A program made the position numbers and the translations under genes. The notes under the pieces were generated by a model. It ran no database searches and was not told the DNA's origin. It was given only the letters and a program-made list of their open reading frames with translations. Below are positions 1-39,688 of a stretch of 39,688 nt of DNA, in pieces. Location: the IMG/VR virus record IMGVR_UViG_3300010939_000031. The stretch is one strand, 5' to 3'. Numbering within the stretch: the first letter of the stretch is position 1; each line of letters opens with the position of its first letter. Source of the DNA: a virus.

Positions 1-105
1 AAGTGGGTCGTCCGGTGCAAGGCTAATGGCAAATTTCTTTATTTTGGCAGTTTCAACACCATCGAAGCCGCGTCTGCAGTGTATCAAGAATTTGCAAAAA
101 AGCAT
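1..105. repeat. Terminal overlap: nt 1-105 are identical to nt 39584-39688 (circular closure of the contig)
   Basis: Base-by-base comparison of both ends (aagtgggtcgtccggtgcaaggc...gcaaaaaagcat). The reading frame of the 39203 ORF continues without interruption into nt 1-141. Confidence 0.95.
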
Positions 106-141
106 CACGGTGAGTTTTATAACGGGGGTGCACATTGTTAA
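1..141 (+). CDS. HNH/AP2-domain homing-endonuclease-like protein, C-terminal end (continuation of 39203..39688 across the circular junction)
   Basis: Frame 1 reads KWVVRCKANGKFLYFGSFNTIEAASAVYQEFAKKHHGEFYNGGAHC*, an AP2-type motif (KW.A.I...GK...LG.F.T.EEAA.AY). Stop TAA at 139-141. Confidence 0.75.
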   Translation, partial: KWVVRCKANGKFLYFGSFNTIEAASAVYQEFAKKHHGEFYNGGAHC

Positions 142-548
142 TCGACGATATTGCTGGATCAGCTCTTTACTACCCGATGCGCAACTGGGCGCGATGGGCC
201 GCAACAGCCAATAATCCCGGTATAGGCTATCCACGATCATCCCCCACCTGTAGGGAGTACCGGGAACCGGCAGGGGATACGTGGGATACGCCGATATCGG
301 GGATTGATGAAGATGAGGCCGAGAGGGTTGACGCTATTATTATGCGATTGCCAGCGGATTTAATTGTTGTGGTGCGCACCCATTATATTGATAATGGCAC
401 GACACCGCAAAAGATACGTAAATTAGACATGATGAAAAGTACATATTATGAGCGATTATGGTCAGCGAGGCGCATGATTTATGTGGCATTTGTAATAAAT
501 TCATCAAAGCCGCAAATAGATGTTGACATTCCGGAATTATTAGTTTAA
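135..548 (+). CDS. Late-gene antiterminator Q (phage 82 Q / QuuD-like)
   Basis: MRNWARWAATANN.., DEDEAERVDAIIMRL.., YYERLWSARRMI follow the pattern I recall for Q82 (LERWGAWAANN.., DDDAMIICGCMARL.., YIGKRLQKAEGII). It lies immediately upstream of a promoter plus terminator and the late genes. TTG start at 135; alternative ATG at 177. Confidence 0.6.
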   Translation: MLIDDIAGSALYYPMRNWARWAATANNPGIGYPRSSPTCREYREPAGDTWDTPISGIDEDEAERVDAIIMRLPADLIVVVRTHYIDNGTTPQKIRKLDMMKSTYYERLWSARRMIYVAFVINSSKPQIDVDIPELLV

Positions 549-561
549 ATTAGCGTATACT
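523..561 (+). promoter_or_regulatory. Candidate PR'-like late promoter with a -10-like repeat at the transcript start
   Basis: TTGACA 523-528, 17-nt spacer, TAAATT 546-551. A second -10-like hexamer TATACT at 556-561 overlaps the expected start site, as in sigma70-dependent pause sites used by Q proteins. Confidence 0.4.
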
Positions 562-583
562 TGTCCAGTATTGACGATCAACC

Positions 584-620
584 AAACCCGTAAGGCTCAC
601 CGCCAAGCGGGTTTTTTATT
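584..620 (+). terminator. Intrinsic terminator downstream of the late promoter (tR'-like)
   Basis: aaacccg(584-590)...cgggttt(608-614) stem with an inner ggc/gcc stem, followed by a T-run at 612-617. Confidence 0.7.
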
Positions 621-734
621 GCGGCCATCAATATTCTAAGGGCAGGACATGCCCGGCTCGCCTGCCAAGTGAACGGTTCTGTAATGCCGTCAGCAACAGG
701 AACTCACCGAAGCGACTCAAGCCTAGCTGCTTGA
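621..734 (+). pseudogene. 3'-terminal remnant of a tnpB (IS200/IS605 OrfB) gene, last 37 codons only
   Basis: The frame starting at 621 reads AAINILRAGHARLACQVNGSVMPSATGTHRSDSSLAA*. NAA.NIL..G is the RuvC-III tail motif of TnpB. There is no upstream coding continuation, and a right-end hairpin follows directly. Confidence 0.6.
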
Positions 735-743
735 GCGCCGTAG

Positions 744-777
744 GAATCGCCTTCCTTTAGGGAGGTGAGGATGTCAA
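744..777 (+). mobile_element. Orphan IS200/IS605-type right end (subterminal hairpin plus TCAA)
   Basis: GAAT-cgccttcc-TTTA-gggaggtg-aggatgTCAA. The 8-bp stem has two G.T pairs and a TTTA loop. TCAA ends exactly 10 nt after the hairpin foot, which is the IS608 right-end layout as I remember it. Confidence 0.55.
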
Positions 778-781
778 TGCC

Positions 782-1159
782 GTGGCTATTGCCAACATTG
801 CCGACAATGCCGCAACAGCGCCGTTGACTGATTTATATGTTTCGCTGCATACCGCTGATCCAGGCGAGGCAGGAACGCAGGCCACCAGTGAGACTGCGTA
901 CACAGGCTATGCGCGTGTAGCAGTAGCCCGATCAACTGCCGGATGGACAGTAACAAATAACAGCGTTAGCCCCGCCGCTAACGTGACATTTGGCGAATGC
1001 ACCGCAGCGCCAGGAACAGCGATCACACATTTCGCTGTAGGCGTCGCCTCAACGGGCACAACTAAAGTGCTGTACAAGGGCACTTTTACCCCTAACGTCA
1101 CTATGGCAGTGGGCGTTATTCCGATATTGAAGTCCACGTCCACGATCACCGAAGACTAG
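782..1159 (+). CDS. Hypothetical late protein (Thr/Ala/Gly-rich, beta-rich)
   Basis: GTG start 10 nt after GGAGGTGAGGA. 125-aa ORF; the antisense ORF looks like a shadow. No family recognised. Confidence 0.55.
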   Translation: MAIANIADNAATAPLTDLYVSLHTADPGEAGTQATSETAYTGYARVAVARSTAGWTVTNNSVSPAANVTFGECTAAPGTAITHFAVGVASTGTTKVLYKGTFTPNVTMAVGVIPILKSTSTITED

Positions 1160-1162
1160 GTT

Positions 1163-1450
1163 GTGGTAGTCGGCAACACCTACCTGTTCCGCCTAACGGC
1201 AACGAAAGACGGCACAGCGTGGGACATTACAGGCGCAACCGTAAAGCTTGGACTATCTACCCCTGCTGGTGTTGTGTCGGTCAAGACCGGGACCATCACC
1301 AATGCAGTTGGTGGCGTGGCTGAATACACATCTGTAGCAGGTGATTTGAGTGTAGCGGGTGTATGGGCACAATCATGGGAGATAACCCAAGGCGCTATCG
1401 TGCAGGAGTCTTCACCCGTATCGTTCGTCGTTGGTACCGGACTTATCTAG
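1163..1450 (+). CDS. Hypothetical protein, Ig-like/beta-sandwich character
   Basis: 95-aa ORF tightly packed between neighbours. Sequence has an alternating beta-strand pattern (TYLFRLTATKDGTAWDITGATVKL...). Confidence 0.5.
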   Translation: MVVGNTYLFRLTATKDGTAWDITGATVKLGLSTPAGVVSVKTGTITNAVGGVAEYTSVAGDLSVAGVWAQSWEITQGAIVQESSPVSFVVGTGLI

Positions 1451-1759
1451 TTGAGCAAACACAACAAGCTGTACAACACCAAAAAGTGGCGAGCACTCAG
1501 AGCTACACAGCTATCCGCATCCCCTCACTGCATACGGTGCGCCAAGCTAGGCCGCACTACCAAGGCCAATGTCGTAGATCACATAGTACGACACAACGGC
1601 AACACAGACCTATTCCACGATCCAGACAACCTACAGTCTCTTTGCGCTACATGCCATAATTCGCACAAGAAGAGGCTAGAAATGAGCGGTAAAGTGATTG
1701 GCTGTGACATTAATGGATTACCTCTTGACCCTAATCATCGCTGGAAACGGACTGTGTGA
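1451..1759 (+). CDS. HNH endonuclease (terminase-associated type)
   Basis: CIRC...VVDHIV.H.GN..LF.D.DNLQSLCATCHNSHK. Its position directly upstream of terS/terL matches HK97-like cos phages. Confidence 0.85.
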   Translation: MSKHNKLYNTKKWRALRATQLSASPHCIRCAKLGRTTKANVVDHIVRHNGNTDLFHDPDNLQSLCATCHNSHKKRLEMSGKVIGCDINGLPLDPNHRWKRTV

Positions 1760-1852
1760 AGGCAGGGAGGGGGGGAGTTAAAGTGTACAGCCTATTACGC
1801 AAAAGCGTGCGTGAAGTAAAATTTTCGGATTGTCAAGTTTTGGGTTAAATAA
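1760..1852. other. Candidate cos/packaging-site region
   Basis: 93-nt non-coding gap between HNH and terS with a G-run (ggcagggagggggggag). Assigned by position only. Confidence 0.25.
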
Positions 1853-2350
1853 ATGGCAGATAAAAATCATATACGTGGCACAGGTCGCCGCGGCCCTGCC
1901 CGCACGCCTAGCCATTTGAAAATTGTATCAGGCACAGACCGCGCAGACCGCTCCACTACTGGCATTTTTAAATTGACCGACAATACTGATCCTGTTTGTC
2001 CGGCGCACCTTAACGCCGGTGAGATTGCGGACTGGAATGAAGCTATAGAACTACTGCGCCCGATGGGGATTTTGTCGTCTACTGATGCATCTGTACTGAC
2101 GGCCTACTGTATTTCAAAAAACCTTGTAAGGGAAGCGTCAGAAGAGATTTCGGCTAGTGGTTTGTTTTCCGCGTCGTCAGCTGGGGTAGCGACTGCGCAC
2201 CCCGCCGTAGCCGTCAGGAGGCAGGCAATGACGGATATGGTTAGCTATGCCATACAAATGGGGATGACACCAGCGGCACGGCTCAGGCTCAACGCTGAAT
2301 CTTCAAAGAAAAAAGCCAATCCCTTTGACGCACTGAAAAACAGTGGGTGA
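1853..2350 (+). CDS. terS: Terminase small subunit (P27 family-like)
   Basis: P.HL...E...W......L...G.L...D...L..YC pattern, C-terminal FG(M)TPAAR.RL, and position before terL. Confidence 0.75.
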   Translation: MADKNHIRGTGRRGPARTPSHLKIVSGTDRADRSTTGIFKLTDNTDPVCPAHLNAGEIADWNEAIELLRPMGILSSTDASVLTAYCISKNLVREASEEISASGLFSASSAGVATAHPAVAVRRQAMTDMVSYAIQMGMTPAARLRLNAESSKKKANPFDALKNSG

Positions 2351-5105
2351 TTACGCCGCCCGTGCGATCGAATACGCTGAACACGCGGTTGACAAGAAAA
2401 ACAAGGGCAGTTACGGCAAGTGGACAATATTAGCCGCTAAACGCTTCCTTGGCGACTTAAAGAGGGCGAAAGCAAAAAACCCGCCGTTTTACTTTTCAGT
2501 GGCACAGGCGAACCGTGCGTGCGCTTTCATAGAGCAGTTACCCCATGTTGAAGGTGTGTGGGATACACCTACAATCGTTCTGCACGACTCAGATATATTT
2601 TTCATCTGCCAGTTGTTCGGCTTTCGGAAAGAGGACGGAACGCGGCGGTTCACTACGGCGCTTAAGGCCATCGCTAGGAAAAACGCAAAAGCGCTCGCTC
2701 TTGATACGCCGGTTGCAACGCCGGGCGGCTGGTCGACGATGGGTGATCTGGCGCTGGGCGACACGGTGTTCGGCGCTGACGGCCAGCCGTGCCGGGTGAC
2801 TGCAACAAGCCCAGTCTATATCGACCACGAATGCTACCGGCTCACATTCAGCAACGGCGAGGAAGTAATCGCTGATGCTGGACATCTTTGGATTACGACG
2901 GCGCGAGTGGATAAGCCGAACGGAAAGCCAGCGGGGAACAAGCAGACTCGGACGCGAGTACGCACCACGCAGGAGATCGTGGACACTCTACAGCACGGCT
3001 CACGTCGTGACACGAATCACTCCATCGCCATGCCTGCGCCGCTGGACTGTGCCGAGGCCGTCCTTCCAGTCGCTCCGTACACGTTAGGCGCTTGGCTGGG
3101 TGACGGCCACTCCGCAGGAGCCAGGCTGACATGCGACCGAAATGATATAGAAATTTTTGACGGAATCCGCATAGATGGATGGCCGGTGCGGGAGATGAGC
3201 CGGTCATCCGGCAAGGCTTCGCTATTCTCCCTGTCAAACGGAGACCGCAGCAGGGCGGTGCGTGACCTCTCGCTTATGTCGGCGCTTCGCAGGATGGGAG
3301 TACTCAACGACAAGCACATTCCAGCAGAATACCTTCGGGCATCGCTGAATCAGCGGCTTGCACTTTTACAGGGGTTGATGGATACAGACGGCACCGTTTC
3401 CAAAAACGGGCGGGTCATTTCCTTTACCGGCGTCAACGAACGGCTTGTGTGTGGTGTAGCTGAGCTTTTGGCAAGCATGGGCGTCAAATATTCGTGGCGT
3501 CGTGATCCGCTGGTATGCAACGGTAGACCGGTGCCCGGTGTTGGGCATAAGTTGCAATTTATGGCTTTTCGCGACGAGCTACCTGTTTTCAGGCTTCGCA
3601 GAAAGCTGGACAGAATGCTGCTCCGATCTGATTGCAATATTGCTTCACGGTCGCGCACGGTGCAGGTCGTGGCAGCCGAGCGGGTTCAGTCCGTACCAGT
3701 GCGATGCATTACGGTGGATTCGCCTAATCACCTATTCTTGTGCGGCAAAACGATGTTGCCGACGCACAACAGCACCATCGCCGCAGGAATTGCACTTTAC
3801 TGCCAAACCATGGAGCACGAAGTGGGGCCGCAGATCATCGCCGCCGCCACGACCGGCGATCAGGCGCGAATCGTTTTTAAAATCGCCAAACGCATGGTGG
3901 AAAAAACCCCCGATCTTCGGGAGGCGTTCGGCCTTGAGGCATTCGCTAATGCAATAGCCAGCTTTAACAACGGCGGCACATTCAAGGCCATTTCAGCCAA
4001 AGCCAGCACTCAAGACGGCTTAAACCCCTCCTGTCTCATCCTTGATGAGATTCACGCGCACAAAAATAGCGAACTACTCGACGTATTGAGGTCGGCGGCT
4101 GGCGCCAGACGTAACCCATTATTTCTCTATGCCACTACCGAGGGTTACGAATCACCCGGCCCGTGGCATGAGTTGCGTGACATGGCTAAGAAAGTGCTGT
4201 CCGGCAAGTTGGTGGCCGATCACTTCCTTGCCGTCTACTACGCAATAGACGATGACGACGACGACTTCGACGAATCTTGCTGGATAAAAGCAAATCCGTT
4301 GATGGACGTTAATCCCATCTTGCTTACCGAGTTGCGCAAAGAAGCCATTGAAGCCAAGGCCATGCCGGGCAAGATGGCTGAGTTCCGAATCAAACGCCTT
4401 AACCGTCAGAGTGCAACCGCGCAAGGCTGGATTAACTTTGACAAGTGGAAGAAGTGCGCCAAGAAAGTTGACCTGGAATATCTCAAGCAATTTCCTTGCT
4501 ACGGCGGTCTTGATCTTGCGAGCACTTCTGATCTTTGTTCGTTCCGCTTGGTTTGGTATGTCGATGGCGTCTATTACACATGGGGCAGGCGCTGGGTTCC
4601 TGAGACGGCTGTAGCGACGCGAACGACGCGAGGTAGCGTTCCTTACCAGTCATGGGTTGAGTCGGGCTACATAGAGCAAACCAAGGGCGAGATTACAGAT
4701 TACGGTGTAGTGGCGGCGGCGATTATTGAGGCGTGTGAGCGTTTCAATGTTCAGGGCATCGGTTACGACCAATGGAACGCCGCGCAACTTGTAGCAAAGC
4801 TAGAAGCTGAAAATATTCCAATGCAGATTTTCATCCAAGGGCCAAAAAGCTACCACCCTGCTATGCAGGAATTTGAACGTGCTTATGTGTCGGGTAACTT
4901 TCATTACGGCCACGACCCGGTATTGACGTGGAACGCATCAAACCTTGTAACAAGGACAGATCAAAACATGAATACCGCACCGGACAAGAAAAAATCGTCA
5001 GACAAAATTGATGACATGGTAGCACTGCTTATGGCGTTCGGCGTGGTAAATCAAACGCGAGACACAAACATAGATGATTTTATTAATAACCCGGTTATCT
5101 GCTGA
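2343..5105 (+). CDS. terL: Terminase large subunit, interrupted by an in-frame intein
   Basis: The Walker A motif is split: ..AIARKNAK | intein | STIAAGIALY.., giving RKNAKST after splicing. The C-terminal half has a DEIH Walker B motif and a nuclease domain. Mature length is 560 aa. Confidence 0.9.
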   Translation: MGDYAARAIEYAEHAVDKKNKGSYGKWTILAAKRFLGDLKRAKAKNPPFYFSVAQANRACAFIEQLPHVEGVWDTPTIVLHDSDIFFICQLFGFRKEDGTRRFTTALKAIARKNAKALALDTPVATPGGWSTMGDLALGDTVFGADGQPCRVTATSPVYIDHECYRLTFSNGEEVIADAGHLWITTARVDKPNGKPAGNKQTRTRVRTTQEIVDTLQHGSRRDTNHSIAMPAPLDCAEAVLPVAPYTLGAWLGDGHSAGARLTCDRNDIEIFDGIRIDGWPVREMSRSSGKASLFSLSNGDRSRAVRDLSLMSALRRMGVLNDKHIPAEYLRASLNQRLALLQGLMDTDGTVSKNGRVISFTGVNERLVCGVAELLASMGVKYSWRRDPLVCNGRPVPGVGHKLQFMAFRDELPVFRLRRKLDRMLLRSDCNIASRSRTVQVVAAERVQSVPVRCITVDSPNHLFLCGKTMLPTHNSTIAAGIALYCQTMEHEVGPQIIAAATTGDQARIVFKIAKRMVEKTPDLREAFGLEAFANAIASFNNGGTFKAISAKASTQDGLNPSCLILDEIHAHKNSELLDVLRSAAGARRNPLFLYATTEGYESPGPWHELRDMAKKVLSGKLVADHFLAVYYAIDDDDDDFDESCWIKANPLMDVNPILLTELRKEAIEAKAMPGKMAEFRIKRLNRQSATAQGWINFDKWKKCAKKVDLEYLKQFPCYGGLDLASTSDLCSFRLVWYVDGVYYTWGRRWVPETAVATRTTRGSVPYQSWVESGYIEQTKGEITDYGVVAAAIIEACERFNVQGIGYDQWNAAQLVAKLEAENIPMQIFIQGPKSYHPAMQEFERAYVSGNFHYGHDPVLTWNASNLVTRTDQNMNTAPDKKKSSDKIDDMVALLMAFGVVNQTRDTNIDDFINNPVIC
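2691..3770 (+). mobile_element. Intein (360 aa) with a LAGLIDADG homing-endonuclease domain, class-3-like
   Basis: Starts ALALDTPV (block A with Ala1) and ends ..LPTHN followed by +1 Ser. Block B reads DAGHLW (Trp at B:12), block F RCITVDSPNHLF (Cys), block G T-H-N, giving the WCT triplet. Two LAGLIDADG motifs: LGAWLGDGHS and LLQGLMDTDGT. Confidence 0.8.
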
Positions 5106-6331
5106 TGTTTAACCCCTTCTCGCGATGGTTCGGGCGTGGCGGCGCAATGAGCGAGACTCAAGGCCAGCAGAACGCCGTGCCGTCTGTCGCGCTCGTTTCC
5201 GACTCAGGCAATATTGGGCCAGATGGCGCACTGCAAATATCTACGGTATGGGCGTGCATTGACCGCCGCGCCACCACGATAGCCAGCTTGCCATTTTTTG
5301 CCTATGAGCAAGTGAACGGGCAGAAAACACTTGCCCGTGCCAGCCGTCTGTATTCTCTGCTACATGAAAGCCCTAACTCTAGGATGACGCCGCTGGAATT
5401 TTGGCGTGCCATGGTCATGAATCACGACCTTCGTGGAAACGCTTACGCACGCATAGAGCGCGACAACAGCGGTGAAGCTATTGCCATGTGGCCTATGCCA
5501 GCCGATCAAGTCACGGCCACGGTGCTGCCTGACGGCTCGATGGTCTACGCGTACCAGATCGGGTCTGATGTGGCTGTTTTTGATGAATCGAATGTCCTGC
5601 ATCTTAAAAATCTAGGCAATGGCACGACCGGCATGGCAAAGCTGGAATTTATGCGAGCAACCACCGACGAAGCGGCCAAGGCGCAATCAGCGGCAAGCAA
5701 GATTTTCGGCGCAGGGGGTAAACCCACCGGCGTGCTGATGGTCGATAAAGTGTTGAACCCAGAGCAGCGCAAGGCGCTTCTTGCTTCGTTTGCTGGGATG
5801 TCAGAGGGCAACACGTCCCGGTTGTACCTTCTCGAAGCCAGCATGAAATACGAACAACTTTCCATGACACCGGAAGATCAGCAGCTTCTCGCTACACGGA
5901 TGTACGGCGTCGAGGAACTATGTAGATTTTTAGATGTGCCGCCCGTAATGATAGGGCACTCTAATGTTACCGCGTGGGGCAGCGGGATCGAACAAATAGT
6001 AGATGGCTGGCACAAGTTAAGTCTTCGCCCAATGCTTGTAAACATCGAGCAGGCTGTGCGCAAACGCGTGATGACGCCAAGACAACGGGCAACGATGTCG
6101 GTTGAGTTTTCTGTTGATGCCCTGTTACGTGGGAACTTGAAGGATCGCATGGAAATTTATGCGAAGGCTACGCAGAACGGTATTTATGATCGAAATGAGT
6201 GCCGCCAGCTTGAAAACCTGCCGCCGCGAGATGGTGCGAATGAGCTTACCGCACAATCCAACCTCATTCCATTGTCAGCGATGGGTAAACAGATCGCCAG
6301 CGGCGGGGATGGCGGCACGTTGGCGCAGTAA
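5105..6331 (+). CDS. Portal protein (HK97 family)
   Basis: 408 aa with TGATG overlap with terL and a typical portal pattern (ISTVWACIDRRATTIASLPF..., PEDQQLL). Position between terL and protease. Confidence 0.9.
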   Translation: MFNPFSRWFGRGGAMSETQGQQNAVPSVALVSDSGNIGPDGALQISTVWACIDRRATTIASLPFFAYEQVNGQKTLARASRLYSLLHESPNSRMTPLEFWRAMVMNHDLRGNAYARIERDNSGEAIAMWPMPADQVTATVLPDGSMVYAYQIGSDVAVFDESNVLHLKNLGNGTTGMAKLEFMRATTDEAAKAQSAASKIFGAGGKPTGVLMVDKVLNPEQRKALLASFAGMSEGNTSRLYLLEASMKYEQLSMTPEDQQLLATRMYGVEELCRFLDVPPVMIGHSNVTAWGSGIEQIVDGWHKLSLRPMLVNIEQAVRKRVMTPRQRATMSVEFSVDALLRGNLKDRMEIYAKATQNGIYDRNECRQLENLPPRDGANELTAQSNLIPLSAMGKQIASGGDGGTLAQ

Positions 6332-7099
6332 TCTATTCGCCCTCTTGGTTGACTCAACTTTTGCGTAATGCTCCGGCGTCCTTTTCTTCGCTGCTGCTGA
6401 CATCCTTGCTCTTGATTCGTCGCTTATGTTTTTGCTTGGGAGGCCAAGCGATAGCTTGAGCAGGCGGTTTTTCGCTTGGGTTGCAGTTCTTTTGGCAATA
6501 CTTTCATGGTTGAGCTTTCGCCCTGTAAGAGATTTAGAGATCAACGCCCGCGCTTCTGCACTTATGACGCGACCGCTTTGGGCGAGAGACATTTTCGCTC
6601 TCGATTCTTTTGTATGTGATTTCCCGGTGTGGGAAATTGATAGCCGCTGACGCATTTCATCAGTAAAAACTCGGATGGCGTTAGCGGCGCTGATTTTTGC
6701 CTTGGCTTCTTCTGTCCAAGTTTGTTTTGAGCTTGCAAGTGAGAGTTTTGCTCTTGTCTCAGCGCTAATGTTTAGTTTTGAGATCGCGATCTTCTTGCAA
6801 GATTCGTCGCTCAACTTATATGCGCCGCCACCTGATGTGAGGTTGAAGCCGTGCGGCGATATGCAATTGTGGATTTCGATCCATTTTGATTCAGCTTGGT
6901 TGAGTTCGTCGCGGTCGCAAAGCTCAAGAATTGATGTAGAGAACGCTTTCCACCCGTGTTTTGCAATGGTTTGGCCTAAGCGCATCTTGCATTTGCCCTT
7001 TGCGTGCTGCGACCAGCGCAACTTTATATCAACGCTCTGGCCGACATATTTCCGACCTGTTGCTGTGTGCGTGATCAGGTAGATGCCGCACAGTTTCAC
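6275..7099 (-). CDS. GIY-YIG homing endonuclease with NUMOD3-like repeats
   Basis: N-terminus CGIYLITH..GRKYVGQS..RWSQH. About six S/T-x-E-x-R-A-K-x-S repeats. Opposite strand to all flanking structural genes. GTG start overlaps the stop of the upstream RHH ORF. Confidence 0.85.
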   Translation of the reverse strand: MKLCGIYLITHTATGRKYVGQSVDIKLRWSQHAKGKCKMRLGQTIAKHGWKAFSTSILELCDRDELNQAESKWIEIHNCISPHGFNLTSGGGAYKLSDESCKKIAISKLNISAETRAKLSLASSKQTWTEEAKAKISAANAIRVFTDEMRQRLSISHTGKSHTKESRAKMSLAQSGRVISAEARALISKSLTGRKLNHESIAKRTATQAKNRLLKLSLGLPSKNISDESRARMSAAAKKRTPEHYAKVESTKRANRLLRQRAAIPAAGDLFTHR

Positions 7100-7230
7100 T
7101 TTCCGGCCTTTTTTAAGTAAGCGTCAATGGCACGCCGGATGATTTCGGCAACCGATAGGCCAGTTTTCTCTGACTCACTGGCAAGGCGCTTAAGCATCGG
7201 CTCCGGGAAAAACAGACTAGTTCGTTTCAT
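7096..7230 (-). CDS. Ribbon-helix-helix (CopG/Arc-like) protein, 44 aa
   Basis: Own translation: MKRTSLFFPEPMLKRLASESEKTGLSVAEIIRRAIDAYLKKAGK*. Beta-strand followed by two helices. Below the 60-aa ORF-track cutoff. Confidence 0.55.
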   Translation of the reverse strand: MKRTSLFFPEPMLKRLASESEKTGLSVAEIIRRAIDAYLKKAGK

Positions 7231-7236
7231 GCGCAG

Positions 7237-7265
7237 ATTATATATCAATTAGGCATACATCGCAA
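7237..7265 (-). promoter_or_regulatory. Promoter of the RHH/GIY-YIG cassette (predicts a leaderless mRNA)
   Basis: Minus strand: TTGCGA (7265-7260), 17 nt, TATAAT (7242-7237), 6 nt, ATG (7230). No Shine-Dalgarno sequence. Confidence 0.45.
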
Positions 7266-7276
7266 GGAATAACCCA

Positions 7277-7945
7277 ATGCTTATTACGAAAACCCTTCGG
7301 CTGGAAGATACCGAAATCAAAATGGACGGCGACACTGGGAAATTTTCTGGCTATGCGTCTGTGTTCGGTGGCGTGGATTCCTACGGCGACACCATCATCA
7401 AGGGAGCGTTTGAGTCGAGCTTGCGAAGCGGCAAACCGAAAATGTTTTTTAACCATTCGTGGGATATGCCAATTGGCAAATGGACAAAAGCCAAAGAAGA
7501 CGACAAGGGCTTATTTGTCGAGGGCGAGCTTACCCCAGGTCTTGCCCTGTCAGCTGATGTCCGCGCCGCAATGCGCCATGGCACGCTTGACGGCCTGTCT
7601 ATCGGCGGCTATCTGAAAAAAGGCGATTACGAAGAGACCGAAGGGGGCCGCATCATTCGCAAGTGGTCAAACCTCATGGAAGTTTCACCGGTTGTATTCC
7701 CGGCTGATGGTGCTGCACGCGTAGACCTGTCCAGCGTAAAAAGTATTGATTTTGAGTCTCTTTTGCCAGAGTGCAAGACTGAAAAAGACATTGAAAAATT
7801 ACTGCGAGATGCAGGGATTGGAAAATGGGAGGCGATGGCTATCGTGTCCACAATTCGCAACATCGTAAAGGGGCGTGATGTCACCGACGAAAGCGAAGAA
7901 ATTAACGCTTTAATTCTTAATCGAATCCAAAAAATCATCAAATAA
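7277..7945 (+). CDS. Prohead protease (HK97 family)
   Basis: F.GYASVFG..DSYGD.I..GAF..SL and DGLSIGG motifs. Position between portal and capsid genes. Confidence 0.9.
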   Translation: MLITKTLRLEDTEIKMDGDTGKFSGYASVFGGVDSYGDTIIKGAFESSLRSGKPKMFFNHSWDMPIGKWTKAKEDDKGLFVEGELTPGLALSADVRAAMRHGTLDGLSIGGYLKKGDYEETEGGRIIRKWSNLMEVSPVVFPADGAARVDLSSVKSIDFESLLPECKTEKDIEKLLRDAGIGKWEAMAIVSTIRNIVKGRDVTDESEEINALILNRIQKIIK

Positions 7946-7977
7946 CCGCAGTTTTATACTATTTTTAGGAGATATAT

Positions 7978-9138
7978 ATGTCTGATGCAATCCTTAAAGC
8001 CCTTGATTCAGTTGAGGCAAAATTAACCGCTATGTCCGCTAAAGCCGATGGCGAAATGAAGGACATTGGCAAGACCAGCCACGACACAAAGACCGCACTT
8101 GACGCAATCGGTATTGAACAGCGCGTATTGGCTGACCGTCTGTTGCAGATGGAACAGCGTGCCAGCACGAAGCCAGACGGTCAGCCAGTGGGCGAATCGT
8201 GGGGCGAACAGTTTATTAAGAACGCTCGTTATGCTGATTTTGCCAGCGGCAATCTGAATAAGTTGCGCGTTGAATTGAAAAATACTCTAGTTGGCTCTGA
8301 TGCTAACGTCGCTCCAGACCGCAAACCCGGTATCGTCGGCGGCGCTATCCTGCCATTTTCGATGGAAGCCTTACTGCCAAGCACGACAACGACCAGCAAC
8401 GCAATCGAGTACACACGCGAGGCGTCATACACAAACCTGGCAGGAGAGACGGCTGAGGGTGCCTTGAAGCCCGAGTCCGCACTAACCTGGTCACTCGTTA
8501 ATATGCCAGTTTCGACCGTGGCTCACTGGATCAAAATCTCTAAGCAACTCGCAGCCGACGCGCCTGCATTGTCGGCTTACGTCAATAACCGCATGGTGTA
8601 CGGCGTAAATCAAAAAGTTGATACTCAGTTGGTCATCGGCAACGGTATTGCCCCAAACATTTCCGGCACGTATAAAACCGGAAACTTTACCCTGCACGGC
8701 TATCTGTCTGGTTCTCTTGGCTCAATTCTGCCAAAGCTGGTACTGATCAGAAAAGTGATGGCAGACTTGTATGTGGCTGGCTACCCGGCTGATGCAATTG
8801 TATTGAATCCGGCTGATTGGGCACAAATCGAAATCGAGCTTTTCACCGTTGCCGCAGGCCAGACGTTGTACAGCGTCAACAGCGCCGGTCAACCAGTCTT
8901 GTTTGGCGCGCCAGTAATCCAAGCCATTGGCATGGCGTCTGATACGTTCCAAGTGGGTCGTTTTTCAGAGGCGTACATGGTCTATAACCGCGATGGCGTG
9001 ACCGTGGAAATGTCGGATTCTGACGGCGACAACTTCACCAAAAACTTGATTACTTTGCGTGCTGAACGTCGCTTGGCTCTGGCAACAGAAAAGCCCGCAG
9101 CCGTTCGCGGTGGTGATCTGACGCCTCCAGCAGCTTAA
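7978..9138 (+). CDS. Major capsid protein (HK97 fold)
   Basis: 386 aa with an N-terminal delta-domain-like coiled coil, then the typical HK97 MCP body. GGAG RBS. A strong terminator follows. Confidence 0.9.
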   Translation: MSDAILKALDSVEAKLTAMSAKADGEMKDIGKTSHDTKTALDAIGIEQRVLADRLLQMEQRASTKPDGQPVGESWGEQFIKNARYADFASGNLNKLRVELKNTLVGSDANVAPDRKPGIVGGAILPFSMEALLPSTTTTSNAIEYTREASYTNLAGETAEGALKPESALTWSLVNMPVSTVAHWIKISKQLAADAPALSAYVNNRMVYGVNQKVDTQLVIGNGIAPNISGTYKTGNFTLHGYLSGSLGSILPKLVLIRKVMADLYVAGYPADAIVLNPADWAQIEIELFTVAAGQTLYSVNSAGQPVLFGAPVIQAIGMASDTFQVGRFSEAYMVYNRDGVTVEMSDSDGDNFTKNLITLRAERRLALATEKPAAVRGGDLTPPAA

Positions 9139-9149
9139 CTAGCTAACAA

Positions 9150-9179
9150 CCCGCCGGGGGTTCTCGGCGGGATTTTTTA
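9150..9179 (+). terminator. Intrinsic terminator after the capsid gene
   Basis: cccgccg (9150-9156) / cggcggg (9165-9171) stem followed by T6. Confidence 0.7.
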
Positions 9180-9207
9180 CTAGATAAATTACATAGAGGT
9201 ATTAGGA

Positions 9208-9585
9208 ATGGCGTTCACAAAAAATGTAAATAATGCCGTCAGTCACGTTTCTGGTGATGCCGTTTCAAAAGCAGTGCGGACGGTAACTGGTGACTCGGGC
9301 TGGATTGATGTCGGGCGCATTAAAGAACTTGTGGCTCAGTTGCATTCTGATGCTGGGACAGGAACTACGCCGACGCTTGATATAAAGCTACAGACATCAT
9401 TCGACGGTACTGATGCGACGGCTGTAGATGTTCCATCCGGAGCATTTACTCAAGTTGTGGACGCTGCGTCAAATCAGATAAAAAGTCTCGTGATATTTCA
9501 CAATTACATCAAATTTGTGTGGACGATTACTGGCACGACTCCCTCGTTCAACTTCGGGGTGTACCTCACCAGCCGCGATATTTAG
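9208..9585 (+). CDS. Hypothetical structural protein (possible capsid accessory/decoration)
   Basis: 125-aa ORF with an AGGTATTAGGA RBS region, beta-rich. The functional guess comes from position after the MCP only. Confidence 0.5.
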   Translation: MAFTKNVNNAVSHVSGDAVSKAVRTVTGDSGWIDVGRIKELVAQLHSDAGTGTTPTLDIKLQTSFDGTDATAVDVPSGAFTQVVDAASNQIKSLVIFHNYIKFVWTITGTTPSFNFGVYLTSRDI

Positions 9586-9594
9586 GGGGTTACG

Positions 9595-9813
9595 ATGCAA
9601 ATCAAATTCATTACCGGCGGCGCAAATTCAGCGTTCGGCGGTTTCAATGCTGGCGACACCCTCCGCTGTTCGCCAGAAATGGCGAGGCACTTGGTCGATG
9701 ATCTGGGGTGCGCTATTTATGTGGACGCGTCCGTTATAGCGCCTGAATCTTCTGTTATTGCAGTCGAAACTCCCAAGCGTGGCAACAAATTTAAAGCGAA
9801 GGAAAAAACATGA
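9595..9813 (+). CDS. Small hypothetical protein, paralogous to the N-terminus of the next ORF
   Basis: MQIKFITGG...GD.L.C.PEMARHLVDDLGCA resembles MTIRFITAW...SGLSVAEEKRLIALGFA at the start of 9810..10979. Confidence 0.5.
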   Translation: MQIKFITGGANSAFGGFNAGDTLRCSPEMARHLVDDLGCAIYVDASVIAPESSVIAVETPKRGNKFKAKEKT

Positions 9814-10979
9814 CTATCAGATTTATTACTGCATGGAATGGCAATCACGCCGATCAGATCGTTAGCGGACTTAGCGTGGCTGAGGAAAAACGGCTTATCG
9901 CCTTGGGGTTTGCCGTGGCCGATTTATATGGCCCTGGTGGGAATCTTCGTGAAATCGTTCACTACACATCAACCGGCACTGTGCTGGTGAGGCCGGATAG
10001 CCTGTCAACCAGGTTCTATAAAAACCCTACCCCTATATTTTCTAGCTCACAGTCTACCTACCCGACTTATTTTTGGTGGTTCGTTGTTGACGTGTCACGG
10101 ATAAGTGGAGCACTGGGGCGGTATTACGCTTATTACTCTACTGATCATGACGCCACTTTTGGCGGCATTGCTATGGCGTACAGCAATGATCCTTTAGGCC
10201 CTTGGACTAATTATGGTGAAGTTTTCGTAGATAAGATTCGGACAACTAACGGTAGCTTCCACGGACAAACAGAGTCGCCTAGCGTGATCGTGGACGCAGA
10301 CGGCACATTAAGGATGTTCTATCAACAGATTAAGGCAGTTGTTAATGGCGTTAACGCCAATGGCGTGCAGTCTACGATAAGCGCCGTTTCGACGAACGGA
10401 ATTAACTGGACGGTTGACCCTACTTTTATCCTTGATGTGCCTCCCTTGTCTGGCCCATCTGGTATTGGCAGAAACGCAGGCGACGGCCATACAGGGTATT
10501 TCGTTCCGTTCCGCTACAAAAACCGTTGGTCAGCTTACTCTCTTTATGGCAGTGGTGATTACGGTCGCTTTGCTCTCCATCACTGCACAGGTAAATTGAA
10601 CGAGTGGATAACTGACGCGCGACCTTTGGGAGCTAATCAGCTAGCGGCACAACTGCCTGACGGGCAACCAAGGCGCATTGGTTGGAACGGTAGCACGGTA
10701 TTCGAAACTGCGAACGGACCGGTACTTCTCGCTACGTTGGCCCCCACGGTATCCGGCGGCGCGAGCAGCAATACGGCAGTAATGGCGATTGGGCCGATAA
10801 GCAGCGACCTAAGGCGACCCATAGGGCAGTTACAGCAAATATGGGAACCAACTCTATCGTGGGAGTCAACGGCGTTTGCTGGGTGCAGTTCTTTCATAAC
10901 AAATGGAACCCTTTATATTTATTATCTGGTTACAACAGGCGGTGTTCGCTACGTAGGAGTTTTAACTTATGTCATATGA
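9810..10979 (+). CDS. Putative glycoside-hydrolase-like five-bladed beta-propeller protein (GH43/32/68-clan-like) with a small N-terminal phage domain
   Basis: GRYYAYYSTDHD, AMAYSNDPLGPWTNYG, GQTESPSVIVDADGTLRMFYQ and GTLYIYY repeat the propeller-blade signature of that clan. The family assignment was not checked by any search. Confidence 0.45.
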   Translation: MTIRFITAWNGNHADQIVSGLSVAEEKRLIALGFAVADLYGPGGNLREIVHYTSTGTVLVRPDSLSTRFYKNPTPIFSSSQSTYPTYFWWFVVDVSRISGALGRYYAYYSTDHDATFGGIAMAYSNDPLGPWTNYGEVFVDKIRTTNGSFHGQTESPSVIVDADGTLRMFYQQIKAVVNGVNANGVQSTISAVSTNGINWTVDPTFILDVPPLSGPSGIGRNAGDGHTGYFVPFRYKNRWSAYSLYGSGDYGRFALHHCTGKLNEWITDARPLGANQLAAQLPDGQPRRIGWNGSTVFETANGPVLLATLAPTVSGGASSNTAVMAIGPISSDLRRPIGQLQQIWEPTLSWESTAFAGCSSFITNGTLYIYYLVTTGGVRYVGVLTYVI

Positions 10980-11640
10980 TTTATTGTACGATTCAAACGG
11001 CGATCTTGTGCCGCCCGGGAAAACTCACAGGGTGCTCGACTGGCAGGTATTTAATGACGCCACATTGCCTACGTGGCTTACGGCGGTTGGCACTGTGGGT
11101 ATTGATACGATGAACTTTGCCTGTGGCAGGGCAAAAAGTACGTCGGGCGCGGTCATAGGGGATACTGCGTCTTTCACTTTGAAATTCGATATTTTGTTGG
11201 CGCAATTTTCGGCTATCGACATGATTGTAGACGGGTTCAGTTGCGACACTGGCAACAACACGCTCATGTCTATCAATCTAGACTGCGCGAATGCCGCGAA
11301 AACTCAAGGCATGGGGTTCTATCAGGATAATAGCGCCATAGTGAGTGGCGTATCCCCTTCAAAGTCTATTATTTACAATTCTGGCGGCAATGTGACAAAG
11401 GACATGCACTACCTGATAAACGGGACTTACGAGCAGCATCAAAAATCCATCGGGTACAGAATTTACCCTCAGCTTGGTGGTGGCTACTTTATGGAAGGCG
11501 ACAGTGTAATCTCGTCGCATTTTGATAAAACCGCGTGGGTGAGAGATAGCCTTGTTAGGCCAAGCATCACGCTTACTACACAAGCAGCAAATTCTCGTGT
11601 ATTAAGGCTGAGTAGGTTGCGAATCGGATTTTGGTCATAA
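10969..11640 (+). CDS. Hypothetical protein (beta-rich, possibly jelly-roll/lectin-like)
   Basis: 223-aa ORF overlapping the previous stop. No motif recognised. Confidence 0.45.
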   Translation: MSYDLLYDSNGDLVPPGKTHRVLDWQVFNDATLPTWLTAVGTVGIDTMNFACGRAKSTSGAVIGDTASFTLKFDILLAQFSAIDMIVDGFSCDTGNNTLMSINLDCANAAKTQGMGFYQDNSAIVSGVSPSKSIIYNSGGNVTKDMHYLINGTYEQHQKSIGYRIYPQLGGGYFMEGDSVISSHFDKTAWVRDSLVRPSITLTTQAANSRVLRLSRLRIGFWS

Positions 11641-12222
11641 ATGGCTCTAAAACTGATTACCCCTCCTGTAGGCGAGCCGATTTCAGTCAGCAATGTCAAA
11701 TTAAAACTTGGCATTGCTATTGCTGATGTTGCCTCCGATATCCAAATAGGATGGATGATCCCCGCGGCCCGTCGGTGGGTCGAGCAGCGCATCAATAGGG
11801 CGCTGATCACGCAGACGTGGGCGCTTTACCTTGACGCTTTCCCGGCTGTGATAACTTTGCCGATGGGCAACGTGCAGTCCGTTACCCATATTAAATACAC
11901 GGATCAGGGCGGCACGCTTACGACGATAACCGGCTATCAACAGGATCTCGTGAGCATCCCCGCCCGTCTTGCGCCCGCTTACGGAGGATCGTGGCCCGTT
12001 GCGCGCAGCACGTTTAACGCGGTCGAGGTGCAGTTTGTTGCTGGTTACGGGCTGGCCGTAGACGTTCCCCCCGACATCATCGAGGTGCTTTACAGGATTG
12101 TGGGGCATTGGCTCAACCATCAGGCGGCGCTGGAGAATGGGACTACGATTACCCGTGTCCCGTATGCCGTCGAGCAAATGCTGTGGCCGTACCTTGATTA
12201 TAATTACGAGCCAAACGCCTGA
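11641..12222 (+). CDS. Head-tail connector/adaptor (gp6-like)
   Basis: The N-terminus LITPP..EPISV..VK..L and the ORF length and position are typical of gp6-like DNA-packaging/connector proteins. Confidence 0.7.
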   Translation: MALKLITPPVGEPISVSNVKLKLGIAIADVASDIQIGWMIPAARRWVEQRINRALITQTWALYLDAFPAVITLPMGNVQSVTHIKYTDQGGTLTTITGYQQDLVSIPARLAPAYGGSWPVARSTFNAVEVQFVAGYGLAVDVPPDIIEVLYRIVGHWLNHQAALENGTTITRVPYAVEQMLWPYLDYNYEPNA

Positions 12223-12680
12223 TGCATGCGCGCAAACAGATCAGGGATGCAGTTGTATCCCTGCTTAATGTCGCGCCCGTAAATTGGCAGTTAGTAACCC
12301 CCTCAAGAATCGCATCAACTCGGCAAATATGGCCTTATTTAATGGTGTTTTGCGATGGTGAAACATCGTCTCCAATCACTGTTAATGAACCCTTTGTCTC
12401 ACAAAGATCACTGTCTGTATCTATTGTTGGATTACTGAGATTGCCTGGTACGGGAGATACGCAATCCGTAGAAGATCGTATGGACGATTTAGCCTTAGAG
12501 GTGGAGGAAAAAATAACATCTGCCGCCATGCGTGGCCTTGTGCAGATAAATAATGTTTCTCTGATTTCCACGGTCATGGATGTTTTTATCGAAGAGGAAA
12601 ACATCGACCGTGCAGAAATAAAAATGGTTTACAACATAGTTTACACAACACTTGATGGTTCGCCATCTACATTAATATAG
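12222..12680 (+). CDS. Head-tail joining / tail-terminator-like protein (putative)
   Basis: 152 aa with ATGA overlap with the connector gene, directly upstream of the tail tube gene. Assigned by position. Confidence 0.4.
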   Translation: MHARKQIRDAVVSLLNVAPVNWQLVTPSRIASTRQIWPYLMVFCDGETSSPITVNEPFVSQRSLSVSIVGLLRLPGTGDTQSVEDRMDDLALEVEEKITSAAMRGLVQINNVSLISTVMDVFIEEENIDRAEIKMVYNIVYTTLDGSPSTLI

Positions 12681-12689
12681 GAGATTTAA

Positions 12690-13340
12690 ATGGCTATCAC
12701 TACAAACTCGAATCTTATTATCACAATGGAAAGCGCACGTGCCTCCGCTGTTACGCTCACTGCCGTGAGTAACGACGATCCGGGTGTTTTTACCGGAACC
12801 CATGCCTATGCCGCCGGCGACATCTTGCTGCTTGAAGTGCAGGGCATGACACAGATGAATAACCGGGTAGTTGAAGTGTTTTCAGTGTCTACCACCGTAT
12901 CATTCCAAATTAAGGATGTTGGCGGTACTGCCGCATTATCTACGGTTGGTATGGGTGTATTCACATCCGGCACAGCCAAAAAGCTCACAATGGGAACCTC
13001 TTTAACACAAGTTGGAGAATTTGCCCCGTCTGGTGGTGATTCTAAAATCGTGCAATATCCCACTGTTACCGAGGCCGTAGACGCAAACGTGATCGTTGGG
13101 ACAAACGCCGCATCATATACGGGCACCTTGCCGTGGGATCCGACGGACGCAGGACAAATCGCACTGAAAGCCGCATTTGACGCTGGCACCGCAAAAGCTT
13201 TCCGCATCAAATACCCCAGCGGTCGGACATGCTCATTTTTGGGAACGGTAGGTTTCGCCCAATTGCCGGGCGGTTCGGCGCAGGGCATCACTACCACCCC
13301 GCTATCCATCGCGCTTCAGGCTGCTGCAACTTATGTCTAA
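12690..13340 (+). CDS. Major tail (tube) protein
   Basis: 216 aa with a GGAG RBS, immediately upstream of the frameshifting chaperone pair. Beta-rich. Confidence 0.65.
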   Translation: MAITTNSNLIITMESARASAVTLTAVSNDDPGVFTGTHAYAAGDILLLEVQGMTQMNNRVVEVFSVSTTVSFQIKDVGGTAALSTVGMGVFTSGTAKKLTMGTSLTQVGEFAPSGGDSKIVQYPTVTEAVDANVIVGTNAASYTGTLPWDPTDAGQIALKAAFDAGTAKAFRIKYPSGRTCSFLGTVGFAQLPGGSAQGITTTPLSIALQAAATYV

Positions 13341-13728
13341 TAAGCTGATCGAGAAAATCCGCCAATCCCGCCAGACTCAGATAGAGGCTGGCGGGTTGAA
13401 TCTAACCATCCGTTATCCCACGTTCAGCGAAGGTCTAGCCACAGCGAACGCATGGAGTGCGGTGATCAACTTGCGCGAGGGCAGGGGAACCCAGCCTGAT
13501 TTTGACGTCATCCTGAAATTTATCACGGATCACGTTACGGGGTGGTCTGGGGTCAAAGAGCTTGATTTATTTTCAGGCGGGACGGGTGAATCTGTAGATT
13601 TTAGCCGTGACTTGCTTGAGGAATGGCTAAAAGATGCTGATGCCGAAATCTGGTGGGGTATTTACTCTGAGATTTTAAACTTTGCAAACCGCGTTAGTGA
13701 AGCACGGGAAGCGTCAATAAAAAACTAA
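13333..13728 (+). CDS. Tail assembly chaperone (G-like)
   Basis: Position between the tail tube and tape measure genes. Ends in the slippery heptamer A_AAA_AAC. Confidence 0.75.
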   Translation: MSNKLIEKIRQSRQTQIEAGGLNLTIRYPTFSEGLATANAWSAVINLREGRGTQPDFDVILKFITDHVTGWSGVKELDLFSGGTGESVDFSRDLLEEWLKDADAEIWWGIYSEILNFANRVSEAREASIKN

Positions 13729-13925
13729 CTGCCTGGCTTGACGAGTTTAAAACACCCTTCAAGCCAGGCCGGGCGCCGGAAGATTCTGTGGTTGCCGTGT
13801 CGGTCTGGAATATGTGCGGCGGCGAAATAAAGTGGGAAGCGCTTCCGGTACTCTGTGAGATTTTTGACGTTGCAGACCCGGAATCCTTGATTATGCAGTT
13901 AGTTGCAATACGAGATAATAAATGA
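13333..13925 (+). CDS. Tail assembly chaperone -1 frameshift product (GT-like fusion)
   Basis: After a -1 slip at 13719-13725 the frame reads LTAWLDEFKTPFKPGRAPEDS...VAIRDNK* with no stop until 13923-13925, which overlaps the ATG of the next gene. Confidence 0.65.
13719..13725 (+). promoter_or_regulatory. Programmed -1 frameshift slippery site A_AAA_AAC
   Basis: Canonical X_XXY_YYZ heptamer one codon before the G stop, with an open -1 frame downstream. Confidence 0.65.
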
Positions 13926-14437
13926 GTGAGGCAATAGAAATTAAGGGCTTGAAAGAAGTTCAGAAAGCACTTTATTCGTACTCGCAGCAGATTGGTGATC
14001 GCGTAATTCTCGCTGCGCTTCGCCAAGGTGCGAATCTCGTTAAAAAAGCCGTAGTCGCTAATGCCCCTCGCGGGGATACTGGCGCACTTAAAAAATCATT
14101 CCGCGTGTCACGCTCTAAAATTCACCGTGGCAAATTCTCAGGCGACATGATCGGCGTGTATCTCACAATCCGCAAAGGCCGTGGGCGTAAAGACCCTAAA
14201 GACGCGTTTTACGGGCGATGGATCGAAAGTGGGTGGAATGTTCGGGGCAAAAGAAAATCTGTCGGTAGATCGTCCGCGAATCGTGGACGGGCATCCTCAC
14301 CTGGTGCGCGTGATATTCCGGGCCAGAAATTTATCGAGCGCGCATTTTTATCAAGTCGTGAAAGCGCGTTACGACTGATAGTTCAATCTGCCGAACGCGG
14401 GGCAGAAATCGTCGCACAAAAAACGGGGTTAAAATAA
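13922..14437 (+). CDS. HK97 gp10-family protein (neck/tail-completion type)
   Basis: The pattern ..LKEVQKAL......ILAALRQGANLVKKAV..NAP..TG.L..S.. is typical of the HK97 gp10 family. Its position after the chaperones is unusual. Confidence 0.65.
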   Translation: MSEAIEIKGLKEVQKALYSYSQQIGDRVILAALRQGANLVKKAVVANAPRGDTGALKKSFRVSRSKIHRGKFSGDMIGVYLTIRKGRGRKDPKDAFYGRWIESGWNVRGKRKSVGRSSANRGRASSPGARDIPGQKFIERAFLSSRESALRLIVQSAERGAEIVAQKTGLK

Positions 14438-16593
14438 TGTCGACGGGAATCACAGTTGATTTTTCGGCCAATGTGGCACGCTTTACAAGCGCCATTGACC
14501 GTGCAACGAATGATTTAAATAAATTTCAATCAAACGCAAGCCGCGTGAGTAAAAACATTGGGTCGGCGTTTGCGTCACTGGGCGTTGGCTTGTCTGTTGC
14601 TGGGGTTGTTGCATTCGGCAAATCCGCAATCGACGCCGCCGACAACATAGGTAAGGCCGCTGAAAAATCCGGTATTGCCGTTGAAAAATTCTCATTATTA
14701 AATTATGCGGCAGAACAAAGCGAGCTTTCTACGCAGCAATTAACAATATCCTTGAAGTTCCTGAACTCCGCTATTGTTGATAACAGTAAAGTTTTGGGCT
14801 CGTTGGGCGTTGCCACAAAAGACGCAGCGGGGAACTTACGGCAAACGGACGACGTACTTCTTGACGTTGCCGAAGCTTTTAAGAAACTTCCCGACGGGGC
14901 GCTTAAAAGTGAGCTCGCTGTAAAGCTGTTTGGTAAAGCCGGATTGGATATGATCAACCTGCTCAATCAGGGCAAGGGCGGCATCACCGCGTTTACAGAT
15001 GAAGCCAAAAAAATGGGGCTTGAGATCAGCGGGGATACCGCAAAAGCCGCCGATGAATTTAACGATAATCTTGGCCGCTTAAAAGGCACTATTACTGGCC
15101 TGGCTAATGAGTTTTTACCTGCACTACTTCAGAGGATAGAAAGATTTAACGAGATTCTGGGGATCGGGAAACAAAGTGGACAAACAACCGTTTTTGATTT
15201 TTACACAGAAAGAATTCAGTCCACGCAAAAAGAATTAAATATCCTGACTGAGCAATTAGCCAATCCTATCGGCACGCTTAAATTTCTTACTCCGGGCTTC
15301 GAGGAAGACGCCACCGCCAGAGTTAAGGAGTTGAGAATCGAGCTTGCCGAATTAATAAAGCTGCGCGTAATTGCGACTCAAAACGATAAGCCAGCCGAGA
15401 AGCCAGTAACGCCAAACCTAAAAAAAATACAATCTGCCCTTGGTGGCAATGGTGACAAGGCCGCAGCGGAAGAAGAAAGACGAAAGAAAGCCCTGCAAAA
15501 AATACAGGATGATCTTGTAAAATCAAATGACGAGTACGTTAAAAGTTTACAGGATAAGGCCGCAGTCGAGGGCTTAAGTGCTTCTCAGGCCGAGCTTTAT
15601 GAGGCGTCAACAAGACAGCTTAGCGCCAGCCAGTTCGGGGCGGCGAGAACAGCCATAGAATTTACTGCCAAACAAAAAGATCAAGCGGAAGTAACTAAAA
15701 AATGGACTGATGCAGTAGCCGAGGCCAATAAAGAGATAGACGACGATAAGGCGAAAAAGGCCGAAGCCTATGCTGATGCTATTTCCCGCGCCTTTCCTGA
15801 GCGAGGCGAAGGGTTGCAATACGCAGAAGATGTTGCAGCTATTAACGAGCAACTACGACTTACAAACATCACTGGCACAGAAGCCGCAGCAGCGATTGAA
15901 GCGCTTGGTGAAAAGTTTGGCGAGGTCAAAGAGAAATCAAAAACATTCGCCGATGAATTCAAGGAGACATGGGCAGACGCGTCAAGATCGTTCTCGGATA
16001 ATTTTGGCAGGGCTACAGCGGACGCCATTTTAAATTCCACCAAAGGCATTGACGTTTTACGCACCAGCGTTAAATCTTTTGCGCGGGAAATGATAGCCGC
16101 AATGGTATCCATCGCCGCACGAAAGGCCGTTGACTTTGTTTTGTCGAAAACCATGCTGGCTGGATCGACGGCTGCAAATATTGCGGCTGGAACTGCTACT
16201 GCATTGGCATGGGCACCAGCAGCCGCCGCCGTTTCGCTAGCTTCGTTCGGTGGCAATTCCATACCCGCAACAGCAGGTATTGCGTCAACGTATTCTCTAA
16301 CAAGCAGCTTGGCATTATTAGGTATCGCGCATGACGGACTGGAGAATGTGCCGAAAACCGGAACCTATCTGCTTGAGGGCGGGGAGCGCGTGGTAAAAAA
16401 AGAGGATAACAAGCGGCTTGAGAAATTCCTTGATGACGGACAGGATGGTGGGAATATAAATATCACATTCAATGTGCGCGGCGTTGACGCCCCACGAGCC
16501 TCTGAGATTGTCGCTAGCCAACGCGGGCAGATAATTGGCATCATACAAGGGGCTTATGATAATCGACTTGCACGCGGGGGGCCGTTACGATAA
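14437..16593 (+). CDS. Tape measure protein
   Basis: 718 aa, Ala/Lys/Glu-rich coiled coil with C-terminal hydrophobic segments, directly after G/GT. Confidence 0.9.
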   Translation: MSTGITVDFSANVARFTSAIDRATNDLNKFQSNASRVSKNIGSAFASLGVGLSVAGVVAFGKSAIDAADNIGKAAEKSGIAVEKFSLLNYAAEQSELSTQQLTISLKFLNSAIVDNSKVLGSLGVATKDAAGNLRQTDDVLLDVAEAFKKLPDGALKSELAVKLFGKAGLDMINLLNQGKGGITAFTDEAKKMGLEISGDTAKAADEFNDNLGRLKGTITGLANEFLPALLQRIERFNEILGIGKQSGQTTVFDFYTERIQSTQKELNILTEQLANPIGTLKFLTPGFEEDATARVKELRIELAELIKLRVIATQNDKPAEKPVTPNLKKIQSALGGNGDKAAAEEERRKKALQKIQDDLVKSNDEYVKSLQDKAAVEGLSASQAELYEASTRQLSASQFGAARTAIEFTAKQKDQAEVTKKWTDAVAEANKEIDDDKAKKAEAYADAISRAFPERGEGLQYAEDVAAINEQLRLTNITGTEAAAAIEALGEKFGEVKEKSKTFADEFKETWADASRSFSDNFGRATADAILNSTKGIDVLRTSVKSFAREMIAAMVSIAARKAVDFVLSKTMLAGSTAANIAAGTATALAWAPAAAAVSLASFGGNSIPATAGIASTYSLTSSLALLGIAHDGLENVPKTGTYLLEGGERVVKKEDNKRLEKFLDDGQDGGNINITFNVRGVDAPRASEIVASQRGQIIGIIQGAYDNRLARGGPLR

Positions 16594-17189
16594 TGAGCGG
16601 CACATATCCAGCAATACCGGGCGCGTCAACCATCACGATAGGCGACGCGCCGGGATCGGAAGCGCTTAAGTCGCTGTCTCAATCGGGCGTGACGTTTACG
16701 CGCTTCACGAACCGTCACAGATGGGCGATTAAAGCAACATATAATTATCTAACCGCAGATCAGGGGCGTGACCTGAAAGCCTTCGTGGACTCACAGCAGG
16801 GCGGTGATAAATTCCAGTTCGTTGCATCGCACATGACGCCGCGTGGGGTTGCAACAGGTACACCATTGGTTAATGGCGCAGGGCAGACCGGCTATAACCT
16901 TGTTACAGACGGGTGGACTGTCAGTGTCACAAACATCATGCGCAAGGATGATATTTTAAAAGTTGGTAATCATTCGCGGGTCTACAAGTTGGCGGCAGAT
17001 GCAAGCAGTAATGCTTCAGGCCAAGCCACGCTGGTGTTGACTACGCCATTACGCACGGCGACAACCGATAACGACATCATTACCGTTCGCGATGTACCGT
17101 TTACAGTAGTTTTCTCCACTGTTCCAGAATTTTCCGTTCATGCACCTCATTACTACGCTATAGATATTAGCATGATAGAGGAATTTTAA
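16593..17189 (+). CDS. Distal tail protein (putative)
   Basis: First gene after the tape measure, ATGA overlap, beta-rich, 198 aa. Confidence 0.55.
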   Translation: MSGTYPAIPGASTITIGDAPGSEALKSLSQSGVTFTRFTNRHRWAIKATYNYLTADQGRDLKAFVDSQQGGDKFQFVASHMTPRGVATGTPLVNGAGQTGYNLVTDGWTVSVTNIMRKDDILKVGNHSRVYKLAADASSNASGQATLVLTTPLRTATTDNDIITVRDVPFTVVFSTVPEFSVHAPHYYAIDISMIEEF

Positions 17190-17749
17190 TGCCTGCCCGT
17201 GGGATGACTGCGGCAGCGATTGCGGCGAGTGCCAGCCAGCAGCAGCGCATCGTCTATTTTGTCGAATTATATTTTTCCACTATCGAACGCGCGACCACAT
17301 GGGGCAGGAGCATAACGTGGGGCGGCAACACCTATATGGCCGGGGGTAATCTGCTTACCCTACCCGACATTGAAGAGTCAGTTGAGATTCAATCCAGTAG
17401 CGCCAGCGTCGTTCTAAGCGGCGTCAACCAAGCAAATATAGCCATTGCACTTACTGAGAATTTCATCGACAAGCGCATGGTTATAATGCGGGGGTTTATC
17501 GGCACCAACGACCAACTTATTATTGATCCGGTAATACAGTTCGATGGCCGCATTGACGGCTGGTCATTGTCCGAGGATGTTGACAATGGAACTTCGACCA
17601 TCACATGGGTGGCGGCGTCCCACTGGGTTGATTTTGAACGTACCGCAGGCCGCGCGACGAACGACAAAGAGCATCAAGTTTTATTCCCCGGCGATAAGTT
17701 TTTTGAGTTTTCCGGCGAGACTGTTGATATTAAATGGGGCGCGGTCTGA
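17189..17749 (+). CDS. Minor tail / baseplate-hub-associated protein (putative)
   Basis: Second gene after the tape measure, with ..VYFVELYFS......W..S.TWGGNTY.A.G.L. Assigned by position. Confidence 0.5.
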   Translation: MPARGMTAAAIAASASQQQRIVYFVELYFSTIERATTWGRSITWGGNTYMAGGNLLTLPDIEESVEIQSSSASVVLSGVNQANIAIALTENFIDKRMVIMRGFIGTNDQLIIDPVIQFDGRIDGWSLSEDVDNGTSTITWVAASHWVDFERTAGRATNDKEHQVLFPGDKFFEFSGETVDIKWGAV

Positions 17750-20469
17750 TGGGGTGGTTTAAAGACACGTTTTTAGATGACTTCCTTGGGTTTGATGATA
17801 GCGGCGGCCTCACGAGCGTTTTTGACGGCACGTCCATCGAGAAAAATTGGCTTAAACCGATTAATGACTTTTTCAACCCGCCTATACCCGAAAATCCGGG
17901 CGGCCAGCAAGACGTAAACCGCAGCATCCTTGCGACAACGTCAGGCGGCACTCAAGACATCCCCGTGGTTTATGGCAATCGGCGAGTAGGGTCGAAGCGC
18001 GTATTTCACGGCGTTTCCGGCACATCCAATGAGTTTTATTGGCGCGTCATGGTGCTGTGCGAAGGGCAGATCAGCGCAATACCTAACGTGTATCTTGACG
18101 GTGTTATTTCTACAGATGCAAAGTTCGGCTCCACTGTCACCATTGAAAAATATTTAGGGACAGACACACAGGCCGCAAGCGCGGCGCTGGTGGCCGCGTT
18201 TCCGGGGCGCTGGACAACCGCGCACCAGGGTAAGGGGCTTGCTTATATTGTTGTGCGGCTCACTTTCGATCCGGCGATTTACAACAGCGTGCCGGAGATT
18301 ACCGCCGACATAATGGGGAAGCTGGTATACGATCCACGATCCGCGCTTACCGCTTACAGCCCTAACCCTGCTCTATGTATTCGTGACTATCTCACAAACA
18401 CCAGATATGGCAAAGGGCTTGCATCCGTGCCGGACGCCGAAATTATAACGGCGGCAAATGTTTGTGATAGTCAAATACAATCATATTCCGGCGGCGCCAA
18501 TATCAATATGTTTGAGTGCCACGCTGTTGTTTCTACGGCACAGACGATCAAGCAAAACATTGATCAGCTTCTTTCGTCTTGCCGGGGAATGCTGCCGTTC
18601 ACCGGGGGAAGTTACAAGCTAATCATCGAGCGCGACGAGGCCAGCGTGATGAATCTCAACGCCGACAACCTTATCGGCGGCTGGTCGATTAACGGCGGCT
18701 CGAAACGCTCCCGCCTGAACCGCGCCAAGGCAAGGTTTATCAATCCATCGAAAAAATGGGAAGAGGATTTTGCCGTAACGGATTCTCCCGCGTTTCGCAC
18801 GCTTGATAATAATTTATTGTTGGAAAATGATTTTTCATTCCCCTTTGAAACAAACTACTACCGCGCTTTGTACCATGCAGAAGTCGCGCTGAAAAGATCA
18901 CGTCAAGGGTTGACCGTAGGCGTGCTCGCATCGCCGGAAGCGTTCAAAATCGAAATCGGGAATATCGTAGATATTACCCATTCAACGCCGGGGTGGACGG
19001 GTAAAAAGTTCCGGGTGACAAATATAAGTTTGCTGGTTAATGGCCTGTTCGGCCTGTCTTTAATGGAGCATGAACCAACAGTATATGACCGAAACGTTCC
19101 CGTTGAGGCACCTACCCCGTCTGACACTAACCTGCCAGACCCGCGAGTGGTTGCCGAGCCGACAATAATTAACGCATACAGCGGCGAATCAGAAATAATT
19201 TACGGTCAAGACGGCTCGTTAATCTCCGTGATCCGCGTCGTGGTGCCGGTATCGCCTAGCCTTTACGTAGTCGGTACCGAGGTTGATTATAAACTATCGT
19301 CAGAAACGCTATGGAAGCCCGCAGGGTACATCGGACAGAGAACGGAGACAACAACTAAAATATCTCCCGTTGTTGATTCAGCGCTTTATGATATTCGCGC
19401 CCGTTATATTAATGCAATGGGGTTTTATAGCCCTTACTACACGCTCACATCACACCAAGTTGTTGGTAAGACCACGCCGCCCCCGCCCGTCACAAACTTT
19501 TTCACCGACCGCCAGCCAGACGGTACGCGCACAAGTAAGTGGGATTACTTAACCCCGCCTGTTGACTTGGATGGTTTTTTGATCCGCTACCAACTCGGGA
19601 CAAATCAGACATGGGCAACCATGACGCCGCTCCACACGGGGAGCCTTAAAACATCGCCGTATGAGTTTAACCAGCTTGCGGCGGGGACGTACACCATCGC
19701 CATTAAAGCGGTTGACACGTCGGGCAATGAATCAAGTGCTGTTTATTCCAACGTGACATTGGGCGATCCGCGATTAGCGGGGATTATCACTGACAGATAC
19801 CCGCGCAATGAGGGGTGGCCGGGAATAAAAACATCCTGTTGGATAGACAACACAGGGTCACTTATAGCTAACAACACATCCACATGGGGCACTGGCCCTA
19901 CAACGTGGACGGCGTTTAATAAGTGGGCGATGTCTCCCGTTACTCCGATCGTCTACGAGCACACAGTAATCGACCTTGGAAACGCTGTTCCATTTACGCC
20001 GCTCATTACCGTCACCGGAACAGGAACGCAAACCATTACAGTGGCGACTAGCTTGGACAACGTGACCTATACAGCGTTCGCCGCACCAGCCACAGTTACA
20101 GCAAGATATGTAAAAGTCAAAATTGAAATGTCTGGCACTGGCACATTGATAATTGACAGCATGATTATTTATATATCAGGACAGGTAAAAGATGAATACA
20201 TCGAAAACGCTAACGTAACTGTCACCGGCGATAGAATAAATTATTTAGACGTCGGCGATTTCCGCGTGCTGCCTGTAAAAAGTTACGCCGTCATCAACTA
20301 TGCCAATCTTGCCTTCCAAAACCTCACCCCTGTAGCTAATGAAAACTGGCAGTGGACTGTCGTGGAAAAAAATATAACGACTGGCGTTCGATTTAATGTA
20401 ACGAAAAATGGGGCGCTTGCAAACCTTCCGGGGACTGCACGCTGTGATTTTTATATAAAAGGCCTTTAG
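17734..20469 (+). CDS. Host-specificity / central tail-fibre protein (lambda J-like, with an FN3-like region)
   Basis: 911 aa. VVYGNRRVGSKRVFHGVSG..NEFYWRVMVLCEGQISAI.NVYLDG is the J/Phage-tail_3 signature. The more likely start is ATG 17749 (TGATG overlap). Confidence 0.8.
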   Translation: MGRGLMGWFKDTFLDDFLGFDDSGGLTSVFDGTSIEKNWLKPINDFFNPPIPENPGGQQDVNRSILATTSGGTQDIPVVYGNRRVGSKRVFHGVSGTSNEFYWRVMVLCEGQISAIPNVYLDGVISTDAKFGSTVTIEKYLGTDTQAASAALVAAFPGRWTTAHQGKGLAYIVVRLTFDPAIYNSVPEITADIMGKLVYDPRSALTAYSPNPALCIRDYLTNTRYGKGLASVPDAEIITAANVCDSQIQSYSGGANINMFECHAVVSTAQTIKQNIDQLLSSCRGMLPFTGGSYKLIIERDEASVMNLNADNLIGGWSINGGSKRSRLNRAKARFINPSKKWEEDFAVTDSPAFRTLDNNLLLENDFSFPFETNYYRALYHAEVALKRSRQGLTVGVLASPEAFKIEIGNIVDITHSTPGWTGKKFRVTNISLLVNGLFGLSLMEHEPTVYDRNVPVEAPTPSDTNLPDPRVVAEPTIINAYSGESEIIYGQDGSLISVIRVVVPVSPSLYVVGTEVDYKLSSETLWKPAGYIGQRTETTTKISPVVDSALYDIRARYINAMGFYSPYYTLTSHQVVGKTTPPPPVTNFFTDRQPDGTRTSKWDYLTPPVDLDGFLIRYQLGTNQTWATMTPLHTGSLKTSPYEFNQLAAGTYTIAIKAVDTSGNESSAVYSNVTLGDPRLAGIITDRYPRNEGWPGIKTSCWIDNTGSLIANNTSTWGTGPTTWTAFNKWAMSPVTPIVYEHTVIDLGNAVPFTPLITVTGTGTQTITVATSLDNVTYTAFAAPATVTARYVKVKIEMSGTGTLIIDSMIIYISGQVKDEYIENANVTVTGDRINYLDVGDFRVLPVKSYAVINYANLAFQNLTPVANENWQWTVVEKNITTGVRFNVTKNGALANLPGTARCDFYIKGL

Positions 20470-20488
20470 CCTACTGAGGATTGTAATA

Positions 20489-22063
20489 ATGCCGTTACCA
20501 GTTGACAACCTGACCACGCTACACCTCGACGCTGCAACAGACGATCCAAGCCAAGCGCGGGTTGAGATTTTTAATGCCGTAAATAAAATCAAGGAAATTA
20601 TCGCCGTACTTGATGACGGCGCAGGCAGTGGAATAAATGCCGATCTTCTTGACGGCATTAACTCGGTGTCATTTGCGCGAAAAGATTTAGCCGCCGAAAC
20701 ATTTGCTGGTGATTTAAAATTAGGTGGCGGTTCTGTTGCGGCATGGCCTGCCACATGGAGCGTTGTCGATGTTGGTGATTTCTCATCTATCGCCTCAAGC
20801 CCGTCAGGCGTTACCTACGTTTCTCATAATGCATATTATGACGGTACAGACTGGATTGCCAAAACCGCAGGCGCGGCCTCAAGATTACAGTTTGAGGCTG
20901 ACGGGACAGACGCATTTTATACAGCGGAAAGTGTCGCTGCTGGCGCAATACTGAACTTTAAGCTATCGAGAAAATCCACTGACGTGATAAGCGTGAAATC
21001 TTTCGGGGCCGTAGGTGATAACGTCGCCGATGACACCGCCGCTATACAGGCGGCTCTTAACGCAAAATCCGGGGTTTTATTGCCGAAAGGGATCTACAAG
21101 GTAACGGCTGCGCTCCGGTTTAATGATAATAACTTCTTAATTGGCGAAGGGCGTGGCAGTGAGATAAGGGCTACCCATAACGGCGCGGTCATTAGAGGGA
21201 AGGACGTCACAACAGCCGCAACAACAAACGTTCGCCGGTTTCATGGAGGCGGCAGGGATTTCACAATCAGGGGGCCTGGAACCGCCAGCGCCGCCAGCAT
21301 TGCGCTGGATATGCGGGGGTGCACGATGTTCAAGTGGTTCAACGTCTACATCACTGCGGTGCAGACCGCCGTAGTACAGGGCTATGGATACAGTACATAT
21401 TACAATGAATATTATGGTGTGGACGCAAGCACTGTTGTTTACGGCTACGATAACAGCACGCTCGGAAATGAAAACCTTGTTTCGGGTGGTAGGGTGAATG
21501 ACTGTACGACCGGGACAAGGGACGCCGACAACAGCCATAATAAATATATCGGCCTAGCGATTGAAGCTTTTACTGGCACAGCGCACCAAACTATATCTCC
21601 TGCCACGCAGCAAATGCAATACCTATGCTCACGAATCGAAAACGGAGCTGCCGCCGGGACAGGGTTTGGTATTGACGCAACATCCCAAGACACCCAAATT
21701 ATGTTCCCTCAAATAATTAATATGGCGACGGATATAAGTAACGCCGGGGTAAGAACAAATATTATCGCTTCTGAAAACTGGACGATTGCAAGCGGTACAC
21801 GAATAAAGTACCACCAGAAAGTTACGGTAAATATTGATTTCCCATCCATCGCCGCACAATCGACGAACGATCAATCCGTAGCGATAACCGGGGCGCTGTC
21901 AACTGACTCGGTTTTCGTCACGATAAACCAGACATTGGCTGACGGGTTAATGTTAATGGCATACCCTGCCGCTGGTGCCGTAATCGTTAGGATGGCTAAC
22001 GTGACGTCGGCGGCCATCGACCAGGTGAATTCTACATTCACTATTGACATCTGGAGGCATTAG
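20489..22063 (+). CDS. Tail fibre/tailspike with a pectate-lyase-fold (depolymerase-like) domain
   Basis: VISVKSFGAVGDNVADDTAAIQAALNA..GVLLPKGIYKV is the Pectate_lyase_3 N-cap motif. The N-terminus has a conserved fibre-anchor pattern (LD..TDDP.QAR.E...AVNKI). Confidence 0.8.
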   Translation: MPLPVDNLTTLHLDAATDDPSQARVEIFNAVNKIKEIIAVLDDGAGSGINADLLDGINSVSFARKDLAAETFAGDLKLGGGSVAAWPATWSVVDVGDFSSIASSPSGVTYVSHNAYYDGTDWIAKTAGAASRLQFEADGTDAFYTAESVAAGAILNFKLSRKSTDVISVKSFGAVGDNVADDTAAIQAALNAKSGVLLPKGIYKVTAALRFNDNNFLIGEGRGSEIRATHNGAVIRGKDVTTAATTNVRRFHGGGRDFTIRGPGTASAASIALDMRGCTMFKWFNVYITAVQTAVVQGYGYSTYYNEYYGVDASTVVYGYDNSTLGNENLVSGGRVNDCTTGTRDADNSHNKYIGLAIEAFTGTAHQTISPATQQMQYLCSRIENGAAAGTGFGIDATSQDTQIMFPQIINMATDISNAGVRTNIIASENWTIASGTRIKYHQKVTVNIDFPSIAAQSTNDQSVAITGALSTDSVFVTINQTLADGLMLMAYPAAGAVIVRMANVTSAAIDQVNSTFTIDIWRH

Positions 22064-22065
22064 CA

Positions 22066-22341
22066 ATGACCCCAGAAGATATTGAAAAAATTGCCGACGT
22101 GCTGATCGAGAAAATACACGAAAAGAAACACACTTTTTGGGTTGACCCCGAATCTCATTATCTCGACCACAAGGCAATGAAGGAACATTCATTCACCCAC
22201 GCCGATGAGGCCGATTTGCGACAATTGATCGGGATGTTCCAGACGGCGCGTGGATTGTTTTTTAAATCGTTTGTGGGTCTCGCCATTATTGGCGCGGTCG
22301 CCTTGGCCGGGTATGGCGCGTTTAAGGAGCTAATCAAATGA
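22066..22341 (+). CDS. Hypothetical protein with a C-terminal transmembrane segment
   Basis: The segment FFKSFVGLAIIGAVALAGYGAF is hydrophobic. Function unknown (holin or anchor). Confidence 0.45.
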   Translation: MTPEDIEKIADVLIEKIHEKKHTFWVDPESHYLDHKAMKEHSFTHADEADLRQLIGMFQTARGLFFKSFVGLAIIGAVALAGYGAFKELIK

Positions 22342-22391
22342 CAGTCAACGATGAAGCTGAATATTACAGCATAAAAATCGGGTAAACACGA

Positions 22392-22568
22392 ATGACAATC
22401 GACGACAGAATGTCAATGATGGATCAGATAGCGGTTGCCGACATTGGCGAACTGCGGCAGATCATTTCAAGGTTGGAGCGTATGGAACAATCCCCTGATG
22501 TTGCCGACCTGATAGATACGGCAGAAGAAAATATCGAAGCGCTGGCCGGGCTTTACGGGGATTATTGA
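22392..22568 (+). CDS. Small hypothetical protein (58 aa)
   Basis: Own translation: MTIDDRMSMMDQIAVADIGELRQIISRLERMEQSPDVADLIDTAEENIEALAGLYGDY*. The stop overlaps the next start. Confidence 0.35.
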   Translation: MTIDDRMSMMDQIAVADIGELRQIISRLERMEQSPDVADLIDTAEENIEALAGLYGDY

Positions 22569-22894
22569 TGCCCGTCGATTATGTCCCAGAAACAGCCTCA
22601 CTGTACTTCTACAGTAAAGGTGAGGGGCTGGGCGACCCGTGCATCGGGATAATTTCGGTAAAGCATTCCGAGACTAACGTTATTTTGTCAGGGGCACACG
22701 GAAAAATAAACCGGGCGGACATGAGGGAGATGATGGCCTTGTTGCGCGGAAAAGGAGTAAAGAATTTGTATTTTTATCGCAATGACAGGCACATCGCCCC
22801 GCTCGCGACGATAGTGGAAGCGGGGCCATTCACTGGATATTACGAGATAAAAATGTCGGAATTTAGCAAAAGATTCGGGGACGCGGCGAAGTAA
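22565..22894 (+). CDS. Hypothetical protein
   Basis: 109-aa ORF; no motif recognised. Confidence 0.5.
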   Translation: MMPVDYVPETASLYFYSKGEGLGDPCIGIISVKHSETNVILSGAHGKINRADMREMMALLRGKGVKNLYFYRNDRHIAPLATIVEAGPFTGYYEIKMSEFSKRFGDAAK

Positions 22895-23007
22895 ACGCAT
22901 GATTGTTGGCTCTATCGACGCGCCGCTGGTAAGGGCATGCCTTATGCCGTGCCGATAATCGACGGGCCTATGGCGGGGTATTACATGATTGATACGGAAC
23001 AGTTTAA

Positions 23008-23550
23008 ATGACCTCGTTCAACTCCCCGCATGTACGCCGCAAATCCGACAGCACCGATTTAATTGAGTTTAAACGCGCAATATCCATCATTACAGAAAAA
23101 ATTTTATCGTCAACCGACGAAGAGCTTAAGCATATTTTATCAATTCAAAACGACTTATTAAAACTGACGTTGACGCGTATGCACGAAAAGGGGCGGGGTA
23201 AAATTATGGAAACATTGCGAGAAAAACAATCCAGGTTTGCCGTAATGGTGGCAAAACTTATCTCACAGGCATCGGCGCTTGGGTACGAGGTTACGCTAGG
23301 GGACGCTTACCGCGATCCAAGATTGCATGGGGCGATAGGTGAGAAAAAAGGGTATGGACATTCAAAGTCGGCACACAAGAACAGGCTGGCGATAGATTTA
23401 AACCTATTCAAGGATGGTGAATTTCTGGGGGACACGGAATCACATAAACCCCTTGGGGAGTGGTGGGAAGCGCAAGCGCCGGAATGTCGATGGGGTGGCC
23501 GCTTCAAGGACGGCAATCATTACAGTTTTGAGCACGATGGAATCAAGTAG
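23008..23550 (+). CDS. Endolysin, peptidase M15 (VanY / L-Ala-D-Glu peptidase-like)
   Basis: SAHKNRLAIDL (H-x6-D) and DGNHYSFEH zinc ligand motifs. An internal ATG at 23206 with RBS GGGGCGGGG would give a 114-aa catalytic-only form. Confidence 0.8.
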   Translation: MTSFNSPHVRRKSDSTDLIEFKRAISIITEKILSSTDEELKHILSIQNDLLKLTLTRMHEKGRGKIMETLREKQSRFAVMVAKLISQASALGYEVTLGDAYRDPRLHGAIGEKKGYGHSKSAHKNRLAIDLNLFKDGEFLGDTESHKPLGEWWEAQAPECRWGGRFKDGNHYSFEHDGIK

Positions 23551-23577
23551 ATTTAAACCAACAAGAGGAGATATAGC

Positions 23578-23763
23578 ATGGGAAATCAAACAAGCGTTAC
23601 CGTGGGTGCATTGGCTGGATCACTCGCATCATTGATGTGGTGGATTATAAGTGAAACCACCACCATAACCGCGCCTGAGGCTATCGTTGCCGCAAGCGTT
23701 GTGCTGTTTAGTGCGGCACTGCAATACCTGTTACCAATCGGCGGCACCAAGCCCAAGGAGTAA
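23578..23763 (+). CDS. Holin-like small membrane protein (two TM segments)
   Basis: 61 aa with a GGAG RBS. Two hydrophobic stretches and a charged C-terminus (KPKE). Adjacent to the endolysin. Confidence 0.5.
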   Translation: MGNQTSVTVGALAGSLASLMWWIISETTTITAPEAIVAASVVLFSAALQYLLPIGGTKPKE

Positions 23764-23766
23764 ACA

Positions 23767-24114
23767 ATGAGAAATATCCAATTTAATTGGCTGCTGGCGC
23801 TGGTGGCCTTAATGTTATCGGCCTGTGCAGTTATGCCGCCAGCCGACACCCTCAACAAACGTGCGGCTGTTTTTGAGATTGGCTACAGCGAAGTATTGAG
23901 TACGGCAATTTTATACGACAACGAAGGCCGCTTGACGGCTGACGATAAAATAAAACTTAACGGTGTATTTGATCAGGTCGACGCGGCACGCATGGCCTTT
24001 AGGACGGCGTTAATAATTGGTGACAAAGCCAAGTTTGACTCCGGTATTTCAGCGGCGCTTATGGGACTAGAGGCAGCCAGGGCTATCCTAATCGACAAAC
24101 AGAGGGTGAAATAA
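23767..24114 (+). CDS. Lipoprotein (lipobox L-S-A-C), spanin-like or exclusion-type
   Basis: MRNIQFNWLLALVALMLSAC signal peptide and lipobox. There is no C-terminal TM, so it does not fit a T1 gp11-type unimolecular spanin, which has an N-terminal lipobox plus a C-terminal TM segment. Confidence 0.6.
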   Translation: MRNIQFNWLLALVALMLSACAVMPPADTLNKRAAVFEIGYSEVLSTAILYDNEGRLTADDKIKLNGVFDQVDAARMAFRTALIIGDKAKFDSGISAALMGLEAARAILIDKQRVK

Positions 24115-24287
24115 TGGGTGCGGGAACGCTGTTAGCGATTGATTTAATAAACACACTCTTAAAGGCCGCTATAAGGGCTTCCGATCTGCTGCAAAAAGCA
24201 CAGACCGAAGGACGTGATGTAACCGATGAGGAAGTGACGGCGTTAATGGCCGAGACTGACGCGCTAAGAAAACGGTTTGGTGTATGA
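24114..24287 (+). CDS. Small helical hypothetical protein (57 aa)
   Basis: Own translation: MGAGTLLAIDLINTLLKAAIRASDLLQKAQTEGRDVTDEEVTALMAETDALRKRFGV*. TAATG overlap with the previous gene. Confidence 0.35.
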   Translation: MGAGTLLAIDLINTLLKAAIRASDLLQKAQTEGRDVTDEEVTALMAETDALRKRFGV

Positions 24288-24320
24288 GCTAAGATCAATC
24301 AATTGATTATAGAATCGCCG

Positions 24321-24418
24321 TGGACATTTTTATGGACATTTCCGGCTATATAATCAACATTTATTTCTATAGCATTATGTTTTAATTGGAATTTCATATT
24401 ATTATTAGCTGGACATTT
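24321..24418. repeat. Three copies of TGGACATTT in the AT-rich attP arm (candidate Int/Xis/IHF arm sites)
   Basis: Copies at 24321-24329, 24333-24341 and 24410-24418. Confidence 0.5.
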
Positions 24419-24584
24419 TGGTGCGCACCCATCGCCACCACTCTAGCGAAAAAAACCGCACAAACCCATTATGCCGCATAATTTCCAGCCGCATATCGGC
24501 CACATCTTTCAGCGGCGGGAGCGGGGCTTTATTGGCGGCGGCGGCGAGTATCGCGAAAGATTTTATTATGTTGTCGGTTTTCAT
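24405..24584 (-). CDS. Possible small ORF (59 aa), function unknown
   Basis: Own translation: MKTDNIIKSFAILAAAANKAPLPPLKDVADMRLEIMRHNGFVRFFSLEWWRWVRTKMSS*. GC-rich island inside an AT-rich region. No clear RBS. Confidence 0.25.
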   Translation of the reverse strand: MKTDNIIKSFAILAAAANKAPLPPLKDVADMRLEIMRHNGFVRFFSLEWWRWVRTKMSS

Positions 24585-24673
24585 TTCTGTGCCACGTTTT
24601 TTGCCACGGTGAGTGCAATTGTATCAAAAAGTCGTCTCAAAAAAAGCGTCTAATACTTGCCTAATCTACATCC

Positions 24674-24822
24674 TAAGTTATTGATTATATTGACCGTCAA
24701 AAAAATGGATATTAGACAAATAACCACTTAAGTTATTGATATTTATCATTTGTAAATGAGACTGTTAATCACTGGGTCGGCGGTTCGAGTCCGTCCCGGG
24801 GAGCCATATAATCAATAACTTA
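24674..24822. repeat. attP region: 12-mer TAAGTTATTGAT, two direct copies and one inverted copy, flanking the tRNA-derived core
   Basis: Direct copies at 24674-24685 and 24729-24740. Inverted copy (atcaataactta) at 24811-24822. Confidence 0.6.
24762..24806 (+). other. attP core = 3' half of a tRNA-Asn(GUU) gene (anticodon loop to CCA); not a complete tRNA
   Basis: CTGTTAA-TCACT-GGGTC-GGCGG-TTCGAGT-CCGTC-CCGGGGA-G-CCA parses as anticodon loop (GTT), 3' anticodon stem, variable loop, T-arm, 3' acceptor strand and CCA. No matching 5' acceptor (TCCCCGG) or D-arm lies upstream. Confidence 0.75.
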
Positions 24823-24873
24823 GCTGATTTTGGCCCTGTTATTTTTTGATCATTTTATTGGATATCCAATACT

Positions 24874-25842
24874 TTAGCGTTTAATAGGGGTCACTTTGAC
24901 GGGTGCACGCTTGTAATGCCGCTCTAAAGTGGCCGCATTTTTGTGGCCTAAAAGCTTATCGTCGGTTGATTCGGAACCGGCTTTTGCCCTTAGGTCATGA
25001 AACGTGAACCGCTCGGTAATTAGACCATCTTTCATCGCCTGTACCATTCTCCTCTGCCACATGGTGCGGAATCCATCGCTTGTGTAGTGTTGGCCTTCGC
25101 GGTTATAGATCAATGCCAGTGTGGATATTTTGGTGGGTAAGCTACGGCACCGGGCAATGGTTGCGGCAAGATCGGGGGTACGATCAAACAATAGTACGCG
25201 ACCTGTTTTGCCGGTTTTAACCAATAAACCCGCCTCCGTCCAGTCGCCCAACCGTAATTTTATTATGTCGGCCTGCCTAAGCCCGGTTGTAACCGCGATA
25301 TCCATCGCGCATTGGATCGGTTCGGGCATGATATTGTAAATAGCTGTGTAATCCGCATCGCTCACATACCGGGTACGGGGGTTTTCCGTGTTACGGGTGA
25401 CTAATCGGCAGGGGTTGCGCTCGGTCATGCCCCATCGTATGCAGTGCTGAAAAACATCGGAAAATGTGCCTTTGATTTCCCGATTCGCGCTAACAGCGGG
25501 GCGCTTATCCATGTAGGCATAAATATGTGGAGGGGTAACTTCATCGGGGCGCATTTCGCCGAATACGGCGCGTAGGAAGCCCAGGGCGCGTAAATAACCT
25601 TGCTGTGTGGCTCGGCCTTTAGTTGGCAAGATTTCGCGGGTGTAGCGGTCTATGGCGTGGCCTAGCGTGGTGACAGGGGAGGGCATAGCGTTTAGCTTTG
25701 CGTACTCGACCATCGCGGCGGGAAATTCCTTACCCAGTCCGTGCCATTTCCCTGCGCGATCTACGAAATAATAGGCCCCACGCCGTTGATACACCCGCTC
25801 GGGCAGGTCTTTTCTTGTTTTCCTTGTTCGTCCCATGTGCAT
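24874..25842 (-). CDS. int: Tyrosine integrase
   Basis: C-terminal HDLRAKAGSE...LLGH......ERHY (R-H-R-Y catalytic pattern). Adjacent to attP. Confidence 0.9.
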   Translation of the reverse strand: MHMGRTRKTRKDLPERVYQRRGAYYFVDRAGKWHGLGKEFPAAMVEYAKLNAMPSPVTTLGHAIDRYTREILPTKGRATQQGYLRALGFLRAVFGEMRPDEVTPPHIYAYMDKRPAVSANREIKGTFSDVFQHCIRWGMTERNPCRLVTRNTENPRTRYVSDADYTAIYNIMPEPIQCAMDIAVTTGLRQADIIKLRLGDWTEAGLLVKTGKTGRVLLFDRTPDLAATIARCRSLPTKISTLALIYNREGQHYTSDGFRTMWQRRMVQAMKDGLITERFTFHDLRAKAGSESTDDKLLGHKNAATLERHYKRAPVKVTPIKR

Positions 25843-25851
25843 ATAATGCTG

Positions 25852-26064
25852 TTACCTACGTAATTGGTCAAGCGCGGAAAAGTTCGGCTCACGCGCACGC
25901 GGGGCTTTAATGCGCGTTTCTACGTCTGATCTTAGTACACGCGGGTGCCCATCGGCGGCGATAAAGAACCGCAGGCCATAAGATTTTAATTGCCGAATCT
26001 GGCAGCTAGGCTTTCGATAACCCGTTAATGTCCACACTTCTTCGCTGCTTAACGTGATAGTCAT
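25852..26064 (-). CDS. DUF4224-like protein (excision/recombination-directionality candidate)
   Basis: L..EE...LTGY.KPS.QIR.L...G..F...ADG.PRVLRS.VE matches the DUF4224 pattern I recall. Immediately upstream of int. Confidence 0.6.
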   Translation of the reverse strand: MTITLSSEEVWTLTGYRKPSCQIRQLKSYGLRFFIAADGHPRVLRSDVETRIKAPRAREPNFSALDQLRR

Positions 26065-26112
26065 TTGTGTGCCTTCTGGTGTCTCATAAAATTTTAGGTA
26101 TTTTATTGGGGT

Positions 26113-26478
26113 CTACTTAGCGTTGGGCGCCTTTCCGCTACCTGCGCAGCGGCCACACTGACGGTATTTTTCGCCCTCAATGTGGTGCCAGCCGTACCAC
26201 TCTTGCCCAGTCCCAGCGCACGTCGAACAGTTCCCCGTTTCGGCTTCGTGGCTCAGTCGTTCGGTCTGCTCTTCCGCATCCGTCACCACGCAGGTGTGAG
26301 TAACGTTATCCCATCGCTTATGGCCCTTGTTCTTTCCTCGCGTCAGCAACCGGTACGGGCCACCCCTATAAACAGTCGCGTCCGGGTCGATTCGCGTCCA
26401 GCCGCAAATAGCCCAATTCTCAGGCAGCGCGCCCAGCTTTCGGCGCACCACAACTTCTGCATAATTCGGTCTTCCCAT
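26113..26478 (-). CDS. Hypothetical protein with a DnaJ-type zinc finger (2x CxxCxGxG)
   Basis: CSTCAGTG and CGRCAGSG in the C-terminal 45 residues. Confidence 0.55.
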   Translation of the reverse strand: MGRPNYAEVVVRRKLGALPENWAICGWTRIDPDATVYRGGPYRLLTRGKNKGHKRWDNVTHTCVVTDAEEQTERLSHEAETGNCSTCAGTGQEWYGWHHIEGEKYRQCGRCAGSGKAPNAK

Positions 26479-26511
26479 CGGTCTTTCCTCTCCGGGCCTG
26501 TGCCCAACAAA

Positions 26512-26787
26512 TCATTCCAGCGGACGGCTTTGCCGCTCGCTGAATTCTGCGTTAGCCACCTTAAAGTCGTGCATCTCACACATCCCGTGTTCCGTCCAGT
26601 TGCTATGCGCAGTTCCTTTAAATTCTGGTGCGGCGCAAATATAGCCTTTCGGCAAATCACAAACGCACTTCCCAATCTTCTCGCGCAACATAGGCGCAGT
26701 TGTGCAATGGTGGTGGTCTGTCAATCTGTACCTGCAAGTACAGCAACACCGTCCGTTCCATTCAGCTTTTTGGCACTTATCTTCCAT
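26512..26787 (-). CDS. Cys/His-rich hypothetical protein
   Basis: 91 aa with 11 Cys (CCCTC, HHHC, CVC, C..C motifs). Confidence 0.5.
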   Translation of the reverse strand: MEDKCQKAEWNGRCCCTCRYRLTDHHHCTTAPMLREKIGKCVCDLPKGYICAAPEFKGTAHSNWTEHGMCEMHDFKVANAEFSERQSRPLE

Positions 26788-26864
26788 GTCATCCTCTCAT
26801 CAGTGGCTAACACTACGTTCAAGGGGCGACTGGCGAAAAGCCGCCAGCGCCCTTAACTCAGCCG

Positions 26865-27059
26865 TTAGCCGCCACCGCACGTAACCTCATATGGAGGTCT
26901 CACAAACATTGGCGCAGGAGTTGTTGAAAACCTTTGTTTTTCTCGCCGCGCCTCTAAAAGCATCTCAGTTAATTGCTGCGGGGTTTTTTCAACCCAGTCG
27001 CCCTTTGGCGTAGAGCGCCAGTGCAATACGCCATTAATAAAGCTTTCTTCGTAATACAT
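26865..27059 (-). CDS. Hypothetical protein
   Basis: 64 aa; strong RBS AAGGGGGTGAG 5 nt before the ATG. Confidence 0.5.
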   Translation of the reverse strand: MYYEESFINGVLHWRSTPKGDWVEKTPQQLTEMLLEARREKQRFSTTPAPMFVRPPYEVTCGGG

Positions 27060-27158
27060 TTCTCACCCCCTTCTACGTCTAACACACCGTTCAACCTTCG
27101 TTCGCTACGCTCACCGGACTGGCTACGCCAGCCGGGTTAACTTGGGTGTTGGGCCGCA

Positions 27159-27440
27159 TCACAGCGATGCTTCCTGCTTCATCCGCCCTTCCAGTGAAGG
27201 CGCGTCCACAGGCTCACCGGGCAACCCCTGCCCTGAATACCTTAAACTCTCGACTTCGTGCGCCAACTTCAGCGCCTGAGAATTGTCGCCCGATCCCTCG
27301 CTATAAGAGGTTGTCATAATCTTGTTCATCGCCTCGCGCATTCCCTTCAGCGTCGACGGCATTGTGTAGTATTTCAACGCCGATCCTGAAGCGCGCAACA
27401 CTTCATCAAGTGCGGCGTCTACTTTTTCTTGCGGTATCAT
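27159..27440 (-). CDS. Hypothetical early protein (93 aa)
   Basis: I prefer ATG 27440 (MIPQEKVDAALDEVL...). The track start at 27473 would put the first 11 codons inside the IS left-end hairpin. Confidence 0.5.
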   Translation of the reverse strand: MIPQEKVDAALDEVLRASGSALKYYTMPSTLKGMREAMNKIMTTSYSEGSGDNSQALKLAHEVESLRYSGQGLPGEPVDAPSLEGRMKQEASL

Positions 27441-27456
27441 CAAAGCCCCCGTGAAA

Positions 27457-27477
27457 CCCCTGCCTTTAGGCATGGGG
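27457..27477 (+). repeat. Left-end subterminal hairpin (IS608-like, bulged T)
   Basis: cccctgcc-TTTA-ggca-T-gggg. It is nested in an outer gccccc (27445-27450) / gggggc (27484-27489) stem followed by gTTTTcT. Confidence 0.7.
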
Positions 27478-27504
27478 AGGTAAGGGGGCGGTTTTCTATT
27501 GTGC

Positions 27505-27532
27505 TTGACATTGCGCTAAACTCCTCTATACT
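27505..27532 (+). promoter_or_regulatory. Near-consensus sigma70 promoter for tnpB inside the left end
   Basis: TTGACA 27505-27510, 16-nt spacer, TATACT 27527-27532. ATG lies 7 nt further on (27540) with no SD. Confidence 0.55.
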
Positions 27533-27539
27533 TGACAAC

Positions 27540-28649
27540 ATGAAACTGGTAGCCAACCTCAAACTGAAGCCAACCAAAGAGCAAGAGCAGATGCTGAAGG
27601 CTACGCTTGAGCGCTGCAACGAAGCCTGTAATTGGCTTTCTGGTCAGGCTTGGGAAGCTAAGATTTTCAGGCAATACGATCTGCACAAACTTTGTTACCA
27701 CGAACTTCGCGCCAAGTTTGAGATAACGGCTCAGGTAGCTGTACGTTGCATTGCCAAGGTCGCGGATTCGTACAAGGTTGACCAAAAGACACAGCGCACT
27801 TTCCGCAAACATTCCGCACAGCCATACGATGACCGCATCCTTCGCTTTTGTGCGGATGATGTTGTGTCGATCTGGCTTGTGTCCGGGCGCGAGAAAATCG
27901 CCTACGCTTGCGGCGATCACCAGCGCGAACTTCTCAAATACAGAAAGGGCGAAGTTGACCTGATGTTCGTGCGCGGCAAGTGGTATCTCGCGGCTGTTTG
28001 TGACTTCGACGACCCCAAGCTGCTTACCCCGAATGGTGTGCTTGGTGTGGATTTCGGAATCGTTAGCATTGCCACCGACAGCATTGGCAACCAATACTCC
28101 GGCGCGAAGGTTGAAGCGAACCGGCAACGATACGCCAAACGCCGAGCAACATTGCAGCGTGTAGGCACCAGAGCAGCAAAGAGCCGCCTTCGCAAGATGA
28201 GCGGCAAGCAACAAAGGTTTCAAAAGCACGAGAACCACTGTATTTCCAAAGCAATCGTTTCCACTGCTGAACGCTCCTGCCTGGGTATTGCTCTCGAAGA
28301 TTTGACGCATATCCGTTCGCAGGTTAAGGCCAGAAAAAAGCAGCGCAACCGATTGCACAACTGGGGCTTCGGCCAGCTTCGAGACTTTGTAGAGTACAAA
28401 GCCAAGCGAGCCGGAGTTCCCGTTACGATTGTCGATCCACGTAACACCAGCCGAACTTGCGCTGAATGCGGGCATATCGACAAGCGCAACAGGAAAACCC
28501 AGCCCGAGTTTCTGTGTGTCGCCTGCGGGCATAGTTCTAACGCCGACGACAACGCAGCCCGGAACATTTCCGGGAAGGGTAGCTTTGTAAATCTGCCTAT
28601 GTTCGCGCATACGTTTGCCCCGTGTGCAGTGGAAAGCCCCCGGCTTTAG
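27540..28649 (+). CDS. tnpB: TnpB (IS605 OrfB-type RNA-guided nuclease), 369 aa
   Basis: N-terminus MKLVANLKLKPTKEQEQML. RuvC-I GVDFG, RuvC-II ALEDL, Zn finger CAECGH...CVACGH, RuvC-III NADDNAARNI. The TTG-27429 extension in the track crosses the hairpin and is rejected. Confidence 0.9.
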   Translation: MKLVANLKLKPTKEQEQMLKATLERCNEACNWLSGQAWEAKIFRQYDLHKLCYHELRAKFEITAQVAVRCIAKVADSYKVDQKTQRTFRKHSAQPYDDRILRFCADDVVSIWLVSGREKIAYACGDHQRELLKYRKGEVDLMFVRGKWYLAAVCDFDDPKLLTPNGVLGVDFGIVSIATDSIGNQYSGAKVEANRQRYAKRRATLQRVGTRAAKSRLRKMSGKQQRFQKHENHCISKAIVSTAERSCLGIALEDLTHIRSQVKARKKQRNRLHNWGFGQLRDFVEYKAKRAGVPVTIVDPRNTSRTCAECGHIDKRNRKTQPEFLCVACGHSSNADDNAARNISGKGSFVNLPMFAHTFAPCAVESPRL

Positions 28650-28665
28650 CCGTGGGGTTATTTAC
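28500..28665 (+). ncRNA. Predicted omega RNA (reRNA) scaffold overlapping the tnpB 3' end and right end; 5' limit not determinable
   Basis: By analogy to characterised TnpB systems. The 3' hairpin is at 28637-28657, and the guide would start just after about 28665. Confidence 0.4.
28637..28657 (+). repeat. Right-end subterminal hairpin (IS608-like, bulged T)
   Basis: cccccggc-TTTA-gccg-T-gggg preceded by AAAG and followed by ttatTTACatc. Confidence 0.7.
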
Positions 28666-28877
28666 ATCTTTTTTATCCTCAGCACAATCCCATCCCAGCA
28701 CATGCACCCCATCATTATGGATGGCTCAATATCAACAACCTCATACTCGGCGGCGTCATCTTCAACTTCCACCCTTACAGAAGATGGCATTTCATGTGAT
28801 GAGATATTCCCCGCGCCGTCGCACCCCACCTCCTCGGCAATTGTTGCTACACGGCCGGCGAATTGTTTTACTAGCAT
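28662..28877 (-). CDS. Hypothetical acidic protein (71 aa); its stop codon lies in the IS right end
   Basis: ORF ends ...LRIKKM-TAA, with the TAA at 28662-28664 inside the TTAC of the IS end. Confidence 0.45.
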   Translation of the reverse strand: MLVKQFAGRVATIAEEVGCDGAGNISSHEMPSSVRVEVEDDAAEYEVVDIEPSIMMGCMCWDGIVLRIKKM

Positions 28878-29074
28878 TATTTTTTCCTCAGCAGCAAGCT
28901 AACAACATCTTCGCACCTGTCATCAAGATCGCCATTCATGCATGCGCCCTGAATCTCCAAGCAGATAGCAAATCGCTCATCAAGTCGCGCTTGATTCATC
29001 GCCAGGATGGCGTGGCTTCTTACCAATGCCCCGTGCCCCTCGCTGAAAATGTCAAAAATCTCATCGTTCGTCAT
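28877..29074 (-). CDS. Hypothetical protein (65 aa)
   Basis: ATGA overlap with the next gene. Its ATG is created at the junction of the 53-bp tandem duplication. Confidence 0.45.
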   Translation of the reverse strand: MTNDEIFDIFSEGHGALVRSHAILAMNQARLDERFAICLEIQGACMNGDLDDRCEDVVSLLLRKK

Positions 29075-29126
29075 ACCAATGCCCCGTGCCCCTCGCTGAA
29101 AATGTCAAAAATCTCATCGTTCGTCA
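29021..29126. repeat. Perfect 53-bp tandem duplication (29021-29073 = 29074-29126)
   Basis: taccaatgccccgtgcccctcgctgaaaatgtcaaaaatctcatcgttcgtca occurs twice. It spans the ssb stop and the first 17 codons of the next gene. Confidence 0.95.
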
Positions 29127-29540
29127 AAATGGAATCGAGTCTTCGTCAAAATCTTCAATCTTTTCTTCTGCTGCGGGGCGGCGCCCACCTCCCTGTGAAT
29201 TATCTGAAATTTTAGCGTCTAGTAATTGCATTTCATTGGCAATGATCTTGGTGCTGTAGCGGTCTGCGCCGGTGGCTTTGTCCTGGTATTTTTCAGTTTT
29301 CATGCGCCCTGAAATGTAAAGCTTGGAGCCGACTCTTACATATTTTTCGGCTATTTCGGCCAGTTTATTGAAAGCAACGCAATTCACCCATTCAACAGCC
29401 TCGACCTTTTCTCCGTTTTTGTTTTTGTATTTTTCGTTGACGGCGAGAGAAATATTGGTAACCGCGCCGCCCGAAGGCGCGTACCTGGTTTCAATCTTGC
29501 CAACATTTCCAATGAATGCGCAGTTATTTAGTGATGCCAT
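29124..29540 (-). CDS. ssb: Single-stranded DNA-binding protein
   Basis: OB-fold N-terminus (MASLNNCAFIGNVGK..ETRY..SG....NISLAV) and acidic tail DFDEDSIPF. Confidence 0.9.
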   Translation of the reverse strand: MASLNNCAFIGNVGKIETRYAPSGGAVTNISLAVNEKYKNKNGEKVEAVEWVNCVAFNKLAEIAEKYVRVGSKLYISGRMKTEKYQDKATGADRYSTKIIANEMQLLDAKISDNSQGGGRRPAAEEKIEDFDEDSIPF

Positions 29541-29684
29541 TGTGTTTTCCTTCTGTCTACGGAATATAAAACTTGATTTCAGGTAATGGTATTGAGCAAA
29601 GATGCTCTACGAAAAAATTTCCCTTAGCGGTTAGCCTATAATGCGGCGGGGGAGCCTCATGCAGCGTCCGCCAGATCATGTCTT

Positions 29685-29727
29685 CGGCATTGACATCCTC
29701 CCCGCCCTAAAGGACGGGGAGGATGTC
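29685..29727 (-). mobile_element. Second orphan IS200/IS605-type right-end-like hairpin
   Basis: Minus strand: gacatcct-ccccgtcc-TTTA-gggcgggg-aggatgTCAAtgccg. The stem is 15 bp. The 16-mer gaggatgtcaatgccg is identical to 767-782. Confidence 0.55.
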
Positions 29728-29744
29728 AAGACACCTGTCCTCTT

Positions 29745-30365
29745 CTAGTTAAATTCTTGAATCTCTTTAAGAACCCTATCCCGCTCCACAATTACATTCT
29801 GAATCTGGTCAAATAGCGCATGTATTATAGTCTCGTTGCGATGCTGTCTTATCGTCAGACATGGTAAATTTTCATTATAGAAAAACAGATCACACCAATC
29901 GCGCTCACATACAAAAATCTGCCCTTGCGTCTGCTGAATATAATCAGGCGGACATTTGCCGTGTTTGCGGTAGTATAAAAGCGCCTTGATGTGGTTTTCA
30001 GCCTTGAGGCACTTTATCTCAAGGAGCCCATCGCCATCTATAATACTGTCAGGCGAACACCCATATGTTGCCGCGTCATCTGTCACGAACCCGATAATTT
30101 CAGGGCTGGTGCCGCTCAAAAAGGTGTACATTTTACGCGCCTCATCTTCAAGAGCTTTCCCCCGTTCCGTGTAGGCGTTGCCCTCAAACGATTCGAGCGG
30201 CTTCCCTGCGTACAGCTCACCGGCCAACGTTATGGCGTAGCCACACAAAGACTCTGACTGCTTGCCAGTTGACGTGATGAGCTTACTGAAGCACGAGGCG
30301 GTTGGCATCCCGCTTCTCAGTTTCAGCCACTCTTCCGTGCCCTGTTCGATGTCGTGAGCTATCAC
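29745..30365 (-). CDS. YqaJ-like (lambda Exo-type) recombination exonuclease
   Basis: QGTEEWLKLRSG..TAS......., TERGKALE.EAR..Y, SPD....DGLLEIKC (PD-(D/E)xK motif). Confidence 0.85.
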   Translation of the reverse strand: MIAHDIEQGTEEWLKLRSGMPTASCFSKLITSTGKQSESLCGYAITLAGELYAGKPLESFEGNAYTERGKALEDEARKMYTFLSGTSPEIIGFVTDDAATYGCSPDSIIDGDGLLEIKCLKAENHIKALLYYRKHGKCPPDYIQQTQGQIFVCERDWCDLFFYNENLPCLTIRQHRNETIIHALFDQIQNVIVERDRVLKEIQEFN

Positions 30366-30940
30366 GCGGCGGCCTTTGGTTTTTTGTCGCGCTTGGCGTT
30401 CACCATCGCCACGGCTTTCCCGTATTCGCCAGCCGGTAATTCTCTCAGGGACGCGATTTTGAAATATCCCATAAATGCTTTTTTGTCTCCGCCTACCTCT
30501 TCGAGTAGCGCATCAAGATCGGCGGCTTGGCTTTCGGTTATCAATACTGGCTTACCCGGTTTCCTGTCTCTTGACGCGCTGTTGCCATCATCATCCTCTG
30601 GGGCTATGCCGCACGCGGCCATTAGCGAGTATCTGCGTGCGTATGTCAAGGCCGACCCATATCCTTGCGGGTCAGACTTAACCGCGGGGACATGAAGCCT
30701 GCCGGACTCGATAGACTCACCAGATGAGTGCAAAAACACCGTTTCAACTATAACGCCATCATCGCACTCGTGGCAGCGCTGTATCAGCGCAATTCCTGCG
30801 TCATTCAAAGCGTCAATGACGGCTTCGACGCACGCCGACAAATCGGCATATTTTGATTTAAAATGCGGGTTCGTGTTCGTCTTCAACGCTGGCGCAAAGT
30901 TTTTCTGCGCATTCACCATTGCTGCTGCAATTTCTTTCAT
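30362..30940 (-). CDS. ERF-family single-strand annealing protein
   Basis: AQKNF.PALKTNTNPHFKSKYADLSACVEAV..AL...GIAL.Q, then GSALTYARRYSLMAACGI.PEDDDG. Confidence 0.8.
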   Translation of the reverse strand: MKEIAAAMVNAQKNFAPALKTNTNPHFKSKYADLSACVEAVIDALNDAGIALIQRCHECDDGVIVETVFLHSSGESIESGRLHVPAVKSDPQGYGSALTYARRYSLMAACGIAPEDDDGNSASRDRKPGKPVLITESQAADLDALLEEVGGDKKAFMGYFKIASLRELPAGEYGKAVAMVNAKRDKKPKAAA

Positions 30941-31003
30941 AAATCTCCCATTGTTCCCGCTCTAGTAATTCCTGATACTGCCACCAATCCGCGCCACCCA
31001 CGG

Positions 31004-31417
31004 TCATGAAAACCGATAATAGACGCTAGCAATCCCCGCTATCGCATCCGCCAAATCTGACTGTTGCCAGTCGGCCTTGGCCTCCTGTTCCTCTGAATCG
31101 CGGTATGAGTGGTATTTCCCGGGCAAAACCTTGTCAACGTACGATCTTGCAGAGTCAGTAGCCAGATTTGTCAGGTAGGCTACCAGAGCCACGCGCCCCC
31201 GTTCGCAACCAATCCTGGTCGACTTATCAAAAATACATGCGACCATTTCATTCAATTGCCGCATATCAATCTCGGAAAATGCTTCATCCGCATGGCTTGA
31301 CCGTAGGAATGCGGCAATTATTGCGTCTTCTTCGCCGCCGCAATCGTCGAAAAATTCCGCTCCATCAGACGCGCAACCGTCCAGTAGCTCTGATAAATTT
31401 TTATCTGCATCATTCAT
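31004..31417 (-). CDS. Acidic hypothetical early protein (137 aa)
   Basis: I prefer ATG 31417 (MNDADKNLSELLDG...), which overlaps the upstream stop (ATGA). The longer track ORF begins with an implausible Trp/Cys-rich extension. Confidence 0.45.
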   Translation of the reverse strand: MNDADKNLSELLDGCASDGAEFFDDCGGEEDAIIAAFLRSSHADEAFSEIDMRQLNEMVACIFDKSTRIGCERGRVALVAYLTNLATDSARSYVDKVLPGKYHSYRDSEEQEAKADWQQSDLADAIAGIASVYYRFS

Positions 31418-31718
31418 GGCGACCCACCTTTGCCAGCCGAACCAAAGCCAAAACAAACACAACCAGCCCGGTAACCGACACCAGCCAGCCATTCTTGGCC
31501 TGGCTATACACCATGAACGCCCCGACAACACCGATCCATGCGGCCATGCTGGCGATACAAATCAGGCAGATGCCTGCGCAGCTTCCAATGTCATCATCAC
31601 CTGAGTCGCTTGACCGCACTTGGCCGAATACTTTACGGCGCTTCAGCTTGTATTGCTCTAGGCGCACAAGATTGGCTAAGTCCAGCATTCTCTTCGCGTC
31701 ACGCATATGTATTGTCAT
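31410..31718 (-). CDS. Small membrane protein (two TM segments)
   Basis: Hydrophobic stretches CAGICLICIASMAAWIGVVGAFMVY and WLVSVTGLVVFVLALVRL. Confidence 0.45.
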   Translation of the reverse strand: MTIHMRDAKRMLDLANLVRLEQYKLKRRKVFGQVRSSDSGDDDIGSCAGICLICIASMAAWIGVVGAFMVYSQAKNGWLVSVTGLVVFVLALVRLAKVGRHE

Positions 31719-31729
31719 GTTATCCCCCG

Positions 31730-32005
31730 TTAGATGATGTTATCTGCGCCGTCATCGGGCAGTGATTCAGCCCATGAAATAGCCTCTTTCTTCGTCGAAA
31801 GCTTTACGCAGCGTGACTTCGCGCCGCCCGGTATTTTTACCGCCAAAAATGCCAGGAACATAGCGCAAGTAAAGAATGTCCACCATCCTCCACCTTGGCT
31901 ATAGCTGAACCAAATGCACAGGAGCAAAAACAAGAACGTTACGACATCGGAAGCTATGCTTTCGGCTAGGGTTTCGGTTTTCTCGAAAATTATCATTTCT
32001 TTCAT
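31730..32005 (-). CDS. Small membrane protein (two TM segments)
   Basis: Hydrophobic stretches VVTFLFLLLCIWFSY and WWTFFTCAMFLAFLAV. Confidence 0.45.
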   Translation of the reverse strand: MKEMIIFEKTETLAESIASDVVTFLFLLLCIWFSYSQGGGWWTFFTCAMFLAFLAVKIPGGAKSRCVKLSTKKEAISWAESLPDDGADNII

Positions 32006-32010
32006 TTTCG

Positions 32011-32433
32011 CTATCCCGCCGCCGATGACTTTTCTTCAAGTCCCGGCGTGTACATAACCCGTGCGCCAATCATTCCGTGTTCGACCGTTAAGGTGGGAGC
32101 TACCACCGGTATCCAGCCACCATTGTTGAGCATGTATCCATCCACAAAACCCGCCAGCACGCCAAGGCCGAAAGCGCCGCGCTTGACGATGATCTTTTCT
32201 GCCGCTAAATACTTGGATGATTGCCGAATGCTATTGCGGTATGCTCCGGCCATGAGATTGAAACCGCCCACCTCTTTCTCGAAGCCAAACCCAGGGTTAA
32301 ACTCGTTTTGGCTGCCCCGGTCAAAGTGGTAGCTGATACCGCCAAGGTTTGCCCATGCCGCGGACTCTTCCGCGAAAGCCGCGCTTGCCAGCAGGCTTGC
32401 GCCAATCAACGCAGCGTTTAATGCGTTTCTCAT
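32011..32433 (-). CDS. Secreted / outer-membrane beta-barrel-like protein (140 aa)
   Basis: I prefer ATG 32433: MRNALNAALIGASLLASAAFA signal peptide, then alternating beta pattern (GGISYHFDR...NPGFGFE...). Confidence 0.5.
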   Translation of the reverse strand: MRNALNAALIGASLLASAAFAEESAAWANLGGISYHFDRGSQNEFNPGFGFEKEVGGFNLMAGAYRNSIRQSSKYLAAEKIIVKRGAFGLGVLAGFVDGYMLNNGGWIPVVAPTLTVEHGMIGARVMYTPGLEEKSSAAG

Positions 32434-32705
32434 TGAGCCAACCCCATGTAAACCGACCAGACCGCTATAGCTATCGCCAAAACCCCCATGACAATGACAA
32501 ATTCCCATGTGTCAATGATGCGAAGCATAAACTGTATTATTTTTTTAAGCATTTAACTTATCTCTGCGCCAATTTTCACCGTGCCTTGGACTGCCCTTTG
32601 GCTTAATCTTTGGCCCCACGATTGCCCAGGAGGTCACCTGTATTTGCCAGTTCGCTCGGCCTTGTCTCGGCTTGCTGGCGGCTGTGTGGGTGTTGCGATG
32701 TGTTG

Positions 32706-32749
32706 CTAGATTACCAAAAGGTATATTAAAAGTCAATACTAAATGGTAA
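32706..32749 (-). promoter_or_regulatory. PL-like early-left promoter/operator module (near-copy of the module at 34328-34369)
   Basis: Minus strand: ttaccatttagtaTTGACTtttaatataccttttggTAATCT. 34 of 42 positions match the PR-like module. Confidence 0.5.
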
Positions 32750-32760
32750 ATATTTAGATA

Positions 32761-32786
32761 TAAAAAAACCGCCAATTAAGGCGGTT
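32761..32786 (-). terminator. Intrinsic terminator ending the repressor/OMP transcription unit
   Basis: Minus strand: aaccgcc-ttaatt-ggcggtt followed by T7. Confidence 0.7.
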
Positions 32787-32803
32787 CTTGTTTGAGGCCG
32801 TGG

Positions 32804-33439
32804 TTATGGGGTAAAAATATAGGCTATCTTGATAGTAGAAAACGCCCCTGCGGTATATTCGTTATTTTTGTTGCCGACATCGCTAAATTGGATATAGTCT
32901 AGACGAAAAGCGTTGCGAGTGCTCGGCTTGAATGCCCCCCCTATGCCAAATAGCGCCCCCGCGCCTGAGTCAGAATCACCCTCACAAGAACTTGAAAAAC
33001 TCGACTGACATGTTGATTTATTGTTGGTTGCCGCTAAACCAGCCCGCGCATGGATTGATATTTTGTCGCTGATGTTGGCAGAAAAAATTCCGGCTAACGA
33101 TACCGCTGAAACCATGTTGCGCTCTACGATTCCGTATTTTGTTCCAGCCACTTTAATAGTTGCAACGAGGTCGTATGTGCCTAGGTAATCATAACCAATC
33201 TCAGCGTCAATATTATCGTTGACGTGATAGCCAATTGCTAAACTAGCCGCGTTCGCCTGTATGTGGTAGCTGATTTCTGAGGTCGCTCCTGCCGCCGCCA
33301 ACCTCTCTTTAATTTTGTTTACATTACTTTCGGCATCGTCCGCTTTTGTGGTACCTAGCCCCGCCCCAAAATATACCCCCCCTGCAAAAATTGAAGGAGA
33401 TGCCATTAATAGCCCAAATAACAGTAGAGCTTTTTTCAT
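32804..33439 (-). CDS. Outer-membrane beta-barrel protein (OmpA-TM/OMP_b-brl-like), lysogenic-conversion candidate
   Basis: Signal peptide MKKALLLFGLLMASPSIFA, then GVYFGAGLG... and alternating aromatic beta strands to the C-terminus. Confidence 0.75.
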   Translation of the reverse strand: MKKALLLFGLLMASPSIFAGGVYFGAGLGTTKADDAESNVNKIKERLAAAGATSEISYHIQANAASLAIGYHVNDNIDAEIGYDYLGTYDLVATIKVAGTKYGIVERNMVSAVSLAGIFSANISDKISIHARAGLAATNNKSTCQSSFSSSCEGDSDSGAGALFGIGGAFKPSTRNAFRLDYIQFSDVGNKNNEYTAGAFSTIKIAYIFTP

Positions 33440-33463
33440 TTTTTATTACCTTTACGTTGTTGT

Positions 33464-33757
33464 TTAAATTGAATTCGCCAGCTCCATCAACGCCCCTTTA
33501 ATCGCTAGCCGGTACGCATCTGGAACCGCTACAGCCGCACTGATTACGGTGCCCGCCCCCAAGGCGACGAGTGCGAACGTGGTAATTTCCCCGGCTTTAG
33601 TTTTAACTAATAATTGTTCAGCCTCTTCGACCGCGGAAATGCTAAAATTTAATGATCTCGGCACCAACCGGAGAATATTGTTCATGTCCTGCTGGCGCCT
33701 GCCTCTTGACCTCCTTTTATTATGAATCTCCTTCATTTCTTCAATGGTTGGAATCAT
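33464..33757 (-). CDS. Hypothetical protein with one hydrophobic segment
   Basis: 97 aa with a basic N-terminal region (KRRSRGRRQQ) and the segment ITTFALVALGAGTVISAAVAV. Confidence 0.45.
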   Translation of the reverse strand: MIPTIEEMKEIHNKRRSRGRRQQDMNNILRLVPRSLNFSISAVEEAEQLLVKTKAGEITTFALVALGAGTVISAAVAVPDAYRLAIKGALMELANSI

Positions 33758-33833
33758 TCTAAAGTCCTGTAAATTAATACAAATTCATGGATTACTGAAC
33801 TTGCATCATGATAGCCGGATTAAAAAATGTCAA

Positions 33834-34292
33834 TTATTTTTTATGTTTTTTGTCTACTACTTTTTGAGGCGAGGAATAAATAGGCGCGGCACCGGAAGAA
33901 GATCGGATCGTTTTATTTTTGTCCTGTTTTTGTTCTTGAGGTTCTTGTTTAATTTCAGCCGTCAAAACTTGGAGCGCTACCGAGAGGTCTTTAGATATCC
34001 GGTCTACGGTGAGCGATAATTTTATTATTTGCCGAAGCGCCTCGTCGTGTACGGTGGGCGGCTCCGTGATCACGCTCGCAGTATTATCAAGCCATCCTGG
34101 GGGCATACCAGCCTTTTTTTCTATTGACCGGGCTTTTTTCTCCCCAAAAGATTTATCCCTGAGTAAGCCCGACAGCTCCCCTTGGTTTATTTCGGTAACT
34201 GCCGCGAACCCCGCCAACACGCCATTATGATACTGATCTATCCACTCCCGCAGTTTGGCTCGCCTTACATCAACCACTGTTAATTTTTCCAT
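33834..34292 (-). CDS. CI-like repressor (HTH N-terminal domain, no S24 peptidase domain)
   Basis: ...INQGELSGLLRDKSFGEKKARSIEKKAGMPPGWLD is a typical phage-repressor HTH. It is divergent from a Cro-like gene across an 83-bp control region. Confidence 0.6.
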   Translation of the reverse strand: MEKLTVVDVRRAKLREWIDQYHNGVLAGFAAVTEINQGELSGLLRDKSFGEKKARSIEKKAGMPPGWLDNTASVITEPPTVHDEALRQIIKLSLTVDRISKDLSVALQVLTAEIKQEPQEQKQDKNKTIRSSSGAAPIYSSPQKVVDKKHKK

Positions 34293-34298
34293 TCGAGC

Positions 34299-34327
34299 AT
34301 GCTACCGATATTTTACTGAAAGGTAAA
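34299..34327 (-). promoter_or_regulatory. PRM-like promoter (predicts a leaderless repressor mRNA)
   Basis: Minus strand: TTTACC (34327-34322), 17 nt, TAGCAT (34304-34299), 6 nt, ATG (34292). No SD. Confidence 0.4.
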
Positions 34328-34369
34328 TTACCATTAAGTATTGACTTTTATATTACTATTTGGTACTGT
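34328..34369 (+). promoter_or_regulatory. PR-like promoter/operator module
   Basis: TTGACT 34341-34346, 17 nt, TACTGT 34364-34369, 6 nt, ATG 34376. Palindrome GGTAAATTACC at 34322-34332 and a TACT-n4-GGTA motif are candidate operators. Confidence 0.5.
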
Positions 34370-34375
34370 TGACGC

Positions 34376-34657
34376 ATGAAAAAAATTACCGAATACATAA
34401 ACAAATTATCCCCAAAAGAGCAGGCCTTATTCGCGGAAAGGTGTGGCACAACAATTAACTATCTGCGTAAGGCCGTCAGTACCCGACAAACATTAAGCGC
34501 TAAATTAAGTGTTGCCCTTGAGCAAGAATCAAAAGGCTTTATTACTAGGCAATATTTGCATCCCCATACTTACTGGCTGATGTGGCCAGAAATTCACCAT
34601 AACGCCGGCGACGGCCTGCCCCCAGGTATCGCCAGGAAACGCGGCAAAGCCGCATAA
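34376..34657 (+). CDS. Cro-like HTH regulator
   Basis: ..EQALFAERCGTTINYLRKAVS....LSAKLSVALE is an HTH. First gene of the rightward operon. Confidence 0.6.
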   Translation: MKKITEYINKLSPKEQALFAERCGTTINYLRKAVSTRQTLSAKLSVALEQESKGFITRQYLHPHTYWLMWPEIHHNAGDGLPPGIARKRGKAA

Positions 34658-34688
34658 CCCCTAACCTAACCCCTAACGGAGACCCCAA

Positions 34689-34877
34689 GTGCTACCCCTC
34701 GACGAACAAAAAATTGAGCGGAACATGGTACGCCTCACGAGCGATACCCATCAGCTTACTAAACAAATCGCCAAGCGGCTGGGGCTTAAACACGCCGAAC
34801 TTTTACGGATCATGATCATCAACGAAGCGGAACGCATGAAAATCATAACAGACGTAGCCGAAATACGAAGCCGCTAA
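34689..34877 (+). CDS. Small RHH-like hypothetical protein
   Basis: GTG start after GGAG; MVRLTSDTHQLTKQIAKRLGLKHAELLRIMI. Confidence 0.45.
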   Translation: MLPLDEQKIERNMVRLTSDTHQLTKQIAKRLGLKHAELLRIMIINEAERMKIITDVAEIRSR

Positions 34878-34886
34878 CAGCTACAA

Positions 34887-35090
34887 ATGGAGGGCGGAAT
34901 GGGAGAGTATGTTGAAGTTGATTTACCTGAAAAAATAAAGCAGCTATTGGTTACTAACAACATTGATCCCGAAGCGTTGATCGAGCGTGCCGTTAGCCGA
35001 TTGATGCGGAATGTCGATATAAACACGAACGACCGCCCATGTCAAGAGCGGCGATCACATTTACGACTGGTTACCTGGGAGACGCCATGA
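34887..35090 (+). CDS. Small hypothetical protein
   Basis: 67-aa ORF; YVEVDLPEKIKQLL...ALIERAVSRLM has RHH-like character. Confidence 0.4.
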   Translation: MEGGMGEYVEVDLPEKIKQLLVTNNIDPEALIERAVSRLMRNVDINTNDRPCQERRSHLRLVTWETP

Positions 35091-35365
35091 CTGCCCTTGC
35101 CCGTAACTCCGACCCCATCACCAGCCACATAGCCGCCGCGAACGTGGCTAACTTCGCGGATTCGCACAAAAGATTGATCCTCGCCGCGCTTGAACAATTT
35201 GGCCCGATGACTGCGCATGAAATATCTGCGCATATTCCGGGTTTGTTACCGCACCAGATTCTAAAACGTTTCCCCGAGATGAGCAGGCAAGGATTGATTA
35301 CCACAACGGGCGAAACCCGCCGGGCAATGGGGAAAATGCCGGCAAGGGTTTGGAGGATAGCATGA
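35087..35365 (+). CDS. Winged-helix DNA-binding protein
   Basis: I prefer ATG 35087 (ATGA overlap). ...HKRLILAALEQFGPMTAHEISAHI......ILKRFPEMSRQGLI is MarR/wHTH-like. Confidence 0.5.
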   Translation: MTALARNSDPITSHIAAANVANFADSHKRLILAALEQFGPMTAHEISAHIPGLLPHQILKRFPEMSRQGLITTTGETRRAMGKMPARVWRIA

Positions 35366-36153
35366 GCAAAATGCCATGGTTCCGGATGTACGCGGACTTT
35401 CTGAACGACCCCAAAATGATTGCGCTGGCATTTGAAGACCAGCGGCACTTCATTGGAGTTTTGGCGCTGAAATCCGATGGCGCAATTGACGATACAGCCG
35501 ATGAAAACCTTTTAAATCGGATTGTTGCACAGCGCCTTTGGATTGATCATGGCGTGATTCGTGAAGTGAAAAAGCGCTTATGCGATGCAGGTTTGATTGA
35601 TGAAAATTGGCAACCGATTGCATGGGATAAACGCCAGTTTGTCTCTGACCGCGATAGCACCGCAGCAGAGCGCAAGCGCCGGGAAAGGGCTGCAAAGTCA
35701 GGCAAAGAAAATGTCACGGACATGTCACGCGTGACGTCACGCGACAGTCACGGAGATGTCACGCGGCTAGATACAGATACAGATACAGATACAGAAAAAG
35801 ACTTATCGCCTTCGGCTCCTAAATTCGTTTTGCCTGAGTGGATCAATGCTGACGACTGGCACTTGTGGCTGAAAACCCGCAAAGGCAAAAAGATGATTGA
35901 GGCGCAAATGCGAAAGCAGATCGACAAGCTGGCCGCGTGGCGTATCAGGGGGCTAGACCACGCTAAAGCACTGTCCGACGCCGCGGCGAATGGCTACCAG
36001 GGATTGTTTGAACCTAAAAGCGATGGGCTTAAAAATGAACCACATCAAAAACTTGATAACTCAGCCCCGGCCAGAGTCAAGCGCGAAAACGAGCGGCGTG
36101 AGCGAGAGCGGCAAGCAAGGGAAGGCCGCGTCTTTGATGGATCGCCACATTGA
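35350..36153 (+). CDS. Replication initiator / replisome organiser (lambda O-like role, DUF1376-like N-terminus)
   Basis: MPWFRMYADFLNDPKM......QRHFIGVLALK. An internal iteron array and a DTDTDTDT linker resemble the ori-in-O arrangement. Confidence 0.6.
   Translation: MEDSMSKMPWFRMYADFLNDPKMIALAFEDQRHFIGVLALKSDGAIDDTADENLLNRIVAQRLWIDHGVIREVKKRLCDAGLIDENWQPIAWDKRQFVSDRDSTAAERKRRERAAKSGKENVTDMSRVTSRDSHGDVTRLDTDTDTDTEKDLSPSAPKFVLPEWINADDWHLWLKTRKGKKMIEAQMRKQIDKLAAWRIRGLDHAKALSDAAANGYQGLFEPKSDGLKNEPHQKLDNSAPARVKRENERRERERQAREGRVFDGSPH
35713..35793. repeat. Candidate origin: five GTCACG iterons at 11-12-bp phasing plus (GATACA)x4
   Basis: GTCACG starts at 35713, 35724, 35736, 35747 and 35758. 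A 16-bp palindrome cgcgtgacgtcacgcg lies at 35728-35743. GATACA x4 at 35770-35793, followed by an A-rich stretch. Confidence 0.55.
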
Positions 36154-36469
36154 CCGCTTCTGGGAGCGCATGACGAAGATTTACGGGCACAAGTGGGTTA
36201 GCGGATACGGTATTGCCGATGACGGCACATGGCTTGCTGGATTGCATGACGTATCGCTGGAGCAGATCGGGCAGGGGTTGGAAAAATGTCGGGTTAGCTC
36301 TGAACCATGGCCGCCCACGCTCCCCGAGTTTCGCACCATGTGCATAGGCCAACGCGCCCACGTGGAAAATGCCGGGGCATACCGCCAATATGCCGCACTG
36401 CCTAAACCACCTGCCGACAAAGGCAAGGCGCAATCTCAACTGGCGGCAATGCGGGAAAAGTTAGGGTGA
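36137..36469 (+). CDS. Lambda P-like replication protein (helicase-loader candidate)
   Basis: I prefer ATG 36137. KWVSGYG...LEQIGQGLEKCRVSSEPWPPTLPEFRTMC parallels lambda P WVLAFRENGITTMEQVNAGMRVARRQNRPFLPSPGQFVAWC (recalled from memory). Confidence 0.5.
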   Translation: MDRHIDRFWERMTKIYGHKWVSGYGIADDGTWLAGLHDVSLEQIGQGLEKCRVSSEPWPPTLPEFRTMCIGQRAHVENAGAYRQYAALPKPPADKGKAQSQLAAMREKLG

Positions 36470-36747
36470 TGTATAGAAACAAGAAGCTTCGTGACTCAGC
36501 CAGGCATGAGCCTTGTGTTAACTGTGGTGTCGACCGTGGCACGACTGTCTGGGCGCACAGTAACTGCCAGAGGCACGGGAAAGGGATTGGCATTAAGGCG
36601 CACGATGTTTTTGGCGCGTACTTGTGCGGCGATTGTCACTCGCATTACGACGCTGGAGCGTGGCCAAGCCGGGACGAGCGCAACGAATGGTTTATAGAGC
36701 AGTTTATAAAATCAATGATCATCGCCTGTGAGAAGGGTTATTTATGA
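36466..36747 (+). CDS. DUF1364 / YbcO-like protein
   Basis: LRDSARHEPCVNCGV..GTTVWAH........G.G.KAHD..GAYLCGDCHSHYD parallels E. coli YbcO (recalled from memory). Confidence 0.65.
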   Translation: MMYRNKKLRDSARHEPCVNCGVDRGTTVWAHSNCQRHGKGIGIKAHDVFGAYLCGDCHSHYDAGAWPSRDERNEWFIEQFIKSMIIACEKGYL

Positions 36748-37115
36748 TTAAATCAAGCCAAAAAATAAAAAATCTTGAAGCATATTTGGAGGCCAAGCGT
36801 GCCAGAACTCATTGCAAAAACGGCCATCCCTTTTCGGGTAAAAACCTGCTGCAAGGCTACCGTGGCCAGCGTCGGTGCCGGATATGCGCCGACGAGTTTA
36901 ACAGCCGCCGAAGCTATGTCGATAGAAAATACGTAGCGAAAAAAACGCGCGTCAGGGATGTTTTGCCAGCGCCAGAGGTTGTAGTGCAAGCCATGAAGGT
37001 CAATGTGTTGGTTAAAAAGGACAACCTCACCCGCGAAGAATGGCTAAAGCTATACGGCATCAAGACCAAGCGCCCTACGGTGGATTATTCAAAGATTGAT
37101 ATACCCTGGTGCTAG
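36744..37115 (+). CDS. Hypothetical protein with a Cys/His motif
   Basis: HCKNGHPFSGKN....RGQRRCRIC. Confidence 0.45.
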   Translation: MIKSSQKIKNLEAYLEAKRARTHCKNGHPFSGKNLLQGYRGQRRCRICADEFNSRRSYVDRKYVAKKTRVRDVLPAPEVVVQAMKVNVLVKKDNLTREEWLKLYGIKTKRPTVDYSKIDIPWC

Positions 37116-37324
37116 ACGAAGAAATTAAAGCCCGCATGGGCTTGGCGGCGCTGCATGCCGAGCATCGTCAGGACAGGATAAAGAGCATTGCCATGCGCCT
37201 TGCGGCGTTGCCGACAAAAGCGCTTCGAGACGCGGAAGTTAAGAGAATTAAAGAAAAATACGGCGAGGCGATAGAGAAAAGCATAACCGCCATGGCAAAG
37301 GTGATATATGGTGAAAAAAAATGA
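37109..37324 (+). CDS. Small hypothetical protein
   Basis: 71-aa helical ORF; GTG start overlaps the upstream stop. Confidence 0.4.
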   Translation: MLDEEIKARMGLAALHAEHRQDRIKSIAMRLAALPTKALRDAEVKRIKEKYGEAIEKSITAMAKVIYGEKK

Positions 37325-37743
37325 CAAGTATTGATAGAGAAATAGTACTAGACAACGCCACGAAATGGTTCTGGTTGAGCAAATTCATCGGGGATAATTA
37401 TAAGGCGTTTTTTGAGAATGGAAAGCCTCTAAGCGTCACTATAACCAATTCAGCCAGACGCCGCAATGCGGAACAAAACAAGCGCTATTGGCGCGGGGTT
37501 TTACAACAGATGGCCGAGCAGGTTTGGGTTGATGGAAAGCAGTTTAGCAAGGATGTCTGGCACGAGTTTTACGCTGAAAAGTTTGGATACTTTGAAGAAA
37601 TAGACATGCCAGACGGCACAAGGAAATTACGCCGCAAGTCAACCACGGAGTACACGGTAAAAGAGTTCGCCGAGTATATGACAAAAATCGAAGTGGACGC
37701 GGCTCAGGAGTATGGGGTGATGTTTCAGGAGTATTCAAGATAG
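37321..37743 (+). CDS. ninB: NinB (Orf)-family recombination mediator
   Basis: RRNAEQNKRYWRGVLQQMAEQVWVDG..FSKDVWHEFY and STTEYTVKEFAEYMTKIEV.AAQEYGV parallel lambda NinB (RSLDQNRKLWACLGDVSRQVEWHG; STSRMRVGEFAELLELIQAFGTERGV). Confidence 0.7.
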   Translation: MTSIDREIVLDNATKWFWLSKFIGDNYKAFFENGKPLSVTITNSARRRNAEQNKRYWRGVLQQMAEQVWVDGKQFSKDVWHEFYAEKFGYFEEIDMPDGTRKLRRKSTTEYTVKEFAEYMTKIEVDAAQEYGVMFQEYSR

Positions 37744-37753
37744 CAGGGGAAAT

Positions 37754-37963
37754 ATGAAAAGACAGAAAGACTTTACTTTATTGAAAGTGATCGCCCTTGT
37801 ACTACTACCGGTAGTAGTGGCTGGCAGTTGGGTTGCTAATGCCGTAAAGCTATCCGCATGTGACTTTGAGCCGGATTACAGGTGTGAATTTATCCATGGA
37901 ACTGGGTTATTTTTTATACCTCTATCAGTCGCAACGGTGTGGTTTGATGATGATGGGGCTTAG
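37754..37963 (+). CDS. Small membrane protein
   Basis: 69 aa; hydrophobic LLKVIALVLLPVVVAGSWVANAV. Confidence 0.4.
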   Translation: MKRQKDFTLLKVIALVLLPVVVAGSWVANAVKLSACDFEPDYRCEFIHGTGLFFIPLSVATVWFDDDGA

Positions 37964-38146
37964 CCAATGCAAAAAATGTGGCGGATCAATGCAGCCTGGG
38001 AAAGCGCCATATCAAATCCACGAATGGAGCGACCCCAGCGCACCCGGGGGCATATTCCGCATGGGTGTATTGATTAACCGCTTGGCGTAGGGGATTGGCC
38101 CAAATGTGAGCGGTGCAGGAAAAGAACGGCGATAGGAGGATAGACA

Positions 38147-38361
38147 TGAGCAACGCAAGATACACAGTAACCGTAACGGAGATAGTTACAGAAAAAAGGG
38201 TTTTACCTCGGAAATGGGAAAAGGGCGGCGAGGGAAATCCCGAGAACTATGGTTACGCGCCAGAGGTGGAAACTTTGCAGACCGTTGAAAGAAAAGTATA
38301 CGAACAAAGCAAAGGGGATGTGAACTTGTTGGCAGTTATTATGGCGGTGAATGGTTTGTGA
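38147..38361 (+). CDS. Small hypothetical protein (71 aa)
   Basis: I prefer ATG 38147, preceded by TAGGAGGATAGAC. Confidence 0.45.
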
Positions 38362-38400
38362 GGATGGCATGCTTGCGATTGAGTCGCTAGTGCCCTAGTC

Positions 38401-39024
38401 ATGATTTATAGCGCATGCAAAAAAGCGGCGAGCAGGCCGGGAGCCGGAAAGGATCGCGGGACGACCGAGGCCGGAAGATGCGTTAAATGTTGCCGACCCA
38501 CGCAAGTGTATGGATCGCGCTGGTGTAAAGACTGCTCTTATCCTGGCATTGACCGCGACTACATGGAGGGGAGCTTGCACATAATAAAAGTTGGTATTGA
38601 CCCGGGCACAAAAACAGGGTTTGCGATGACAGAAAACGGCGCATTGATATATTTGCAAACGTTACCCATCCATGAGGCTATGGATAAAGTTAGGCGGCTT
38701 GCCGTGAACACGCCCAATTTATCCGTGACATTTGAGGATGCTCGCAAGCGGAAATGGTTTGGAAAGGCCGATGCACAGATAGCCAAGTACGGCGCCGGGG
38801 TGAGGGAAGGCGCCGGAGCAGCAAAGCGAGACTCCAATATATGGGCTGATTTTCTGGAGAGCATAATTGACGCGAAAAATATCATCGCGGTTGCTCCTAA
38901 AAACACAAAATTATCCGCTGAAATGTTTAAGAGGATTACAGGGTGGACGGGGCGGACAAGTAATCATTCCCGCGATGCGGCGATGATGATATGGGATGGC
39001 AAGAAGAGCGGGAGGGGACAATGA
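38401..39024 (+). CDS. RuvC-like Holliday-junction resolvase (possibly with an N-terminal Zn ribbon)
   Basis: IKVGIDPGTKTGFA (first catalytic Asp) and SNHSRDAAMM (C-terminal H..D). N-terminus CVKCC...WCKDC. An alternative start ATG 38563 would give the core only. Confidence 0.65.
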   Translation: MIYSACKKAASRPGAGKDRGTTEAGRCVKCCRPTQVYGSRWCKDCSYPGIDRDYMEGSLHIIKVGIDPGTKTGFAMTENGALIYLQTLPIHEAMDKVRRLAVNTPNLSVTFEDARKRKWFGKADAQIAKYGAGVREGAGAAKRDSNIWADFLESIIDAKNIIAVAPKNTKLSAEMFKRITGWTGRTSNHSRDAAMMIWDGKKSGRGQ

Positions 39025-39209
39025 AAGGCTGTATAAAATGCTGTTCGATCAGTATTCAGCATATCCTGGGGCGTGTGCGGTATCTGTGCGCACGTGACGC
39101 CTCGCGGTCAAGGCACCCAAGCTGCCACGACGAGCGAAAAAGTGTATCAGGGGGCCGATGTGGCCCGGATGGGCAGTTTTACATAAGCGGTCAGGATGAT
39201 GAATGCTGA
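39021..39209 (+). CDS. Small Cys-rich hypothetical protein (62 aa)
   Basis: ATGA overlap upstream and ATGCTGA overlap with the HNH start downstream. Weak coding evidence. Confidence 0.3.
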   Translation: MKGCIKCCSISIQHILGRVRYLCARDASRSRHPSCHDERKSVSGGRCGPDGQFYISGQDDEC

Positions 39210-39688
39210 TAGACGATGTGGTGATCACACAGGAAGACCTTAAAAAAATCCTGCATTATGAACCTGAGACTGGCTTGTTTACCTGGATTGCTGCCAGGGC
39301 GAGCAATAAAATGAAAGCCGGACAGGTTGCCGGAGGTATAAGCGTCCAAGGGTATGTCCGTATCAGCATCAAGGCAAAGAGATATCTTGCTCACAGGCTG
39401 GTTTGGCTCTATGTCCACGGGCATTTTCCGCCCGACCATACTGATCACATCAATGGGATAAAAACAGACAACAGGTTATGTAATCTGCGTGCCGCGACAC
39501 ACGCGCAGAACTTAACTAACAGGGGGGAGACGCGAGGTAGACCCCCGGGGGCAAAGGGGGTCTATTGGGATAAGCGACGCAAAAAGTGGGTCGTCCGGTG
39601 CAAGGCTAATGGCAAATTTCTTTATTTTGGCAGTTTCAACACCATCGAAGCCGCGTCTGCAGTGTATCAAGAATTTGCAAAAAAGCAT
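39203..39688 (+). CDS. HNH (HNH_3) + AP2-domain homing-endonuclease-like protein, N-terminal part (continues at nt 1-141 of the circle)
   Basis: Own translation: MLIDDVVITQEDLKKILHYEPETGLFTW...AHRLVWLYVHGHFPPDHTDHINGIKTDNRLCNLRAATHAQN...KGVYWDKRRKKWVVRCKANGK. Not in the ORF track because it runs off the window end. Confidence 0.8.
   Translation, partial: MLIDDVVITQEDLKKILHYEPETGLFTWIAARASNKMKAGQVAGGISVQGYVRISIKAKRYLAHRLVWLYVHGHFPPDHTDHINGIKTDNRLCNLRAATHAQNLTNRGETRGRPPGAKGVYWDKRRKKWVVRCKANGKFLYFGSFNTIEAASAVYQEFAKKH
39584..39688. repeat. Terminal overlap copy (identical to 1-105)
   Basis: See the first feature. Confidence 0.95.

Follow-up and report, generated by a model that had tools for sequence, protein, structure and literature searches.

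Background

The right end of IS608 carries a guide tetranucleotide 5' of the foot of its hairpin and the word TCAA about 10 nt 3' of it (PMC3201880). The omega RNA (reRNA) of ISDra2 needs a scaffold of only 116 nt, in which positions -5..-3 form a pseudoknot with -103..-105 (PMC10097598). There are standalone omega RNAs, which function in trans together with compatible effectors (PMC10691335), and the HgcC RNA and the sotRNAs of archaea are sense-overlapping transcripts of tnpB 3' ends (PMC4615843).

The DNA analysed here is a 39,688-nt stretch from a virus (the window), and a remnant of a tnpB-bearing element lies at 618–777. Like IS608 and the ISAba30-like element of Ralstonia phages Dimitile and Cimandef, it features a subterminal hairpin with GAAT 5' of the foot and TCAA 9–10 nt 3' of it, but only the last ~160 bp of the element remain. 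Its putative RNA resembles the ISDra2 omega RNA in being encoded by the tnpB 3' end and the right end, in placing the guide position immediately 3' of the element end, and in having a multi-stem scaffold with a 3' tail able to pair with the 5' end. It differs in showing no sequence similarity, in a scaffold of about 147 nt rather than 116 nt, and in having no adjacent TnpB. The standalone omega RNAs of Altae-Tran et al. 2021, as summarised in PMC10691335, likewise consist of a scaffold and guide position with no adjacent effector or transposase; that summary describes them as 'evidently mobilized' and as present in genomes that also hold the effector, whereas the remnant is without a left end, a matching TnpB in the phage, or, in natural alleles, the expected target motif for its guide.

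An Rfam search of the entire window returned no family at the gathering threshold. The only near-matches in the remnant region are HgcC (638–790, full model; 15.9 versus 50 bits) and sot0042 (terminal hairpin; 9 versus 88), and the remnant is not a member of either family. It shares its genomic origin with the archaeal HgcC RNA and sotRNAs, the 3' end of an IS1341-type tnpB, but scores far under their gathering thresholds.

Identity of the remnant

Homology confirms the segment 618/621–777, as judged from DNA and protein alignments, to be a genuine 3' remnant of an IS200/IS605-family element, composed of the last 37 codons of tnpB and an IS608-type right end. The features that define it are:

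618–777, plus strand: IS200/IS605 3'-terminal remnant (tnpB tail and right end), from blastn, alignments and covariance model R1
621–734, plus strand: last 37 codons of tnpB and the stop, just past the RuvC-III motif, from translation
744–777, plus strand: right end, with the guide tetranucleotide GAAT (744–747), subterminal hairpin H4 (747–755/760–768) and tail GGATGTCAA to the cleavage word TCAA (774–777)

The frame 621–734 translates to AAINILRAGHARLACQVNGSVMPSATGTHRSDSSLAA followed by a stop. It has no start codon and an in-frame stop lies upstream; as the original prediction stated, nothing upstream continues the tnpB frame, the bases 584–617 being an intrinsic terminator. The peptide exhibits 72% identity (26/36) to residues 367–402 of the 406-aa TnpB of Ralstonia phage Dimitile (E 2e-17), a significant similarity to a TnpB C-terminus, and is 94% identical to the tail of P0057. 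No Pfam match was obtained for the 37-aa peptide because it is too short; it is likewise too short for a protein search, for which a 55-aa chimeric query was used instead and returned only short fragments. At the DNA level, 624–777 is 79.1% identical to the 3' end of the full-length Dimitile tnpB and the DNA following it (blastn/alignment) and 70.9% identical to the TnpB 3' ends of 38 E. coli plasmids, and 1110 plasmid records in PLSDB match the same bases. BLASTN provides a full-length relative, the Dimitile element. The edge of homology is TCAA (777), exactly or within 1–3 nt, in every alignment, and exactly TCAA in Dimitile. This common stop of the DNA and protein homology bears out the proposal of an orphan tnpB 3' fragment joined to a right end. 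The start of the tnpB-derived sequence, judged from sister copies L221 and L222, is probably 618–621.

The layout GAAT / cgccttcc / TTTA / gggaggtg / aggatgTCAA is present in the sequence from 744. H4 has nine pairs, four of them with compensatory changes, and 99.6% of its cells are paired among 30 copies; the right-end tail is invariant in 30/30. The predicted IS608-type arrangement therefore holds, though not the placement of TCAA 10 nt past the foot, since the covariation-supported stem of 9 bp (747–755/760–768) leaves 9 nt.

Only the right end of a complete IS200/IS605 element was found. The left end, tnpA and the tnpB body are missing, and nothing upstream, where the phage terminator lies, resembles the left end of relatives (TGAC/C..GCGCGACAAG-hairpin, the slash marking the junction). 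Without a left end, tnpA or functional tnpB the remnant cannot transpose. The sole TnpB in the window (27540–28649) is 29% identical to the remnant's family and its 3' end reaches only 8 bits in the family model, in agreement with the suggestion that the remnant comes from a different element.

Omega-RNA scaffold

Covariance model R1 was built from 27 other members of the family, with the remnant 618–777 excluded. It matches 624–777 over model positions 1–154 of 154 with 149.3 bits and E 2.7e-45, which excludes a chance match. Independent copies with a full-length tnpB score 143–168 bits in R1, a range that includes the remnant. The structure of the family is strongly supported by covariation, with 96% of cells paired versus 43–52% in slid controls and 18 pairs changing on both sides. 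Its helices in the remnant are:

631–636, plus strand: 5' strand of a possible closing helix or pseudoknot, pairing with 769–774
640–654, plus strand: helix H1 (640–644/650–654), 5/5 pairs changing on both sides among 30 family members
661–700, plus strand: long-range core helix (661–665/696–700) around H2 (674–677/686–689), 4/4 pairs of H2 covarying
707–744, plus strand: junction pairs 707–708/743–744 and H3 (712–717/734–738), 5/5 counted H3 pairs changing on both sides

All covariation-supported helices fall inside the remnant, so the scaffold is complete, and it is still whole because the omega-RNA scaffold in this tnpB family is encoded by exactly the stretch that was retained. As modelled by R1, the remnant is shown to carry a complete, family-typical and undecayed omega-RNA scaffold, and the end-to-end match at 149.3 bits upholds the original prediction of a complete guide-RNA scaffold. 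Two features of an omega RNA were found: an origin from the tnpB 3' end and right end, with its boundary at 777, and a conserved secondary structure. The pairing of 631–636 with 769–774 is present in 88% of alignment cells and in the remnant's own minimum-free-energy fold, but the evidence for this helix is weak because changes are seen on one side only. An H3 extension (718–722/729–733) in the minimum-free-energy fold is specific to this remnant.

The core helix is invariant in the family, and its pair 665/696 is C-A in the remnant versus U-G elsewhere, a feature common to sister copies L220 and L222. Four deviations at columns conserved at 93% or more raised the idea that the scaffold is mildly decayed, which is rejected because the same bases are found in L220, L221 and L222. 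Because three sister copies share them, the unusual core bases are a lineage trait and not damage.

Putative late leader

Upstream of the remnant lies a putative lambdoid-type late leader, with a Q-like ORF (weak match), a promoter-like site and a terminator fold:

135–548, plus strand: Q-like antiterminator ORF, 137 aa, weak match to PHROG phrog_79 'anti-termination protein Q-like' (E 1.1e-4)
523–551, plus strand: late (pR'-like) promoter candidate, TTGACA, 17 nt, TAAATT, 10/12 matches in a promoter scan
584–617, plus strand: intrinsic terminator (tR'-like), 8-bp outer stem 584–591/607–614 and U run, from the RNA fold of 560–625

Relatives of the Q-like ORF are P0002 (68% identical) and P0003 (63% identical); a search of IMG/VR for relatives of the protein found none. 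The promoter and terminator module is also present in L094, where nearly the same promoter sequence, TTGACTttccggacttattagTATAAT, is followed by a short leader and a terminator, and where a Q-like relative lies about 0.7 kb, or two small ORFs, upstream. A simple terminator scan missed 584–617 because of its long loop, and the Rfam Trp_leader model aligned there by its terminator hairpin only. The fold of 584–617 and the analogous terminator in L094 agree with the tR'-like terminator that had been placed ahead of the remnant. Given its position downstream of a late-promoter-like site and a terminator, read-through late transcripts would carry the remnant; the earlier claim that late transcripts would contain it is supported by this layout, together with the Q-gene relative.

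Megablast of 1–1500 against phages gave no match. Relatives identified by their portal protein come from MAGs of Betaproteobacteria (Rhodoferax, Massilia, Propionivibrio, Azonexus, Rubrivivax, Nitrosomonas), one Thermomonas MAG (Gammaproteobacteria) and one alphaproteobacterial MAG. In none of them is the packaging module preceded by Q, Gp80-like or BppU-like genes, so the leader that preceded the insertion is not reconstructable from them, and none matches R1. The relatives found include none whose late leader is intact, so the order of insertion and deletion is likewise not reconstructable. The host is probably a betaproteobacterium of activated sludge or freshwater.

Truncated Gp80-like gene

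The remnant is followed directly by a gene that would take its ribosome-binding site from it:

761–771, plus strand: GGAGGTGAGGA, a Shine-Dalgarno-like sequence from the right end, for ORF 782, from the sequence
782–1159, plus strand: 5'-truncated Gp80-like (fibre or head-decoration-like) ORF, 125 aa, Pfam PF23140 Gp80 (E 1e-15)

ORF 782 lacks the conserved first 18 codons, MSKGNTFENDLLKLIFNA; the N-terminal extension is present in 18/18 homologues inspected, and L003 has an intact homologue of 143 aa that shares 82% identity with ORF 782. The same 18 homologues all read TTCAA/TGCC at the junction, within the longer sequence ...CTGATCTTCAA/TGCCACGGCC... On this comparison, the first 18 codons of the gene and the ribosome-binding site of its own were lost at the remnant junction. 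The bases following the remnant had been taken as the start of the first late ORF, and this has to be corrected: they are internal to a Gp80-like gene from which the first 18 codons and the native ribosome-binding site are missing. No start codon precedes GTG 782 in its frame, which opens only at 761, and public gene calls begin the 125-aa product at this GTG, the first start in a series of closely packed ORFs (782, 1163, 1451). The right-end GGAGGTGAGGA is the only Shine-Dalgarno available to ORF 782 and would be used by it, consistent with the role proposed for the GGAGG of the hairpin; it also serves an out-of-frame ATG at 771, which opens an 18-codon ORF (771–827). Insertion-sequence ends that donate expression signals offer a parallel, in that the right-end tail is the sole Shine-Dalgarno before the first start of the truncated ORF. 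The difference is that here the signal would be a ribosome-binding site, supplied by the end of an IS200/IS605 element to a phage late transcript made by read-through.

The segment is probably an immobile scar of insertion and deletion that passively serves as leader and ribosome-binding site. An element with IS608-type ends and tnpB would have inserted within the 5' end of the Gp80-like gene or immediately ahead of it, and this gene would have been the first gene behind the late promoter and terminator. A later deletion would then have taken the left end, any tnpA and about 1.1 kb of tnpB, and with them the native ribosome-binding site and first 18 codons of the Gp80-like gene, apparently leaving the last 37 tnpB codons and the right end. 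At present the segment would be transcribed within the late-mRNA leader, and the right-end tail GGAGGTGAGGA would provide the Shine-Dalgarno for GTG 782. One point against a scar is the scaffold, which shows no decay.

It is rather unlikely that the segment has instead been exapted as a cis-acting leader, whose fold would protect the 5' end of the read-through late mRNA or gate translation of ORF 782; in the gating variant, a closing helix would pair 621–636 with 769–783 and cover the Shine-Dalgarno and GTG. The site, directly past the terminator and at the head of a closely abutting ORF chain, is where such control would act, and the minimum-free-energy fold of 621–800 (-70.6 kcal/mol, z-score -3.6) holds H1–H4 and a closing helix that sequesters 769–783. 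This stability, however, comes with the omega-RNA scaffold itself and does not call for fresh selection, and the phage-specific part of the closing helix (621–625 with 779–783) is only predicted. The phage is also clonal across samples (100% identical over 501–900), which leaves no variation in this region by which constraint could be tested.

Related remnants

The scar reading is also in keeping with how such remnants are distributed. The same phage has two more remnants of the family, both decayed and incomplete (27137–27249 and 29611–29729). Sister copies of the same lineage keep 149, about 250 and about 300 nt, and about 15 orphan loci were found among viral contigs. L121 is a phage-borne orphan with a full scaffold. 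A search of public proteins retrieved 84 short fragments of TnpB C-termini, whose junctions range over TnpB residues 323–370. Phages and Proteobacteria often carry 5'-truncated orphans of this family, in many lengths, so retention of the scaffold needs no functional explanation. A BLAST-based estimate had orphan left edges clustering at the 5' end of the scaffold; this is an artefact, because many copies have a full tnpB with its stop 140–230 nt before the end, and the true junctions are widely spread.

The orphan at L220 is 98.7% identical to the remnant 618–777, with two differences, both in loops, and lies in an unrelated context with its left edge 8–11 nt from that of the remnant. It could hint at selection for a scaffold-sized unit. 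The chance probability of such a coincidence is roughly 0.14, because the search saw only junctions within about 174 nt.

The L220 copy is flanked by an 11-nt direct repeat.

Guide position and target motif

The bases that would act as a guide follow the right end directly:

778–797, plus strand: guide-equivalent 20 nt (TGCCGTGGCTATTGCCAACA), corresponding to codons 18–24 of the ancestral Gp80-like gene

They are unique within the window, even at up to 3 mismatches. The natural-target candidate in intact alleles is TTCAA+TGCCGTGGCTATTGCC, in which TTCAA precedes the guide match. This is a cleavage word of the right-end type and not TGAC, whereas the closest full-length relatives sit after nTGAC and the uninterrupted homologue of the insertion site of sister copy L222 reads TTGAC. 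Across groups, the target motif changes together with the guide tetranucleotide of the left end, and the motif of this lineage, whose parent left end is missing here, would accordingly be TGAC as read from relatives. A canonical insertion at TTCAA, the first reading, is now doubtful given the TGAC evidence. Insertion may instead have occurred at a TGAC in Asn-Asp-Leu codons about 24 nt upstream, which some alleles contain (e.g., L075 and L028); the present junction would then stem from a short deletion between the TCAA of the right end and the TTCAA of the gene.

A matching TnpB is expected to have the C-terminus ...AAINILRAGHARLACQVNG.VMPSATGTHRSDSS... (…ACQVNG…THRSDSS…), and none is encoded within the window. 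Exact searches gave no match for the right junction among viral contigs or for the H3 signature among metagenome contigs, and no parent element by the right-end hairpin among 185k genomes. A full-length parent was found in none of the collections searched.

These results bear on whether the remnant acts as a stand-alone omega RNA, which appears quite improbable. A cognate TnpB of the host would process the late transcript, and 778–797 would guide cutting of phages or prophages with the uninterrupted allele, resulting in competition between phages or homing of the scar-bearing allele. The scaffold itself fits such a function, being complete, undecayed and family-typical, and expression from the late promoter would be strong. 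Action in trans is known for standalone omega RNAs (PMC10691335), and supply in trans is as active as in cis (bioRxiv 10.1101/2023.11.20.567912). That a single phage has three remnants of this family implies hosts with active copies, so a cognate TnpB may be available in trans, and a near-identical scaffold-sized orphan exists elsewhere (L220). Against this function, the only TnpB of the window, at 29% identity, has a different 3' RNA, no full-length parent is present in the collections searched, and intact alleles have TTCAA before the guide match where the nearest relatives and L222 have TGAC. Were TTCAA the motif, the element's own GTCAA-plus-guide junction would differ from a target at one base only. 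The exact target, TTCAA plus guide, is present in no viral or metagenome collection searched, even the closest alleles seen mismatch the guide within its first 10 positions, and shorter, non-functional remnants of the family are equally common. A functional orphan guide, which the original prediction had left undecided, is therefore possible but unlikely, with no matching TnpB in the phage and TTCAA in place of TGAC.

It is extremely improbable that the segment is a still-mobile, non-autonomous mini-element (PATE-like, with left end, omega RNA and right end) inserted as a unit, for although such units of the family exist in phage contigs (L110 4060–4328 has a left-end hairpin, full scaffold and right end in about 270 bp, so that both ends flank the RNA) and L220 is a second copy of nearly equal length, the remnant has neither the hairpin nor the guide sequence of a left end upstream of 640 and shares no left edge with L220, the phage's own terminator occupies the DNA before 618, and 618/621–631 continue the tnpB coding sequence as in L221 and L222, which have longer tnpB stretches.

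Implications

For a passive scar, the locus matters chiefly for annotation. ORF 782 deserves a label as a Gp80-like gene truncated at its 5' end, with a ribosome-binding site from a transposon end, and 618–777, 27137–27249 and 29611–29729 as IS200/IS605 remnants. The locus also shows how often tnpB-bearing elements strike phage genomes and leave 3' stumps equal to a guide-RNA gene. It is very doubtful that the guide-only remnant of this phage borrows a host TnpB to cut co-infecting or resident relatives with the uninterrupted gene. If it did, a dead transposon would have become an RNA-guided weapon or a homing device for the scar-bearing allele, and L220, L121 and the L110 mini-element, which has kept both ends, would be further guide-only modules. 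A remnant shown to load host TnpB would be a natural case of a virus that keeps only the RNA half of an RNA-guided nuclease, and this would bear on the origin of guide-only arrays and of CRISPR-like systems from transposon debris.

Identity of the remnant

The frame at 621–734 translates to AAINILRAGHARLACQVNGSVMPSATGTHRSDSSLAA* and is followed at 744–777 by GAAT-cgccttcc-TTTA-gggaggtg-aggatgTCAA. This is the layout of the IS608 right end, in which the hairpin foot is preceded by a guide tetranucleotide and followed, approximately 10 nt on, by TCAA (PMC3201880). The BLASTN comparison with related phages that the original prediction had proposed, run sensitively with 560–800 as the query, aligns 624–777 with the 3′ end of the full-length gene encoding a 406-aa TnpB, and the DNA beyond it, in Ralstonia phages Dimitile and Cimandef (79.1% identity). 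TnpB 3′ ends on 38 E. coli plasmids also match (70.9% identity), as do 1110 plasmid records across the Proteobacteria, and in every alignment homology stops at 777 (TCAA) or 1–3 nt from it. The 37-residue peptide is 72% identical to residues 367–402 of the Dimitile TnpB (E 2e-17). Sequence, BLASTN and peptide match agree with the predicted orphan tnpB 3′ fragment and right end, and the identification as an IS200/IS605-type tnpB tail plus right end is right. The full-length parent element was not found in the collections searched. An Rfam scan returned no family at the gathering threshold, and Rfam has none for this RNA; the sole near-matches were HgcC, aligned over its full model to 638–790 (E 0.25), and sot0042, of which just the terminal hairpin aligned. 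In archaea, these two RNAs overlap the 3′ ends of tnpB genes (PMC4615843).

The omega RNA scaffold

A degenerate right-end pattern, searched in IMG/VR to gather family members, hit 112 contigs; alignment A2 comprises the terminal ~165 nt of 30 copies. RNAalifold and explicit pair counts on A2 back four hairpins (H1–H4), an invariant long-range helix and a two-pair junction, with 96% of cells paired versus 43–52% with slid partners. Changes on both sides are seen in 18 pairs, and the observed values were reached in 0 of 500 shuffles. An extra helix between 631–636 and the tail at 769–774 is compatible with the alignment, with one-sided changes only; this candidate resembles the ISDra2 pseudoknot, in which the 116-nt scaffold has its 3′ tail base-paired close to its 5′ end (PMC10097598). 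Every supported element, together with the extra helix, falls within 631–774 and so inside the remnant. R1, the covariance model of the family (alignment A3, 27 copies, window left out), matches 624–777 over positions 1–154 of 154 with 149.3 bits (E 2.7e-45), and full-length-tnpB copies outside R1 score 143–168 bits. Because the match is end to end and in this range, the scaffold is, as judged by the model, complete and undecayed, and the suggestion that the remnant may be a complete guide-RNA scaffold is borne out by both this match and the covariation. Four bases in the window differ from otherwise conserved core positions; decay is ruled out as the cause since three sister copies carry the same bases, which makes the deviations a lineage trait.

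These sister copies of the window's lineage are all truncated, with 149 nt (L220), ~250 nt (L222) and ~300 nt (L221) kept. L220 (4040–4260) is an orphan in an unrelated phage-like contig and is identical to window 629–778 at 148/150 positions (98.7%). Its left edge lies 8–11 nt from that of the window, a coincidence that is not significant (p ~0.14) because the search behind it was limited to junctions within a range of ~174 nt. An 11-nt direct repeat, TTTACGCATAC, lies on either side of L220 and is unexplained, since IS200/IS605 elements make no target duplications. L222 (330–920) comprises tnpB tail plus right end and is a mosaic, as it differs by 1 nt from window 621–709 yet has other H3 and H4 hairpins. 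Its insertion point is at the 5′ end of a phage HNH gene, which it disrupts; the uninterrupted homologue L224 (300–500) reads TTTTTGAC there.

The proposed late leader and the truncated Gp80-like gene

The remnant lies among the following features:
135–548, + strand: weakly Q-like ORF (PHROG 79, E 1.1e-4)
523–551, + strand: promoter-like site TTGACA-17-TAAATT, upstream of the terminator
584–617, + strand: terminator, folding as a hairpin and then a U run
771–827, + strand: out-of-frame 18-codon ORF, MSMPWLLPTLPTMPQQRR*, starting at the invariant right-end ATG (771)
782–1159, + strand: 5′-truncated Gp80-like ORF (Pfam PF23140, E 1e-15)

A terminator just 5′ of the remnant had been predicted and is found. 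Contig L094, which encodes a 63%-identical Q-like protein, has nearly the same promoter sequence ahead of a short leader and a terminator, so the promoter and terminator at 523–617 are native phage features. With this parallel, the Q-like ORF, promoter-like site and terminator make the proposed late-operon leader a reasonable setting. The closest Q-like relative (68% identical; L093, 689–1573) is directly followed by an IS1/IS240-type transposase gene on the opposite strand, which is a further case of insertion at this phage position.

A protein-pattern scan of IMG/VR identified 588 relatives of ORF 782. Upstream DNA was read for 18 homologues, and in each of them the gene starts 54 nt earlier, beginning MSKGNTFENDLLKLIFNA, and the junction site reads ...CTGATCTTCAA|TGCCACGGCC...; the 143-aa protein of contig L003 exemplifies this longer form. 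In the window, TGCCGTGGCT directly follows the right-end TCAA. ORF 782 is therefore a gene from which 18 codons and the native ribosome-binding site are missing, and the 20 nt after the right end (778–797, the "guide") are the interior of a truncated gene rather than the start of an intact first late ORF. Frame 782 is open from 761 only; GTG 782 is the earliest start codon in it and the one used in public gene calls. The right end, through the 3′ arm of its hairpin and its tail, provides the sole Shine-Dalgarno sequence, GGAGGTGAGGA (761–771), which upholds the proposal that the hairpin contains the GGAGG of this ORF. The 18-codon ORF has GGAGG 5 nt upstream of ATG 771 and overlaps the start of ORF 782, with which it could compete or couple.

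The next ORFs begin 3 nt and 0 nt past the preceding stops (1159 to 1163; 1450 to 1451). This close abutment suggests translational coupling of ORFs 782, 1163 and 1451, and initiation at 782 may matter to every ORF of the chain, the terminase-associated HNH gene among them.

Through the portal protein, related prophages were found in betaproteobacterial MAGs and in two others, a Thermomonas MAG (Gammaproteobacteria) and an alphaproteobacterial one. Neither Q-like, Gp80-like nor BppU-like genes were found in these prophages, and an R1 search of them gave no match. Their packaging module starts at HNH or TerS, and the Gp80-like and BppU_N-like pair (782–1759, + strand), being absent there, looks like an add-on. 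The large terminase (2343–5105, + strand, 920 aa) contains a ~360-aa insert at approximately residues 118–476 that is in none of the relatives; it has a weak LAGLIDADG_3 match and is probably an intein.

Other remnants and family debris

Three further IS features are encoded in the window:
27137–27249, − strand: second, incomplete remnant of the same IS family (R1 32 bits, E ~1e-8)
27429–28666, + strand: resident tnpB-only element, seemingly intact and from a different subfamily (TnpB from ATG 27540 to 28649)
29611–29729, + strand: third, degenerate incomplete remnant (R1 32 bits, 3′ half)

The second remnant matches R1 in the scaffold's 5′ half alone (H1, core helix, H2), and the minus-strand ORF 27159–27473 ends in its tnpB-tail-like codons (…LRYSGQGLPGEPVD…GRMKQEA); the DNA of this remnant has no match in the plasmid collection. 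The third ends in a perfect 40-nt palindrome, TTGACATCCTCCCCGCCCTAAAGGACGGGGAGGATGTCAA (29690–29729), which is the right-end hairpin extended with its tail GAGGATGTCAA paired and opens with TTGAC, the family's target word. R1 also matches the minus strand here (28.9 bits). This remnant lies between SSB-like and YqaJ-like exonuclease ORFs, both on the minus strand and named from reading their translations.

The resident element has a left-end-like hairpin at 27457–27476 and a right-end-like hairpin at ~28637–28659. Its TnpB, the only full one in the window, is 29% identical to the remnant family and has a different 3′ RNA, in keeping with the prediction that the remnant derives from another element. 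Since its left end overlaps the start of ORF 27159–27473, insertion of the resident element may likewise have broken up a phage gene.

Debris of the remnant's family is common. Approximately 15 right-end stumps without tnpB occur among viral contigs, from <80 nt to the full scaffold, and a protein search with the tnpB tail found 84 short C-terminal TnpB fragments in many Proteobacteria, with junctions spread over residues 323–370. A complete non-autonomous mini-element of ~270 bp (L110, 4060–4328; same site in L117 and L131), with left-end hairpin, full omega RNA scaffold (106.6 bits) and right end, is present in phage contigs. An ORF starts at a GTG 2 nt past its end.

Origin and present role of the remnant

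In full-length copies, which fall into groups, the tnpB stop lies 17, 34–47, ~140 or ~231 nt before the element end. The target word was read from the DNA flanking the left ends of full-length relatives, and it changes in step with the tetranucleotide that precedes the left-end hairpin: TGAC-CAAG in the Dimitile group (at 77% identity, the nearest group to the window), TGAT-CAAA and TTAT-AAAA, with TCAA-GAAT at the right end. This covariation extends family-wide (loci L097–L206), across subgroups with an identical right-end tail, and follows the IS608 pairing rule (PMC3201880).

At the window junction stands TTCAA, the right-end word, which may have arisen by either of two routes. The more likely is that the right junction is secondary, a short deletion from the right-end TCAA to the TTCAA of the gene after a canonical insertion nearby; some alleles have TGAC ~24 nt upstream. 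By this route, at no time would the "guide" have had a target next to the correct motif. Possibly, instead, the lost left end was TCAA-specific; the element's own GTCAA plus guide junction would then be nearly a target.

The most economical account of the whole is a scar: a transposon would have inserted at the late leader, and a later deletion would have left a 3′ stump that now may serve as leader and ribosome-binding site for the truncated gene. Several samples contain the identical phage (100% over 501–900), in 24 or more metagenome contigs altogether; the scar is fixed in this population, without variation for testing constraint. That the remnant acts in trans as an orphan guide RNA is improbable, since the phage lacks a cognate TnpB, the target motif is mismatched and equivalent debris is abundant, even though standalone omega RNAs function in trans (PMC10691335) and hosts evidently carry active elements of the family.

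Follow-up and report, generated by a model that had tools for sequence, protein, structure and literature searches.

Results

A tnpB gene lies inside the leftward operon of a phage genome

The window, by which we mean the whole stretch of 39,688 nucleotides that was analysed, looks like a complete temperate phage genome of ~39.7 kb. A Pfam scan of its ORFs identified rightward genes for the small and large terminase subunits, the portal, a protease and tail proteins, among others, and a leftward block in the order ERF, YqaJ, SSB, small ORFs, a DUF4224 protein and the integrase. On the strand opposite to this early (recombination/integration) operon, running from ERF, YqaJ and SSB to int, lies a tnpB gene. 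Its antisense position had already been noted in a first-pass annotation made from the sequence alone, and gene calls and Pfam agree with it, except that five small genes plus int, instead of six plus int, lie downstream of the element. The window also encodes other homing-type nucleases. The features that are needed below are as follows.

24874-25842, leftward block: integrase (int)
27159-27440, minus strand: downstream early-left ORF, 93 aa (MIPQEK...), the first of the five small genes before int
27437-27440, plus strand: TCAT, the motif next to the element on its 5' side and the presumed TAM (transposon-adjacent motif); ATGA on the gene strand, 27438-27440 being the ATG of the 93-aa ORF
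27441-28665, plus strand: complete element, 1,225 bp, without target duplication, delimited by the empty site L265
27441-27539, plus strand: left end, in which an outer stem (27445-27450 with 27484-27489) surrounds a subterminal hairpin with a bulged T (27457-27477)
27505-27532, plus strand: tnpB promoter, TTGACA (27505-27510), 16 nt, TATACT (27527-27532), 11/12 matches
27540-28649, plus strand: tnpB, 369 aa, with a RuvC D171/E253/D336 triad and a CxxC...CxxC zinc finger
28513-28665, plus strand: predicted omega-RNA scaffold, five helices over the tnpB 3' end and the right end
28662-28665, plus strand: TTAC, the last four bases of the right end and its presumed cleavage site; the TTA among them gives the 71-aa antisense ORF its TAA stop
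28662-28877, minus strand: upstream early-left ORF, 71 aa, ending ..KKM-TAA here and ..KKI-TGA or ..KKT-TGA in relatives without the element (P0128, P0129, L265-L267)
28666-28685, plus strand: ATCTTTTTTATCCTCAGCAC, the sequence predicted to serve as omega-RNA guide and as homing target; on the opposite strand these bases belong to the 3' end of the 71-aa ORF
29124-29540, leftward block: SSB
29745-30365, leftward block: YqaJ
30362-30940, leftward block: ERF

Queries with the element region and the structural genes returned no useful DNA relatives of this phage among 50,697 phage records. At least nine metagenome contigs carry what is nearly the same genome. The copies L081-L084 are clonal. A further contig, L180, was considered as the carrier of a diverged element and rejected, as its differences are a scaffold gap of Ns and four substitutions. 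TnpB genes themselves are common in phages, with matches in 450 phage records.

The insertion is a tnpB-only member of the IS200/IS605 family

Judged by gene content and ends, positions 27441-28665 are a non-autonomous, tnpB-only (IS1341-type) insertion sequence of the IS200/IS605 family. The 1,225 bp are taken up by tnpB, its promoter and the two ends, leaving no room for tnpA, and none of the 38 other ORFs of the window matched the Y1 transposase (Y1_Tnp) in Pfam, in agreement with what had been said before. Genomes, viral contigs and metagenomes together yielded ~60 copies of the family (protein identity, 54-96%); they measure 1,199-1,257 bp, and tnpA is absent from all of them. The element therefore belongs to the IS1341 subgroup, and new insertions presumably used the TnpA of a host in trans. 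The same TnpB element family is also present in non-viral contigs.

The element ends in subterminal imperfect hairpins without terminal inverted repeats, and the stems covary across the copies. For the two hairpins described earlier (27457-27477 and 28637-28657), folding reproduced the reported shape in full, including the bulged T of each 3' arm. The left end as a whole gives a DNA fold of -13.7 kcal/mol, and in an alignment made by eye every left end of the family holds a hairpin within an outer stem. In order, the right ends show a motif of the GGAAAG type, a hairpin that covaries and often has the tnpB stop codon in its loop, and a short spacer leading to GTTAC or TTTAC. This terminus was found in 35/35 distinct right ends, and the flanks beyond it are unrelated. 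An A that follows TTAC in the three closest copies was considered as part of the right end and rejected, because an empty site (L265) puts the junction at 28665|28666 and, in other copies, TTAC may be followed by any base. The element region matched no Rfam family at the gathering thresholds.

On the other side, the left flank reads TCAT in 44 of 56 independent copies and CCAT, TCAC, TCAA or TTAC in the rest, a count that is partly circular because many left boundaries were placed by eye from the TCAT motif. In the family TCAT sits 14-24 nt upstream of the left-end hairpin structure. Independent checks on the boundary come from two empty sites and from pairs of near-identical elements in different flanks.

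Empty sites define a seamless insertion

The predicted empty junction, taken as an exact pattern, had no match in viral contigs, and the 71-aa ORF had no relatives there. Empty sites (L265-L267) were located instead through protein homologs of the 71-aa ORF. In L265 and L266, DNA matching window positions 29077-28666 joins directly to DNA matching 27440-27412, and positions 1201|1202 of L265 correspond to 28666|27440 of the window. The element therefore extends from 27441 to 28665 and has caused no duplication. The first-pass annotation had tentatively placed the right boundary at 28665|28666, where L265 also puts it, and the left one at 27441|27442; the empty sites move the latter one base to the left, to 27440|27441.

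On the gene strand the empty junction of L265 and L266 reads GGATAAAAAAGAT|ATGATACCGCAAG, and precise deletion of the element from the window phage would give AAAAAGAT|ATGATACC. In both contigs the homolog of the 71-aa ORF ends in ..RIKKI-TGA, whose TGA overlaps the ATG of MIPQEK, and the layout of L267 is the same, with ..KKT-TGA overlapping the next gene. At these three sites and at a fourth one from another phage (L185, described below), the insertion is seamless, lacks a target-site duplication and lies 3' of a fixed motif. Samples that yielded empty alleles are SRR33230242, SRR33270683 and SRR33230344. One more contig, L182, which was found through homologs of the 93-aa ORF and carries a 151-aa gene that looks fused, was tried as support for a split gene and discarded; homology to the window begins only at the ATG, and what lies upstream in L182 does not resemble the 71-aa ORF. 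By this comparison L182 is a mosaic relative and not an empty site.

Both flanking genes survive the insertion

The empty alleles place the insertion at an ATGA stop/start overlap between the 71-aa and 93-aa early-left genes. An ATGA overlap reads TCAT on the complementary strand, and it is on the 3' side of TCAT that the element is always found; tnpB at such an overlap is therefore bound to be antisense to the genes. The upstream gene exchanges A+TGA for G+TAA, supplied by the terminal TTAC, and thereby passes from ATA-TGA to ATG-TAA (KKI to KKM), with the stop one codon later. The downstream gene keeps its ATG within TCAT. Judged from the reading frames, both flanking genes are thus left intact. 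It had been recognized from the start that the right-end TTAC contains the upstream stop (TAA, 28662-28664) and that the downstream antisense ORF begins, with its ATG, directly beside the left end. The suggestion then made, that precise excision would fuse the two ORFs in frame into 164 aa and that the insertion may have split one gene, does not hold. Precise excision restores AAG AT|A TGA, that is, ..KKI-stop overlapping ATG ATA CCG (MIPQEK), as the empty sites show, and L265, L266 and L267 carry separate ORFs with an ATGA overlap, an arrangement that the annotation itself had set against a split gene.

The left end may do more than spare the downstream gene. Read as its reverse complement, it has GGGGG 5 nt ahead of the downstream ATG, and many relatives have GGAG or GGAGG at 5-8 nt, suggesting that the left end supplies a G-rich sequence resembling a Shine-Dalgarno (SD) motif; we regard this role as suggestive because such a motif occurs in only 23 of 48 left-end variants.

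The location at a gene overlap is not peculiar to this phage. Among the independent insertions with enough flank, 11 of 31 are overlap-frame junctions with long antisense ORFs on both sides, compared with 7.3% of control phage TCAT sites (p = 7e-6), and the TCAC and TCAA left flanks correspond to GTGA and TTGA overlaps. The simplest cause of the enrichment is survivorship of harmless insertions; adaptation of the end sequences of the element is a possible one. In the literature searched we found no paper naming a TCAT TAM and none describing insertion at stop/start overlaps, an absence that is weak evidence.

TnpB looks like a functional nuclease

The 369-aa protein matches the Pfam families OrfB_IS605 (PF01385) and Cas12f1-like_TNB (PF07282), and scores 174 bits against the NCBIfam model guided_TnpB (cutoff, 100). 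In an alignment with 46 relatives D171 (GVDFG), E253 (ALEDL), D336 (NADDNAA) and the cysteines C307, C310, C326 and C329 are invariant, and the catalytic motifs align with those of a solved Cas12f. The D/E/D triad and the zinc finger that had been read from the sequence are thus confirmed, and the concern that TnpB might prove dead on alignment is answered by these invariant residues. By sequence the protein matches a Cas12f structure with E = 6e-29 and ISDra2 TnpB with only E = 6e-7. Comparison with seven full-length family copies and the partial copy L001 gave dN/dS of 0.09-0.16, so that on these codon comparisons TnpB is under strong purifying selection (dN/dS ~0.1). With its triad complete, the nuclease looks functional.

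Promoter, predicted omega RNA and guide

The gene has its own near-consensus promoter, as had been proposed, matching the consensus at 11/12 positions; the ATG follows the -10 hexamer by 7 nt and no Shine-Dalgarno sequence precedes it. A -10-like hexamer 6-7 nt before the start is present in at least 41 of 63 distinct upstream regions of the family, and the tnpB mRNA is probably leaderless.

For the last ~150 nt of the element, covariation strongly supports a folded structure with the position and form expected of an omega-RNA scaffold, in line with the earlier suggestion of an omega-RNA region beside TnpB. RNAalifold on 19 copies gave 40 pairs, 19 of them with compensatory changes. Scaffold cells were paired in 95.5% of cases, compared with 39-48% in slid controls, and 0/500 shuffles reached as high a value; the single-sequence fold of the region has z = -3.5. 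The last helix is the right-end hairpin at 28637-28657, with the tnpB stop codon in its loop. The predicted guide, ATCTTTTTTATCCTCAGCAC, is present once in the window and equals the element's own flank; in the empty sites L265 and L266, TCAT is followed by 26/26 nt identical to the predicted guide region. Both the ends of the omega RNA and the length of the guide are inferred here from this layout. In the window copy a U-rich tract follows the right-end hairpin, so transcripts could terminate before the guide.

A sister element in an unrelated phage is identical across diverged flanks

A sister TnpB (P0017), 79% identical, is encoded in an unrelated phage, where it lies antisense between a 65-aa ORF and a Cpn10-like gene. 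The viral contig L185 represents this phage without the element; its positions 1-961 and 962-3824 match the flanks of the element-bearing contig L085 exactly at the predicted boundaries. The junction, GATGAAGA|ATGACG, is again an ATGA overlap, and with the insertion the upstream ORF ends in GAG-TAA instead of GAA-TGA, a synonymous change. The empty allele has 4 mismatches to the guide of the sister element; it may be an escape allele, or may simply never have been targeted.

The sister element, 1,242 bp long, is 100% identical in 8 contigs from different samples, and these represent at least 5 flanking haplotypes. Outside the element, identity ends after 17-633 nt on the left and 62-760 nt on the right and then falls to 72-95%, the haplotypes reaching 72-90% per 100 nt. 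The loci were retrieved by exact identity of the TnpB protein, which biases the set towards identical elements and yet does not explain zero synonymous or non-coding changes. An identical element in diverged flanks is the pattern expected of recent horizontal copying with short co-conversion tracts. As the copies of the window phage (L081-L084) are clonal, this mosaic signature comes from the sister lineage only.

Discussion

Relation to known elements

Our analysis places the element among a known kind, the tnpB-only IS200/IS605 insertion sequences, and what it adds is a natural history of filled and empty sites. Like the IS1341 group, the element is ~1.2 kb long, carries tnpB only, has subterminal hairpins without inverted repeats, and inserts 3' of a fixed short motif without target duplication. 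For IS1341-type genes, a non-coding RNA overlapping the tnpB 3' end is described in PMC4615843. The clade studied here differs from that group in having TCAT at the left and TTAC at the right end and in being enriched at antisense NTGA stop/start overlaps, with several copies in phage genomes.

With IS608 (ISHp608) and ISDra2 the element shares seamless insertion and excision and, by prediction, a TnpB guide RNA that starts in the right end and continues into the flank. The hairpin ends of IS608 carry an extrahelical base, as do those here, and its right end finishes in TCAA. Unlike the element described here, IS608 and ISDra2 carry tnpA. Their targets are TTAC and TTGAT, respectively (PMC13565253), whereas our element is preceded by TCAT and terminates in TTAC, and its TnpB is nearer by sequence to solved Cas12f structures than to ISDra2 TnpB. 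The first-pass description of a TnpA-less, IS608-like element therefore stands for the lack of TnpA and for the IS200/IS605 family; beyond the family level the likeness to IS608 fails, given the TCAT/TTAC motifs and the closer match to Cas12f.

A third comparison is with the free-standing homing endonuclease genes of phages (for example, T4 seg and mob). In both cases a nuclease gene sits between conserved phage genes, with filled and empty alleles; in the sister lineage an identical insert with short co-converted flanks occurs in diverged backgrounds; and the insert would protect its own genome by separating the recognition elements. The difference is that target recognition would be by an RNA guide and a 5' motif, not by a protein.

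Homing without TnpA

We consider it likely that the locus is best explained as a tnpB-only element at an ATGA junction that spreads by RNA-guided homing without TnpA. The original arrival, like arrivals at new sites, would have been catalysed by a host Y1 TnpA in trans. Once in place, tnpB would be transcribed from its own promoter as a leaderless mRNA, while the ATG of the downstream gene may have, at a distance of 5 nt, a G-rich SD-like sequence contributed by the left end. The omega RNA would run ~16-20 nt into the flank, and TnpB guided by it would cut the empty alleles of related phages, co-infecting or resident. Repair of the break from the element-bearing genome would then copy the element without TnpA, a non-restorative homing that amounts to a gene drive, and the adjoining phage recombination genes (ERF, SSB and YqaJ) could help the repair. 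The filled allele would be safe from cutting, since motif and target lie apart there on either side of the element. A role of TnpB and the omega RNA in homing had been suggested at the outset, and the comparisons lend it support through the matching targets in L265 and L266 and through the sister element in at least 5 haplotypes. The model for IS605-type TnpB/omega RNA elements is restorative homing (PMC10055086, PMC8612924). A 2026 review (PMC13565253) treats non-restorative homing of transposons into co-infecting phages or plasmids as theoretical and cites a plasmid gene-drive result that was independent of TnpA.

The strongest competing view, which we consider unlikely all the same, is that the element is a passive passenger, brought once, by a TnpA acting in trans from the host, into an ATGA junction where it does no harm, kept at low cost, and engaged at most in classical restorative homing when TnpA is present; the identical elements in diverged backgrounds would then reflect ordinary recombination among mosaic phages. 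The clonality of the window phage population fits this view, and survivorship alone could account for the junction enrichment. Phage genomes are mosaic, L182 and L265 change modules right at the junction, and such recombination could also move an element with short flanks. Against mere passage speak the strong purifying selection on TnpB (dN/dS ~0.1), the conserved promoter and covarying RNA in a clade in which 0 of ~60 copies have tnpA, and the sister element, whose 1,242 bp show 0 differences although the flanks close by, in at least 5 haplotypes, differ by 5-28%.

We think it improbable that TnpB and its omega RNA act mainly as a co-opted weapon, destroying competing relatives of the phage, whether superinfecting or resident as prophages, whose junction is uninterrupted, with copying as a by-product. 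Natural relatives do hold empty targets that match perfectly, the window has its other homing-type nucleases, and phage homing endonucleases are reported to act in competition (the review PMC13565253 and other papers). Against this view, sequence alone does not separate a weapon from homing, the family also occurs in non-viral contigs, and the guide is set by the insertion site, so that it hits only close relatives and at one site. Phage-encoded transcription factors derived from TnpB are known, but a domesticated, nuclease-independent (TldR-like) regulator or a decaying relic is hardly credible here: TldR-like proteins have lost RuvC catalytic residues, whereas here the triad and the zinc finger do not vary, tnpB is an intact ORF with a low dN/dS (on which grounds a dead or domesticated TnpB was rejected), both transposon ends are intact, and the predicted guide is the element's own flank, as in mobile elements, and not a host promoter.

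Implications

Returning to TnpA-independent homing, tnpB-only elements are very abundant and their persistence without a transposase is debated. Two phage lineages now offer pairs of filled and empty alleles for which the junctions are exactly known and both the TAM (TCAT) and the guides have been predicted; with these defined pairs, homing between viruses without TnpA, so far theoretical, becomes directly testable. A 369-aa relative of Cas12f with a simple, four-base predicted TAM may also interest builders of genome-editing tools.

More broadly, an insertion sequence can, through its ends, leave the genes on either side of an ATGA overlap whole, which matters for annotation because such insertions resemble ordinary gene junctions, and which bears on how compact genomes tolerate mobile DNA. 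The motif complementary to ATGA, the in-frame TAA of the right end and the frequent, putative ribosome-binding sequence of the left end lead to a further reading. Tentatively, and with more doubt than confidence, we propose that this TnpB clade may have adapted to the tightly packed gene arrays of phages and operons, inserting with almost no scar for either neighbouring gene and spreading through diverged phage populations, without a transposase, as a natural RNA-guided viral gene drive.

Sequences flanking the TnpB element

In the window copy of the TnpB element and its two closest relatives, TTATTTAC directly follows the right-end hairpin, and in the window copy it is in turn followed by the T-rich flank of the phage. 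Such a U-rich spacer after the hairpin is absent from the other family members. Taken together, the hairpin, TTATTTAC and the T-rich flank (28637-28680, plus strand) resemble an intrinsic terminator, and this arrangement could compete with synthesis of the predicted guide, which would come from the flank just 3' of the right end.

For the sister element, carried by an unrelated phage, L185 was the sole empty allele found. When its junction was compared with the filled allele (L085 5124-5143), mismatches to the predicted guide of the sister element were seen at positions 6, 13, 15 and 18, and L185 could represent an escape allele resistant to cleavage.

The mosaic relative L182 carries a 151-aa ORF (149-604) in which an unrelated Cys-rich N-terminal part is joined in frame to a homolog of the 93-aa ORF that flanks the element. 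Its homology to the window sets in at the ATG, which means that in this phage group the ATGA junction of the two flanking genes is a boundary between modules as well. Positions 29021-29126 of the window hold 2.0 tandem copies of a 53-bp unit, and this perfect duplication spans the start of the 65-aa ORF. Because L083, a contig of the same phage, departs from the window exactly there and lacks the 65-aa ORF call, the duplication seems to be polymorphic within this phage.

The closest non-identical copy of the element was found at 1-703 of L001, a contig of a Gallionella sp. MAG, and its protein is 96% identical across TnpB residues 142-369. This copy may sit in a prophage, and the contig gives a weak hint of the host group of the window phage. 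An adjoining 420-aa ORF looked tail-fibre-like by eye.

Other nuclease-like genes and an OmpA-like gene

The following genes were noted elsewhere in the window.

32804-33439, minus strand: OmpA-like beta-barrel outer-membrane protein (Pfam E = 6e-21)
2343-5105, plus strand: large terminase subunit (TerL), 920 aa, with a LAGLIDADG homing-endonuclease domain at residues ~337-388
~39200-39688, plus strand: ORF starting MLIDDVVITQ..., running off the window end (six-frame translation only)
6275-7099, minus strand: free-standing GIY-YIG/NUMOD3 homing-endonuclease-like gene, flanked by the portal gene and the prohead protease gene and antisense to them
1451-1759: HNH gene

The OmpA-like gene may serve in lysogenic conversion. 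In TerL, the LAGLIDADG domain precedes most of the ATPase domain, and the insert bearing it looks like an intein. The translated ORF at the window end has a DHINGIKTDNRLCNLR motif, which resembles those of phage HNH homing endonucleases. With the GIY-YIG/NUMOD3 gene, the HNH gene and the TnpB element, the phage carries several selfish nuclease elements.
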